Under the pieces are notes generated by a model. It did not search any database. It saw nothing but the letters and a program-made list of their open reading frames with translations, and was not told where the DNA came from. A program made the position numbers and the translations under genes. A DNA stretch of 63,215 nt, filler included, from Basidiobolus ranarum (lineage: Eukaryota): the NCBI GenBank assembly GCA_040143965.1. It is 44 parts of 44 records of this genome, joined end to end, with 100 filler letters (N's around TTAATTAATTAA, not from the genome) between each part and the next. Parts side by side here need not be neighbours in the genome. Positions count along the whole stretch, not along the records: positions 48,973 to 50,308 come from JASJQH010005495.1; 43 more parts are not named here. One strand, written 5' to 3'. Below are positions 1 through 63,215 of this stretch, in pieces (within the stretch, counting starts at the first letter, position 1; each line of letters starts with the position of its first letter).

Positions 1-1345
1 TGAAACCAACTTGGAAAATGATACATTGGAAATAGAGCCTGCAATTAGGCCAAATTTGAATCTGAAACTATCTATCAACATTATCCAAATTTAGAAAAAA
101 ATCACGTCTGGGACATGGTCTAAAACATCAATCACCAATGAGTATATAACAAAGCTCAAATCATTACCAATCCCTGTGGTGAATATTCCTAGCAGAAAAC
201 CAACAAACAATAATCCTGTCTCAAACTTCACTACAAGTACTGAAATCAAGGAGAACAAACTATTATATGATATTCTGGAATCAAGCAGCTATATGAGTAG
301 TGAAACATTGGGTAGCACTGGAAATGCACCAATTTATACCAGAAAACCTGATAATTACTGTGAGAATATTGATAATTTCAAATTAGCTTCTGGAAATCAG
401 CATATTATCTCTGCCTATGAAAGATATGGTAATCAGAAAAAGAATATTTTTCCAGCCAATCAGGAATCAGGAAATTGGGCTCAGTAACAAGGCAATAATT
501 TTCTGACAAATCACATACCTATGAAATATCAAGCTCTCAATTTGGCTGATATTAGATGCAAACAATTATTGCCAGTGTCCAATCAATCACAACAAGTATT
601 CAATCAATCACAAAATTCAGGCAATCAGGTCTCAGAAATCCTACCAAGTGGAAATCAGAAACATTCCATAAGTGAAACATCTGACCATTCTACCAAGAAC
701 TTTGGATGTCTCAAATCAGAGCATGAAATCAACAGTTTCAAATCAGCAAAAGGGTGGAATATATCTGCACATATAGCATTTTCAGAACCTGAAAATTTGA
801 CATAAGCTCTGAAATCTGATGAAGCAACAGAATGGAGAAAAGCCACTGATGATGAAATTCACTCTCTAATCAAGAATAACACATGGATCCTGGTGGACAT
901 ACCTATAGGAAGAAAAACTATTGGTAATAGATGGGTGCTGAAACTGAAACTTAACTCAGATGGATCTATCAACTGGTACAAAGCAAGATTAGTAGTTAAA
1001 GGCTATGCTGAGAAACATGGCATTGACTATGATGAAACATCTTCTCCTTTTGCTAAGTTTACCTCAATCAGAGTAATCCTAGCCATTGCTACCCACAAAG
1101 GAAAGCTGATTGAGCAAATGGATGTCAAGATAGCATTTATTAATGGAGAAATTGATGAAGATATATACATGGACCAACCAGAGGGATATATTGCAAAAGG
1201 CAAAGAACATCAAGTATGCAAACCACAGAGAAGTCTATACAGTCTGAAACAAGCTCCTTGTGCATGGAATACCAAAATCAATCAGATTTTCATGAAACAT
1301 CTTTTCCATTGTAGCAAAGCAGGTCACTGCATTTACTTCTAGACT
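1..1345 (+). mobile_element. Ty1/copia pol fragment (IN-RT linker and RVT_2 reverse transcriptase), decayed
   Basis: 893-1342 has RWVLKLK..DGS...YKARLVVKGY...GIDYDET, QMDVKIAFING, IYMDQPEG and LYSLKQAP; in-frame stops upstream; same family as 16659-17219 and 46101-47015. Confidence 0.95.
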
Positions 1346-2890
1346 NNNNNNNNNNNNNNNNNNNNNNNNNNNNNNNNNNNNNNNNNNNNTTAATTAATTA
1401 ANNNNNNNNNNNNNNNNNNNNNNNNNNNNNNNNNNNNNNNNNNNNGACATTGGTATTGAGAGTATGTTGTGATTATACCCTTCCAGTATAGTATAAAATA
1501 AATTATCACCATCATGAATTACCTGACTATCCTGATCTTACTTGGAGGACATCATACTACGGTATGACAATTCTTAGATAGATTGATGTAATTCTTCACA
1601 GCTACATTCAGCACTCAACACTTTTGGAGGATCTCAAAGTTTTCATAAAGGGATTTTGGGCAATGGATTCATATCTATCTACAATATTTGACATTGTTGT
1701 ACAATTATGGTATCATGAGGCAGGCCTACTCTGTAGCTTCTTTTGAAGTTTATTACACTTATTATGTCAGCCATCTCAGTTTATTTTACCTTATTAAAGA
1801 AAATACAAGCAATTTGAGCCTGATTAGGTCCACTTTCTCTGCAAGAACCTCACAGAAGACTATCATCAAATCATTAGTTTGTATTTTGTTGGAATTCATG
1901 CTGTTTAACATGTGGCCTAGCAATGGTATTCCAACAGTATTAATCAGGTCAAATTATTGATCCTAAGTTTATCATATGCATCACTCAACACTACACAAAT
2001 TTATTAAATATTCCTTTTTTGACTGACTTTTTGATACATTTACTGCTTTATGAATTCAGATAAACTTATAAGACTTTATTAATGCTCTTTTGACTATGTA
2101 ATCCAGCCATATAGAAAGTCTGAAATTGTAGGAACTTACTGCTTTTGGTCTCTGCATATGCAGATATTTATCACAAACATCAAAATGCATTGGCAAAAAA
2201 TTAATCAGAGAAAAATAGCCAAACATCTAAAGGCTTGACTGACAATGCCTCTAGGTAAGTAGCCAGCTTTTATCATAATTGCTAATGAGAATAAACTCCT
2301 AAATATATGCACATATTGGTAAAGTATTGAATTTGAATAACATCAATAATTGACAAAATACCTATAACAAGTAGAAGTATCACTGCTCTATTATATCTTC
2401 CCATGACTAAAACCAGTGTATTACATATCATCAATATCTCATCAAGGAGCCACTTTGGCAGCTTTCATCGAAATATTAACAAATTTCTGCAACTGCAAGA
2501 AAGTTTAAATACAGATATGCTTACAATCTGTAGCTTTGGTGGGGCTGATATTACTGCACTCAATCAATTTAAAAGCCTATAAACACACCAACATGAGCAC
2601 TGTCTGGAACAACCACTATTATCAAAAGCTTCCTTGAGCCATTGTGTTAGGGCCTTCACTGATTTTCTGTTTTAATGTTCATGCAATTAACATGCATATC
2701 ACTTGGAGTATCATCCTGCCCCAAGCAAGTTCCACTAGGAGCATTCAAATTGTATATCATCAGTTTGTCATCCTGGAGAAACTTGATAAGNNNNNNNNNN
2801 NNNNNNNNNNNNNNNNNNNNNNNNNNNNNNNNNNTTAATTAATTAANNNNNNNNNNNNNNNNNNNNNNNNNNNNNNNNNNNNNNNNNNNN

Positions 2891-3352
2891 TATTGCTTGT
2901 CATGCCTGTATAGTAACTTTATATTTTTTACTTATGGTTGCATACAAATCATTACTGTGCTCTGCCTGTCATTCCATTGTTGTAATAATTCTATCCAAAA
3001 TTTCTATTGAGGGTTGTTCAATAGTGGGCAAAGTAGCCATTGTGGAAGTTGATGGTCTTGATGGTGTTTTAGTTGAACTTTGCTCCACTATTGATATGCT
3101 ATGTAATCAGGGGATTACAATCTGTTCACTTGCACTATTGCTGGAAAGAAACACATCTGGTAAATTGGGTAATGCTTCATCCTTACTTGAGTTGGTTTCT
3201 GACATGTTCATGCCTTTCAGAGATGATAGTGTATTGCTAGACTGCACATCAATTAAGTCATCTGTTCTTGCTGGTTTTTTTCCTTTGGTGCCATCAGGCT
3301 TTGGCATGGAAGCCAATTTTGATATCGATTTTGAATTCTTTTTAAATGGCAT
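2891..3352 (-). pseudogene. N-terminal part of the second (divergent) ORF of the CACTA-like element
   Basis: MPFKKNSKS...KKPARTDDLIDVQSS aligns with 34754-35188 (MPFKKHSKS...KQPARTEDLIDLQSS); head-to-head with the transposase on the same contig. Confidence 0.75.
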
Positions 3353-3475
3353 TAAAAATTTTCAGATTGTAACTTTGCGTAATGAAATTGCTTAGAAACA
3401 GCTTATAATAAACCCACATTTTAAACTAATACCAGTATTTTCTTGTAAATCCCTTGGTGACTCATCTGTAACACC

Positions 3476-4056
3476 TTCTCAGAATCAGATGATGATATTG
3501 ATGAGCTATACCTAAAATACCACCCTTACATAGGAGGTGTTCTTTATCTACAATATCATTCACATGCCACAACACAAACATTTAAAGAAGCCCTGCAATT
3601 ATTGTCACATATTCCTGTGCTATGCAAGCCAGAGGCTTCATAAAAAAAACACAAGCACAGTCATTGTACAACTCCAGCAACTGCACCAAGCCTGGTGAAA
3701 ATCAACAGTAATAAGTGCTCTAAATCAACTGTTTGCATGCAATTGGCAATCACTGAATCAAGTAAATATTGTTCCTATTTTGCTTACATACCATTGATTC
3801 CCCGTCTTACATTTTTGAAGAAATCACCCAAATATAGATCATTGATCCAATACCAAAGTAGTCACTGTAAAGCTGACGGTATTAGTGATATACTTGATGG
3901 ATATCACTACCAAAATCTGAAAAGTCAAGGTTTCTTTGAGAACACATATGATCATGCATATGCATTGGCTCTGGATGGCCTCTCACTAAACAAATGTGCC
4001 ATTGGAAGGGCTTGCTGGCCAATAATTTCAATTAACTTAAATCTTCTTCCTTCTGA
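3476..4056 (+). mobile_element. CACTA/EnSpm (Transposase_21-like) transposase fragment, internally deleted
   Basis: YIPLIPRL...DILDGYHYQNL...LALDG...CWPI...NLNLLPS. Confidence 0.85.
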
Positions 4057-4234
4057 ACTCCTTGAAACTTATTGTGGGTGAACTTTGAGAAATGCCCAAG
4101 TCTTTGAGCAGCTTCCTTAACCACATAGCCTCCTTTGTTGTACGCAATGATGCCATGTACTCTGCTTCAGTTGTTGAAAGTGCTATGGTGGGTTGTTTCT
4201 TGCTATTGCAACATATGCTTACTTCACTATAAAG
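4057..4234 (-). mobile_element. Ty1/copia RNase H fragment
   Basis: Reverse strand reads SKKQPTIALSTTEAEYMA...KEAMWLRKLLKDLG. Confidence 0.9.
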
Positions 4235-4334
4235 NNNNNNNNNNNNNNNNNNNNNNNNNNNNNNNNNNNNNNNNNNNNTTAATTAATTAANNNNNNNNNN
4301 NNNNNNNNNNNNNNNNNNNNNNNNNNNNNNNNNN

Positions 4335-4387
4335 TAGGTGTATAAAGAGAGGGATTACATATATGATAAAGACAATTAACTTCAACA
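4335..4387 (-). repeat. LTR-A 5' terminus (TGTTGAAG), inserted into LTR-C
   Basis: Matches the starts of LTR-A copies at 14731 and 21243. Confidence 0.85.
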
Positions 4388-5007
4388 CTTTCTAGCCACG
4401 CAGTAGCCTGTAACTGCGTCTAGTAGTCACTCTTGAGCTTCCTCTTCAAAGGTCTCATAAGCAGTGATGAAAATAAGGGGTGACCACAAGTAGTAATTGT
4501 TAGTCAAAAACCAGGATGATTTTATTTGAAAAGATATGGCTCCTATTTATACTTTTCTGATGGTAGAAATGATTACTAATGAGAATTTCCAGAAAGTTCT
4601 AGAAAATTCTATTGATGGTGATCTGGGGTTATGATACCACCATAAATCATAAGAATAGTGATTCATGGAATGTTCCAGAAGGTTGTAGAATATTCCAGAA
4701 AGTCATGGAATGTTCCAGCAAATTCAAGTTTTGATTGGTCAAAACTCAATCAATCATCAAATATTTTAAGAATCTTGTGGAATGTTCCGGAAGATTGTAG
4801 AATTTTCCAGAAAATAATTTGGCAAATGTGGATTGATACTGATAAATCTGAAATAATAGGGGATAATACTAATGGTGGGATATGATTGGCTAGAAAATAT
4901 GGGTAAGTCAAATATGGGTAAAAGAATATTAATTGTGCAATAGTAATAATATGAGCTCAGAGTAGAAATAAGTCAACCTGCCAGTGGATAGCAATGCCCC
5001 CACTATA
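4388..5007 (-). repeat. LTR-C (partial), with heat-shock-element arrays and a TATA box
   Basis: Colinear with 24525-25189 and 29239-29390; shared terminus TGTAG(T) on the minus strand; interrupts different hosts in each copy. Confidence 0.75.
4544..4813 (-). promoter_or_regulatory. Three arrays of alternating nGAAn/nTTCn pentamers (HSE-like) upstream of TATAAATA
   Basis: 4586-4610 tTTCc aGAAa gTTCt aGAAa aTTCt; 4667-4726 twelve pentamers in register; 4769-4813 nine in register; TATAAATA on the minus strand at 4544-4551. Confidence 0.7.
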
Positions 5008-5678
5008 CCATCAGATTATTACACAAACAAATTAGTCCAAATTATAGATGTACTTACTCTGTGTCCATGGATTGGGCTTTGTTGCTGTTATTGTGCTCAA
5101 ACAATGTGAAATCTGTGAGCACATTGAAATGAGCCCTTTGTTGTAAGATTAATATACTCTGGAGTCACCTTAACCCATCATATTACATCCATCACTGATT
5201 TTTCTGATACATGGTTAATCAGATTAGCATATGGTAATACTGACAATTTCACATGGAGCATTATTTCACTGCAATTGTGCTCCATTGGAAACTCACAGAA
5301 TGAATGGCAAGGGCCTATAATCTCTAAGCATTGTAAAGATGCAGCAGGGAATGTTTTGAATACTGGCATAGATTCAGTCTATCTTCTTTAAACCTGAAAT
5401 AAAGTTTTTCATATCCAGTTACAAAATCTTTGCACAGTTGCTGTATCTGCCTGAGATCTGCCAATGTGAGTTGATGCAATAAGAATATATTAACAATATC
5501 AACAAACAACTCCCAATGTTGCTAATACTTATCAGGCAGAAATCTTTTTAAAATTCCATTTGACTATAAACAAATCTAATACTTCCAGTCTTTGCATTTG
5601 AAGAAATGCCTAGATGAGTGGATATTGATGGGAGACTTGGTAAAATATGATGGTATCTTGATGTTTTCAAGCATTTTC
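5008..5678 (-). mobile_element. CACTA-like transposase C-terminal fragment (DUF4218-like region), decayed
   Basis: FKCKDWK, FVTGYEKLY, HSLLHL, GPC..FCEFPME motifs. Confidence 0.85.
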
Positions 5679-5778
5679 NNNNNNNNNNNNNNNNNNNNNN
5701 NNNNNNNNNNNNNNNNNNNNNNTTAATTAATTAANNNNNNNNNNNNNNNNNNNNNNNNNNNNNNNNNNNNNNNNNNNN

Positions 5779-5905
5779 GCCCTGCTATTAGTGTCACAAA
5801 TTCTTGTGCTATGAAAGCCAGATGCTTCATAGAAAAAATAATCACAAGCATGGTCACTGTACAAAGCCACCAGCTGCACAAATCCTGGTGAATATCAACA
5901 GCAAT
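5779..5905 (+). mobile_element. CACTA-like transposase N-terminal fragment, target of a self-insertion
   Basis: Matches 3590-3712. Confidence 0.7.
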
Positions 5906-7122
5906 CACTAACAAAAATAAAATTAATTTTATGTGGATTGGATCCACCCTCCAAAATGGCAAAACAATCAGAGAACCATTACAATATATCTTCAAATTTG
6001 GCATGTGTTGTTTGATATCTGGCAATTTTTACAAAAATATAACTTTCAAATGGCAAATTACTAGATTTATTGCTGTAGGAATTCAAACTAATATGCATGC
6101 CTTAATTTAGATATTTTAGGCTTTGTATTCCAGCCATATTGAGAATCAAAAAATACAAGAATCTTGTTGTGTTTAGTCTCTATGTATGCACATACTTGAC
6201 TGATTAGACATAACTCAAGAACAACATCAATATGCTTTACCAGCAAACTAATGGTGAAAAAATTGCAAAACATCTTAAATTTTGAATAGCACTGACACTT
6301 AACAAGTAGCTTGCTCTTGTTACTGTTCACAATGAGGATAAGCTCTTGGATTTTGGCAAATTTTCATCAAGAATTCAACCAATATATCCCCAACTTGCAG
6401 TCAACAAATGTCCTGCCACAAGAACATGTGTCATTACCTGAATAGATTACACCATGGCTAAAACAAAAATACTGCATATCTTGATCAATCTCACTAAGAA
6501 GTCTGTCTTGCAGCTTTCCTAGAAATATTGTCACATCATCACATAAATAAATTAGTCCAAATTATAGAGGTATTTTTGTTGATGGATTGGGTTTTGTTGC
6601 TGTTATTGTGACCAAACAATGCAAACACCAATGAGCAAGTTGAAAAGAGCCCTTTGTTGAAAGGTTAATATACTCTGGAGTCTTCTTAACCCATCACATT
6701 ACATCTATCACAGATTTTGCTGATACATTGTTAATCAGATTAGCATACAGTATTATTGACAATTGCACATGCAGCATCATTTCATGGCAGGTGCGCTCCA
6801 TTGTGAACTTCCAGAATTTATAGCAAGGGCCAATAATATCTGAGCATTGTGAAAGATGCAGCAGGAAATGTATTGAATACCAGCATAGATTCAGTCTATC
6901 TTCTTTAAACCTGTAATAAAGTTTTTCATATCCAATTACAAAATCTTTGCACAGTCGCTGTATCTGCCTGAGATCTGCCAATGTGAGTTGATGCCATAAG
7001 AATATATTAACAATATCCACAAACAACTCCCAATGTTGCCAATACTTATCAGGCAGAAATCTTTTCAAAATTTCACTTGAATATATTCAAATCCAATACT
7101 TCCAGTCTTTGCATTTGAATAA
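5906..7122 (-). mobile_element. CACTA-like element right end with TIR (CACTAACAAAAAT here) and transposase C-terminus
   Basis: ORF 6694-7068 has FVIGYEKLYY..HFLLHL..GPCYKFWKFTMER; terminus matches 38442. Confidence 0.85.
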
Positions 7123-8242
7123 NNNNNNNNNNNNNNNNNNNNNNNNNNNNNNNNNNNNNNNNNNNNTTAATTAATTAANNNNNNNNNNNNNNNNNNNNNN
7201 NNNNNNNNNNNNNNNNNNNNNNTAGTTGTAAAAGTAATTGAATAATGAAAGCAACTCGATCAATGACGCTTTTATATTGAATTGTTTGTTACAACATCCA
7301 CATTCACTGACCAATCATTCTTGATTTCTCTTTACTGAGCCACGTTTGAATTTCAATTTAGATTTGGTCAATTTAGATTTGGGAACTGTGGAAGAGATCC
7401 CGATCCGGGTAAGAATTTTCAATCGAATATTCAAGAGATCTACGATAGGTAGTTTTTATCGTTACTCTATGGCTGCAAATCCTCTCGCTAGCTTAAGCCT
7501 ATCAAAGCATAAGGGCAAGGTTTACTTTGGTTCTGAAAACCTCCTCCAAATCTAGCATCCTAAAGCTCACAATAAGTGTTGATCTAGGCTTAGTAATTTC
7601 GATCTCCAATCGAGGAATGAGATTAGCATCTAAAGGCAGTTACCGTCCCACTGTATCAGGTGAGATAATGGCAGTTACCAATTTGCTGTATTATGATTCA
7701 CTTACCATTCTATAATAGATAGATAACATGCTTTCTGACTTTGAATCTCTTGAGTTTGCTTACCAATTTTCTGATATACTCTGTAACCTGAATGGCTAGT
7801 TACGATATGGCAGGTTCACATTCTGCATTATAGCGTAGCAATTTTTACATTAGCAATAAAAAGTGGGAAATCGTTTTGCGAGTTTTTTCAACAACACATC
7901 TCTTCACCAGTATTCAGGTCTTTCAAAATATTGTACCTTCTCTATTGATATCTACTTACATGTAGGCAACGGTGTGCCAATTGTTGGTAAAAAATATTGC
8001 AAATTAGATTGTTTTGGATTTTCTTGGAATGCTACTGAAGCAATATACACGTCCATACCAAAAATACACCATACATTTAAAGTATCTCGTATTACTAATT
8101 ATAATATGTATAGATTGTTGGTAAATATATTTAATTTCTTGCCAATTAAAATATGTATCAGGTAGAATGGTTTAGAGGTCAATTTTTACAAAGCTGCTCA
8201 ATTTATTTTGGTATGCCTGATGAAGCAAGTCTATGGTGTAGT

Positions 8243-8566
8243 CTAATATTGAACATCGTCATGCCAGATAAACGATACTCCCTCTCCTGGATAGAAGTTC
8301 ACGTATGTAGTAATGTAAGGACCACCCTCTCCATCAATATAGTAGTTCCAGTCACTGGTGTAGACACTGCCGTCATCGTTGATGCTCTCTACAACCGCAA
8401 CATGGCCATACGAGTCGCAGCCTTGATATCCAGGCTGGATAGCAATGATAGAAGGAACACGTGGCTCGTTGGAGACTACCCAACCCTCAGTGTTCATAGC
8501 ACTTTCTGGCCAGGTCTTGGCGTTACCCCACCATTGAACATGGTAGCAGGTGAGTTGGTAGTAACG
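8243..8566 (-). CDS. CHAP-domain (cysteine/histidine amidohydrolase-peptidase) protein, 5'-truncated by the contig end
   Basis: Frame open from the contig end: RYYQLTCYHVQWWGNAKTW...GWVVSNEPRVPSIIAIQPG...YGHVAVVESINDDGSVYTSDWN; WGNA.W and GHVAVVE are CHAP hallmarks; the catalytic Cys lies beyond the contig. Confidence 0.88.
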   Translation of the reverse strand, partial: RYYQLTCYHVQWWGNAKTWPESAMNTEGWVVSNEPRVPSIIAIQPGYQGCDSYGHVAVVESINDDGSVYTSDWNYYIDGEGGPYITTYVNFYPGEGVSFIWHDDVQY

Positions 8567-8666
8567 NNNNNNNNNNNNNNNNNNNNNNNNNNNNNNNNNN
8601 NNNNNNNNNNTTAATTAATTAANNNNNNNNNNNNNNNNNNNNNNNNNNNNNNNNNNNNNNNNNNNN

Positions 8667-9629
8667 GTGTTTGTTGGTTTTCTTACACTTTTACCACAGT
8701 TGATTGGCAACTGTTGCTTGCCACAGACCTGGTACAAGTGGAAAACACTTGTTAATTGTATGACTTATAATCCTTCAATAAACTACCTGCATGTCAAATG
8801 GTGGTTTGGCTTTCACCAGCAATATGAAAAACCTGAAGTAATGTACTGTTTGCACACAGTTGGCAATCACTGAACTAGGTAAATATCACTCATATGCAGC
8901 TTACATACCATTGATTCCCTGTTGTAAAGTTTTAATGAAATATCTCAAATATAGATTATTGGTCCAATACCAAAGTACCCACCATAAAGCAGATGATATA
9001 CCAATATACTTGATGGATATCACCACCAGAATCTGAAAAGTCAAGGTTTCTTTGAGAACATGTATAATCATGCATTTACATTGGCTCTTGATGTTTTCTC
9101 ACTAAACAAATATACCATTGGTAAGGCTTGCTGGCCAACAACTTCAATTAACTTAAATCTTCCTTCCTCTGAATGATATAAGAATCATGATATTTTGATA
9201 GTATCCACCATATCAGATCCTAAATCACCAGTTCTTATAGATAGCTTCTTGGAGCCTTTGATTGCAGAATTTGAATGGTTATCTAATGGGGTTCAGATGG
9301 GTGAGTATTTTATTGAAGCTAATATCATTGAATGTAATGGTGACACTTCTGCCATCAGTAAACTTGAAAGTTTTTGCAGGCACAATGCACTATCTTGCAG
9401 TAGAATTTTTCAAATCAATGGAGTTTACTCTACCAGGCATTTGCATTACTACTATCCAGATACAACACTAAGCTCCATGAATTGTCCATCAAGAGCCTGG
9501 TCAGATTTCAACATGATCACCAAAATCAATTCACCAAATAGTCAGTCTAACATTAAAATTGGTATTAGCCATAAGCCTAAGATTATATTGCTAAAGAGGA
9601 TCAGCTGGAGCCAGAGCATCCGATTAGGC
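8667..9629 (+). mobile_element. CACTA-like transposase core, decayed
   Basis: PKSP..IDSFLEPLIAEF.WL.NGV, C.GD..AI.KL, HNALS motifs with stops and frameshifts. Confidence 0.88.
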
Positions 9630-10009
9630 CCCTAACAGAAATTTGAGGATTGCTATTGTAGGAAAGCCATCACAATTTAAATCCATTTTGGGTTGACCAT
9701 TTACTTACTATCATAAAATTGTCAAGTTGGATTTGATTTTAATCAATTTTTTCAGTTTCAGGAGTGATATTTAAAGATTTAATAAAATAGTTGCACATGA
9801 TTGGCTACAATCTCAGAGAACTATGGATCAATACACGTGCAAAAAACATAACTCAAATTTTACACACTTACCACTAGAATGTTAATTTGTCATCTTCAAA
9901 ATCCCTAGTTTTGTTGATATATTCTGCTGAATATTTATATAGAGTTCTTCATACCCAAGGTTTAGCTCATACCCAACACAAGTTTGTATCAATATCTCCA
10001 TCAAGGCCC
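9630..10009 (+). mobile_element. CACTA-like element left end (TIR CCCTAACAGAAATT), inserted into its own transposase
   Basis: Same terminus at 31544, 54167 and 53602(-), each with different flanks. Confidence 0.8.
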
Positions 10010-10109
10010 NNNNNNNNNNNNNNNNNNNNNNNNNNNNNNNNNNNNNNNNNNNNTTAATTAATTAANNNNNNNNNNNNNNNNNNNNNNNNNNNNNNNNNNN
10101 NNNNNNNNN

Positions 10110-10399
10110 AAGCACTTTAAGAAGTAAAGTAACACATTCTGCAATTACTGTAAAAGAACTGGCCCTTTAAGCAAAGATTGCTTTAAAAGAATTGCAAAAG
10201 AAGAAAAGCATACTGAATCTAGAAATGTGGCTATAACAAAAGATCACTTGTTTATAACTGCTCTATCTATGACTACCAACAAGGATTCTCAGATGTGGTA
10301 AATTAATTCTGGAGCTTCCCAACACCTCACAAATGAAAAACATTGGTTTGTGGATTATGAAGAATTCTTAATTAGAAAGATTTTCATGGGAGATGACTG
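10110..10399 (+). mobile_element. Copia gag zinc knuckle and protease fragment (LTR-B family)
   Basis: CNYCKRTG.LSKDC and decayed W.IDSGASQH; matches 44990-45260(-). Confidence 0.85.
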
Positions 10400-11318
10400 T
10401 GTTAAGGTATTTGGGAGCCTGTTGGAAGTGGTTTTGGAGAATTAAAGAAACTGGTGGTTTTCACTTATTGATTTATTGAGTAGAAAGTTGACATTTATAG
10501 TTTTGTCAGGATGTAAAAAAACTAATGTGTAGAATTTGTTAAGGATGGACCCAGGAACATGTGTGCAAAGTTTTGTGCTTCTAGCACAAGTTTGAAAAAT
10601 CTATATATCTGAGAACTCCCAAGTTGGTAAAAATATTTCAAGTAAATTCCAGTTGAGAATAAAAGATAATATCTTAGTGATAATATAAGATAACTTAGTA
10701 CTAAGCTATATATAGCTATATAGGTGTTTAGGCAATGCTAAGTTCAACACTCTCCCTCAACTAAATAGTCATATAAAGTAGTCCTAATAAAGGGCTAAAT
10801 TTCTCAAATTTCTATCTAGCTAATGGTTTGGTTAATATATTGGCAATCATGTCTTCTGTAGAACAATACAGTAAGTCAATAAACCTATTCTCCACAGTCT
10901 CTCAAACAAAGTGATACTTAGTACCTATATGTTTGCTTTTATTATGAAACATGGGATTTTTAGCTAATTTGATGTAACTTTGATTATCTTGAAATATTGC
11001 AGTTGGTGAATTTTGAGAATAATCTAAATCTGTTAAGAGTTTTCTTAACCATATTGCTTCTTTTGTTGCTGTGCAGGCAGTCATGTATTCAGCTTCCATT
11101 GTTGAAAGTGCTATAGTAGGTTATTTCTTTGAATTCCAAGAAATAACTCCATTACAGCAAAGAAATAAGTATCCTGTTGTGAATCTCCTGTCTTCAATCT
11201 CTGTTCTCCAATTTGCATCTGAATATCCCATCAGATCAAAGTTTGATCCAGAATATTAGTATTTTAAGCATAGATCCACTGTACCTTTCAAATATCTGAA
11301 AATCCACTTAACTGCTAT
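10400..11318 (-). mobile_element. Copia 3' end: RNase H (10790-11318), PPT (10750-10765) and 3' LTR-B (10400-10749)
   Basis: EAEYM.A..ATKEAIWL, DNQS.I.LAKNP.FH..SKHI; PPT AGTTGAGGGAGAG abuts TGTTGAA; LTR is TG...CA, 350 bp. Confidence 0.92.
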
Positions 11319-11452
11319 TGTTGAAATTAGCATTGCCTAAGCACCTATATAGTCATATATAGCTTAGTACTTAGTTATCTTGTAATTCACTAAGATATTA
11401 TCAATTATTCTCAATCGGAATTTACTTGGAATATTTTTACCAACTTAGAAGT
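11319..11452 (+). repeat. LTR-B 5' part, inserted into copia RT
   Basis: TGTTGAAATTAGCATTGCCTAA start identical to other LTR-B copies. Confidence 0.88.
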
Positions 11453-11552
11453 NNNNNNNNNNNNNNNNNNNNNNNNNNNNNNNNNNNNNNNNNNNNTTAA
11501 TTAATTAANNNNNNNNNNNNNNNNNNNNNNNNNNNNNNNNNNNNNNNNNNNN

Positions 11553-12894
11553 CAAACAATTCAACACACATGACCACATTGAAAGTGCCCTTGTTTGGCA
11601 TGTTGTTAAACTCTGGAGTCTCCTTAACCCATTCCATTAACTCCATGACTGATTTAGCTGATTCTTTGTTTATCAGATTAGCATATGGTAACACTGGCAA
11701 TTTCACACCGGGCATCATTTCACCGCCGGTGCGCTCTGTTGGGAACTCCCAGAATGTATAGCAAGGGCCAATAGTCTCTAAGCATTGTGAAAGAGGTAGC
11801 AGGAAATGTATTGGATACTGGCATAGATTCAGTCTATCTTCTTTAAGCCTGTAATAAAGTTTTCCATATCCAATTACAAAATCTTTGAACAGTTGCTGTA
11901 TCTGCCTGAGATCTGCCAATGTAAGTTGATGCCATAAGAGTATATTGACAATATCCACAAACAACTCCCAATGTTGCCAACACTTATCAGGCAGAAATCT
12001 TTTCAAAATTGCACTTGAATATATACAAATCCAATAATTCCAGTCTTTGCATTTGAATAAATGCTTAGATGAGTGGATATTGATGGGAGTCCTGGTAAAA
12101 TATGATGGTATCTTGACATTTCCAAGCATTTTCCCAATCAATTCAAACTTTGATCCTATCTCAAACGGCTCATTCATATTGAATTTTCATCTATATAGCT
12201 GAGTAAGTAATATCAGAATGTTGTTGAATAGCAAGTGCATAGTGCCTAATGGGAAGCTCTGGCTCCAGCTGATCCCCTCAGGCAATATAATCTTAGGCTT
12301 ATGGCTTATACCAAGTTTGATGTTAGACTGACTATTTGGTGAATGGATATCAGCGATCATGTTGAAATCTGACCAGGCTCTTGTTGGGAAAATCATGGAG
12401 TTTAGTATTGTATTTGGATAGCAGTAATGCGTATGCCTGATAGAGTAAACTCCATTGATTTGACAAAATCTGCAGCAAGATAGTGCATTGTGCCTGCAAA
12501 AACCTTCAAGTTTACTGATGGCAGGAGGGTCACCAATACAAACAATTATATTAGCTTTCATGAAATATTTACTCATCTGAACCCCATTAGATAACCATTC
12601 AAATTCCTCAATCAAAGGCTCCAAGAAGCTATCTATTAGCACTGGTGATTTAGGTCCAGATGTGATGGACAGTATCAAAATATTATAACTCTTGTACCAA
12701 TAAGCAGGAGGAAGATTTAAGTTGATTAAAATTATTGGCCAGCAAGCCTTTCCAATGGTGTATTTGTTTAGTGAGAAACCATCCAGAGCCAATGCAGATG
12801 CATGATCTAACATGTTCTCCAAGAAACCTTGACTTTTCAGATTCTGGTAGTGATATCCATCAAGTATGTTGGTAATACCATCAGCTTTATGGTG
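11553..12894 (-). mobile_element. CACTA-like transposase, best-preserved core (ORFs 12187-12822 and 11553-12177, one internal stop)
   Basis: LALDGF, CWPIILINLNLPP, GPKSP, DSFLEPL, CIGDPPA, HNALSCCRFC, MHLLFNN, FKCKDW, FWEFPTER. Confidence 0.9.
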
Positions 12895-12994
12895 NNNNNN
12901 NNNNNNNNNNNNNNNNNNNNNNNNNNNNNNNNNNNNNNTTAATTAATTAANNNNNNNNNNNNNNNNNNNNNNNNNNNNNNNNNNNNNNNNNNNN

Positions 12995-13534
12995 TGCATC
13001 AGCATATCCATCCAAAATAAGTAACATGTTACACTGCTTACTAGATTGAATTCCATGATGTATTGTTCCTTTCAGATAGTGTATTATCTGTTTCACTGCT
13101 ATCCAATGTTCCATTGCTGGATTTTCCATATATTTGCTTACTATGCTTACTGCTGTAGCAATATCAGGCCTTGTAGCAGTTGTTGCATACATGAGACTTC
13201 CAACTACACTACAGTAAGGAATATCTTTCATGATTTCAATATCTTCAGAGATCTTTGGTTTAATATCCATAGTGAGTTTCAGCATACATAGTGGATTTGA
13301 AGCTGTCTTACATTCTGACATAGTGAAACTGTTTAAAACATCTCAAATTTATTTTTCATATGAAATACAGAGTGATCCAATAGTGGAATTTTGATGTATC
13401 TGCATACCAACACAATATGCTAGTGATCCAAGATCTTGCATTTCAAACTTGGTAGATAGCCAGGTCTTAGTTTGTTTCATCAGATCTGGGCAATTATTAA
13501 CTATTATAATATCATCAACATAGTGAGCAATTAT
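12995..13534 (-). mobile_element. Copia RT C-terminal fragment
   Basis: YVDDII, PY.SVVGSLMY...TRPDIA.AV, HWIAVKQIIHYLKGT, GYADA. Confidence 0.92.
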
Positions 13535-13980
13535 TATTGGGAAAACATGGGCTGTTTGGAGGAACTTTAGAAAAGTGGAGTTGTGAATAGCTTTGTGAGA
13601 TAATAGTTTATTGTCCAGAAATAGAGCATTTATACTTTTTGATGGAAATACAGAAAACTAACACTGGGGTTGTGTTCAGAATATCTGTGGGAGTAAAATG
13701 AGCTATCTTTGGGGCAATGTGGAAAAGTTTGAAATTTCCAATATGTAATTGCTAATTCTCACATCATTCAAATATATATATAATATATGTTCCAATTTTC
13801 AGCTAAGTGATATTTGACTAAGTAATGTTAACTAACTTATATGTGATATATGAAGTAGTTTGGTGTATAAAGATAGAGATAATAAATATGATAAAGACAA
13901 TAAACTTCAACACTCCCACTTAACTAAATATTCATATATCTTAATCCTAACATAAATCTTGATTCTTCAAATTTTGGCTT
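13535..13980 (-). repeat. 3' LTR-A (13535-13912) with PPT and a short 3' internal stretch
   Basis: TGTTGAAG...CCCAATA; PPT GTTAAGTGGGAG adjacent. Confidence 0.9.
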
Positions 13981-14336
13981 TGTTGAGGTTTATTGTCTTA
14001 ATCATATTTGTTATCTCTATTTTTATACACCTAACTATATCATATAGCACATATAAGTTAGTAAACATTGCTTTGTCCAATATCACTTAACTGAAAATCA
14101 GAACATATATTATATACATATGTGAATAGTGTGACAATTAGCAATTCAAATATTAGAAGTTTCAAACTTGTCCAGATTGCCCAAAAATAGCTCATTTTAC
14201 TCCCACAGATGTTCTGAACACAACCCCAGTGTTAGTTTTCTGTATTTCCACCAAAATGTATAAATGCTTTATTTCTGGACAATAAATTATTATCTCACAA
14301 AGCTATTCACAACTCCACTTTTCTAAAGTTCCTCCA
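13981..14336 (+). repeat. LTR-A, inverted head-to-head with the neighbouring copy
   Basis: Reverse complement of 13555-13912 with scattered substitutions. Confidence 0.9.
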
Positions 14337-14436
14337 NNNNNNNNNNNNNNNNNNNNNNNNNNNNNNNNNNNNNNNNNNNNTTAATTAATTAANNNNNNNN
14401 NNNNNNNNNNNNNNNNNNNNNNNNNNNNNNNNNNNN

Positions 14437-14730
14437 TCCTTATCAATCTATAGTTGGTAGTTTGATGTATATCATGGTTGGAACATGGCCAGATATTGCA
14501 TATTCTGTGGGATTTATGTGCCAATATCTTCAAAATTATGTATCTGAACAAATCATAGCAGTTAAGCGGATTTTCAGATATTTGAAAGGTACTGTGGATC
14601 TATGCTTAAAATACACATATTCTGGATCAAATTTTGATCTGATGGGATATTCAGATGCAAATTGGGGAAGAGATATTGAAGACAGGAGATCTACAACAGG
14701 ATACTTGTTTCTTTGCCAAAATGGAGCTAT
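14437..14730 (+). mobile_element. Copia RT/RNase H junction fragment
   Basis: PYQSIVGSLMY, VKRIFRYLKGT, GYSDANWG.D.EDRRSTTGY. Confidence 0.92.
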
Positions 14731-15108
14731 TGTTGAAGTGTATTGTCTTTATTGTATTTGTTATCTTTATCTTTATACACCTAACTATTTCATATATCAC
14801 ATATAAGTTAGTTAACATTACTTAGTGCAATATCACTTGGCTGAAAATTGAAACATATATTATATATATATGTGAATAATGTGAGAATTGGCAATTCCAT
14901 ATTGGAAATTTCAAACTTGTCCAAATTGCCCCAAATATAGCTCATTTTACTCCCACAGATTTTCTGAACACAACCCCAGTGTTAGTTTTCAGCATTTCTA
15001 CCAAAAAGTATAAATGCTTTATTTCTGGACAATAAATAATTATATGACAAAGCTATTCACAACCCCACTTTTCTAAAGTTCCTCCAAACAGCCTATATTT
15101 TCCCAATA
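14731..15108 (+). repeat. Full-length LTR-A (378 bp) without matching TSD
   Basis: TGTTGAAG...CCCAATA; flanks GCTAT and GTTAC belong to unrelated sequences. Confidence 0.9.
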
Positions 15109-15778
15109 GTTACAACCATATCATAAACCTGGTTTCCTTCTTTTGTAACCTTTGTACTTGCCAAAGCTATGTTTTCCAGCTCCAAAAAGAGCCACTTCCT
15201 CAGATTCTTTTTCCCAATTTTTACTTTGGAGATGTTGATCCATTAGCCTTGCCATCACAAACTCCAAAGACAACTTGTCAAATCTTGCTTCCAAAGCTGT
15301 GACCAAGTTTGAGTACTGTTCTGGTAGACTACTTAGAAGAGTAATAACAACATCTTCTTCCTGTAAAGTTGCACCAATATTTTCCAGTTGTTTTGCAAAA
15401 GATCTCACAAATGCAATATAGGTAACAATGATTTCAGACTTTTCCATCATTATATTGAGGAATTTTCATTGGAGAAAGAGTCTATTAGCAAGACTCTTTG
15501 CTTCATAACACTCTTCCAATATAGTCCAAGCTTGATGGGAAGTCTTTGCATATTGAATATTCACAAGTTGTGAATCCTTCAAACTTTGACAAATGACATT
15601 AAAGGCCTTCTTGTCTCTTTTCTTGTAAGCTTCCAATAAAGAAGGGTCAGAAGGTTCCTTTTCATCTCCAGAGACTACATCCCAAAGCTCCCTGTCTTCC
15701 AGCATGATTTGCATCTTGAACTTCCAGAAATTGTAATTTTCTCCATCAAGCTTTTCAACACTTAAGTTAATAAAAGTG
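15109..15778 (-). mobile_element. Copia gag (UBN2-type) fragment with a frameshift
   Basis: EKLDGENYNFWKFKM..MLEDRELWDVVSG; LLSSLPEQY..LVTALE. Confidence 0.9.
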
Positions 15779-15878
15779 NNNNNNNNNNNNNNNNNNNNNN
15801 NNNNNNNNNNNNNNNNNNNNNNTTAATTAATTAANNNNNNNNNNNNNNNNNNNNNNNNNNNNNNNNNNNNNNNNNNNN

Positions 15879-16472
15879 AGATTTAGAGACTCTAATTTCC
15901 TTCCATTTCCTGGAGTATTTCCCAATAGAGTTCATATCAGAAGTATTCTTGACACATTTCCAGTCAGAATTAACAGGCCCAAAAGCAACCAAAAGCTATT
16001 CTATTCTGGCAAGTACAAAGCCCACTGTGTAAAGTTCCAGGCTTTGACAGATTTGGAAGGAAACATCATTTGGTTCAGTGGGCTACTTCCAGGGAGACAC
16101 CATGACAAAAGGCTTTGGGTTGAGAGGCATGCACCATTTGTAAGATATGAGAAGACTATGGCTGATTTGGCATATGTTGGGGAAGAATGCAGAAGGCTAG
16201 GATGTGTCACTGCTAACAAGAGGCCCAGAGGAGGGATACTCACAGAGAGGCAAAAGCTTTATAATGACATTTTTTCCCATTTTAGAGCAAGAGTAGAACA
16301 TAGCTTTGGTTTCCTAAAGAGATATAGCATTGTAGCAGGAAAGTATAGAGGAAAATCATTTTGTGGGCCTCAATCAAAGTTAGGCAAAGTGGTCAAAATC
16401 TTGATTAATTTTCAATACATCCATACTCAAAGATATCCATTGAGAGCTCTAGACTTAAGACACTATGAATAA
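15879..16472 (+). CDS. PIF/Harbinger-ISL2EU (PHIS, DDE_Tnp_4-like) transposase, 5'-truncated, uninterrupted frame
   Basis: 198 codons open from the contig start: ILDTFPV.I.RP, FYSGKYKAHCVKFQ, PGRHHD, MADLAYVG, YN...SHFRARVEHSFGFLKRY (D-D-E triad present). Confidence 0.9.
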   Translation, partial: RFRDSNFLPFPGVFPNRVHIRSILDTFPVRINRPKSNQKLFYSGKYKAHCVKFQALTDLEGNIIWFSGLLPGRHHDKRLWVERHAPFVRYEKTMADLAYVGEECRRLGCVTANKRPRGGILTERQKLYNDIFSHFRARVEHSFGFLKRYSIVAGKYRGKSFCGPQSKLGKVVKILINFQYIHTQRYPLRALDLRHYE

Positions 16473-16658
16473 AGCTTCCATTATGTTTTGAATGTGCCAT
16501 AATGTCTAAAAGTACTTTTCTCAAACATACCACATAAGTAAAATAAACTGTTTCCAAAATGGTAAATAACATCGTGCCGGATAGTGCCCAATCATGCCAA
16601 TTTGTGCTGGCACACTTTTTAGCTGGTCTGATCTGGCTCAATAAAATGGAACAAGTCT
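16473..16658 (+). mobile_element. Right end of the PHIS element, TIR TGGAACAAGTCT followed by target ATT
   Basis: Copia sequence resumes at 16659 exactly as in the empty site at 262 (AACT-ATT-ATATG); TGCC-type subterminal motifs. Confidence 0.8.
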
Positions 16659-17219
16659 ATTATATGATATTCTGGAATCAAGCAGCTATATGAGTTGTGA
16701 AACATTAGGCAGCATTGGAAATGCACCAATTTATACCAGAAAACCTGATAATTACTCTGAGGGTACTGATAGTTTGGAACCAGCGTCTGAAAATCAGCAT
16801 AGTATCACTGCCAATGAAAAATATGGTAATCAGAAAAAGATATTTTCCAGCCAATCAGGAATCAGGAAATTGGGCTCAGAAACAAGGCAATGATTTTCTG
16901 ACCAATCACATGCCTAAGAAATATTCCACTCTAAATTTGGCTAATATTGGATGCAATCGATTATTGGAAGTATGCAATCAATCACAACAAGTATTCAATC
17001 AATCACAAAATTCAGGCAATCAGGTCTCAGAAATCCTACCAAGTGGAAATCAGAAACATCCTGTAAGTGAAACATCTGACCATTCTACCAAGGACTTTGG
17101 ATGTCTCAAATCAGAGCATAAAATCAACAGTTTCAATTCAGAAAAAGGGTGGAATATATCTGCACATATAGCATTTTCTGAACCAGAAAATTTGACACAA
17201 GCTCTGAAATCTGATGAAG
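16659..17219 (+). mobile_element. Copia IN-RT linker (same family as 1-1345)
   Basis: Near-colinear with 262-823; ends EPENLTQALKSDE. Confidence 0.9.
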
Positions 17220-17319
17220 NNNNNNNNNNNNNNNNNNNNNNNNNNNNNNNNNNNNNNNNNNNNTTAATTAATTAANNNNNNNNNNNNNNNNNNNNNNNNN
17301 NNNNNNNNNNNNNNNNNNN

Positions 17320-18660
17320 ATCTTAGGCTTATGTTTGATATTAGACACACTATTTGGTAAATTGATATTGGTGAACATGTTGAAATCTGACTGGGCTCTT
17401 GATGGTAAAATCATGGAGTTTAGTGTTGTATTTGGATAGTAGGAATGCATATGCCTGATAGAGTGGACTTCATGTGATTTGACAAAGTCTACAGCAAGAT
17501 AGTGCATTGTGCCCACAAAAACCTCCAAGTTTGCTGATGCCAGGAGTGTCACCAATACATACAATGATATTAGCTTTAATAAAATATTCACCCATCTGAA
17601 CCCTATTAGATAACCTTGCAAATTCTGCAATCAAAGGCTCCAGGAAGCTATCCTTAAACACTGGTGATTTAGGTCCAGTTATGATGGATTGTATCAAAAT
17701 ATTATGACTCTTATTCCATTCAGAAGGAGGAAGATTTAAGTTAATTAAAATTTTTGGCCAGCAATCCTATCCAATGGTATATTTGCTTAGCAAGAAAGCC
17801 TCCAGAGCCAGTGTAAATGCCTGAACATACATGTTCCCAAAGGGACCTTGACTTTTCAGATTCTGGCAGTGCTATCCATGAAGTAAATCAGTAATATCAT
17901 CAGCTTTATGGTGAGTACTTTGGTATTGGATCAATGATCTATAATTGGGTGATTTCATCAAGAATTTATGATGAGGTACCAACGGTATGTTGGCCAATAT
18001 GCATTGGGAAAATATGGGCTGTTTGCAGAACATTAGAAAAGTGGAGTTGTGAATAGCTTTGTGAGATAATTATTAATTGTCCAGAAATAAATCATTTATA
18101 CATTTTGGTGGAAATACAGAAAACTAACACCGGGGTTGTGTTCAGAATATCTGTGGGAGTAAAATGAGCTATATTTGGGGCAATTTGGACAAGTTTGAAA
18201 TTTCCAATATGGAATTGCTTATTCTCACATTATTCACATATGTATATAATATATATTCTATTTACAGTTAAGTGATATTTGACTAAGTAATGTTAACTAA
18301 CTTATATGTGATATATGAAATAGTGAGGTGTTTAAAGATAGAGATAACAAATATGATAACAACAATAAACTTCAACAATATGAATAATATTTACCTAATT
18401 CAGTGATCACCAATTGTGTGCAAACAGTACATGACTCCAGTTTTCTCAGATCACCAGTGAAAGTCAAACAACCATTTGGACATGAAGGTAGTTTAATTAC
18501 TGAAGGATAATAAGTTATATGATTGACAAGTGTTTTCCACTTGTACCAGGTCTGTGGCAAGCAACACCTGACAATCAACTGTGGTAAAAGTGTAAGAAAA
18601 CCAATAAACACCTGGGTGCTAAGATTGAATTGAACTCGCAAAATAGCTCCTTTGCCCACT
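17320..18660 (-). mobile_element. CACTA-like transposase fragment interrupted by a solo LTR
   Basis: GPKSP..DSFLEPL, CIGDTPG, GHNALSCCR, CPNGC; flanks rejoin across the LTR. Confidence 0.88.
18002..18377 (-). repeat. Solo LTR-A with 5-bp TSD ATATG
   Basis: ATATG at 17997-18001 and 18378-18382. Confidence 0.93.
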
Positions 18661-18760
18661 NNNNNNNNNNNNNNNNNNNNNNNNNNNNNNNNNNNNNNNN
18701 NNNNTTAATTAATTAANNNNNNNNNNNNNNNNNNNNNNNNNNNNNNNNNNNNNNNNNNNN

Positions 18761-18927
18761 TAATTGCTAATTCTCACATAATTCACATATATATAAAATA
18801 TATGTTCCGATTTGCAGCAAAGTGATATTTGACTAAATAATGTTGACTAACTAATATGTGATATATGAAATTGTTAGGTGTATAAAGATAGGGATAACAT
18901 ATATGATAAAGACAATAAACTTCAACA
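18761..18927 (-). repeat. LTR-A 5' part; followed by a CACTA N-terminal scrap (18928-19036)
   Basis: Ends AAACTTCAACA on the plus strand; the scrap encodes HATTQIFKEAL, as at 3560-3600. Confidence 0.85.
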
Positions 18928-19036
18928 GCCTCTGGCTTTTATAGCACAAGAATTTGTGACAATAATAGCAGGGCTTCTTTAAATATTTGTGTTGTTGCAT
19001 GAGGAGGATGTTGCAGAAAAAATAACACCTTCTTCA

Positions 19037-20101
19037 TATTGGGAAAATATGGGCTCTTTGGAGGAAGTTTGAAAAGTGGAGTTGGAAATAGCTTTGTGAG
19101 ATAATTATTCATTGTCCAGAAATAAAGCATTTATACATTTTGGTGGAAATACAGAAAACTAACACTGGGGTTGAGTTCAGAACATCTGCCAGAGTAAAAT
19201 AAGCTATCTTTGGGGCAATTTGGAAAAGTTTGAAGTTTCCAATATGGAGTTGCTAATTTTCACATTATTCACCTATATTTATAAAATATGTTCTGATTTT
19301 TGGCTAAGTGATATTTGACCAAGTAATGTTAACCAACTTATATGTGATATAAGAAATAGTTAGGTGCATGAAGATAGAGATAACAAATATGATAAAGACA
19401 ATAAACTTCAACAATCCCACTCAACTAAATATGATTTTTGGTCATCAGGTAACTTAACCAAAGTCCAAGTTTGATTATCTATGAGTGACTGATACTCCTC
19501 TGCCATTGAAGCATCCCAAAACTTTGTGTTGGAACTCTTCATAGCCTCCTGTACTGATTTGGGCTCATCAGAAAAGGCTAAATTAGTACTAGGCTGCTTT
19601 TGGCTAGTGTGGGAGTAGTAATCAGATGGCAATCTCATTGAACTGGATCTCCTAAGATAGGAAATAGGCACTACAACTTCTGGTGCCAATGTAGGCAACG
19701 TAACCACCTCAGGCTTGGTTTAGGAGCCCACAGGGGAGGAATTCTCAATGTTTTTCTCAGTGATCAGGATCTTGTGAGAGAAAGAAAAGATATTCATCAA
19801 TATTGGGTTGATTTTCTTGATACTGGATTGTTTTTATTGAAAATTTTTGTTCTTCATCAAATTCCATCTCCCTTGACTTAATTAGCCTCCGATTTTCAGT
19901 GTCATATAGTATGTACCCTTTTGCTCTATCAAAATATCCCACAAAAAGACATTTCTGGCTTTTTTGGTCCAATTTTGATCTCTTCTGGTTTGGAATCATT
20001 GCATATGTGGTACTTCCAAAAACTCTGAGATTAGCCACATCAGGTTTACTTCCAAACCAAGCTTGATAAGGTGTCATAGTCAATAGAGACCTAGAAGGAC
20101 A
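19037..20101 (-). mobile_element. Internally deleted copia: integrase C-terminus/SH3, RT start, then directly PPT and 3' LTR-A (19037-19413)
   Basis: TPYQAWFGSKPDVANLRVFG, RSKLD, CLFVGY; EP.SV.EAM, EEYQSLIDNQTWTLV; PPT at 19414-19430. Confidence 0.9.
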
Positions 20102-20201
20102 NNNNNNNNNNNNNNNNNNNNNNNNNNNNNNNNNNNNNNNNNNNNTTAATTAATTAANNNNNNNNNNNNNNNNNNNNNNNNNNNNNNNNNNNNNNNNNNN
20201 N

Positions 20202-21542
20202 ATAAGGACAGTAAGGTGATACTTGCCTTATATGTAGATGATCTGATTATAGCTACCAATAATGATGAAGTTCTCAGGAACACCAAAAGAGATCTATCAG
20301 TCCAATTCAAGACGACCAATTTAGGTGAACTTATGTATTCTTTAGGTCTGCAGATCCATATATATATATTGAGTAAATCTATCACTCTGAGTCAATCGAA
20401 ATACATCTCAGACATGCTCAGACGTTACAGGATGGAGAATTGTAAGCCAGTAGCAACTCCCATGGATCCAGGTGTGAAACTGATCAAAAATCCCATCAAA
20501 AATGATGAAAATTAGCCAAATATGGCTCAGAATATGTTATTTAAACACCCTGAGTTCCCTTATCAAACTATGGTAGGTAGTTTGATCTATGCTATGACTG
20601 GAACCTGACCAGATATCTCTTTTGCAGTGGGAGTATTCAGCCAACATGTGCAAAATCCAGGATCGGAGCATTATGCAGCAGTTAAGTGGATTTTCAGATA
20701 TTTGAAGGGGACAATTGATCTGCAATCAAGATACACATATTCTTATGAGAATAAGGATCTAATTGGGTTTAGTAATGCAGACTGGGATGTGATATTGAGG
20801 ACAGAAGATCTATCACTGGATATACCTTTCTCTATAGTGAAGCAGCCATATCTTGGAATAGCAAAAAACAACCCACCATAGCACTTTCACACAACTGAAG
20901 CAGAGTACATGGCAGCATCACATACAACAAAGGAGGCTATGTGGTTAAGGAAACTGTTCAAGGACTTAGGCATTATTCAAAGTTCACCCACCATAATTTT
21001 CAAGGATAATCAAAGTTGTATTTCTTTAACTAAAAATCCCAAACTTCATGATAGAAGTAAGCACATTGACATTCAACATCACTTTGTTAGGGAAGCTATT
21101 GAGATTAAGCATGTCCAACTACAGTACTGTCCAACCAAGGACATGATTGCTAACATCCTTACCAAAGCATTACCCAAGCCAAAAGTTGAAGTGTTAAAAT
21201 TTAATTAGGACAAAGATATATGAATAGTTAGTTGAGTGGGAGTGTTGAAGTTTATTGTCTTTATCACGTTTGTTATCTCTATCTTTATACACCTAACTAT
21301 TTCATATATCATATATAAGTTAGTTAACATTACTTAGTCAAATATCACTTAGCTGAAAATTGGAACATATATTAAATACATATGTGAATAATGTGAGAAT
21401 TAGCAATTCCATATTGGAAAATTCAAACTCATCCAAATTGCCCCAAAAATAGCTCATTTTACTCCCACAGTTGTTCTGAACACAACCCCAGTGTTAGTTT
21501 TCTGTATTTCCACCAAAAAGTATAAATGCTTTATATCTGGAC
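20202..21542 (+). mobile_element. Copia RT-RNase H, PPT (21228-21242) and 3' LTR-A (from 21243)
   Basis: LYVDDLII, EAEYMAA, DNQSCI, RSKHIDIQHHFVRE, DMIANILTKAL; links LTR-A to a copia internal region. Confidence 0.95.
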
Positions 21543-21642
21543 NNNNNNNNNNNNNNNNNNNNNNNNNNNNNNNNNNNNNNNNNNNNTTAATTAATTAANN
21601 NNNNNNNNNNNNNNNNNNNNNNNNNNNNNNNNNNNNNNNNNN

Positions 21643-21771
21643 TGTTAGTTTTCCATATTTCCACCAAAATGTATAAATGCTTCATTTCTGGGCAATAAAT
21701 AATTATCTCACAAAGCTAATCACCATTTGATTTTTCTAAAGTTCCTCCAAACAGCCCATATTTTCCCAATA
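21643..21771 (+). repeat. LTR-A 3' part, inserted into gypsy RT
   Basis: Ends CCCATATTTTCCCAATA. Confidence 0.88.
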
Positions 21772-22983
21772 GAAGCAAGCTGATTCAAGAGTGACTTGAT
21801 TAAAGGCAAGGGGTACTGATTTTTGACTGTAATCCTATTTAGGCCTGGATAATCAACATAGGAGTGATCCATCCTTTTTCTTAACAAATAAGATTGGAGA
21901 GCCTGCTGGAGACTTTGAATGTTGGATAAACCTCTCACCAGGTTTCCTGCAATATACTCTTTCAGAATGTTGAGTTGTGGCCAAATGGTGGTTGTTTTCC
22001 TTCTTGTAGATCTATAGGGCACTCATATAGGTGGTGAGCTGGGAGTTTATTGGATATCTTCTTGTAAAAAACATTAGCAAAATGTAAGTATTTGGGTGGG
22101 AGCTTATGAACCATAGGTTTTGTTGGTTTCAGCTCTTCAGCAGCACTGTCAATGTTGGTGTCATAGATGTTTTGAGGAGTTGGGCTGATGATGAGTTGGA
22201 TACTTTTCAGGTTGGCAAACATGGACTAGGAGGTGGAGCTTGCTTGGACATGATAATCTTCTTCTTCCAGTCAATTACTGGGTTATGCTGTATGAAGCTT
22301 TAATGGTTGTTATAACTGCAGAGATTGTGATGTATGGTGAAGAAAAATTTTTGAAGAAGGTTGGCCCAACTGCATGCCCATTATTGCAGCTGGGCATTGA
22401 AGTTTTCTGATGGTTGGGAAGAGTCCTCTGCTACTTGCATATTCTTGATCTTAAATCCAAATGTTTTATGGACAGGTTCTTGCTACATGTCCAGGAGCTC
22501 CACAATAGAGGCATAGATTCTCTTGTTGGCATCAATATTTCTCCTCAGGGCTAAGCTTTCTAAATCAAGTTCCATCAATTTGCATTGAGTCATCTGCTTG
22601 AGCTGTATTTTGTGTTTGATGGAAAAGAGGTTTAAAGGTAGATGAGGAAGGAGAGAAGAAAGGAGCCATATTTCTTTGTTCTTATCTTTCAAACAACCAG
22701 TTGTCACATTTAACTGCCTGATGGATAGCATCAGTCAAGGTCACTAGGTCAGCCATAGTGAGTAAAAGATCCTTAATATTTCTCAGAGCCCATATTAAAA
22801 TTGGTTGATCAGGGCAGATTCTGCCCAATTGAGATCACAGGGAAGAAGGTGGAATTCTGCAGCATAAGTTGATGCAGGCTTTGACCCTTGTTTCAGTGTA
22901 TGGAGCTTGGTGGCTCAAGTTCTTTCCTTATCTGCATTTGCAAAATGTAGCTTCCAGTTCAGCAAGAAAGGCAAGGAAGTTTG
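21772..22983 (-). mobile_element. Ty3/gypsy (Sushi/PEG10-like) gag to RT start, protease deleted, decayed
   Basis: Colinear with 36038-37200 and 54714-56047 apart from deletions; VDY.GLN.ITVKN.YPLPLI. Confidence 0.9.
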
Positions 22984-23083
22984 NNNNNNNNNNNNNNNNN
23001 NNNNNNNNNNNNNNNNNNNNNNNNNNNTTAATTAATTAANNNNNNNNNNNNNNNNNNNNNNNNNNNNNNNNNNNNNNNNNNNN

Positions 23084-23863
23084 ATGTGTACTACTAGCTG
23101 ATGAACCAACTTGTTGGGCTCTTGCCTTTGTTGGAGGTGTTACCTCAATTCTAGTGATGAGTTGTGTAGATTCTTCTTGTGAAATAGATACCTCGTCAGG
23201 AGTCTCTTTGATTTGGAGTGATCTAGTATGTCTCTGCAACGGTCTAGACTGCTCCAATTTGCCTTTGGGAATATCTTCTGATTCAATAAATTGTCTTGCT
23301 TTTCTCTTTACACCTCTGTTGATTACTCTTGCCATAGTGTCCTGAAATGTTGTTTTGAACTCTGCAACCTCCATCAACAGTTGCTGCAAAGTCTCATTGA
23401 GCAGTGGTAGATATCTATTTAGAACATCTTTTGTCTCTAAAGTTGAGGCCGCAATGGTTGCTTCCGGTCCATACAAGCGAAAACGCGATTGGAATCGTGT
23501 CTTTGCGGACTCAAAATCGAAATTCCTATTTCTCAATTCACGCTTTCTATCCTCATGAGTCTTATTGTATATTTTCTTGCAGACTTCTGAAGGCATGAAG
23601 ATATAGTATTCTCTCCAAAGCAGAGTTGAAAGTTGCTTCCACTTTTGTCTAATGCCCCCTTCCCCAGCTTCTGTCAAGTTTATCAATAACTCCCATATAT
23701 CCAAGCAAGAATTCATAGTGGATACCTGGGCATCTGTAAAATCATTAGGCGCGCGCTGCTTTGCACCACCTACACCTTCATTTGACTGCACGTGCAAAAT
23801 TTTGGAAGTGGTGGTTTCCTGTACCAAAGTAGGTTGTGAACCAGGAAGAATCTACTTTGACAT
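23084..23863 (-). pseudogene. Probable Myb/SANT-like (trihelix) DNA-binding partner of the PHIS transposase, with a premature TAG at codon 4
   Basis: RAPNDFTDAQV...KWKQLSTLL...SEVCKKIYN has trihelix-like spacing; ATG at 23863 is in frame with the long ORF; a PHIS transposase remnant lies divergently on the same contig. Confidence 0.6.
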
Positions 23864-24244
23864 GATACATAACTATCATATATATCTATGATGTTAGACT
23901 TTATTAGTTTCAATCAGAATTAGGGATCTTTTTTATTATTGGTTAGAATGTCAAAGTTAATTTCCTATAGTGTGATCAAGCTTAATGCATTTGGCTTTGA
24001 GCCGTTTCAATATATGCGCTTAATAAATTGATTTGGATCGAACTATGATTAACTTTGCTGATGCAGTTTATTATATAATTTCCATGCAATTACACATAAT
24101 TGAAATAATTAGGATAATAAATGCAAACAGAAATTTTATTATACAGAATGTAGGGAATTTTACCATGATAATTGAAATTCTTAGATAAATAACTCGCGCG
24201 CACCAAATTGATCACTATTGTGCCAACTCATACAAGATTAATAT

Positions 24245-24424
24245 CATTTTTTCCCATTTTAGAGCAAGAGTAGAACATGGCTATGGTTTCCTAAAGAGAT
24301 ATAGCATTGTAGAAGGAAAGTATAGAGGAAAATCATTTTGTGGGCCTCAATCAAAGTTAGGCAAAGTAGTCAAAATCTTGATTAATTCTCAATACATCCA
24401 TACTCAAAGATATCCATTGAGAGC
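24245..24424 (+). mobile_element. PHIS transposase C-terminal remnant
   Basis: Nearly identical to 16268-16447. Confidence 0.92.
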
Positions 24425-24524
24425 NNNNNNNNNNNNNNNNNNNNNNNNNNNNNNNNNNNNNNNNNNNNTTAATTAATTAANNNNNNNNNNNNNNNNNNNN
24501 NNNNNNNNNNNNNNNNNNNNNNNN

Positions 24525-25189
24525 ATAACACCTACCTGTCAGTACTTCCTTTGAGCTGGTCAAGTCCTTTCTAGTCACACAGTAGCCTGTAACTGCCTCT
24601 AGTAGTCTCTCTTGAGCTTCCTCTTCAAAGGTCTCGTAAGTGGTGGTGAAAATAAGGGGTGATCACAAGTAGTAATTGTTAGTTGAAAACCAGGATGATT
24701 TTTATTTGAAAAGATATGGCTCCTATTTATACTTTTCTGAAGGTAGATATGATTACTAATGAGAATTTCCGGAAAGTTCCAGAGAATTCTATTGGTGGGG
24801 ATCTGGGGTTATGATATCATCATAAATCATGAGATTAGTAATCCATGGAATGTTCCGGAAGGTTGTAGAATAATCCAGAAAGTCATGGAATGTTCCGGCA
24901 AAATCAAGTTTTGATTGGTCAAAACTCAATCAATCATCAAATATTCCAAGAATCTTGTGGAATGTTCCGGAAGATTGTAGAATTTTCCAGAAAATAATAG
25001 GGCTAATGTGGGTTAATACTGATAAATCTGAAGTAATGGGGGATAATACTAATAGTGTGATATGATTGGCTAGAAAATATGGGTAAGTCAGATAAGGATA
25101 ATAAAATAGAAATTGTGTAATAGTAATGATATGAGCTTGGAGTGGAAATAGGTCAACCTGCCAACCTGTAGCAATGCTACCCAACTACA
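24525..25189 (-). repeat. LTR-C (partial), better preserved copy with HSE arrays at 24766-24993
   Basis: Colinear with 4388-5007; terminus TGTAGTTGGG; retains CCGG where the other copy has CCAG. Confidence 0.78.
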
Positions 25190-25864
25190 CTGCCTAAGGA
25201 TTTTGTCTGCATTGGGCCACACAGATCTGAGTGTATCAGGCCCAATTTTTGATCAATTTTGCTCATTCCAGAGCCCACAAATGGCTGTCTGTGTTGCCTA
25301 CCATATAGGCAACCTTCACATAGCTCCAGATCCGGTGGAATTACAAAATTTAGTCACAAAACCATCTGGTTTTTGCTAAGTTTCTCATATTTTCAGCACC
25401 CAGATGACCCAATATCCTATGCCAGATTTTCCAGTCTATCTCTTCAGCTGTGGCAGTATTAACTTGTCCATATATAGGCCTAATATAATTAAGTTTATAC
25501 AAGTTATATTGCTTAACTGCACAAGCTATGTAATTCCTTTTTTGATCCCTAATTGTAAAGCCATTTTGATCAAAATTGAAGCTATATCCCTCAGATGTTG
25601 CTTTACTCACTGAAAACAAATTTTTTGCTATCCCAGGCACATATAGCACAATTTTCAGTGTCAAACACATGTCCCCAAGAACCACTCTAATTTCTTCCAC
25701 TCCAAGAGCTTCTAGTGGCCGGTGATCTCCCATATAAACCTTCTTGTTTATGTCAGTTTTGAGTGTCTTAAACCTATTTTTTGGATTAGAGAGATGTTGA
25801 GAGGCTCCAGAATCCATATACCACAACCTACAGTCTTGTTCTGAGGTCACTGATAGGGCAGAAA
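25190..25864 (-). mobile_element. Copia protease and GAG-pre-integrase fragment
   Basis: WYMDSGASQH, VLYVPGIAKNLFSVSK, WHRILGHLG. Confidence 0.92.
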
Positions 25865-25964
25865 NNNNNNNNNNNNNNNNNNNNNNNNNNNNNNNNNNNN
25901 NNNNNNNNTTAATTAATTAANNNNNNNNNNNNNNNNNNNNNNNNNNNNNNNNNNNNNNNNNNNN

Positions 25965-26257
25965 ATGTCAGAGCATGGAAGGCTTCTTCAAGGAACTTGT
26001 CGACAATTCCTAGATTGCGAAAGACCTCCATTGTTCGTGCATGGATTGCCAATGCTCTTGATTCCTTGGCATAATGCGAACTCTTATCTAATCATAAGAA
26101 ATCATGTTAGAACAACTTTCTGTAAAAGGGAAGTGACATATTTCCTTCAACTACCTATTACACGGACCTCAAAGCCAGCTCGAGCAAAGGCTATAGCACT
26201 GACTAAGCCCACTGGTCCACCTCCGACAACCAAGATTTCAGGATTGGAATGGTTCAT
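25965..26257 (-). CDS. FAD-dependent monooxygenase (FAD_binding_3, phenol-hydroxylase-like), 5' part; exons 26257-26155 and 26087-25965
   Basis: ILVVGGGPVGL Rossmann motif; removing the 67-nt intron GTAGTT..CTAAC..TAG (26154-26088) gives VRVIDKSSHYAKESRALAIHARTMEVFRNLGIVDKFLEEA. Confidence 0.9.
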
Positions 26258-27255
26258 ATTTAGTTGAGAATGTATTTGAGTTACGACTGAACATATTGCT
26301 GGTATATATATGCGTTTACATCTGTACATGTGAAAGTATAGAACATTTTGGTATTTTTTCAAGACATAAAAAACCAAATAATTGACAATAATTATCGGAG
26401 AGTCGTCTGAACAATGGCCTAATTGTGGCAATAAACATCGAGGTGTCTGGTGTGACTATTTCAGGTTTATAGAACCACAGGTCTGTCACGTACAGATTTT
26501 AGCCAAGTACATTACCTCGGTCCTAACTTAAGGTCTGAATCGGAGATCCTAATGTTCCGAAATTCATTCATGATAGAACCACTAAGATATATAGCTCGGA
26601 GAGCGAATAGTACGTAATATAAGATGCACCGAGATTTAAAGTTGAACATACTAAGGACCAATCTTCTGATCAGTAGGTCCCGGGGTTTAAATTCTTACAG
26701 ATTAGGTAAAGAGTAGGCATAGGTTACGAGTTGGAATTATTTGCTGGGCCGTAGATATCCACTAGCACCATGTCACTATGTACATCGGCATCAACATAGA
26801 TCTAGGTGCTATCAGTAGTTATTGATAAGGATAGACCAAACTACATGGCGAAATCTGATATTTATTACTATTTCTAGAAATGGTTTAGCCAACAAATTGA
26901 TCTCACAGAATCAGACATAATATTTTGGCTACTTTCTTATGATGAAATGCCGAAGACAGTTGTGAATATTCAGGAGAACTAATGTATTTTCCAATGTTTC
27001 CATAAATAATATAAGCAAAACTATACAGTTTGATAGCCAAACACCATAACAATAGAACTCATATTCAGTAGTAATCAAATATTCCTTTTACATAAAGCTC
27101 ACTGCACATATTTGCAAGAAATGATACCCAGGGTGTAAAGATCAGTCAATCATTTAGGCACTTGAGCAATGACAGATTTACAGTTGTGACAATTGATGTT
27201 TGGGTGGGTGAGTGAACTGATGGGCATGTGGCATTAAATTAAGTAAGTAGATCAC

Positions 27256-27304
27256 TGTCACAATAAGCAACTGGACAAGGACTGGAAACAACAACAAGAG
27301 GCTA
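27256..27304 (+). repeat. Start of LTR-like family D (TGTCACAATAAG)
   Basis: Matches the terminus at 30794(-). Confidence 0.6.
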
Positions 27305-27404
27305 NNNNNNNNNNNNNNNNNNNNNNNNNNNNNNNNNNNNNNNNNNNNTTAATTAATTAANNNNNNNNNNNNNNNNNNNNNNNNNNNNNNNNNNNNNNNN
27401 NNNN

Positions 27405-27855
27405 TACCCAAACCAAAATTTTAAGAATTAAGATTTAAGTTAGGATTAAGATATATGAATATTTAGTTGAGTGGGAGAGTTGAAGTTAATTGTCTTTAAC
27501 ATATTTGTTATCTCTATCTTTATACACCTAACTATTTCATATATCTCATATAAGCTAGTTAACTTCACTTAGTCAAATATCACTTAGCTGAAAATCGGAA
27601 CATATATTATATATATATGTGAATAATGTGCACATTAGCAATTCCATATTGGTAATTTCAAACTCATCCAAATTGCCCCAGAGATAGTGCATTTTACTCC
27701 CACAGATATTCTGAGCACAATCCCATTGTTAGTTTTCTGTATTTCCACCAAAATGTTTAAATGCTTTATTCCTGGACAATAAATAATTATCTCACAAAGC
27801 TATTCACAACTCCACTTTTCTAAAGTTCCTCCAAGCAGTCCATATCTTCCCAATA
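27405..27855 (+). mobile_element. Copia 3' end, PPT and 3' LTR-A (27478-27855), inserted into LTR-B
   Basis: PPT AGTTGAGTGGGAG; LTR ends CCCAATA. Confidence 0.9.
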
Positions 27856-28191
27856 TTTGGGAGCCTCTCAGAAGTGGTTTGGATAATAAGAGGAATTGGT
27901 GGTATTCACTTATTGATTTAATGAGTAGAAAGTTGACATTTATAGTTTTGTCAGGATGTAAGCAAACCAACATGTAGAATGTGTCAAGAAAGGTCTCAGG
28001 AACATGTGTGGAAAGTTTGGGGCTTCTAGTATAAGTGTAAAATCTATACATCTGAGAACTTCTAAGTTGGTAAAAATATTCTAAGTATATTCCAATTGAG
28101 AATATTGGATAATATCTTAGTGAAATATAAGATAACTAAGTACTAAGCTATATATGACTATATAGGTGTTTAGGCAATGCTAATTTCAACA
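27856..28191 (-). repeat. LTR-B, nearly full length
   Basis: Colinear with 10400-10749. Confidence 0.9.
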
Positions 28192-28744
28192 TGATTTACT
28201 GGATCTTATTCATACAGACTTATGTGGCCCAATGCCAACTCTGACACATAGTAAGTGACAATATTTACTCATCTTTATTGATGATAAATTTCACTTCACA
28301 GTTTCATATCTTCTGTTGAGCAAAGGAGAAGTGTTTCTTTATGTCAGGATATATGAAGCAATTGTCACAACCATAACAGGAAGAAAATCAAATTCCTATG
28401 CAGTGAAAATGTAACTGAACTTAGCAATGAAGCCATGACTAGATTTTGTCAAGAAAAGGGAATTTAGCAGCAATTTACTATTCTATATAGTGCAGACCAA
28501 AATGGAGTTGCAGAAAGGATGAATAGGACTTTAGTTGAGAACATATGTGCAATGCTGAATGATGCAGATCTACCTGAGGTCTATTTGGATGAAGCTACTT
28601 CAACAGCTACATATCTCCAAAATAGAAGTCCACCACAGAGCAACCAGGACTCTAAAGCTCCTATTAAATTCTGGACTATAAACAAGCCTAATCTGAATCA
28701 TCTCAGAATATTTGGATCAATAGTATTTGCTCATATTCCTAAAC
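28192..28744 (+). mobile_element. Copia integrase core (rve), decayed
   Basis: LDLIHTDLCGPM, FIDD, QNGVAERMNRTLVE, YLQNRSP, HLRIFGS. Confidence 0.92.
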
Positions 28745-28844
28745 NNNNNNNNNNNNNNNNNNNNNNNNNNNNNNNNNNNNNNNNNNNNTTAATTAATTAA
28801 NNNNNNNNNNNNNNNNNNNNNNNNNNNNNNNNNNNNNNNNNNNN

Positions 28845-29995
28845 TATTGATAACTGGCATTGATCAGACTGAGGTCTGAACAAGGAATACATGGGGCTTA
28901 CAAAGATATTGCAAGGTGAAACATAATAAACGGAATAGGGAATATACTGTGGCAAGCTCTAGTGTAGGGGACTACAATAACCAATACAAAGAGAGATGAT
29001 GTAAGGATGATCAGGTGACCTTCCATGGAAGGTTTTGGCAGAAATACACTATGCATGGGATGACTTAGGGTTAGGTTTGATGGAATGTTCCAAAGAACAT
29101 GACTTCCATATAAGGTAACCTGGATGAACTAACACAAGATTGCTGAGAAAGGATGGCACCGCAGATATGATGTCATAATCTAATAATACAGCAGTTCTAT
29201 TGGCAGTTGATCACTATGGCAAGATCTGAATTATGACAAGGGGATAATACTAATGGTGTGATATGATTGCCTGGACACAATGATTAAGTCAAATATGGAT
29301 AATAAAATTGAAATTGTGCAATAGTAATGATATAAGCTTGGAATGGAAATAGGTCAACCTGCCAGTGGGTAGCAACACTACCCCACTACACCACATGTGC
29401 AATGATTCCAGATCAGAAGAGATCAAAATTAGACCAAAAAAGCCAGAAATGTCTTTTCTTGTGATATTGTTATGGAACAAAAGGGTACAAACTTTATGAC
29501 ACTGTAAATAAGAGGCTATTCAAGTCAAGGGACATGGAATTGGCTGAAGAAGAAAAATTTTCAATCAAAACAATCCAGGATCAAGAAAAGTGACAAAAAT
29601 TTGATGAAGATTGTTCTTTCTCTCACCAGATCCTGCTCAGTGAGAAAAACATTGAAAATTGCCCACCTGCAGTCTCCTCAACCAAGCCTGAGTTAGCTTT
29701 ATTGCCTGTATTGATACTAGAAGTTGTAGTGCCAGTTTCCCATCTTGGGACATTGAATTGGATGAGATCACTGCCTGATTACTACTTTCACACTAGCCAA
29801 AAGGAGCCTAGTGCTAATATAGCCTTTTATGATGAGGCCAAGTCAGTACAGTTGGCTATGAAGAGTCCCAACATCAAGTTTTGGAGTGCTGCAATGGCAG
29901 AGAAGTGTAAGTCATTCATAGATAATCAAACTTGGACTTTGGTTAAATTACCTGATAACCCAATATCAATTGGAGGCAAATAGGTGTTTGAAGTT
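28845..29995 (+). mobile_element. Nest: LTR-D 3' part (28845-29238) in LTR-C terminus (29239-29390) in copia IN-RT linker (29391-29995)
   Basis: LTR-D ends TTATGACA, the inverted repeat of its TGTCACAA start; the LTR-C part matches 25040-25189; the copia part matches 19440-20010(-). Confidence 0.75.
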
Positions 29996-30283
29996 TTTTA
30001 CCAAAGGCAAATTGGAGCAGTCTAGACAGTTGTAGTTGTTTTAGGGTGTAAGCAGCAACTATACCTACAGTATCTTAAGGGTTTTGTGAGGTGTACAAAG
30101 GGTGCATTAACCACAGTTGAATAACTCTGGGATGTACTGGAATATGGGTCTGTCTCTTTCCTCTTGGGTCTTTATGAAAGGGANNNNNNNNNNNNNNNNN
30201 NNNNNNNNNNNNNNNNNNNNNNNNNNNTTAATTAATTAANNNNNNNNNNNNNNNNNNNNNNNNNNNNNNNNNNNNNNNNNNNN

Positions 30284-30794
30284 TCCAAAGAATGTGAAGG
30301 ATTTCCAATCTTTCCTTGGATTTGCAAACTTTTAACAATGGTTTGTCAAGAAGTATTCCAAAGTATCTGCTGCATAAACTAACTATTTTATTTTTGTCAT
30401 GGTCTTTGGAACATTCCGTGAAACCTAACCAATCATGTCATCCCGCACATAGTGTATATTTGGCAAGACCTTCTTTGGAAGGTCACCTGATCATCCTTAC
30501 ATCATCCCTCACTGTATTGGTCCTTGTAGTCTCCAACATCCCAACACTAAATTTGCCACAGTATATTCCCTATTCAGTATTTTATGTTTCACTCTGCAAT
30601 ATCTACATAAGCCCCATGTATTCCTTGATCAGACTGCCATCTGATCAACACCGGTTAACAATAAAGATTCTTGCCAAAGTATCTTCCCTGTCCAGTCTTC
30701 TCTTTTCTTGTCTTGTGGTCTACACCCAAGTACTCTCCCACCTTCTAGCCTCTTGTCATTGTTTCCAGTCCTTGTCCAGTTCCTTATTGTGACA
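30284..30794 (-). repeat. LTR-like family D (partial)
   Basis: Reverse complement aligns with 28845-29100 and 27256-27304. Confidence 0.65.
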
Positions 30795-31543
30795 AATATT
30801 AGATAGTTCTTCCTCAATATCAGCTGTTCTGCTTTTTGTCAAAGGTTTTTCTGGTCTGGTTTGCTGTTTCTCCCTGCTCCTCTGGAGTATCTTCATAAGT
30901 GCTGAATTCTCTTGTGTTGCTAGGAGAACTTTCTTCATGCTAGCAAGAAAGGGAGTGTCAGAGGCTGATTGGCTGGTAGTTTCTTGATCAACTTTGTCAA
31001 TAGATGTTGAGGTAATACACTCAATGGGTAAGCAGTAAGGGTAACCTCAGTGATAACATCTTGTTAGATCACAGGTTTCTCCAATATTTTCAAGTTCTTG
31101 GATGAAACACAGGTAGGCATCTTTGAGAAGTTTATTTTGGCAAAGTCCTCTGTGTCATAAATTGGGTAGATATGGCAAGGTTCTACATAATTCTCTAGCA
31201 AGTGTCCTTTCATGATGCTTCAGTCTTGTAGTATGCAAGGGTTGTCTTCATATGCTAACAAAATATTAACTTCAGAGCAAGGTGGTATTTCCTCAGCTAT
31301 TCTGTCTTGAGGAACATTATAAGCTTGGCAAAAAAGTTGCCATCAGTGGATGAATGCTTGAATGTTAGGTCCAGGAAAGAAGGGAGATGCTGGGGATCTG
31401 CTTAATGGTAGTATTGGGGTTTACATGTTATATAAGTAGTAGTAGCAGCAGTCTTTCTTGTTGTGACTTGTGAGAGAAATTCAGTCAAACCTCCCTTTTT
31501 GAGTGGCAAATGTAGTTAGTTTAGGATGAAAGCAGCAACTATA
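30795..31543 (-). mobile_element. Possible decayed gypsy 5' end: LTR-E terminus (31511-31543), leader and gag-like frame
   Basis: Terminus also at 30031; frame with stops reads PFLPGPNIQAFIH.WQLFCQAYNVPQDRI, resembling a gag N-terminus. Confidence 0.4.
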
Positions 31544-31622
31544 CCCTAACAGAAATTTGAGGATTGTTATCGTAGGAAAACCGTCACAATTTTAATCCAT
31601 TTGGGATTGACCGTTTACTTAC
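31544..31622 (+). mobile_element. CACTA-like left end (CCCTAACAGAAATT)
   Basis: Matches 9630 onward. Confidence 0.8.
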
Positions 31623-32194
31623 NNNNNNNNNNNNNNNNNNNNNNNNNNNNNNNNNNNNNNNNNNNNTTAATTAATTAANNNNNNNNNNNNNNNNNNNNNN
31701 NNNNNNNNNNNNNNNNNNNNNNGTTTATTCTCAAGAGTATATGGTGACTTATATAGTAGAAAAGTAAATCAATTGTTTGAGATATTCAGGAGTTTGTGTA
31801 ATAAGATATAATAGATAAGTGGGGGTAATAAGAAATACTTGTTATATAGATATAAAGATATTCCTATTTGTAATATAGAGGCTATAGATACCTTGCTTCT
31901 GTTACTGATATATGTATCATAACCAAAGTTAAATATGATGTTGAATAAAGATGAATTATCCAACAGTACTGCATGATCTGACATACTGACACTTTAACAG
32001 GTGTGAGCTGTCAGTGACCATATGGCAGATTGGCTGGGTCTTTTTGCACCCTCCCACCACAATCAGACACAATGATTTTTTCAAAGTATTGATTACACTT
32101 AAACAACATTACCCAAATTAGATATTATCAAATTGAAGTTTTTGGCAACTAACATTAGGTATTTGTCCTTTAATTCAGCAGCTTGTCAAACAAT

Positions 32195-32376
32195 GGACTT
32201 GTTCCTTTGTGCCAGGATTTATTGGACCTTGAATCAATATATTAGAGTAAATGTGATTCAAATTGATCATGCCAGAAGGTGCTGAATAGTGCCAAATTGT
32301 GCCGCATAAATTTTAGAATACTTTATCCAATATGATGTATACAGCACAATCTGGCACTATCACATGGAACAAGTCT
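32195..32376. mobile_element. 182-bp MITE of the PHIS family with AAT TSD
   Basis: GGACTTGTTCC...GGAACAAGTCT inverted termini; right end identical to 16647-16658; AAT at 32192-32194 and 32377-32379. Confidence 0.8.
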
Positions 32377-32876
32377 AATATAATATGATGCCAAAATTGA
32401 TTTGCAGCCCAACAGCAGGAAGCAAATATTCACCAGTATTTTAAATGTTTCAGAGTATCAGAACACGCATAGTGCTTTACTGGATGCAGTTGAATTCGTT
32501 AAATATTCAAGCATGATACAATCTAAGTAGTTTGACTCCCTTATGGTCGGGCACTAACACCTGGAAAGAATTGTGACTTTATAGAGAACATACGCCATAG
32601 CACCTAGGATCTGTGTAATATTACTCCTTAATTGTTGTGGGCTTAATACAACTTTGATGACAAGAGAAAACGCTTACAAAACCAAGTACAATAATGAATT
32701 CACAATATAAAACAATTGTAATGAAGTCTGATTTTAACGTAAAATCAATGAATTCAGTAATCCTCTGTGCATAAGGCATTACAGCATTGCTAATTATCAC
32801 ATTCACGGCCAACTTTGCTGAGAGCTAGTTCGACATCCAAAAGCAAGTTGTTACCAATTCAACTAGTGAATATTTA

Positions 32877-33060
32877 TTAACTGACATTAGAATAATCTGG
32901 TGGATATATCATAAAATTGCATTCCTATGAGGCGTGCCCGCAAAGGGAACACTCGTATGTAATCTATCTAGAGTGAGACGTACAAGATAACTTTGGGAAG
33001 GCACACCAAGGCACGGACTTTCAACAGGCCAAGAACATCGGCTTTGGCATTAATAGAATC
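32877..33060 (-). CDS. Possible 3' end of an unknown host gene with a terminal intron (32983-32881)
   Basis: DSINAKADVLGLLKVRALVCLPKVI-F-stop; GTACGT donor and CTAAT..CAG acceptor; CpG retained. Confidence 0.35.
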
Positions 33061-33161
33061 CNNNNNNNNNNNNNNNNNNNNNNNNNNNNNNNNNNNNNNN
33101 NNNNNTTAATTAATTAANNNNNNNNNNNNNNNNNNNNNNNNNNNNNNNNNNNNNNNNNNNN

Positions 33162-33298
33162 AGAACTTCTAAGTTGGTAAAAATATTCTAAGTAAATTCC
33201 GATTGAGAATAATTGATAATATCTTAGTGAATTATAAGATAACTAAGTACTAAGCTATATATGACTATATAGATGTTTAGGCAATGCTAATTTCAACA
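33162..33298 (-). repeat. LTR-B 5' part
   Basis: Matches 28055-28191. Confidence 0.88.
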
Positions 33299-33668
33299 GA
33301 TTAAGCAGCAATAATACTAGCCATTCAAAAATATGGGTATCATTTTAGTACCATTAACTTTGGTACAGTTTACAGTTGAAGCAACCACAGTAATATTTCT
33401 ATTGGCAACAAGAGGAGTAGTATAGCTGTATGGAAAATTTCTTTTGTTAGATCTGATACTGAAAGTTAAAATACAGTACTATTCTATACTAGGATGCTAC
33501 TATAGACAAATGTTGGTAAGCCAAAATTCAATTGGTAACACAAACCTTTGCTCTAGAAAGCTATTAGCAGGATGCATGTAACAAAAAGATATCACAGTAA
33601 TATACCTGGTTTTATTACTCAGAGAAGTAATAGGGAAACATTTACTATGTAACAGTGCAGGTGATAAT

Positions 33669-34014
33669 TGTTAAAATTGGCAGTACCTAAGCCCCTATAT
33701 AGTTGTACATAGCTTAGTATTTAGTTATCCTATATTGAACTAAGGTATCACCCAGCTATTTTTAATTGGAATCTACTTAAATATTTTTTCCAACTTAGAA
33801 GTTCTCAGATATATAGATCTTGATAAATTAGACTAGAAGCCCCAAACTTTGTGCACATACTCCTAGGACCATTGCTAACACATTCTACATGTCAGTTTGT
33901 CATCTTGACAAAACTATATATGTCAACTTTCAACTCAATAGATTAATAAGTAAAAGCCACCAATTTCTCTATTTCTCCAAACCACTTCCATTAGGTTCTC
34001 AAGATACTTTAACA
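33669..34014 (+). repeat. Diverged solo LTR-B with 5-bp TSD ATAAT
   Basis: TGTTAAAA...TTTAACA; ATAAT at 33664-33668 and 34015-34019. Confidence 0.88.
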
Positions 34015-34396
34015 ATAATCATGTCCATGAAAAGAAGAGAATATTACTCATTTAGACAAAGGATCTACAGGCAAGGCATAAGTATTGCTATGATACAACC
34101 ATAAACACAAGGTGGGCCTGAAGAGCTAATTTACATTGTGAGTAATAGATATTAAATGATGTAATGCTTTGGAAGGTGTAGCACTGTGTATTCAATTGTG
34201 TGTATATTATTGATATATGATAAGCCTATCATGCAAGCCCTAACTTGCCAATGTGCAACTGCACAACTTTGGAATCCATCCAAACCATTATTTGTCCTAA
34301 CTTCTGAACAAATCTCCAATATTGCCTGCTACTGCAATATTTCTGTTGAAATTAGCATTGCCTAAACACTGTTAAAGTATTTGGGAGCCTCCGAAT

Positions 34397-34498
34397 ATGA
34401 ACAAGATCAATTCCCACCTTCTGCCATAGTGTTGGTACATAGGTGGGATAAAGTGGTTCCTCGTATCTTTTGGTAGATCTCCTTTGGCATGCATCACA
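34397..34498 (-). mobile_element. Gypsy integrase fragment, preceded by two abutting LTR-B termini (34344-34395)
   Basis: CDACQRR...EEPLYPTYVPTLWQKVGIDLV. Confidence 0.75.
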
Positions 34499-34753
34499 TN
34501 NNNNNNNNNNNNNNNNNNNNNNNNNNNNNNNNNNNNNNNNNNNTTAATTAATTAANNNNNNNNNNNNNNNNNNNNNNNNNNNNNNNNNNNNNNNNNNNNG
34601 CCCATCAATGTCATCAGCCGATTCTGAGATAGTGTCACAGATGATGTGTCAGGGGATTTACAAGATATTTCCTACAATGAATGGTAATTTTGGTTTTTTA
34701 TAAGCTGTTTCTTAGCAATAACATTACACCAAGTTTACCCACTGAAAATCTGA

Positions 34754-35937
34754 ATGCCATTCAAAAAGCATTCAAAATCTAAATCAAAATCAGCTTGCAA
34801 GCAAAAGCCTGCTGGCATTAGAGGAAAACAACCAGCAAGAACAGAGGACTTAATTGATTTGCAGTCTAGTGATCCACTACCCAGTTTGGAAGGCATTAAC
34901 CAGCAGGAGACTAACTCAAGTAATGATAAGGCATTGATCAATTTACCCGATGTGTTTCTTTCTAGCAATAGTGCTAGTGAAGAGATTGTAATCCTCCAAT
35001 TATGTAGTAAATCAATTGTTAAGCAAAGTTCAACAGAAACACTGTCCAAACCATCAACTTTCAAAATGGCTACTTTGCCAACTGTTATAGAACCCTCCAT
35101 AGAAAATTTGGATGGAATTATTACAACAAGGGAATTGCAGACAGAACATTGTAAATATTTGTATGCAATCATAAGTAAAAACTACTAAGTTGCCATAGAG
35201 GCCATGACAAACAATAATGCCACAATGTTGCAATTAATGCAGTGTTCTGAAGCAACTAGTCAACAGTTAGAGAGGCACTCAACAATGATACAAGAACTTC
35301 AGAATGCTGTACTTGAGCTACTCCAACATGCTGCTTCCTCTGTCCATTCTCATATGGTATTTCAATCAATCCCACACCTTGCATATGAACATCACCATGA
35401 TAATCTAGCAGAGCAGAGTTGGTGTTGGACCATTAAGCCTAACCAAAGATCCAAAGTTGCTTGGGCACATGAAAGTAGCAATCTCATAGCAAAACCAACA
35501 AACCAAAGGACTCTGAATGTCAGAGCTGCCATCACTTGTTCTGATGATGAGTGGCTTAACATCTTGGAAACTATGTGGAATCTGGCCCAAAATCACCTTC
35601 TTTTAGCCAATTGTGGAAAAACCAAAAACCTGGCATTATTCTGAAGGTTCCTGACTTATTTCATGTGGCTTATCCTTGGTTTTTGTGAGCAAATGGCAAT
35701 TGGCCTTGATTAGGCCTATCCATGAAGCATCTCAAGAATGTACGCAATTATCAGCTTGGGAAAGAAAAAAAAGGGGCTATAGAAGTACTTGAGGAGCAGG
35801 TATTTTGTAAACCCAAGGGAAAAGCAAAGGAGACAGTGAGTTTAGGCTCTACTGTCCCACTTACCAAGTTCTTCACACCATTACAAAGATCTGCATTTCC
35901 AGAGTCAGCTATACTGGCAAAAAAGCTTAATTTCACC
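34754..35937 (+). pseudogene. Second ORF of the CACTA-like element (unknown function, possible TnpA analogue), with stops
   Basis: 34754-35188 and 35204-35644 share a frame; upstream 34600-34750 is the reverse complement of the transposase-proximal region 3360-3505. Confidence 0.7.
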
Positions 35938-36037
35938 NNNNNNNNNNNNNNNNNNNNNNNNNNNNNNNNNNNNNNNNNNNNTTAATTAATTAANNNNNNN
36001 NNNNNNNNNNNNNNNNNNNNNNNNNNNNNNNNNNNNN

Positions 36038-36609
36038 TCTTCAGCAATACTGTCAACAGATATTGGCTTTATAGATGTTTTTAGGAGTTGGGCTGGTGAT
36101 GAGTTGGATACTTGGTGGGTTGGCAAATATGGACTAGGAGGTGGAGTTTGCTGGAATGTCATAATCTTCTTCTTCCAATCGATTACTGGATTGTGCTGCA
36201 TGAGCCACGAGATACCAAGGATGACTGGGTGATGAGGTGAAGAAATGATATTGAAGGCTATTTCTTCTTGATGAGCAGTGGACATGAGTGTCAGAAAGGT
36301 TGTCTCATGTGTCACAGCACCTGATGATAGCAGCCTTCCATCAATTACTTCTACAAGGACTGGACTAGATTTCTTGATTGTTGGGATAGAGTGCAATTTT
36401 ACAAAGGCGGAGTCAATAAAACAGGAGGAAGCACCTGAATCAAGAAGTGCAGTTGTTTTTATTGACTTGGAATTTGGAAGCAGGAGTGTAATGGGCAGCT
36501 TTAATGATTCGTATGACTGCAGAGATTGTGATGTATGGTGAAGATACATTTTTGAAGATGGTTTGCCCAACTGCATGCCCATTATTGCAGCTGGGCATTG
36601 AAGTTTTCC
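36038..36609 (-). CDS. Gypsy Pol start (aspartic protease) in the -1 frame relative to gag
   Basis: ALLDSGASSCFID, V.VIDGR, VILGISWL..HNP.IDW. Confidence 0.92.
36564..36609 (-). promoter_or_regulatory. -1 ribosomal frameshift signal: G GAA AAC, 5-nt spacer, 12-bp stem-loop
   Basis: GGAAAAC TTCAA TGCCCAGCTGCA ATAATGGGCA TGCAGTTGGGCA; stem conserved at about 22364-22396 and 55643-55676. Confidence 0.75.
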
Positions 36610-37373
36610 AAGGGTTGGGAAGAGTTTTCTGGTACTTGCATGTTGTTGATCTTAAATCCATGATTCTTCTTTGGACAAGTTCTTGCTACATGTCCAGGGG
36701 CTCCACAATAGAGGCATAGATTCTCTTGTTGGCGTCGATATTTCTCCTCAGGGCTAAGCTTTCTAAAGCGAGTTCCATCAATTTGCATTGGGTCATCAGC
36801 TTGAGCTGTATTTTGTATTTGATGGAAGGGAGGTCTGAAAGTAGATGAAGAAGGAGAGAAGAAAGGAACCATATTTCTTTGTTGTTGTCTTTCAAACAAC
36901 CGGTTGTCACATTTGACTGCCTGGTGGATAGCATCAGTCAAGGTCACTGGGTCAGCCATAGTGAGTAAAAGATCCTTAATATTTTCTCGGAGTCCATATT
37001 GAAATTGGTTGATAAGGGCAGATTCTCCCCAATTGAGATCACAGGCAAGAAGGCGGAATTCTGCAGCATAAGTTGATGCAGGTTTTGACCCTTGTTTAAG
37101 TGCACGGAGCTTGGTGGCTGAAGTTCTTTCCTTATCTGCATTTCCAAATGTGGCTTCTAGTTCAGCAAGAAAGGCAAGGAAGTTTGTAAGTAGTGGAGAT
37201 TGACTTTCCATCAAAGGGGCAAACCAAGATAGAGCTGTTCCTGATAATAGTGTTCCTACTAAGCCTACTCTTGTTTGGTCAGAGGGGTAGCGATGGGGAT
37301 GTAACTGGATGATGAGCTTTACTTGGTTAATAAAACCACGATAGTTTTGGCGAGTGCCATCAAACTTATTTGG
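36582..37373 (-). CDS. Ty3/gypsy Gag (Sushi/PEG10-like), 5'-truncated, intact frame
   Basis: PNKFDGTR, LLSGTALSWF, LKQG..PASTYAAEFR, QFQYGL, PMQID, CLYCGAPGHVARTC zinc knuckle. Confidence 0.95.
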   Translation of the reverse strand, partial: PNKFDGTRQNYRGFINQVKLIIQLHPHRYPSDQTRVGLVGTLLSGTALSWFAPLMESQSPLLTNFLAFLAELEATFGNADKERTSATKLRALKQGSKPASTYAAEFRLLACDLNWGESALINQFQYGLRENIKDLLLTMADPVTLTDAIHQAVKCDNRLFERQQQRNMVPFFSPSSSTFRPPFHQIQNTAQADDPMQIDGTRFRKLSPEEKYRRQQENLCLYCGAPGHVARTCPKKNHGFKINNMQVPENSSQPLENFNAQLQ

Positions 37374-37475
37374 TANNNNNNNNNNNNNNNNNNNNNNNNN
37401 NNNNNNNNNNNNNNNNNNNTTAATTAATTAANNNNNNNNNNNNNNNNNNNNNNNNNNNNNNNNNNNNNNNNNNNN

Positions 37476-38441
37476 ATAGATCTCCTCAGCAAGCTCACCA
37501 TTCAAAAAAGCTGTTTTAACATCCATTTGATGTATAATAAACTGATATTTAGCTGAAATTGCTAAAATCAATCTAATTGAATTAAATTTTGCTACAGGAG
37601 CAAAAGTTTCTGTGTAATCTATTCCTGGTGTTTGGGAATAGCCTTTGGCTACTAGTCTAGCCTTGTACCTTTCTATATTGCCATCAGAGTTGTATTTAAC
37701 TTTAAACACCCATCGGCAGCCAATTGATTTTCTATCATCAGGTAAGTTGGTTAAAATCCAAGTTTGATTATCAATTAAAGTGTGGTACTCATCAGCCATT
37801 GCAGATCTCCAAAATTTTGTGTGAAGGCCATTTAGGGCCTCTTTCACAGTCTGGGGTTCATGTATTTCAGCTGTACAGGGATAGGCCCAATTTTGGGACT
37901 TACTGATATAGTAATCAGGGCTATGTCCGATCCAATTCGATCTCCTGGTTTGGGATGAAGGTACTACAGCTTCTGGCATTTTATTCGGCACTTCATGAGG
38001 CAAAATTCTGGTTGAAGCATCCACAGGAATGCTATTTTCATTATTGTATTGGTTTAAATCAATTTGAATGATTGGATTGTGAGAAAATTGATTTTTACTA
38101 TCATCTGAGGCCATTGGGGGTGAAAATCTTCATTTTCATTAAACAAAACATCCCTGATCTTGATTATCTTGGAAATTTCAGTATCATAGAGTCTGTAGGC
38201 CTTAGTTTGAGTACAATAACCCAGAAATATACATTTCTAACTTTTTGGATCCAATTTAGACCAATTTTTGGTCATATTTATTACATAAGCAATGCATCCA
38301 AAGATCCTCAAATGTTTTATATCAGGTTTAACTCCAAACCAAGCTTGACATGGTGTAGTGTTAGACTGTTGTGCACCAACATACAAAGTTGTTTAAACTT
38401 ATGCCATATCTTTCCAACTTGTTTGAATATCTGTTTAGTTT
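37476..38441 (-). mobile_element. Copia integrase C-terminus and RT fragment
   Basis: EPQTVKEAL, CRWVFKVK, RYKARLVAKGYSQTPGIDYTETFAPV, QMDVKTAFLNG. Confidence 0.95.
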
Positions 38442-38813
38442 CCCTAACAAAAATAAAATTGATTTGATCTGGATCGGATCCACCCTCCAAAATAGCAAAA
38501 CTGTCAGAGCACCGTCACAATATTATTGGCTTGCATTCTGCCAGGGATTTTGATGGTGTGACAGTGGCTTCTTGATGGTATCTTAATGGTATTCATACAT
38601 GTTAAAATATTGATCCTCAAATTTGGCATGCATTATTCAATGTTCAGCAATTTTTGCAAAAATATAACTTTTGAATGGCAAATTACTCGGTTTACTGCTG
38701 TAGAATTCAAATTAATATGCATGCCTTTATTTAGATATTTTAGGCTTTGTATTCCAGCCATAATGAGAATCAAAAAATACAAGAATCTTGTTGTGTTTAG
38801 TCTCTACATATGC
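38442..38813 (-). mobile_element. CACTA-like right end, TIR CCCTAACAAAAAT
   Basis: Overlaps the transposase 3' region in 42850-43126 and 5906-6190; inserted into copia. Confidence 0.85.
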
Positions 38814-40351
38814 NNNNNNNNNNNNNNNNNNNNNNNNNNNNNNNNNNNNNNNNNNNNTTAATTAATTAANNNNNNNNNNNNNNNNNNNNNNNNNNNNNNN
38901 NNNNNNNNNNNNNAACCTTTTTCACTAGTGGCTAATTTTTATAAATTTCACATGCAGGAAAATTTCCACCAGTGATGGACAATGTGTCATGTAACACCCG
39001 CTAATGCCTCTAAGGAAACACAGCCATGTAGAATATATTCCATAGTACTACTCCCTATCATTTGTGTTTCTAATGCCGTCATTGGTATGACGAAGCTTTG
39101 CAAGGAAGAATTTTGTGGGTGAATAACAAAAATTACTAACATTTCCAAGTAACAGTACCTGGTTAAGCACGTGGACATTATTTATACTTCACATACCATA
39201 GTCGCGAAGTAATTTACGCAAATTACTTCAATTATGTGCTGAGCTAATAAAGGCAGTTTTATTGTATTATGCTGGAACAATATTGTAAATTGAGTTAGAA
39301 AAGTTTGTTCACGAATTCTTTGCAAATTACCGAAAAATGTTTATGCAAACCAATTAAAATGAACCAAGCCTATAGAACAATGTTTGGTAGAAAAACTCGT
39401 GTTTGGGTAATTTATCTGACAGCACAAATTTTACATAGGTACTTAATGCAAACTAGACCGATTAAGCTCTGAATACTCGAAAGAGTTTAGTAACAAACAA
39501 TAGTATTGCAGCTTTTGAATAGAGTATCACTTGTGCCAATTTTGACATAAAGAGTAATCAATTTAGAGAGTCGCCATGACACAGTGCACTGAATATATAT
39601 TAGGCAAAATGAGATATTAGTGCTGTATGATTGCATCAAAGTAGCTTTCAAGATCTTTACAAGCTATACTAAGAATAACTTGCTGTCAGAGTATATACTA
39701 CCTCGATAGAAGTTAATCAATATGTACCCATTATGTTGGCAGCAATAGAAATACAATATAAAAACATTTAGTCAAATATCCAATCATGCTACATGAGGCT
39801 TGGTGAGAAATAAAGAGCTGTTCATTCACCACAGTAATGGTGTTCATACTTATGCGTAGTCTATTTGGCTTAATTACGTGAATATGTTATAACCTTGGCA
39901 GTTCGTACGATTTATTTTTCAAATATTTCTATTTCAAATATATTGGTGAATATATTGATTTCGTAAATTCCGTTTGAATCCGCTTTTAAAGCAAAAAAAA
40001 TTGTCAGTGCTGTTAAAAACAACTGCGGAAACTTCTAGCATAATTCCCAATCATCCGGGATCGAGGATGACGGATCTGTGATAAAAATGGCAGATCCCAT
40101 GAATCCAGAACGTGACAGATCATTGTCCCACCCGATTAATAGCATAGTAACAAACAAGCCTAGATAAGATATGTGACTGTTTAGATTCAGCCATTCTTGC
40201 CGCGCGGAAGTTCGGGCAAATCAACATTCAAATACAAGTGGCTTTAATAGGNNNNNNNNNNNNNNNNNNNNNNNNNNNNNNNNNNNNNNNNNNNNTTAAT
40301 TAATTAANNNNNNNNNNNNNNNNNNNNNNNNNNNNNNNNNNNNNNNNNNNN

Positions 40352-41689
40352 TACATCTTGTTTACATCTCTGAGACCCTCAATTAAGGTGCATATAATCA
40401 GCCAAAAAAACATTCAAAATGCTTGGGAAACACTTGAGGGACTATATGAGACTTAAGGTTTGGCTAATATGCTATTTTTTGGGCAGAAATATTCTCAACT
40501 CAGATGAACTCGGATGATTAAATACTTTATCATATAAATTGGCTAAAGAATATGGCAGATCAGCTCTCATCCATTGAAGTATCTCTGAATGAAGATGACA
40601 TATTCATGACACTACTTGGGAGCCTGCCAGACAAGTTTTGAACCTCATAATTGCCCCAGAATCAAGATCAGAGCCACTAACAATGGAATATGTTAGTGCT
40701 AGGATTTTGAATGAGCAATTAAAGAGATATAATTCCCAGCAAACTAATGCAGAACATGCAATTTTTGGAGCTGTAAAGTGTCCAACATGCTTCTATAATG
40801 ATGCCCCTGATAGGAAATCAAAAATCTGGGAGTATTGCAAAAAATCAGGCCATATTATCAAAGATTGTAGAAAGAGGATTTTTGCCAAAAAGCTAAAATT
40901 GAAATAAGCACATCATAAGATCAACTCTGGCACTCTCAGCCATCCACAACCTTGATCTACATCAAATGGATGTAAAAACTGGCTCTCCTATAGGAAATCT
41001 AGAAGAAGAGATTTATATGGAGCAATCAGATGGATTGGCAGACCCAACACATCCCAGTATGGTCTGTAAACTGCACATATTGCTAAATAGACTCTACCAG
41101 GTACCCAGGACATGGTACAATCCGATAGATATCTATTTGAAGCACTGGAATCCCAAAAATGCACAGCAGATCACAGTATTCACATCAAAAAAACCTGAAA
41201 GAGTATTCTTATCTTGGCACTATATGTGGATGACTTGATTGTGGCTAAAATTGATCTAGAAGCATTTAATCAGACAAAACGCAGCTTATCAAACCAATCT
41301 CAGATATCTGATATGGGTGAATTAAGTTATTTTCTGGGAATCCAAATCAAGAGAGTTAAACTAGTCAGAAAATCATGCTGAATCAGTCTAGATACATCCT
41401 AGACTTCCTAAAATGCTTCCACAAGAAAAAGAGCAGGCTTGTATTGACACCATTGGATCTCAATGTGAAGTTAAACAAAATTTCATCCAAATTAGCCCAA
41501 AATGACTCAAATCAAAGCCAGGAGTTCCCTTATCAACCCATGGTGGGTAGTTTAATGTATAAAATGGTTGGAACACATCCAGACATTGCTGTTGCAGTGG
41601 GAACAGTCAGCCAATATCTCAAAAATCCAGGATCTGATCACAAAACTGCAGGAGAATGAATATTCAGGTTTTTGACTGGAACTATAGAT
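40352..41689 (+). mobile_element. Decayed copia with gag joined directly to RT (protease and integrase deleted)
   Basis: LLGSLP, YCKKSGHIIKDC, then HQMDVKT, IYMEQ, LYVDDL, PYQ.MVGSLMY. Confidence 0.85.
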
Positions 41690-41789
41690 NNNNNNNNNNN
41701 NNNNNNNNNNNNNNNNNNNNNNNNNNNNNNNNNTTAATTAATTAANNNNNNNNNNNNNNNNNNNNNNNNNNNNNNNNNNNNNNNNNNNN

Positions 41790-43126
41790 AAATTCAATAT
41801 AAATGAGCCATTTGAGATAGGATCAAGGTTTGCATCAATTGGGAAAATGCTTGAAAGCATCAAGATACCATCATATTTTACCAGGACTCCCATCAATATC
41901 CACTCATCTAGGCATTTATTCAAATGCAAAGACTGGAAGTATTGCATTTGTATATATTCAAGTGGAATTTTGAAAAGATTTCTGCCTAATAAGTATTGGC
42001 AACATTTGGAGTTGTTTGTTGATATTCCTAATATATTCTTATGGCATCAACTCACATTGGCAGATCTCAGGCAGATACAGTGATTGTGCAAAGATTTTGT
42101 AATTGAAAATGAAAATTTAGTATAGGTTTAAAGATGCTAGACTGAATCTATGCCAGTATTCAATACATTCCCTGCTGCATCTTTCACAATGCTTAGAGAT
42201 AACAGGCACTTGCTATACATTCTGGGAGCTCCCAATGGAGCACACCTGTGGTGAAACGATGCTCTGTGTGAAATTGTCAGTATTACCACATGCTAATCTG
42301 ATTAACAATGTTTCAGCAAAATCAATGATGGATGTAAAGTTTTGGGTTAAGGAGACTCCAGAGTATATTGACCTGCCAACAAAGGGCTATTTTCAATGTG
42401 CACATGGGTTTTTGCATTGTTTGAGCACAATAACAGCAACAAAGCCCAATCCATGGACACAGAGTAAGTACCTCTATAATTGGACTATTTTGCTTGTGTG
42501 ATAATCTGACAGTAATTTTAGGAAAGCTGCAAGACAGAATTATTGGTGAGATAGATCAAGACACGTAGCATTATTGTTTTAGCCATGGGGCAATCTATTC
42601 AAGCAATGCCACATCTTCTTGTGGCAGGACATTTGTTGACTGCAAGTTGGGGATATATTGGCTGAATTCTTGACGGAAATTTGCTAAAATCCAGGAGCTT
42701 ATTCTCATTGTGAACAGTAACATGAGTCAGCTATTTGCCCGGTGTCAGTGCTATTCAAAATTTCAGATGTTTAGCATTTTTTCCACCATTAGTTTGTTGG
42801 TAAAGCATATTGATATTGTTGAGTTATGTCTAATCAGTTAAGTATGTGCATATATAGAGACTAAACACAATAAGATTCTTTTATTCTTTGATTCTCAATA
42901 TGGCTGGAATACAAAGCCTAGAATATCTAAATAAATGCATGCATATTAAATCAAATTCCTACAGCAGTAAACCCAGTAATATGCCATTTGAAAATTATAT
43001 TTTTTCAAAAATTGCCAAATATTGAATAATGCATGCCAAATTTGAGGATAAACATTTTGACATGTATGAATACCAGCAAAATACCATCAAGAAACTGCCA
43101 TCTCATCATCAAAATCCCTGGCAGAA
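41790..43126 (+). mobile_element. CACTA-like transposase C-terminus and 3' region
   Basis: IPSYFTRTP, FKCKDWK; continues into the right-end sequence. Confidence 0.88.
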
Positions 43127-43226
43127 NNNNNNNNNNNNNNNNNNNNNNNNNNNNNNNNNNNNNNNNNNNNTTAATTAATTAANNNNNNNNNNNNNNNNNN
43201 NNNNNNNNNNNNNNNNNNNNNNNNNN

Positions 43227-44563
43227 CCAATACTTCCAGTTTTTGCATTTGAATAAACGCCTAGATGAGTGGATATTGATGGGAGTCCTGGTAAAATATG
43301 ATAGTATCTTGATGTTTTCAAGCATTTTCCCAATTGATTCAAACTTTGATCCTATCTCAAATGGCTCATTCATATTGAATTCTCCACTATATAGCTGAGT
43401 AAGTAGTATTGGAATGCTGTTGAATAGTAAGTGCATAGTTCCTAATGGGAAGCTCTGGCTCCAGCTGATACCCATTAGCAATATGATCTTAGGCTTACAG
43501 CTAATACCAAGTATGATATTAGACTGGCTATTTGGTGAATTGATATCAGTGATCATGTTGAAATCTGACTGGGCTCTTGATAGTAAGATCATGGAGCTTA
43601 GTTTGGTATTTGGATAGTAGTAAAGTATATGCCTGATAGAGTACACTCCATTGATTTGACAAAATCTACAGCAAGATAGTGCATTGTGCCCACAAAGGTC
43701 TCCAAGGTTACTGATGGCAGGAGAGCCACCAATACATACATTGATATTAGCTTTAATTATATATTCACCCATCTGAACCACATTAGATAACTGTTGAAAA
43801 TCTGCAATCAAAGGCTCCAAGAAGCTTTCTATAGGCACTGGTGATTGAGGTCCAGATATGATAGATAGTATCAAAATATTATGACTGTAATACTGCTCAG
43901 AAGGAGGAAGATTTAAGTTAATCAAAATTATTGGCCAGCAAGTCTTTCCAATGGTATATTTGTTTAGTGAGAAACCATCCAGAGCCAATGCAAATGCACC
44001 ATCAAATATGTTCTCTAAGAAACTTGACTTTTCAGATTCTGGTGGTTATATCCATCAGGTATATTGGTAATACCAACAGCTTTATGGTGAGTACTTTGCT
44101 ATTGGATCAACAATCTATATTTGGGTGGTTTTATCAGCACTTTAAGATGGGGAATCAATGTTATGTAAGCCAAATGTTAGCAGTATTTACCTAATTCAGT
44201 GATTGCAATTGTGTGCAAACAGTACATGACTTCAGGTTTTTGAAAACACCGGTGTAAGCCAAACAGCCATTTGGACATGAAGGTAGTTCAATTACTGAAT
44301 GCTTATATGTCATATAATTGACAAGTGTTTTCCACTTGTACCAGGCCTGTGGCAAGCAACAGTTGCCAACCAACTGTGAAAAAAGTGCAAGAAAGCCAAT
44401 AAACACTTTGTTACTAAGATTGGATTGAACTCTCCACTCCTCAATAATCAAAGCTGCTTCCTTTTTCTAAGTGTTGTGAGTGGACTAATGCTTGCTGATA
44501 ACAAAGAGTCCATAACAAAACCACGTCTTCTTCTTCAACTTCTGATACACTACCATCAGTACT
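43227..44563 (-). mobile_element. CACTA-like transposase core
   Basis: Long ORF ending at the contig edge with LDGF, NLNLPP, GHNALSCCRFC, MHLLFN; CPNGC upstream. Confidence 0.9.
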
Positions 44564-44663
44564 NNNNNNNNNNNNNNNNNNNNNNNNNNNNNNNNNNNNN
44601 NNNNNNNTTAATTAATTAANNNNNNNNNNNNNNNNNNNNNNNNNNNNNNNNNNNNNNNNNNNN

Positions 44664-46000
44664 AAATCTCTTAAGCCAGAGTTGAACAGTTTCTTATTGG
44701 ATTAACATATTCATGCACATAAACCTCGTGGATTACATGTAAGGTTGTACAAGTTCAGATCCTTTTCTCCTAAAGCTAAATAATTCCCATTTTGATTTCT
44801 AATGGTGCATCCTGACTTATCAAAATTGATTATTAGCCCTTCTAAGGTGACTTTGCATACAGATATTAAATTCTTGGCAAAATCTGGAACATGTAATACA
44901 TCCTTAAAAGTACATATTTTCTCTTCAGAAGCTCCAGTTAAATTGACTTGAATTCTTTCCATTCCAATAGCATCCAATGTGCAGTCATCTCATATGAAAA
45001 CATTTCTAATTAGGATTTCTTCATAATCCACAAACCAATGTTTTTCATTGGTCAAATGTCAGGAAGCTCTAGAATCAATATGTAATATCTGAGAATCCTT
45101 GTTGGGAGTCATAGATAGAGCAGATATGAACAAGCAATCTTCTGTTGTAACCGTATTTCCAGATTGAGTACATTTTTCTTCTTTAGCAATTCTTTTAAAG
45201 CAATCTTGGCTTAAATGTCCAGTTCAATTACAGTAATCTCAAAATGTGTTCCTTTTCTTTTTAAAATGCCTTTGACCTTGATATGAAGATTTCCCATAGC
45301 CTATTAAAGCATTTTGCTCTTTCCTTTGGTTGGATCCTGATTTATGTAAATCTTCATCCAGAAGTCTGCCAAATATATTATTTAAGGTCAAATTTTAAGT
45401 TCTTGATTCTAGAGCCATTACTAGGCTCTGAAACTCAAGTGGCAGGCTATTTAGGACTGTAACTATGATATCTAGATCAGTAGTAGGTATTCCAATGCAT
45501 TCCATTTCAACCACTAAAATAATGACTGTATTAATTAGTGATTTAATGTCTCCTCCTGGCTTCATCCTTGAGTATAAAAATTGTCTTCTTAGAAACATAT
45601 TCTTGGCACCACAACTTGTTTGATAGGTATCTTCCAAGGCTTTCTCTACCTTCTTGGCAGTTTAAGCTCTTGAACATTCAATTAGCAATTTGTCTTTAGC
45701 ATTAAGTCATATTGTGTCAAAGTCACATTGTTTTTTTAACTTGGAGTACAATTTTGGCTGCAGATAGTTTTACATTGATTTCTTCCCCTACAACAATCTC
45801 TCAAAGTCCTTTTTCTTGCAGCGGCAATTTTCATTTTAATTTTCCATACTTGACAATTGGTCCCATCCAATTTTTAACAAGAGGGAAAAGTTCCAAAAAT
45901 TTGAGAAGTAGACACTACAGAGAGTGCAAGCTTGGGGCTCATACCCTGTTTAAGTATTTGGGGGCCTGTTGGAAGTAGTCTGGAGTATTAGAGGAATTGG
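44664..46000 (-). mobile_element. Copia 5' end: LTR-B (45947-46000), PBS (45934-45946), gag and protease, decayed
   Basis: LTR end CA followed by GGGTATGAGCCCC; VLNSLP..FQSLVMALES; DVLHVPDFAKNLISV. Confidence 0.9.
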
Positions 46001-46100
46001 NNNNNNNNNNNNNNNNNNNNNNNNNNNNNNNNNNNNNNNNNNNNTTAATTAATTAANNNNNNNNNNNNNNNNNNNNNNNNNNNNNNNNNNNNNNNNNNNN

Positions 46101-47015
46101 GTTTACCTCAATCAGAGTAATCCTAGCCATTGCTACCCACCAAGGAATGCTGATTGAACAAATGGATATCAAGACAGCATTTCTTAATGGAGAAATTGAT
46201 GAAGATATATATATGGATCAACCTGAGAGATATATTGCAAAAGGAAAAGAACATCTAGTATGCAAACTACAGAGAAGTCTATATTGTCTGAGACAGGCTG
46301 CGTGTGCATGGTATACCAAAATCAATCAGATCTTCATTAAACATCTTTTCCATTGTAGCAAAGCTGATTGCTGCATATACTTCAAGACTATCAAAGCTAC
46401 CAAAGTGATAGTTCCTCTCTATATTGCTGATATGATAATAGTTAGTAATCGCTCAAATCTAATGAAACAAACTAAGACCTTGCAATTTACCACGTTTGAA
46501 ATACAAGAACTTTGATCACTAGCATATTGTCTTTGAATCCAGACACATCAAAGTTCCACTCTTGGAACACTCTGTATTATGCAAGAAAAATTTATTGATG
46601 ATATTTAAACAGATTCAATATGTTGGAATGTAAAACAGCTTCCAATCCACTACACATGCTGAAACTTACTAAGGATATGGAACCAAAGACTCTGAAGATA
46701 TTGAAATCATGAAACATATTCCTTACCATAGTGCAGTTGCAAGTCTCATAAATGCAACAACTGGTAAAAGGCCTAATATCGCAACTGCAGAAATCATAGT
46801 AAGGAAATAGATGGAAAATCCTGCAATGGAACAATGGATAGCTGTGAAACAGATGATATGCTATCTGAAACAAACAATAAACCATGGAATTGACATTAGT
46901 AAGCAGTACAACATAACACTAATTTTAGAAGGATATGCCAGTGCAGACTGGGCTAATGATACAGAACAACATAAGTCCAGAACTGAATATATATCCCTGA
47001 CAGAAGTAAAATTGA
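46101..47015 (+). mobile_element. Copia RT fragment, joined to a CACTA 3' region at about 47016-47436(-)
   Basis: QMDIKTAFLNG, IYMDQPE, WIAVKQMICYLK, GYASADWA. Confidence 0.9.
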
Positions 47016-47537
47016 TTTGAGTGATCAGACATAACTCAACAACATCAATATGCTTTACCAGCAAACTAATGGTGGAAAAATTGCTAAACATCTGAAATTT
47101 CAAAAAGTACTGACACTTGACAGATAGCTGACTCTTGTTACCATTCACAATGAGAATAAGCTCTTGGATTTGGGCAAATTTCCAAAAGAATTCAGCAAAT
47201 ATATCCCCAACTTGCAGTCAACAAATGTCCTGCCACAAGTAGATATGTCAATACTTGAATAGATTAACCCATGGATAAAACAATAATACTGTGTATCTCC
47301 ATCTATCTCACCAAGAAGTGTGTCTTACAGCTTTCCTAGAAATACTGTCAGATTATTACACAAACATATTAGTCCAAATTATAAAGGTACTTACTCTGTG
47401 TCATGGATTGGGCTTTGTTGCTGTTATTGTGCTCAANNNNNNNNNNNNNNNNNNNNNNNNNNNNNNNNNNNNNNNNNNNNTTAATTAATTAANNNNNNNN
47501 NNNNNNNNNNNNNNNNNNNNNNNNNNNNNNNNNNNNG

Positions 47538-47726
47538 GCCAGTACTCTAGGCTATGGCATCACTCGAGGCTCCATGATTGTTGCCTGGCTATACTTTGCC
47601 TTTGCGATTGTATGGATCGGGGTTGAGTTTGTTGTATCTCATCCAATTTCTAGGATTAGCTTCGGAGTTGTAGAATTTGGATTTGCCTTAGCAATCATGG
47701 GTATTGCCTTCCACTTTGGATGGTAA
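47538..47726 (+). CDS. C-terminus of an unknown multi-pass membrane protein (paralogue 1)
   Basis: ASTLGYGITRGSMIVAWLYFAFAIVWIGVEFVV...SFGVVEFGFALAIMGIAFHFGW-stop; ungapped protein-level match to 48670-48870. Confidence 0.8.
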   Translation, partial: ASTLGYGITRGSMIVAWLYFAFAIVWIGVEFVVSHPISRISFGVVEFGFALAIMGIAFHFGW

Positions 47727-48669
47727 ACTATACGAAAGTACGGTCATCACTCAATCACCTTTGTAATACCATGTATAATTCCTTTAATTTTCCCTCAAAT
47801 AATAAGAATAGTGTGAAGTTCTTCTGCAGTCAAAGAACATGAAATTTGTGAATAAAATTTTCTCTTGATAACAAACTTCCAGCCTTGCTTTAAATCTAAT
47901 CATCATGTAACACCTATAACTACTTAATTTACGATTAAGATAATCAAATCATTTGAACGCCTGGAGGTTACATATCTCGGCTACCTATTAAAGCATAAAT
48001 CCACCAACCCGAAAATTGTAGATGAATAATTAGAATTCGAATTGGTTTTAATACGTTTTGAGAGCTCGAAACTACTTGCGGCCTGAACATGTGTGAATGG
48101 GCCAATTTGATTTATCCTGCTCTAGTTCTGGTGGAAATTCAAGCGATCATTCTTATAACAGCCACATCACTATTATCAACAAAGCTACTACCGGTATGAT
48201 ATCATTCTACCAATTGTTGAATATTGGACATTATTATGATAACCAAGTAATTTCATTTCTCGAGCTTGGTACTTGGAGTTATGTGAGTATCGTGGAAATT
48301 CAGTGGATATACTGTGGTTAATAATATGGAGGTAGTACAATCCGATAGTGACCCCAATATTTGTATCGAAAACGAATAGGTTAGTGCTAACCAGCATGAG
48401 AGTTACCTCTGCCACTTAGATAATATAAATTATAATGCTTTACGAAATGTTCGACTTCATCGTAGCTGTTTATCTAAAATATTTCCTCACTTGGACTTAA
48501 CGCATCACTCGGAAGTAAAGATTTTCTTAACTCTAATTTTATTTGCCCAATAAGAAGATAGTAACTAATGAATTTACATATTAAAGATGTCGTAGAAACA
48601 GAATGAGTGGACTATTTTGTAGTATCAATTTTAAGTAGTATTATTAGCTGGTAAGAATCTAAAAGACGT

Positions 48670-48870
48670 TTACCAGCCTTTACTAAATCCAATGGTCATG
48701 ACTGTTAATGCCAATCCAAACTGGACTAGACCAAATACCGAGTCAACGATGCCATTGGCTATTACTAGGTCTACTGCTACCCAGGTAACTCCGATAGCAA
48801 AGTAAATCCATGTCAGAATCATTGAGCCACGGGTGAGTCCAAGGCCAAGAGTACTGGCTGTCAACATCCA
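48670..48870 (-). CDS. C-terminus of an unknown multi-pass membrane protein (paralogue 2)
   Basis: ASTLGLGLTRGSMILTWIYFAIGVTWVAVDLVI...VFGLVQFGLALTVMTIGFSKGW-stop. Confidence 0.8.
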   Translation of the reverse strand, partial: WMLTASTLGLGLTRGSMILTWIYFAIGVTWVAVDLVIANGIVDSVFGLVQFGLALTVMTIGFSKGW

Positions 48871-48972
48871 GANNNNNNNNNNNNNNNNNNNNNNNNNNNN
48901 NNNNNNNNNNNNNNNNTTAATTAATTAANNNNNNNNNNNNNNNNNNNNNNNNNNNNNNNNNNNNNNNNNNNN

Positions 48973-48998
48973 CCCAGGTTCAAATCCTGGCCAGACCA
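48973..48998 (+). tRNA. tRNA-like 3' fragment (T arm, acceptor 3' strand, discriminator; no CCA), probably inside an LTR
   Basis: CCAGG-TTCAAAT-CCTGG T stem-loop (B box) followed by the 7-nt CCAGACC and A. Confidence 0.7.
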
Positions 48999-49188
48999 AT
49001 ATTTCTCCCTAAATAATTGCAATAGTTTATGAGCCCCAGTTAGTGCTAAATCTGGAAATCCTTCTTGAGGGGAAATGTCGAAAGTCTAATGACTTGTGGT
49101 ACAAGCAGTAATTCCCAAGGAGAAAAATATGGAGTATGGTGACTTTATCTGAACATAAAGTCTATGGCTAATCAGTTTCTTGTATAGC
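48973..49188 (+). mobile_element. Candidate TRIM with tRNA-bearing LTR: 5' LTR end 49024, PBS 49025-49037, PPT 49067-49075, 3' LTR from 49076
   Basis: ...TGCAATA, GTTTATGAGCCCC (one mismatch to the PBS at 59673), 51-bp interior, GAGGGGAAA, TGTCGAAAG. Confidence 0.6.
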
Positions 49189-50308
49189 TGATATGTCAAA
49201 GTACTATACATTAACAGACTAGGTTAAGGCTCCCCAGCAATATAGGCATAGTATTGAGGCTGGTTCCTGAGGTGAGTGCAATTTTGGGACTTGATTCACT
49301 GATAAATTGACTGATTAATTTTATTTTGATGGTGCTATTTTTATAGGGTTGATCAAGAGAAAATCAAGTGGCATTCCTGCCGGATTTGGGAGTGTGCTAA
49401 TTTTGAAACATGTATATAACACTGACAGCCTGTTTCCAATGTCTTGTAACTTTTGTCTCCGCAGTCTGTTTGTTTTAAATTTTAACCTAAGGTAGAATAA
49501 TAGTAGGGAATGATTTCCCCATAAAGTTTAGTAATGATTTGTCCAGTAGTTCTGGAGATATTTGCATTTCTTTGCTTGCTTTGGTGATTGCAAGACATGT
49601 GGGAAAGGTGTTGATATAAAACTGGGTGACAATGAAGGTTTGCTTATGCATTTTATGTGTACAAACTATTGTGTTGATTGAAGCATTATGTTGTCTCCAA
49701 AATTGCCATTGCTTTTGTCTGATAATCCAATTTTGTAATGTATCTGCACACTTAGATCAAATCTTCTCCTGAAGAAAAAATGTTTTTATTCCACCAGTAT
49801 GTGGATATGTCCTGTTCTGCCAGAGGTAACTTAGCTTTGATGAGGTGCTCTCTATGTACTAAAGTTGGTTTGATTGTTCCTTTCCTATCCCTGAGTTGAT
49901 AGGTATTGAAAGGACATTTTTGAACTACTTCAAATGGACCCTTCCACTTGGGTTCAAACTTTAGCTTAGTTTCATTTTTGATGAGTACATATTCACCTTC
50001 TTGGAATTCTGAGTGCTTTATGACTCTATCAAAACAAATTTTCATGCGTTCTGATGCTCCTTTTGACCAAGCTATGGCAGCTGCTCAGTGTTGATTAAGT
50101 TCTTCTAAACCCCCAGCTCTATACTCTGCTAAATCTTCTGGATTCTTAAGATCCCAAAGTTTGGGTCTGATGATGTCTCCAGGGAGTATGGGATGTTGTC
50201 CATACACCAAAAAGAAAGGTGATAGACCTGTTGTAAAGTGGCTTCTAATTCTACAGGCAAAGAGGGCTTGTTGTATAAATTGTTCCCACTTGTGTGTTGC
50301 TCCTTTAC
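49189..50308 (-). mobile_element. Gypsy integrase C-terminus (49752-50308), PPT and probable 3' LTR (49189-49759)
   Basis: ALFACR...TGLSPFFLVYGQHP, FQEGEYVL, KFEPKWKGPFEV; TGAT...ATCA termini, TATAAAA and AATAAA on the minus strand (left boundary inferred). Confidence 0.8.
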
Positions 50309-51843
50309 NNNNNNNNNNNNNNNNNNNNNNNNNNNNNNNNNNNNNNNNNNNNTTAATTAATTAANNNNNNNNNNNNNNNNNNNNNNNNNNNNNNNNNNNN
50401 NNNNNNNNCACTGAGAAGTGTTGAGATCCTGTACTCATTGAGACACCCACTAAACCAAAAGGTTCAGTTAGCTTTATTTATACTTTTTGATAGCAAAGTG
50501 AATTAGTCAGCATCAACATACTAGATGGTTAATTCTGATAAAAGAAAATGTGATTGGATAGATAGATAGATAAGTGAGTCATGCATCAGCTGAAGTCTTG
50601 GCAGTGAAAGATCATTGGTTATGAATCTTGTTACTCATATTGACTTGTGTCTAGACAGATGACTCAGAGTTTAAAACTGATTGGATAATGATCATGTGAC
50701 TGGACATGTGATCTGATAGAAGGGATAAGAGAATAGATAGTCAGTCTTGTGATAGATCACATGATAGAGTCACTGGATAAGATCAGGTGACTAGTTAGCA
50801 ATGATAATAAACTAAACAAATATTCATGCAATTTGTATAGTTATGGCATAAGTTAAACATCTTTTTATGTTGGTGCACAACACTCACTCTGCTTATGCTT
50901 ACTTGGGAAGGAACTAAAGGCACCTTCCTAGCTCTTACCTCTCAGCTTACAGCAACCTATGACTAATTGAAACTCTCAGGTCTAGCTCACTAGGAACTCT
51001 CCACTTTTGGTTCCATCTCTTCTGGAAAACTCTACTCAGGCCCATCCCTTCTGGAATTCTTCACTCTTGGTTCCATCCTATCTGGAATACTCTTAGGCCT
51101 AGCTTACTAGGAAACTTAGCAAAGAGACTACTCCAAGCTTGACAGAATCATCAGCTACTGCCTCAGGCTGCTGATGCCTGACTTGCCTGAGACTCCCTAT
51201 GATCATGCACTGAATGGAACTTTTGGATTCTTCCCATATCATATCAGAGTAGTGCTACTGAGGGCTAGATTTTTACTTCAACTAAATGACTGCAGAACTC
51301 CACTGGTCAAGAAGTGGCTAGCCACACCATCTTTGAATCCACTATCATCCTGGAAACTAATACAAGATGACTATTCTATTTCTGAATTATCCTTACAACT
51401 ACATGATACAAAACAGCCCAAAATTGTTACTATATACTTCCAGCTAGACCTTTGGAGGCAATATCTTGCCACCAAGACACCTTTTTTGATCCCCATTATT
51501 CCAGGTTTTTGTCCTATTGTCCATTTGGTTTGTACTGAGTATCTTCCTCTCTGCTTACCACCTGTGCCCCTTAACACTATATTTACATCCTCAGAACTGG
51601 ATTACAATTGGTCATCAAGTTAAGTATGGATATGATCCAGTTTTGTCACAATATCTTAGAAGATTGATGTTTTGATTGTCACTTTGTTTAGATTAGTATA
51701 TAAGCCAAATAAAGTCCACACCACCTGGTGCTTTTCATCCCCCNNNNNNNNNNNNNNNNNNNNNNNNNNNNNNNNNNNNNNNNNNNNTTAATTAATTAAN
51801 NNNNNNNNNNNNNNNNNNNNNNNNNNNNNNNNNNNNNNNNNNN

Positions 51844-53178
51844 ATTTATCCAACATTCACAGTCCCCAGCAGGGGCCCCAATCTTATTTGTTAAGAAAAA
51901 GGATGGTTTCCTCCGTCTCTTTGTTAATTATCAAGGCCTAAATAGCATTACAGTCAAAAATTGGTACCCCTTGCCATTAATCAACTCACTCTTGGATCAG
52001 CTTGCTTTAGCCAAGGTGTTTACAAAGATTGTTCTAAGAGGTGCTTACAATCTTGTAAGAATCAAACCAGGACACCAATGGAAAACTGCCTTTTGAACTT
52101 GCTACGGACACTTTGAATACAATGTCATGCCATTTGGACTTACCAATGCCCCTGCAGTTGTTAACACATGATGAATGATATCTTCGGAGAGTATCTTGAC
52201 CAATTTATGGTAATCTACCTTAACAATATCTTGGTCTTCTCAAGCTCTCAAGAAGAACATAATATTCATGTTTGCCAAGTCCTAGAAAAGTTGAAAACCT
52301 CTGGGCTCTATGCCAAACTCAAGAAATGTGAATTTGATCAAGCTCAAGTTGAATTCCTTGGCTATAACATCAGCCCATCAGGCATCTCCATAGACCCTAA
52401 GAAGGCAGAATCTGTTCTGACTTGGGATACTCTCAAGAATGAGAAGGATGTCCAATATTTACTTGGATTTGCAAACTTTTACTGATGGTTTGTCAATAAC
52501 TACTCCAAAATATCTGCTCCATTAACAAACCTTACAAAAAAAGAACTCCCATTCAACTGGAACCCATCTTGCCAACAAGCATTTGTAACTTTAAAGAGTG
52601 CTTTTACCTTTGCACCAATCCAGGCACATCCCAAGCTAGACAAGCCATTTATTGTTGAAACGGATGCATCCATCTTTGCTCTAGGAATAATACTATCACA
52701 GTTTGATGATGACAACTTACTGCACCCTGTTGCCTTTTACTCAAGAAAGTTCTCTGCTGCAGAAATCAACTATGATATCTATGACAAGGAACTATTAGCA
52801 ATTATTGCTGCATTTGAACAATGGCAAAAATACTTGGATGGAGCAAATCACAAAATCACAGTTTATTGTGATCACAAGAATCTTCAGTATTTTAGTACAA
52901 CTAAAGTTCTCAACCATTGTCAAGCAAGAGGTTCATTATTTCTTGCCAGTTTTGATTTTGTGATTACATATTAACCAGGTAGCCAGCAGGGAAAACCTGA
53001 TGCCTTATCACATAGAGCAGAATATCAGCCTAAAGATGTAGATGAGGCTTTTGGCCAACAAAATACTTCCTTACTGAAGCCCCACCAACTTCAAATTAGT
53101 AAAACTGCCCTTTCTCTGCCTAGTTCAAGCACATTCCATGAAGACATCTGCAAACTTCAATCTGAAGACCCATTGGTA
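51844..53178 (+). mobile_element. Gypsy RT and RNase H, decayed
   Basis: [38 protein letters not shown] (decayed YLDD), VETDAS, NYDIYDKELLAII, DHKNLQYF. Confidence 0.95.
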
Positions 53179-53278
53179 NNNNNNNNNNNNNNNNNNNNNN
53201 NNNNNNNNNNNNNNNNNNNNNNTTAATTAATTAANNNNNNNNNNNNNNNNNNNNNNNNNNNNNNNNNNNNNNNNNNNN

Positions 53279-53602
53279 GGTATGAAGAGCTTGATAGAAA
53301 TAATCAGGAGAATATATTAAAGAGACTAGGGATTTCAAAGGTGACAAATTAGCATTCAAATGGTAATTGTGTAAAATTTGAGTTATGTTTTTTCACATGT
53401 GTTGATCCATAGTTCTCTGAGATTGCAGCTAGTCATGTGCAACTACTTTGCAAGTTCATAACTTTCACTCCTGAAACTGAAATAAATGATTAAAATCAAA
53501 TATAAGTTGACCATTTTATGATGGTAAGTAAATGGGCAATCCCTAATGGATTAAAATTATGATGGTTTTCCTACAATAACAATCCTCAGATTTCTGTTAG
53601 GG
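53279..53602 (-). mobile_element. CACTA-like left end
   Basis: Ends TTTCTGTTAGGG; followed by a diverged LTR-B remnant at 53603-53826. Confidence 0.8.
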
Positions 53603-54166
53603 AACATGTGGATTGGACTAAGAAAGGTCACAAGAACATGTGTGCAAAGTTCAGCACTTCTAGCATAGGTTTGAAAAATACATATATTTGAGAACTTTTG
53701 AGTTGTTAAAATATTTTGTGAATATTCATGTTGAGAAAAATGGTTAATATCTTAGTGAAATGTGAGAATACTACACACTAAGCTATTTATGACTATGTGG
53801 GTCTTTAGGCAATGCTATTTTGAACAGTAAACACATAAGTGAAAACTGCCAATCTCCCAAATTCTCCAAATTACTTTCTACAGGCTTCCAAAATACTTCA
53901 AAAGAATTGATTATGTCAAAACATTTGCTTCTATGGAAAAGCTTAAATCAATAAGATTGATTTTAGCAATTTTGGCTAAATACCAGTTTATTGAACCTCA
54001 AATGGGTGTTAAAGCATGATTTTTGAGTGCTGAGCTTGCTGAGGATATCTATATGGAACAGCTGAATGAGTTGGAGGCTAAGTAAACCCCAAAAAATTTG
54101 CAGAGCAAAAAAACACAAGATAAAGACTTTTTTCAATTACTTTATTCCCAAGGGTAAAGCAGGCTG

Positions 54167-54613
54167 CCCTAACAGCAATTTGAGAATTGTTATTATAGGA
54201 AAACCATCACAATTTTAATCCATTTGGGATTGACCATTCACTTATCATCATAAAACCATCAAGTTAGATTTGATTTTAATCATTTATTTCAGTTTCAGGA
54301 GTAAAATTTCAAGATCTTGCAAAATAGTTGCGCATGATTGGCTAAAATCTCAGAGAACTATGGATCAACACATGTGCAAAACATATAACTCAAATTTCAC
54401 ACAATTGCAACTCAAATGCTAATTTTGTTACCTTTGAAATCCCTAGTCTCTTTGATATATTCTCCTGAATATTTTTATGGAGTTCTTTATACCCAGGGTT
54501 TTGCTCATACCCAACACAAGTTTGTGTCAATATCTCCATCAAAGCCCACCATTGTATTAATATTGCTGAATCAACATTCTTCCAGCTATCTGGCAGATAT
54601 CCTGCAATATTGT
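54167..54613 (+). mobile_element. CACTA-like left end, inverted relative to the copy at 53602
   Basis: CCCTAACAGCAATT start; colinear with 9630-10009. Confidence 0.8.
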
Positions 54614-54713
54614 NNNNNNNNNNNNNNNNNNNNNNNNNNNNNNNNNNNNNNNNNNNNTTAATTAATTAANNNNNNNNNNNNNNNNNNNNNNNNNNNNNNN
54701 NNNNNNNNNNNNN

Positions 54714-56047
54714 AAACACCTTGGCTGAAGCAAGCTGATCCAAGAGTGAGTTGATTAATGGCAAGGGGTACCAATTTTTGACTGTAATGCTATTTAGGCC
54801 TTGATAATCAACATAGAGATGGAGGGATCCATCCTTTTTCTTAACAAATAAAGATTGGAGAGCCTGCTGGGGATTTTGAATCTCAGATAAATCCTTTATC
54901 CAGATTTTCTGCAATGTAGTGTTTCAGAATATTTAGTTCTGGCTGGGTCAGCCCCTATATAGGCCTGAATGGTGGTTGTTTTCCTTCTTGTAGATCTATA
55001 GGGCAATTATATGGGTGGTGAGCTGTGAGTATATCAAATTTTTTTTGTCAAAGACATCAGCAAAGGCTTGGTATTTGGGTGGGAGCTTATGAACAATAGG
55101 TTTTGTTGGTTTCTACTCATCAGCAAAAATATCAGCAAATATTGTGTTCATAGATGTTTTTAGGAGTTGAGCTGGTGATGAGGTGGATACTTTGCAGGTT
55201 GGCAAATATGGACTAGGCAGTTGAGTTTGCTTGAATGACATAATCTTCTCCTTCCAATTGATTACTAGGTTGTGCTGCATCAGCCATGAGATACCAAGGA
55301 TGCCTGGGTGGTGAGGTGAAGAAATGATATTAAAGGCTATTTCTTCTTGATGAGCAGTGGACTTGAGTGTCATAAAGGTTGTCACATGTGTCACAGCACC
55401 TGATGATAGCAGCCTTCCATCAATTACTTCTATGAGGACTGGTCTAGATTTCTTAATTATTGGCATATAGTGGGATTTCACAAAGGTATAGTCAATAAAA
55501 CAGGAGGAAGCACCTGAATCAAGAAGTGCAGTTGTTTTTAATGACCAGGAATTTGGAAGCAGGAGTGTAATGGGCAGCTTTAATGATTTGTATGACTGCA
55601 GAGATTGTGATGTATGGTAAGGATACATTTTTGAAGATGGTTTGCCCAACTGCATGCCCATTATTGCAGCTGGGTGTTGAAGTTTTCCAAGGGATGGGAA
55701 GAGTTCTCTTGTACTTGCATATTGTTGATCTTAAATCCATGATTCTTCTTTGAACAGGTTCTTGCTACATGTCCAGGAGCTCCACAATAGAGGCATAGAT
55801 TCTCTTGTTGGCGTCAATATTTCTCCTCAGGGCTAAGCTTTCTGAAGCAAGTTCCATCAATTTGCATTGGGTCATCTGCTTGAGCTGTATTTTGTGTTTG
55901 ATGGAAGGGAGGTCTGAAAGTAGATGATGAAGGAGAGAAGAAAGGAACCATATTTCTTTGTTGTTGTCTTTCAAACAACCGGTTGTCACATTTGACTGCC
56001 TGGTGGATAGCATCAGTCAAGGTCACTGGGTCAGCCATAGTGAGTAA
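54714..56047 (-). mobile_element. Gypsy gag end, protease and RT start (same family as 36038-37375)
   Basis: [34 protein letters not shown]. Confidence 0.95.
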
Positions 56048-56147
56048 NNNNNNNNNNNNNNNNNNNNNNNNNNNNNNNNNNNNNNNNNNNNTTAATTAAT
56101 TAANNNNNNNNNNNNNNNNNNNNNNNNNNNNNNNNNNNNNNNNNNNN

Positions 56148-57481
56148 TCTTTGTTATTGGCTAACATTAGTCCACTAATAACACTTACTGTAAAGGAAGC
56201 AGCTTTGATTATTGAGCAGTGGAGAGTCCCATCCAATCTTAGCAACCAAGTGCTTATTGTTTTCTTACACTTTTACCACAGTTGATTGGCAACTGTTGCT
56301 TGCCACAGACCTGGTACAAGTGGAAAATACTTGACAACTGTATGACTTATAATCCTTCAGTAATCAAACTACCGTCATGTCCAAATGGTTGTTTGGCTTT
56401 CACCAGTGATCTGAAAAACTAGAAGTCATGTACTGTTTGCATACAATTGGCAATCACTGAATCAGGTAAATATTGCTCATATTTGGATCACATACCACTG
56501 ATTCCCTGTCTTAAAGTTATGATGAAATCACCCATATATAGATCATTGATCCAATACCAAAGTACTTACCATAAAGCTGATTGTATTACCAATATACTCA
56601 ATGGATATCATTCCCAGAATCTGGAAAGTGACGGTGTCTTTGGGAACACCTATGATCATGCATTTACATTGGCTCTGGATGGTTTCTCACTAAACGCATA
56701 TACCGTTGGAAAGGCTTGCTGGCCAATAATTTTAATCAACTTTAATCTACCTCTTTCTGAATGGTAGAAGAGTCATAATATTTTGATACTATCCATCATA
56801 TCTGGACCTAAATCACCAGTGCTTGTAGATAGCTTCTTGAAGCTTTTGATTGCAGAATTTGAATGGTTGTCTAATGGGGTTCAGATGGGTGAATATTTTT
56901 TTAAGCTAATATCATTGTATGTATTGGTGACACTCCTGCAATCAGTAACTTTGGAGATTTTTGTGGGCTCAATGCTCTATATTGCTTTAGATTTTGTCAA
57001 ATCAATGGAGCTACGCTAACAGGCATAGGCATTATTACAATCCAAATACAACACTAAACTCCATGATTTTACCATCAAGGGCCCGGTCAGATTTCAATAT
57101 AATCATTGATATCAATTTACCAAATAGTCAGTCTAGCATCAAGCTTGGTATTAGCCATAAGCCTAAGATTATATTGCTAAAGGGGATCAGCTGGAGCCAG
57201 AGCTTCCCATTAGGCACTATGCACTTGCTATTCAACAACATTCCAATACTTCTTATTCAGCTATATAGTGGAAAATTCAATATGAATGAGCCATTTGAGA
57301 TAGGATGAAATTTTAAATCAATTGGCAAAATGCTGGAAAACATCAAGATACCATCATATTTTACCAGGACTCCCATCAATATCCACTCATCTAGATGTTT
57401 ATTCAAATGCAAAGACTGGAAGTATTGGATTTGTATATATTCAAGTGGAATTTTGAAAAGATTTCTGCCTGATAAGTATTG
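56148..57481 (+). mobile_element. CACTA-like transposase core, decayed
   Basis: CPNGC, LALDGF, GPKSP, MHLLFNNIP, FKCKDWKYW. Confidence 0.9.
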
Positions 57482-57581
57482 NNNNNNNNNNNNNNNNNNN
57501 NNNNNNNNNNNNNNNNNNNNNNNNNTTAATTAATTAANNNNNNNNNNNNNNNNNNNNNNNNNNNNNNNNNNNNNNNNNNNN

Positions 57582-58260
57582 AGTGCTAAATTCTGAAGTT
57601 TATGCAACACCTGACACCTCTCAACAAGCCAAAACACCGGTAAATAAAGCTCACAGCTCTCCAACCTCAACTGGTACTTTTCAAAGTGTTGAAATTTGCC
57701 CCAAACTTAATGGCAAGCAAAAAGCCACACAAACACCACACAGCACCCTCAGTAGTGTCATATTACAAGGATGTACAAAAATAGTGAAAGTGCTCAAGGA
57801 GTATTTTCAGCAGTAGGAAGGGAAAAGCACAGTGCAAGTGTGCTGAAAGTGGCTTCAGAAGAAGAACATTCAACTTGCCATTCAGTCTGGTGTGACCATG
57901 CAGATATCTGAGAAGAACTAAATACAGAGTGGCACAATATTGCAGGATATTGGCCAGATAGCTGGAAGACTGTTGATTCAGCAATGTTAATACAATGGTA
58001 GGCTTTGATGGAGATATTGATACAAACTTGTGTTGGGTATGAGCAAAACCTTGGGTATGAAGAACTCTATAAAAATATTCAGGAAAATCTATCAAGGAGA
58101 CTAGGGATTTCAAAGGTGACAAATTTGCATTGAAGTCATAATTGTGTAAAATTTGAGTTATGTTTCCACACATGTGTTGATCCATAGTTCTCTGAGATTG
58201 TAGTCAATTATGTGCAACTATTTTGCAAGATATTGAAATTTCACTCTTGAAACTGATAAA
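57582..58260 (+). mobile_element. CACTA-like left arm (decayed frame running toward the left TIR, probably the ORF2 C-terminus)
   Basis: Reverse complement of 54285-54613, extending further inward; a transposase fragment follows at about 58436-58915. Confidence 0.65.
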
Positions 58261-59015
58261 ATCCATTCCTGTTAAAACTGATTTCATTTTGGTTAGGAAT
58301 TTTCTTAAAGAGAATATCATTGTATGTTTTGGTGACACTCTTGCCATCAGTAAGCATTGAGGTTTTATGGGCACAATGCAGTATCTTGCTGTAGATTGTG
58401 TCAAATCAAATGAGTCAACTCTATTAGCTATCTGCATTACTACTATCCAAATACAAAACTAAACACCATGATTTTACTGTCAAGAGACTGGTTAGATTTC
58501 AACATGACACTGATTTCAATTCACCAAATGTTCAGTCTAACATCCAACTTGGGATTAGCTGCAAGCCTAAGATTATATTACTAAAGGGGATCAGCTGGAG
58601 TCAGAGCTTCCCATTAGGCACTCTGCACTTCCTATTCAACAACATTCCAATACTACCTACTCATCTATGTGATGGAAAATTTAATATGAAAGAGCCATTG
58701 AAGATAGGATCAAAGTTTGAAATGATTTGGAAAGTACTTGAAAATGTCTAGATACCATCTTATTTTACCTGGACTCCCATCAATATCCACTCATCTAGGT
58801 ATATCTTCAAATGCCAAGCCTGGCAGCATAGGATTTGTATATATTCAAGTGACATCTTGAATAGATATCTGCCTGAGCAGTATTGACAACTTTAGGAGTT
58901 GTTTGTGGTTATTGTNNNNNNNNNNNNNNNNNNNNNNNNNNNNNNNNNNNNNNNNNNNNTTAATTAATTAANNNNNNNNNNNNNNNNNNNNNNNNNNNNN
59001 NNNNNNNNNNNNNNN

Positions 59016-59175
59016 CAAAGATATCCATTGAGAGCTCTAGACTTAAGACACCATGAATAAAGCTTTCATCATCTTTTGAATGTGCAAATGCACTTTTTCT
59101 AAATACACCACTTAAGTACAACTAAAATTTCTGAAATGGTAAACAACATTGTGCCAAATAGTGTCTAATCATGCA
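59016..59175 (+). mobile_element. PHIS transposase stop and 3' region
   Basis: Matches 16428-16598. Confidence 0.85.
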
Positions 59176-59324
59176 CAAGTTACATCTTGAATTTCAATTC
59201 ATGGAAATCTTCCCCATTGAATGTTGAAATAGGGCTTTGAGATGCTGTTATAGGAGAAGAAAACAATGGAAAACTATCTGAAACCCAGGCTTTACTTCAG
59301 GTTAAAAAAGAATAAAGTGCCTTT

Positions 59325-60349
59325 TGTTGAAATTAGCTTTGCCTAAACACCTATATAGTCATATATAGCTTAGTACTTAGCTATCTTATAATTTACTAAG
59401 ATATCATCAATTATTCTCAATTGGAATTTTCTAAAAATATTTTTACCAACTCAGAAGTTCTCAGATATATATATTTTTCAAACTTGTGCTAGAAGCTACA
59501 AACTTTGCACACATGTTCCTGGTACCTTCCTTAATATATTCAACATGTTTGTTTGTTTACATCTTGACAAAACTATAAATATCAACTTTCTACTCAATAA
59601 ATCAACAAGTGAAAACCACCAATTCCTCTAATTCTCCAAACCACTTCCAACAGGCTCCCAAATACTCTAACAGGTTATGAGCCCCAAGCTTGCACTCTCT
59701 GTAATGTTTAATTCTCAAATCTATGGAACTTTTCCCTCTTCTGAAAAATTGGATGGAACTAATTATTGAGTTTGGAAAATTAAAATGAAAGTGCTGCTGC
59801 AAGTAAAAGAACTTTGGGACACTGTTGTAGGAGAAGAAAACAATACAGAACTTTCTGCAACCAAAGTTTTACTCCATGTTAAAAAAGAGCAAAGTGCCTT
59901 TATCACAGTTTGACTTAATGTTAAAGACAAACTGTTAATTCAATGTTCAAGAGCTAAAACTGCCAAGAAGGCATGGAAAGCCTTGGAAGACACCTACCAA
60001 ACAAGTTGTGCTGTCAACAAGATGTTTCTAAGAAGACAATTCTTTAACTTAAAGATGAAGCAAGGAGAAGACATTAAATCACTAATTAATAGAGTCACTA
60101 TAGTGGTGGATGAAATAGAATGTATTGGAGTACCTACCACGGATCAAGATATCATAGTTACTGTCCTGAATAGCCTGCCATACAAGTTTCAGAGCCTAGT
60201 AATGGCTCTAGAATCAAGAACTGAAAATTGACCTTAAATTATCTATATGGCAGACTTCTGGATGAAGACTTACACAAATCAGGACTCAACAAAAAGGATG
60301 AAGAAAATGCTTTAATATGCTATGGGAAACCTTCCTATAAAGGTCAAAA
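59325..60349 (+). mobile_element. Copia 5' end: LTR-B (59325-59672), half-tRNA-iMet PBS (59673-59684) and decayed gag, inserted into a related gag
   Basis: TGTTGAAA...CTAACA then GGTTATGAGCCC; EKLDGTNY.VWK.KM..LLQVKELW. Confidence 0.92.
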
Positions 60350-60449
60350 NNNNNNNNNNNNNNNNNNNNNNNNNNNNNNNNNNNNNNNNNNNNTTAATTA
60401 ATTAANNNNNNNNNNNNNNNNNNNNNNNNNNNNNNNNNNNNNNNNNNNN

Positions 60450-61035
60450 CCATTGATTTTAGAACGGCTTTGACTCTATCATCAGCTGGACCGTACGGTG
60501 GACGAATGAATGCAGTTCGGACACCAGTGATGTTAAAGATGGCTTCTTCAGTGGATTTCACCTCAGCAATAATTTGCTCGTTACTCAAAGACATCAAACG
60601 AGGATGAGACCAGGTATGACTAGCGATTTGATGACCGGCTTCATAAGCTCGTTTGACTACAGCAGGGTATTTAATGACATTTGAACCTAACATAAGGAAA
60701 GTGGCTTTTACATTGGAAGCTCCTAGGATATCCAATAGTTCAGCAGTTTTATCAGATGGGCCGTCGTCAAAAGTAAGTGCCCATTTGTTAGCAGTACAAC
60801 CGTAAATGTCTTCATCTCGAGCACAATTTCCGCAAGACTCCCAGCATTTTTCACAATCCTGCGGACCACTAGTAGTTCCAGGACTAGTGCCAGTGCTTTC
60901 TAGTTTAGGCGAGATATTCGGAACGTTCGACAAGTCTACGGCTTTGACCCATTCTGGTTTAATCTCAGGAGGAGGAACTTGAGCAAGAGCTATAGCGAAG
61001 AAAGCAGCTAAAAGTGAGTATGTTTGGAGTCCCAT
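60450..61035 (-). CDS. Secreted chitin deacetylase (CE4/NodB polysaccharide deacetylase), 3'-truncated
   Basis: Signal peptide MGLQTYSLLAAFFAIALAQ; WALTFDDGP, ATF, HQIASHTWSH, RPPYG motifs; TATAAA about 45 bp upstream. Confidence 0.95.
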
Positions 61036-63215
61036 TGCTTCTATTGAGTATATTTGAGTTTGTGGAGAGGCTCTGCAGTCTTTATATAAGCTCGATGAGC
61101 ACAATATCTTTATCAAGTATAATATATTTCCTTATAATAGCTCTCTCTATTTCTTCACATATGGTAACAAGATATCTGCTTTAGTGCGCTAATATTAGAT
61201 AAAAGTTTGGGAATTATATCCAGACTCCTTTTCCAAAAAAAAGCAGTAGCAGAAGCGGATAATAGCCTAGCAACGCCGGTATTCAATCAGAATTATTAAA
61301 GATACTGTATTAGGTAATTCCGGGAATGACTATCACTATCTTGGGTGGCTTGCATTTGAAACGGGAAACTATTGTATGGGCAACTCATTTGCTTTTTCCT
61401 CAAACGATCAGTTGGATAAATTAATTGCGCCAACGCAATCCAAATGCTTGGTCTATAGTCATGTGACCTATAAACTAGACGTCTTGGTTTTTTTTGTAGA
61501 CATGATGATGATTTCTAAACAATACAATCTTACCTATACTATGGGTGTCCTACAGCGATAACTGAGGAGGAAGGGTGTTTGATTCTTGGCTTTCCTTTTG
61601 CTTGCCTTTTCTTTTACCTGGTTTTTGGGGCATAAATCGGTCAGGACGGGTCCCTTTTTCTCCAAGTGAAGCTAAGATATGCTGGAAATTAAGTAATGCA
61701 GAAAGGGCTCGGCTCCAAAGTCGGCTAATGCTACTGGCGGGGGGGGGCATCAAAAAATTTTTGTTTGTGCGCCAATTTGTCGNNNNNNNNNNNNNNNNNN
61801 NNNNNNNNNNNNNNNNNNNNNNNNNNTTAATTAATTAANNNNNNNNNNNNNNNNNNNNNNNNNNNNNNNNNNNNNNNNNNNNGAACAAAGCTATCAGTGA
61901 AGTATTTAGATTTAATTTTGAGCAAAATGCTTAAACAATCTGGAGCCAAAAAGCAGATTACACAGCTTCTAGAGCATAATATCTTATTTAATATGGAGTC
62001 AGCTGCTGCAACTGCAGCTAAGGTGATTGATGTGGAAATTTGGCAAGCAATTTAGAGGTATTCAGGCCCAGCAATTATGAAAATCATACTTAAAAGCTGG
62101 TAAGTTTTGTTAAAGATTAGAATATTTGCTATATATATTTTCCCTATCCACCAACACCTAAGTAGTCAATTTATCTATAACTTATATATGACATTGGATA
62201 AAAATGGCCTATTTGGTAAGTCAGAGTTGTGACTTTGACTTCCTACTATGGGAATTATGTGTGGGAGCTGGATATATGGCTTTCTCTGATGTGTTGCATT
62301 TGTGAACTTTCCACTCGAAGGTGACCTTGCCATTAGCAGCAGATGTTCACTTATTACCAGTGGCAAAAGCCATGAGCTACTGACCAGCCGTCGTACTGAT
62401 TGAGCTGAGCAGCCGAGACAAAAGAGGTGACAGCAATTAAGAAAAGAGTAATGCATGCTCTCATATTTCTACAATGCATATATATTGACAACTTTAGAGG
62501 TATGGCTTCTTATATAGACACTAGTGAGACCTTTATTTTTAATATTAGTGAAAGTATACTGGTTCACACAATTCTGGCTATACAAGACGTTCTACAATTT
62601 TTTAGATGAGTTAAATGTATAACGAGATGTTATACCTATCATAGTTCACAGCCGACTTTCAATTGTTGAATTTATACATCTTAAATCTTTTGATTGATAC
62701 ACATACAGATGTCAATATGGTTATCGCTTAAAAGTAGTATGTATCCTTTTACACATATATTTTCCTAAGTCTCAATATTGTGAATGAGTTCCTCAAGCAA
62801 TAGTGAGGGTTTTGTTGGATCAACTGTTCCACATCTTAAATGTAAATGTATACTGTTAACAGAGAACTCTTGCGTAATATAAATGTTCTTACTCTCAATG
62901 ATTTTTAGATGCAGAATCAATAGAGTTTTGCAGAAGAAACATCGTCTGGAAAAATATACAGCTTTTATATACCTGCGCCAGATGTACAGAAACCAGATAT
63001 CACGCAATTATAAATAGCAATCTTTTAAAGAATTTATACTTCCAAGAAGAAGTACTGAATGAGTAAATTCATCTAGTAAAACCACTACTGTGAGTACTTC
63101 AATGCTATTATTGGTTTTTAATCATTTCCTTTTTACAGACCCTTTCCCTCAAACCGTTCAAGCTTGGGAACATGAGTTCAAAAACAAAAAACCTCTTCGT
63201 ATTCTTGATCTCCAT

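Follow-up and report, generated by a model that had tools for sequence, protein, structure and literature searches.

Helenus and related miniature elements

The closest described system to the locus considered here is Helenus, the TRIMp3 group of miniature LTR elements (TRIMs), whose LTRs carry tRNA-derived sequence and which was added to the catalogue in 2024 (Kojima 2024, PMC10886601, drawn on here through parts of its text and supplement). The fungal portion of the group comprises 113 families, found in Pucciniales and a few Agaricomycetes, with target-site duplications of 5 bp, LTRs of 111–269 bp and internal parts of 51–225 bp (Table S1), and the published total size of Helenus is 311–1263 bp (PMC10886601). 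Most of the fungal primer sites are of the tRNA anticodon-loop type, with tRNA-iMet-CAT being dominant, and an internal portion that starts with ggttatgagccc is classed under the tRNA-iMet anticodon loop. Copia elements with an identical primer site and dissimilar LTRs are the proposed helpers, insertion of a SINE into a TRIM LTR is the proposed origin, and a role of the tRNA-derived sequence as Pol III promoter has been proposed, not demonstrated (PMC10886601). According to the same source, most of the predicted 'tRNA genes' of rust fungi are Helenus (Table 2), and an age of ~130 million years is proposed for the rust elements. The consensus sequences Helenus-2_MLP, Helenus-4, -14 and -16_CroRib and Helenus-1_HemVas, given as examples in its supplement, run from a T arm and acceptor strand through a tail of 17–28 nt (our own count) to the LTR end, followed by an internal part that begins with ggttatgagccc or ggttatgggccc and ends G-rich, ahead of tgttg; the LTR of Helenus-1_HemVas (Hemileia) ends in ...ttaata.

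In the window, that is, the whole 63,215-nt stretch of DNA analysed, which consists of 44 unplaced contigs of 1333–1345 bp each, arranged in size order with N44-TTAATTAATTAA-N44 linkers between them, the segment 48973–49188 is probably (at a probability of about 0.6) what is left of a Helenus-type TRIM, a dead and truncated copy with tRNA-derived sequence near the 3′ end of its LTR. The initial annotation had interpreted this segment as a tRNA-bearing TRIM, an interpretation that is partly supported by the results below, and its statement that Helenus TRIMs with tRNA-like LTRs have been reported, fungi included, agrees with Kojima 2024 (PMC10886601).

A comparison by eye with the published consensus sequences, made from passages of the supplement, revealed the same layout point for point, from the T arm to the LTR start. 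An identical 18-nt T arm, ggttcaaatcctgg, is common to the studied element and some rust Helenus families, three supplement entries containing it, the 26-nt tail of the element falls inside the published 17–28 nt, the aata closing the LTR of Helenus-1_HemVas recurs in the CAATA end of the element, and in both cases a copia element with the same primer site occurs in the same genome. The tail contains T3 in the element, and T4 or T3 in four published tails. The differences are that the internal part of 51 bp stands at the lower published limit, that the element is known here from one broken copy, and that its host is apparently a zygomycete-grade fungus, whereas the published hosts are Pucciniales and a few Agaricomycetes (PMC10886601). 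The longer strings of the element (primer site plus next base, tail and LTR start) were not found in the supplement passages searched, in which strings spanning a line break would escape such a search; on this basis the element is not a published Helenus family.

Other known systems share part of this design. Cassandra of plants is likewise a miniature LTR element with a piece of a small-RNA gene and a possible Pol III promoter (PMC10886601, in part), but its piece is derived from 5S rRNA, whereas that of the element is tRNA-like, and it belongs to a plant lineage and has no known helper. Canonical TRIMs ('TRIMp2' in PMC10886601) resemble the element in the short LTRs, presumed in our case, the primer site, the polypurine tract, the lack of genes and the need for an autonomous helper; they differ in that their LTRs hold no sequence derived from a small RNA. 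Ty5 and Drosophila copia have a primer site for the tRNA-iMet anticodon stem-loop and not for the tRNA 3′ end (PMC10886601), as does the element, and the half-tRNA primer type of Ty5 is also found in the resident copia, at 59673 and 45934; Ty5 and copia are autonomous, whereas the element has no coding capacity. tRNA-derived SINEs (SINE2) resemble the element in being short non-coding repeats with a B box of tRNA origin; where they have a SINE body and an A-rich or LINE-like tail, the element continues with the LTR end, primer site and polypurine tract.

Cis signals of the internal part and the resident copia families

The segment begins at position 48973, where the contig 48973–50308 starts right behind an N44-TTAATTAATTAA-N44 linker, so that the sequence to its left is no true neighbour; the contig edge truncates the 5′ LTR, as had been stated. 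Direct reading from there shows the LTR end followed by the primer site, then the spacer and polypurine tract, and finally the LTR start, the series fitting within 110 nt.

The primer-binding site, GTTTATGAGCCCC (49025–49037, plus strand, 13 nt), directly follows the 5′ LTR end, as in Helenus, and is of the type complementary to the tRNA-iMet anticodon stem-loop, that is, of the half-tRNA priming type. It has one mismatch to the published ggttatgagccc type (PMC10886601, supplement passages), one mismatch to the copia primer site at 59673 and two to that at 45934 on the minus strand, in keeping with the earlier description of a copia site with one mismatch immediately after the LTR end. At ≤2 mismatches, five matches to the primer site were found in the window against 1.03 expected, a number reached by 0/100 shuffles, and at ≤1 mismatch three were found against a mean of 0.02 per Markov sequence, the simulation consisting of 200 first-order Markov sequences of window size. 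Primer-like sites with two mismatches at 16871 (minus strand) and 19718 (plus strand) have no LTR end upstream and were taken as chance.

The primer site is followed by a non-coding spacer of 27 nt (49038–49064, plus strand), which does not resemble the copia leader significantly, the scores being reached by 142/1000 and 530/1000 shuffles. The polypurine tract TTGAGGGGAAA (49065–49075, plus strand) then adjoins the LTR start TGTCGAA directly, an arrangement which is also that of Helenus. The 18-mer across this junction, TTGAGGGGAAATGTCGAA (49065–49082), matches the copia tract/LTR-start junction at 14 of 18 positions; at ≤4 mismatches the window contains six such sites, namely 49065 and five true copia LTR starts, against 0.71 expected per simulated window on both strands. 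The chance expectation for a primer site and a junction in the right order within 300 nt is, by our estimate from the simulated rates, about 4e-5 per window.

The internal part as a whole (49025–49075) is 51 bp long and has no ORF. The polypurine tract and the TGTTGAA-like start that had been noted 51 bp past the LTR end are both in place, the latter as TGTCGAA at 49076, and the internal part is non-coding as described, holding just the primer site and the polypurine tract. Because the primer site, the junction and the CAATA end match the resident copia elements far above chance, these 51 bp can be regarded as copia-type cis signals only. As a reading of the sequence, the putative TRIM core, whose four signals (LTR end, primer site, tract and LTR start) all have counterparts in the local copia, is well supported.

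Two copia LTR families, A and B, are present in the window as fragments. Family B, the presumed helper type, is represented by a 5′ LTR with its primer site at 59325–59685 (plus strand), in which the LTR TGTTGAAATT...CTCTAACA occupies 59325–59672 and is followed directly by the primer site GGTTATGAGCCCC at 59673. A second copy of the family B primer site, GGGTATGAGCCCC, lies at 45934 on the minus strand, and a polypurine tract with the start of the 3′ LTR, TTGAGGGAGAG followed by TGTTGAA, lies at 10743–10760 on the minus strand. Family A starts as TTGAGTGGGAG followed by TGTTGAAG at four junctions (21232 and 27467, and 19407 and 13906 on the minus strand), and a copy of its LTR, TGTTGAAGTT...TTTTCCCAATA, at 14731–15108 (plus strand) has a CAATA end equal to that of the studied element. 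Where homology stops, the LTR-A sequences end in ...CCCAATA (TTTTCCCAATA) in five of the six copies and in CAATG in the sixth, which bears out the earlier claim that the tRNA half stands 26 bp before a CAATA end like that of LTR-A. The primer site, the tract/LTR-start junction, the TGT(T/C)GAA start and the CAATA end are thus common to the element and copia, and no similarity between their LTR bodies was detected by BLASTN. Fragments of copia gag and RT with open frames are found in the same window.

A second copy of any part of 48973–49188 was not found among the other 43 contigs; BLASTN (word size 7) of the contig against them returned only chance matches of 12–29 nt and the primer site.

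The tRNA-like part, the presumed 3′ LTR and alternative explanations

The tRNA 3′ half that the initial annotation had placed here, with T arm/B box and acceptor strand and without CCA, was recovered at 48973–48998 (plus strand), where CCCAGGTTCAAATCCTGGCCAGACCA gives a 5′-truncated match to Rfam RF00005 with the contig edge at its 5′ side (model positions 46–71, 18.5 bits, E 0.95 for the 1336-nt contig and 4227 Rfam families). This part consists of a T stem of five pairs with the loop TTCAAAT, the acceptor strand CCAGACC and the discriminator A, with no CCA after it, and its B box is GGTTCAAATCC. The tRNA-like sequence therefore carries the conserved GGTTC B box 26 nt ahead of the LTR end, as Helenus LTRs do. 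The motif GGTTCRANNCC occurs once in the whole window, at this very part; shuffles expect 0.27 occurrences and contain at least one in 24/100, so the single occurrence taken alone is not significant. ARAGORN found no complete tRNA in the whole window, an Rfam scan of the whole window gave no match at E≤0.1, and no match to 5S rRNA was obtained in the Rfam scans of the contig and the window.

The presumed tail of the 5′ LTR (U5-like), ATATTTCTCCC..., follows at 48999–49024 (plus strand) and, by direct reading, comprises 26 nt ending in CAATA. When it was compared with the ends of LTR-A, its score was reached by 7 to 23 of 500 shuffles for four of five copies and by 257/500 for the fifth, and no likeness to the ends of LTR-B was observed.

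Ordinary Pol III genes terminate at an oligo-T run shortly downstream. No T run of ≥4 is present anywhere in 48973–49188 or in the 190 nt past the 3′ end of the tRNA-like part, which makes this part unusual for an ordinary tRNA gene; the sole A run of ≥4 is at 49123. Placing the tRNA-like part inside the LTR is the only placement that accounts for a CAATA end 26 nt further on without additional events, and this position is supported by that placement, by the published spacing (PMC10886601, own count from the supplement) and by the missing T run.

The presumed 3′ LTR starts with TGTCGAAAGTC... and occupies 49076–49188, possibly to 49195 (plus strand), that is, 113 nt, possibly 120, from TGTCGAA onwards, and it breaks off with no tRNA-like sequence recognised up to that point. 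Sequence similar to 49076–49188 was found nowhere else in the window, and a stand-alone Rfam scan of this piece for a 3′-truncated tRNA revealed no tRNA part and no A box; TGGCTAATCAG at 49166–49176 bears a loose likeness to an A box by eye. In the 5′ LTR the place of the A box would fall outside the contig. The visible LTR pieces of 52 nt (5′) and 113 nt (3′) share no overlap. We infer that 48973–49024 and 49076–49188 are pieces of one LTR, which would then be at least 165 bp long.

To the right of the element, the minus strand at 49752–50308 encodes the last part of a Ty3/gypsy-type pol, namely the C-terminal region of its integrase, which runs off the contig. Its translation contains one in-frame TGA, and in protein searches it showed 37% identity to residues 933–1090 of a 1140-aa protein with RVP_2, RVT_1, RT_RNaseH and rve domains and a weak match to MLVIN_C, with nothing useful from PDB and NCBIfam. 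A tblastn search of the pol end against the window found no other copy. Since the pol end is on the minus strand, the 3′ untranslated region and 3′ LTR of the gypsy element must extend leftwards, in the direction of the studied element, and by direct reading the region past the pol stop, 49189–49751 (minus strand), is assigned to them. A candidate gypsy LTR, TGTCAAAG...CACTGACA as read on the plus strand, lies at 49196–49427, a TG...CA unit whose terminal inverted repeat is imperfect. The insertion of a gypsy element, claimed earlier to lie at 49189, is thus partly upheld, by the pol C-terminus, whereas its exact border is possibly 49189 (TGATATG...) or alternatively 49196.

Two changes mark decay of the copy, namely G to T at the second base of the primer site and T to C in the LTR start. 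With these two signals altered and neither LTR complete, this copy is considered dead. Several points weigh against a Helenus-type element: the two LTR pieces do not show the direct repeat that defines it, no A box was detected in the 3′ LTR piece, the other 43 contigs contain no second copy of any part, scans of metagenome and genome collections gave chance matches only, the internal part outside its primer site and tract does not resemble the copia leader significantly, and a T arm without flaw stands beside an altered primer site and LTR start.

The same flawless 26 nt would be expected if an ordinary tRNA gene lay across the contig edge beside a 5′-truncated copia-dependent TRIM or deletion derivative, the tRNA being mere flank and the adjacency perhaps resulting from an insertion preference near tRNA genes. 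The contig also breaks within the tRNA, as short-read assemblies presumably do at multi-copy tRNA genes, and the 3′ LTR piece has no A box. Such a history is nevertheless unlikely: it requires deletion of the whole 5′ LTR except for a CAATA-ending tail standing at the primer site, it leaves the gene with no T run of ≥4 for 190 nt downstream, and it makes a coincidence of the 26-nt spacing, which lies within the 17–28 nt counted in the published Helenus LTRs.

The tRNA piece could instead be private to this copy, brought in by a SINE or retro-copy insertion into a conventional Pol II-type TRIM or a tiny copia deletion derivative and having no function as promoter. A tRNA is not needed for a primer site, polypurine tract and termini of copia-like type, and the weak likeness of the tail to the LTR-A end means that the U5 end could be copia-derived; yet there is no SINE body or A-rich tail behind the tRNA-like part, and the position of the tRNA mirrors that in the published Helenus LTRs (PMC10886601, supplement examples). 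We consider this account quite improbable, although it grades into the Helenus-type reading, because insertion of a SINE is the origin proposed for Helenus itself (PMC10886601).

That unrelated repeats were joined in an assembly chimera, making the adjacency of tRNA, TRIM core and gypsy element artificial, is suggested by the nature of the contig, a 1.3-kb unplaced piece and one of 44 small left-over contigs in which transposon fragments abound, but is very improbable, as the signals stand in their precise functional order and leave no sequence to spare over 110 nt, a length below typical read size. Chance resemblance in AT-rich repeat debris, which would fit the non-significance of both the B-box motif alone and the spacer/leader similarity, is hardly credible when the primer site and junction jointly fall far below the chance rate and the truncated tRNA match adds to them.

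Proposed mobilisation, host lineage and meaning

For an element of this presumed Helenus type, the following cycle can be proposed. An RNA reaching from the 5′ LTR to the 3′ LTR would be packaged by Gag and Pol of the resident Ty1/copia elements, acting in trans. The 5′ part of tRNA-iMet, cut in the anticodon loop, would prime the minus strand at 49025–49037, the polypurine tract at 49065–49075 would prime the second (plus) strand, and the copia integrase would insert the product by way of the TGT(T/C)GAA...CAATA ends. A and B boxes of the tRNA-like sequence may serve as a Pol III promoter, as the analogy to Helenus and Cassandra suggests, in which case the missing T run would let the Pol III transcript pass through the internal part.

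Searches were also carried out beyond the window. A metagenome scan for the Helenus signature (T arm, gap of 30–45 and TTATGAGCCC) gave 0 matches. Two matches to a 20-mer of acceptor plus tail in the metagenome scan, neither with a T arm or primer site, and one match to the Helenus signature in a scan of prokaryote genomes, inside GC-rich bacterial DNA, were rejected as chance. In the literature on TRIMs in zygomycete-grade lineages, the TRIM phrase was absent among the matches listed, the group name TRIMp3 was encountered in a single relevant paper, and the available portions of the main text of the Entomophthora muscae genome paper (PMC11105155) mention neither TRIM nor copia.

Of host genes, the window has a single clear one, part of a polysaccharide/chitin deacetylase, located at 60451–61131 on the minus strand (Pfam E 6e-37). 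Among proteins of 399–2000 aa, which the search for relatives covered, the best named relatives were those of Basidiobolus ranarum with 62–67% identity, followed by those of Mucorales and Mortierellales with about 40–56%, and those of Agaricomycetes had ≤44%. By its sequence similarity this gene points to a zygomycete-grade fungus and not to a rust, as thin evidence from one gene. The distribution table of PMC10886601, in the part consulted, lists no zygomycete-grade host of Helenus, and hence there is no lineage prior for Helenus here.

The kind of element is already described, as Helenus, and what may be new is its host lineage. As one dead fragment, the locus has its value as a lead for repeat annotation and not as a new mechanism. 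It is a tentative suggestion, at somewhat less than even odds, that the copy belongs to a multi-copy family of the Helenus type (TRIMp3) in an early-diverging zygomycete-grade fungus, parasitic on a half-tRNA-primed copia. If this is true, tRNA-promoter TRIMs exist outside Dikarya, and their design would either go back far beyond the ~130 million years suggested for the rust elements or have arisen anew wherever copia with an iMet anticodon-loop primer site met tRNA-derived repeats. Should such a family exist here, tRNA-like predictions and small-RNA annotations would need the same correction as in the rusts, and the host range of Pol III-type TRIMs would extend to a new fungal lineage. The window would then also offer a matched helper candidate, a copia with a common primer site, tract and termini, and such a pairing of parasite and helper is what the study of parasite recognition needs.

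Composition of the window and its host gene

The window (1–63215) is made up of 44 unplaced contigs, each of 1333–1345 bp and ordered by length, with N44-TTAATTAATTAA-N44 linkers between them (1346–1445, 2791–2890 and so on to 61783–61882). The neighbourhood of the contigs is artificial, and therefore features that are read over a linker are meaningless. A single clear host gene was detected in the window, namely an open fragment of a polysaccharide/chitin deacetylase on the minus strand (60451–61131, 227 aa), with the top named relatives from Basidiobolus ranarum (62–67% identity), followed by those from Mucorales and Mortierellales.

Resident transposons and adjoining copia LTRs

Three DNA-transposon fragments were found at 12190–12894 (−), 43227–44045 (−) and 15879–16469 (+), comprising two tnp2/Transposase_21 ORFs, which are CACTA-like, and one DDE_Tnp_4 ORF, which is PIF/Harbinger-like. 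Several copia RVT_2 and gag fragments, as well as gypsy gag, protease and RNase H fragments, were also observed. Within 27479–28191, an LTR copy of copia family A (LTR-A, 27479–27858, +) adjoins a reversed LTR copy of family B (LTR-B, 28191–27854, −) that is devoid of its final bases, and this missing end suggests that one of the two LTRs has inserted into the other, giving a nested arrangement.

Borders and primer site of the presumed TRIM

To the right of the presumed TRIM, the minus-strand Ty3/gypsy element has a candidate LTR of 232 bp at 49196–49427, which reads TGTCAAAG...CACTGACA on the plus strand and whose terminal inverted repeat is imperfect. Should this candidate prove correct, the boundary with the TRIM LTR would lie at 49195/49196, and not at 49188/49189 as placed in the initial annotation. 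Two other 13-mers with at most two mismatches to the TRIM primer site, at 16871–16883 (−) and 19718–19730 (+), have no LTR end upstream and look like chance matches.

The tRNA-like acceptor strand and the following tail (48991–49015, CAGACCAATATTTCTCCCTAAATA) align loosely with the final ~20 nt (CAGCCCATATTTTCCCAATA) of the LTR-A ends (for example, the end at 15049–15108). When significance was assessed by 500 shuffles, the score was matched by 7–23 shuffles for four of the five LTR-A copies and by 257 for the fifth, while the same comparison with the LTR-B ends gave no signal. The likeness may be low-complexity chance, or the U5 ends of the presumed TRIM and LTR-A might be related.
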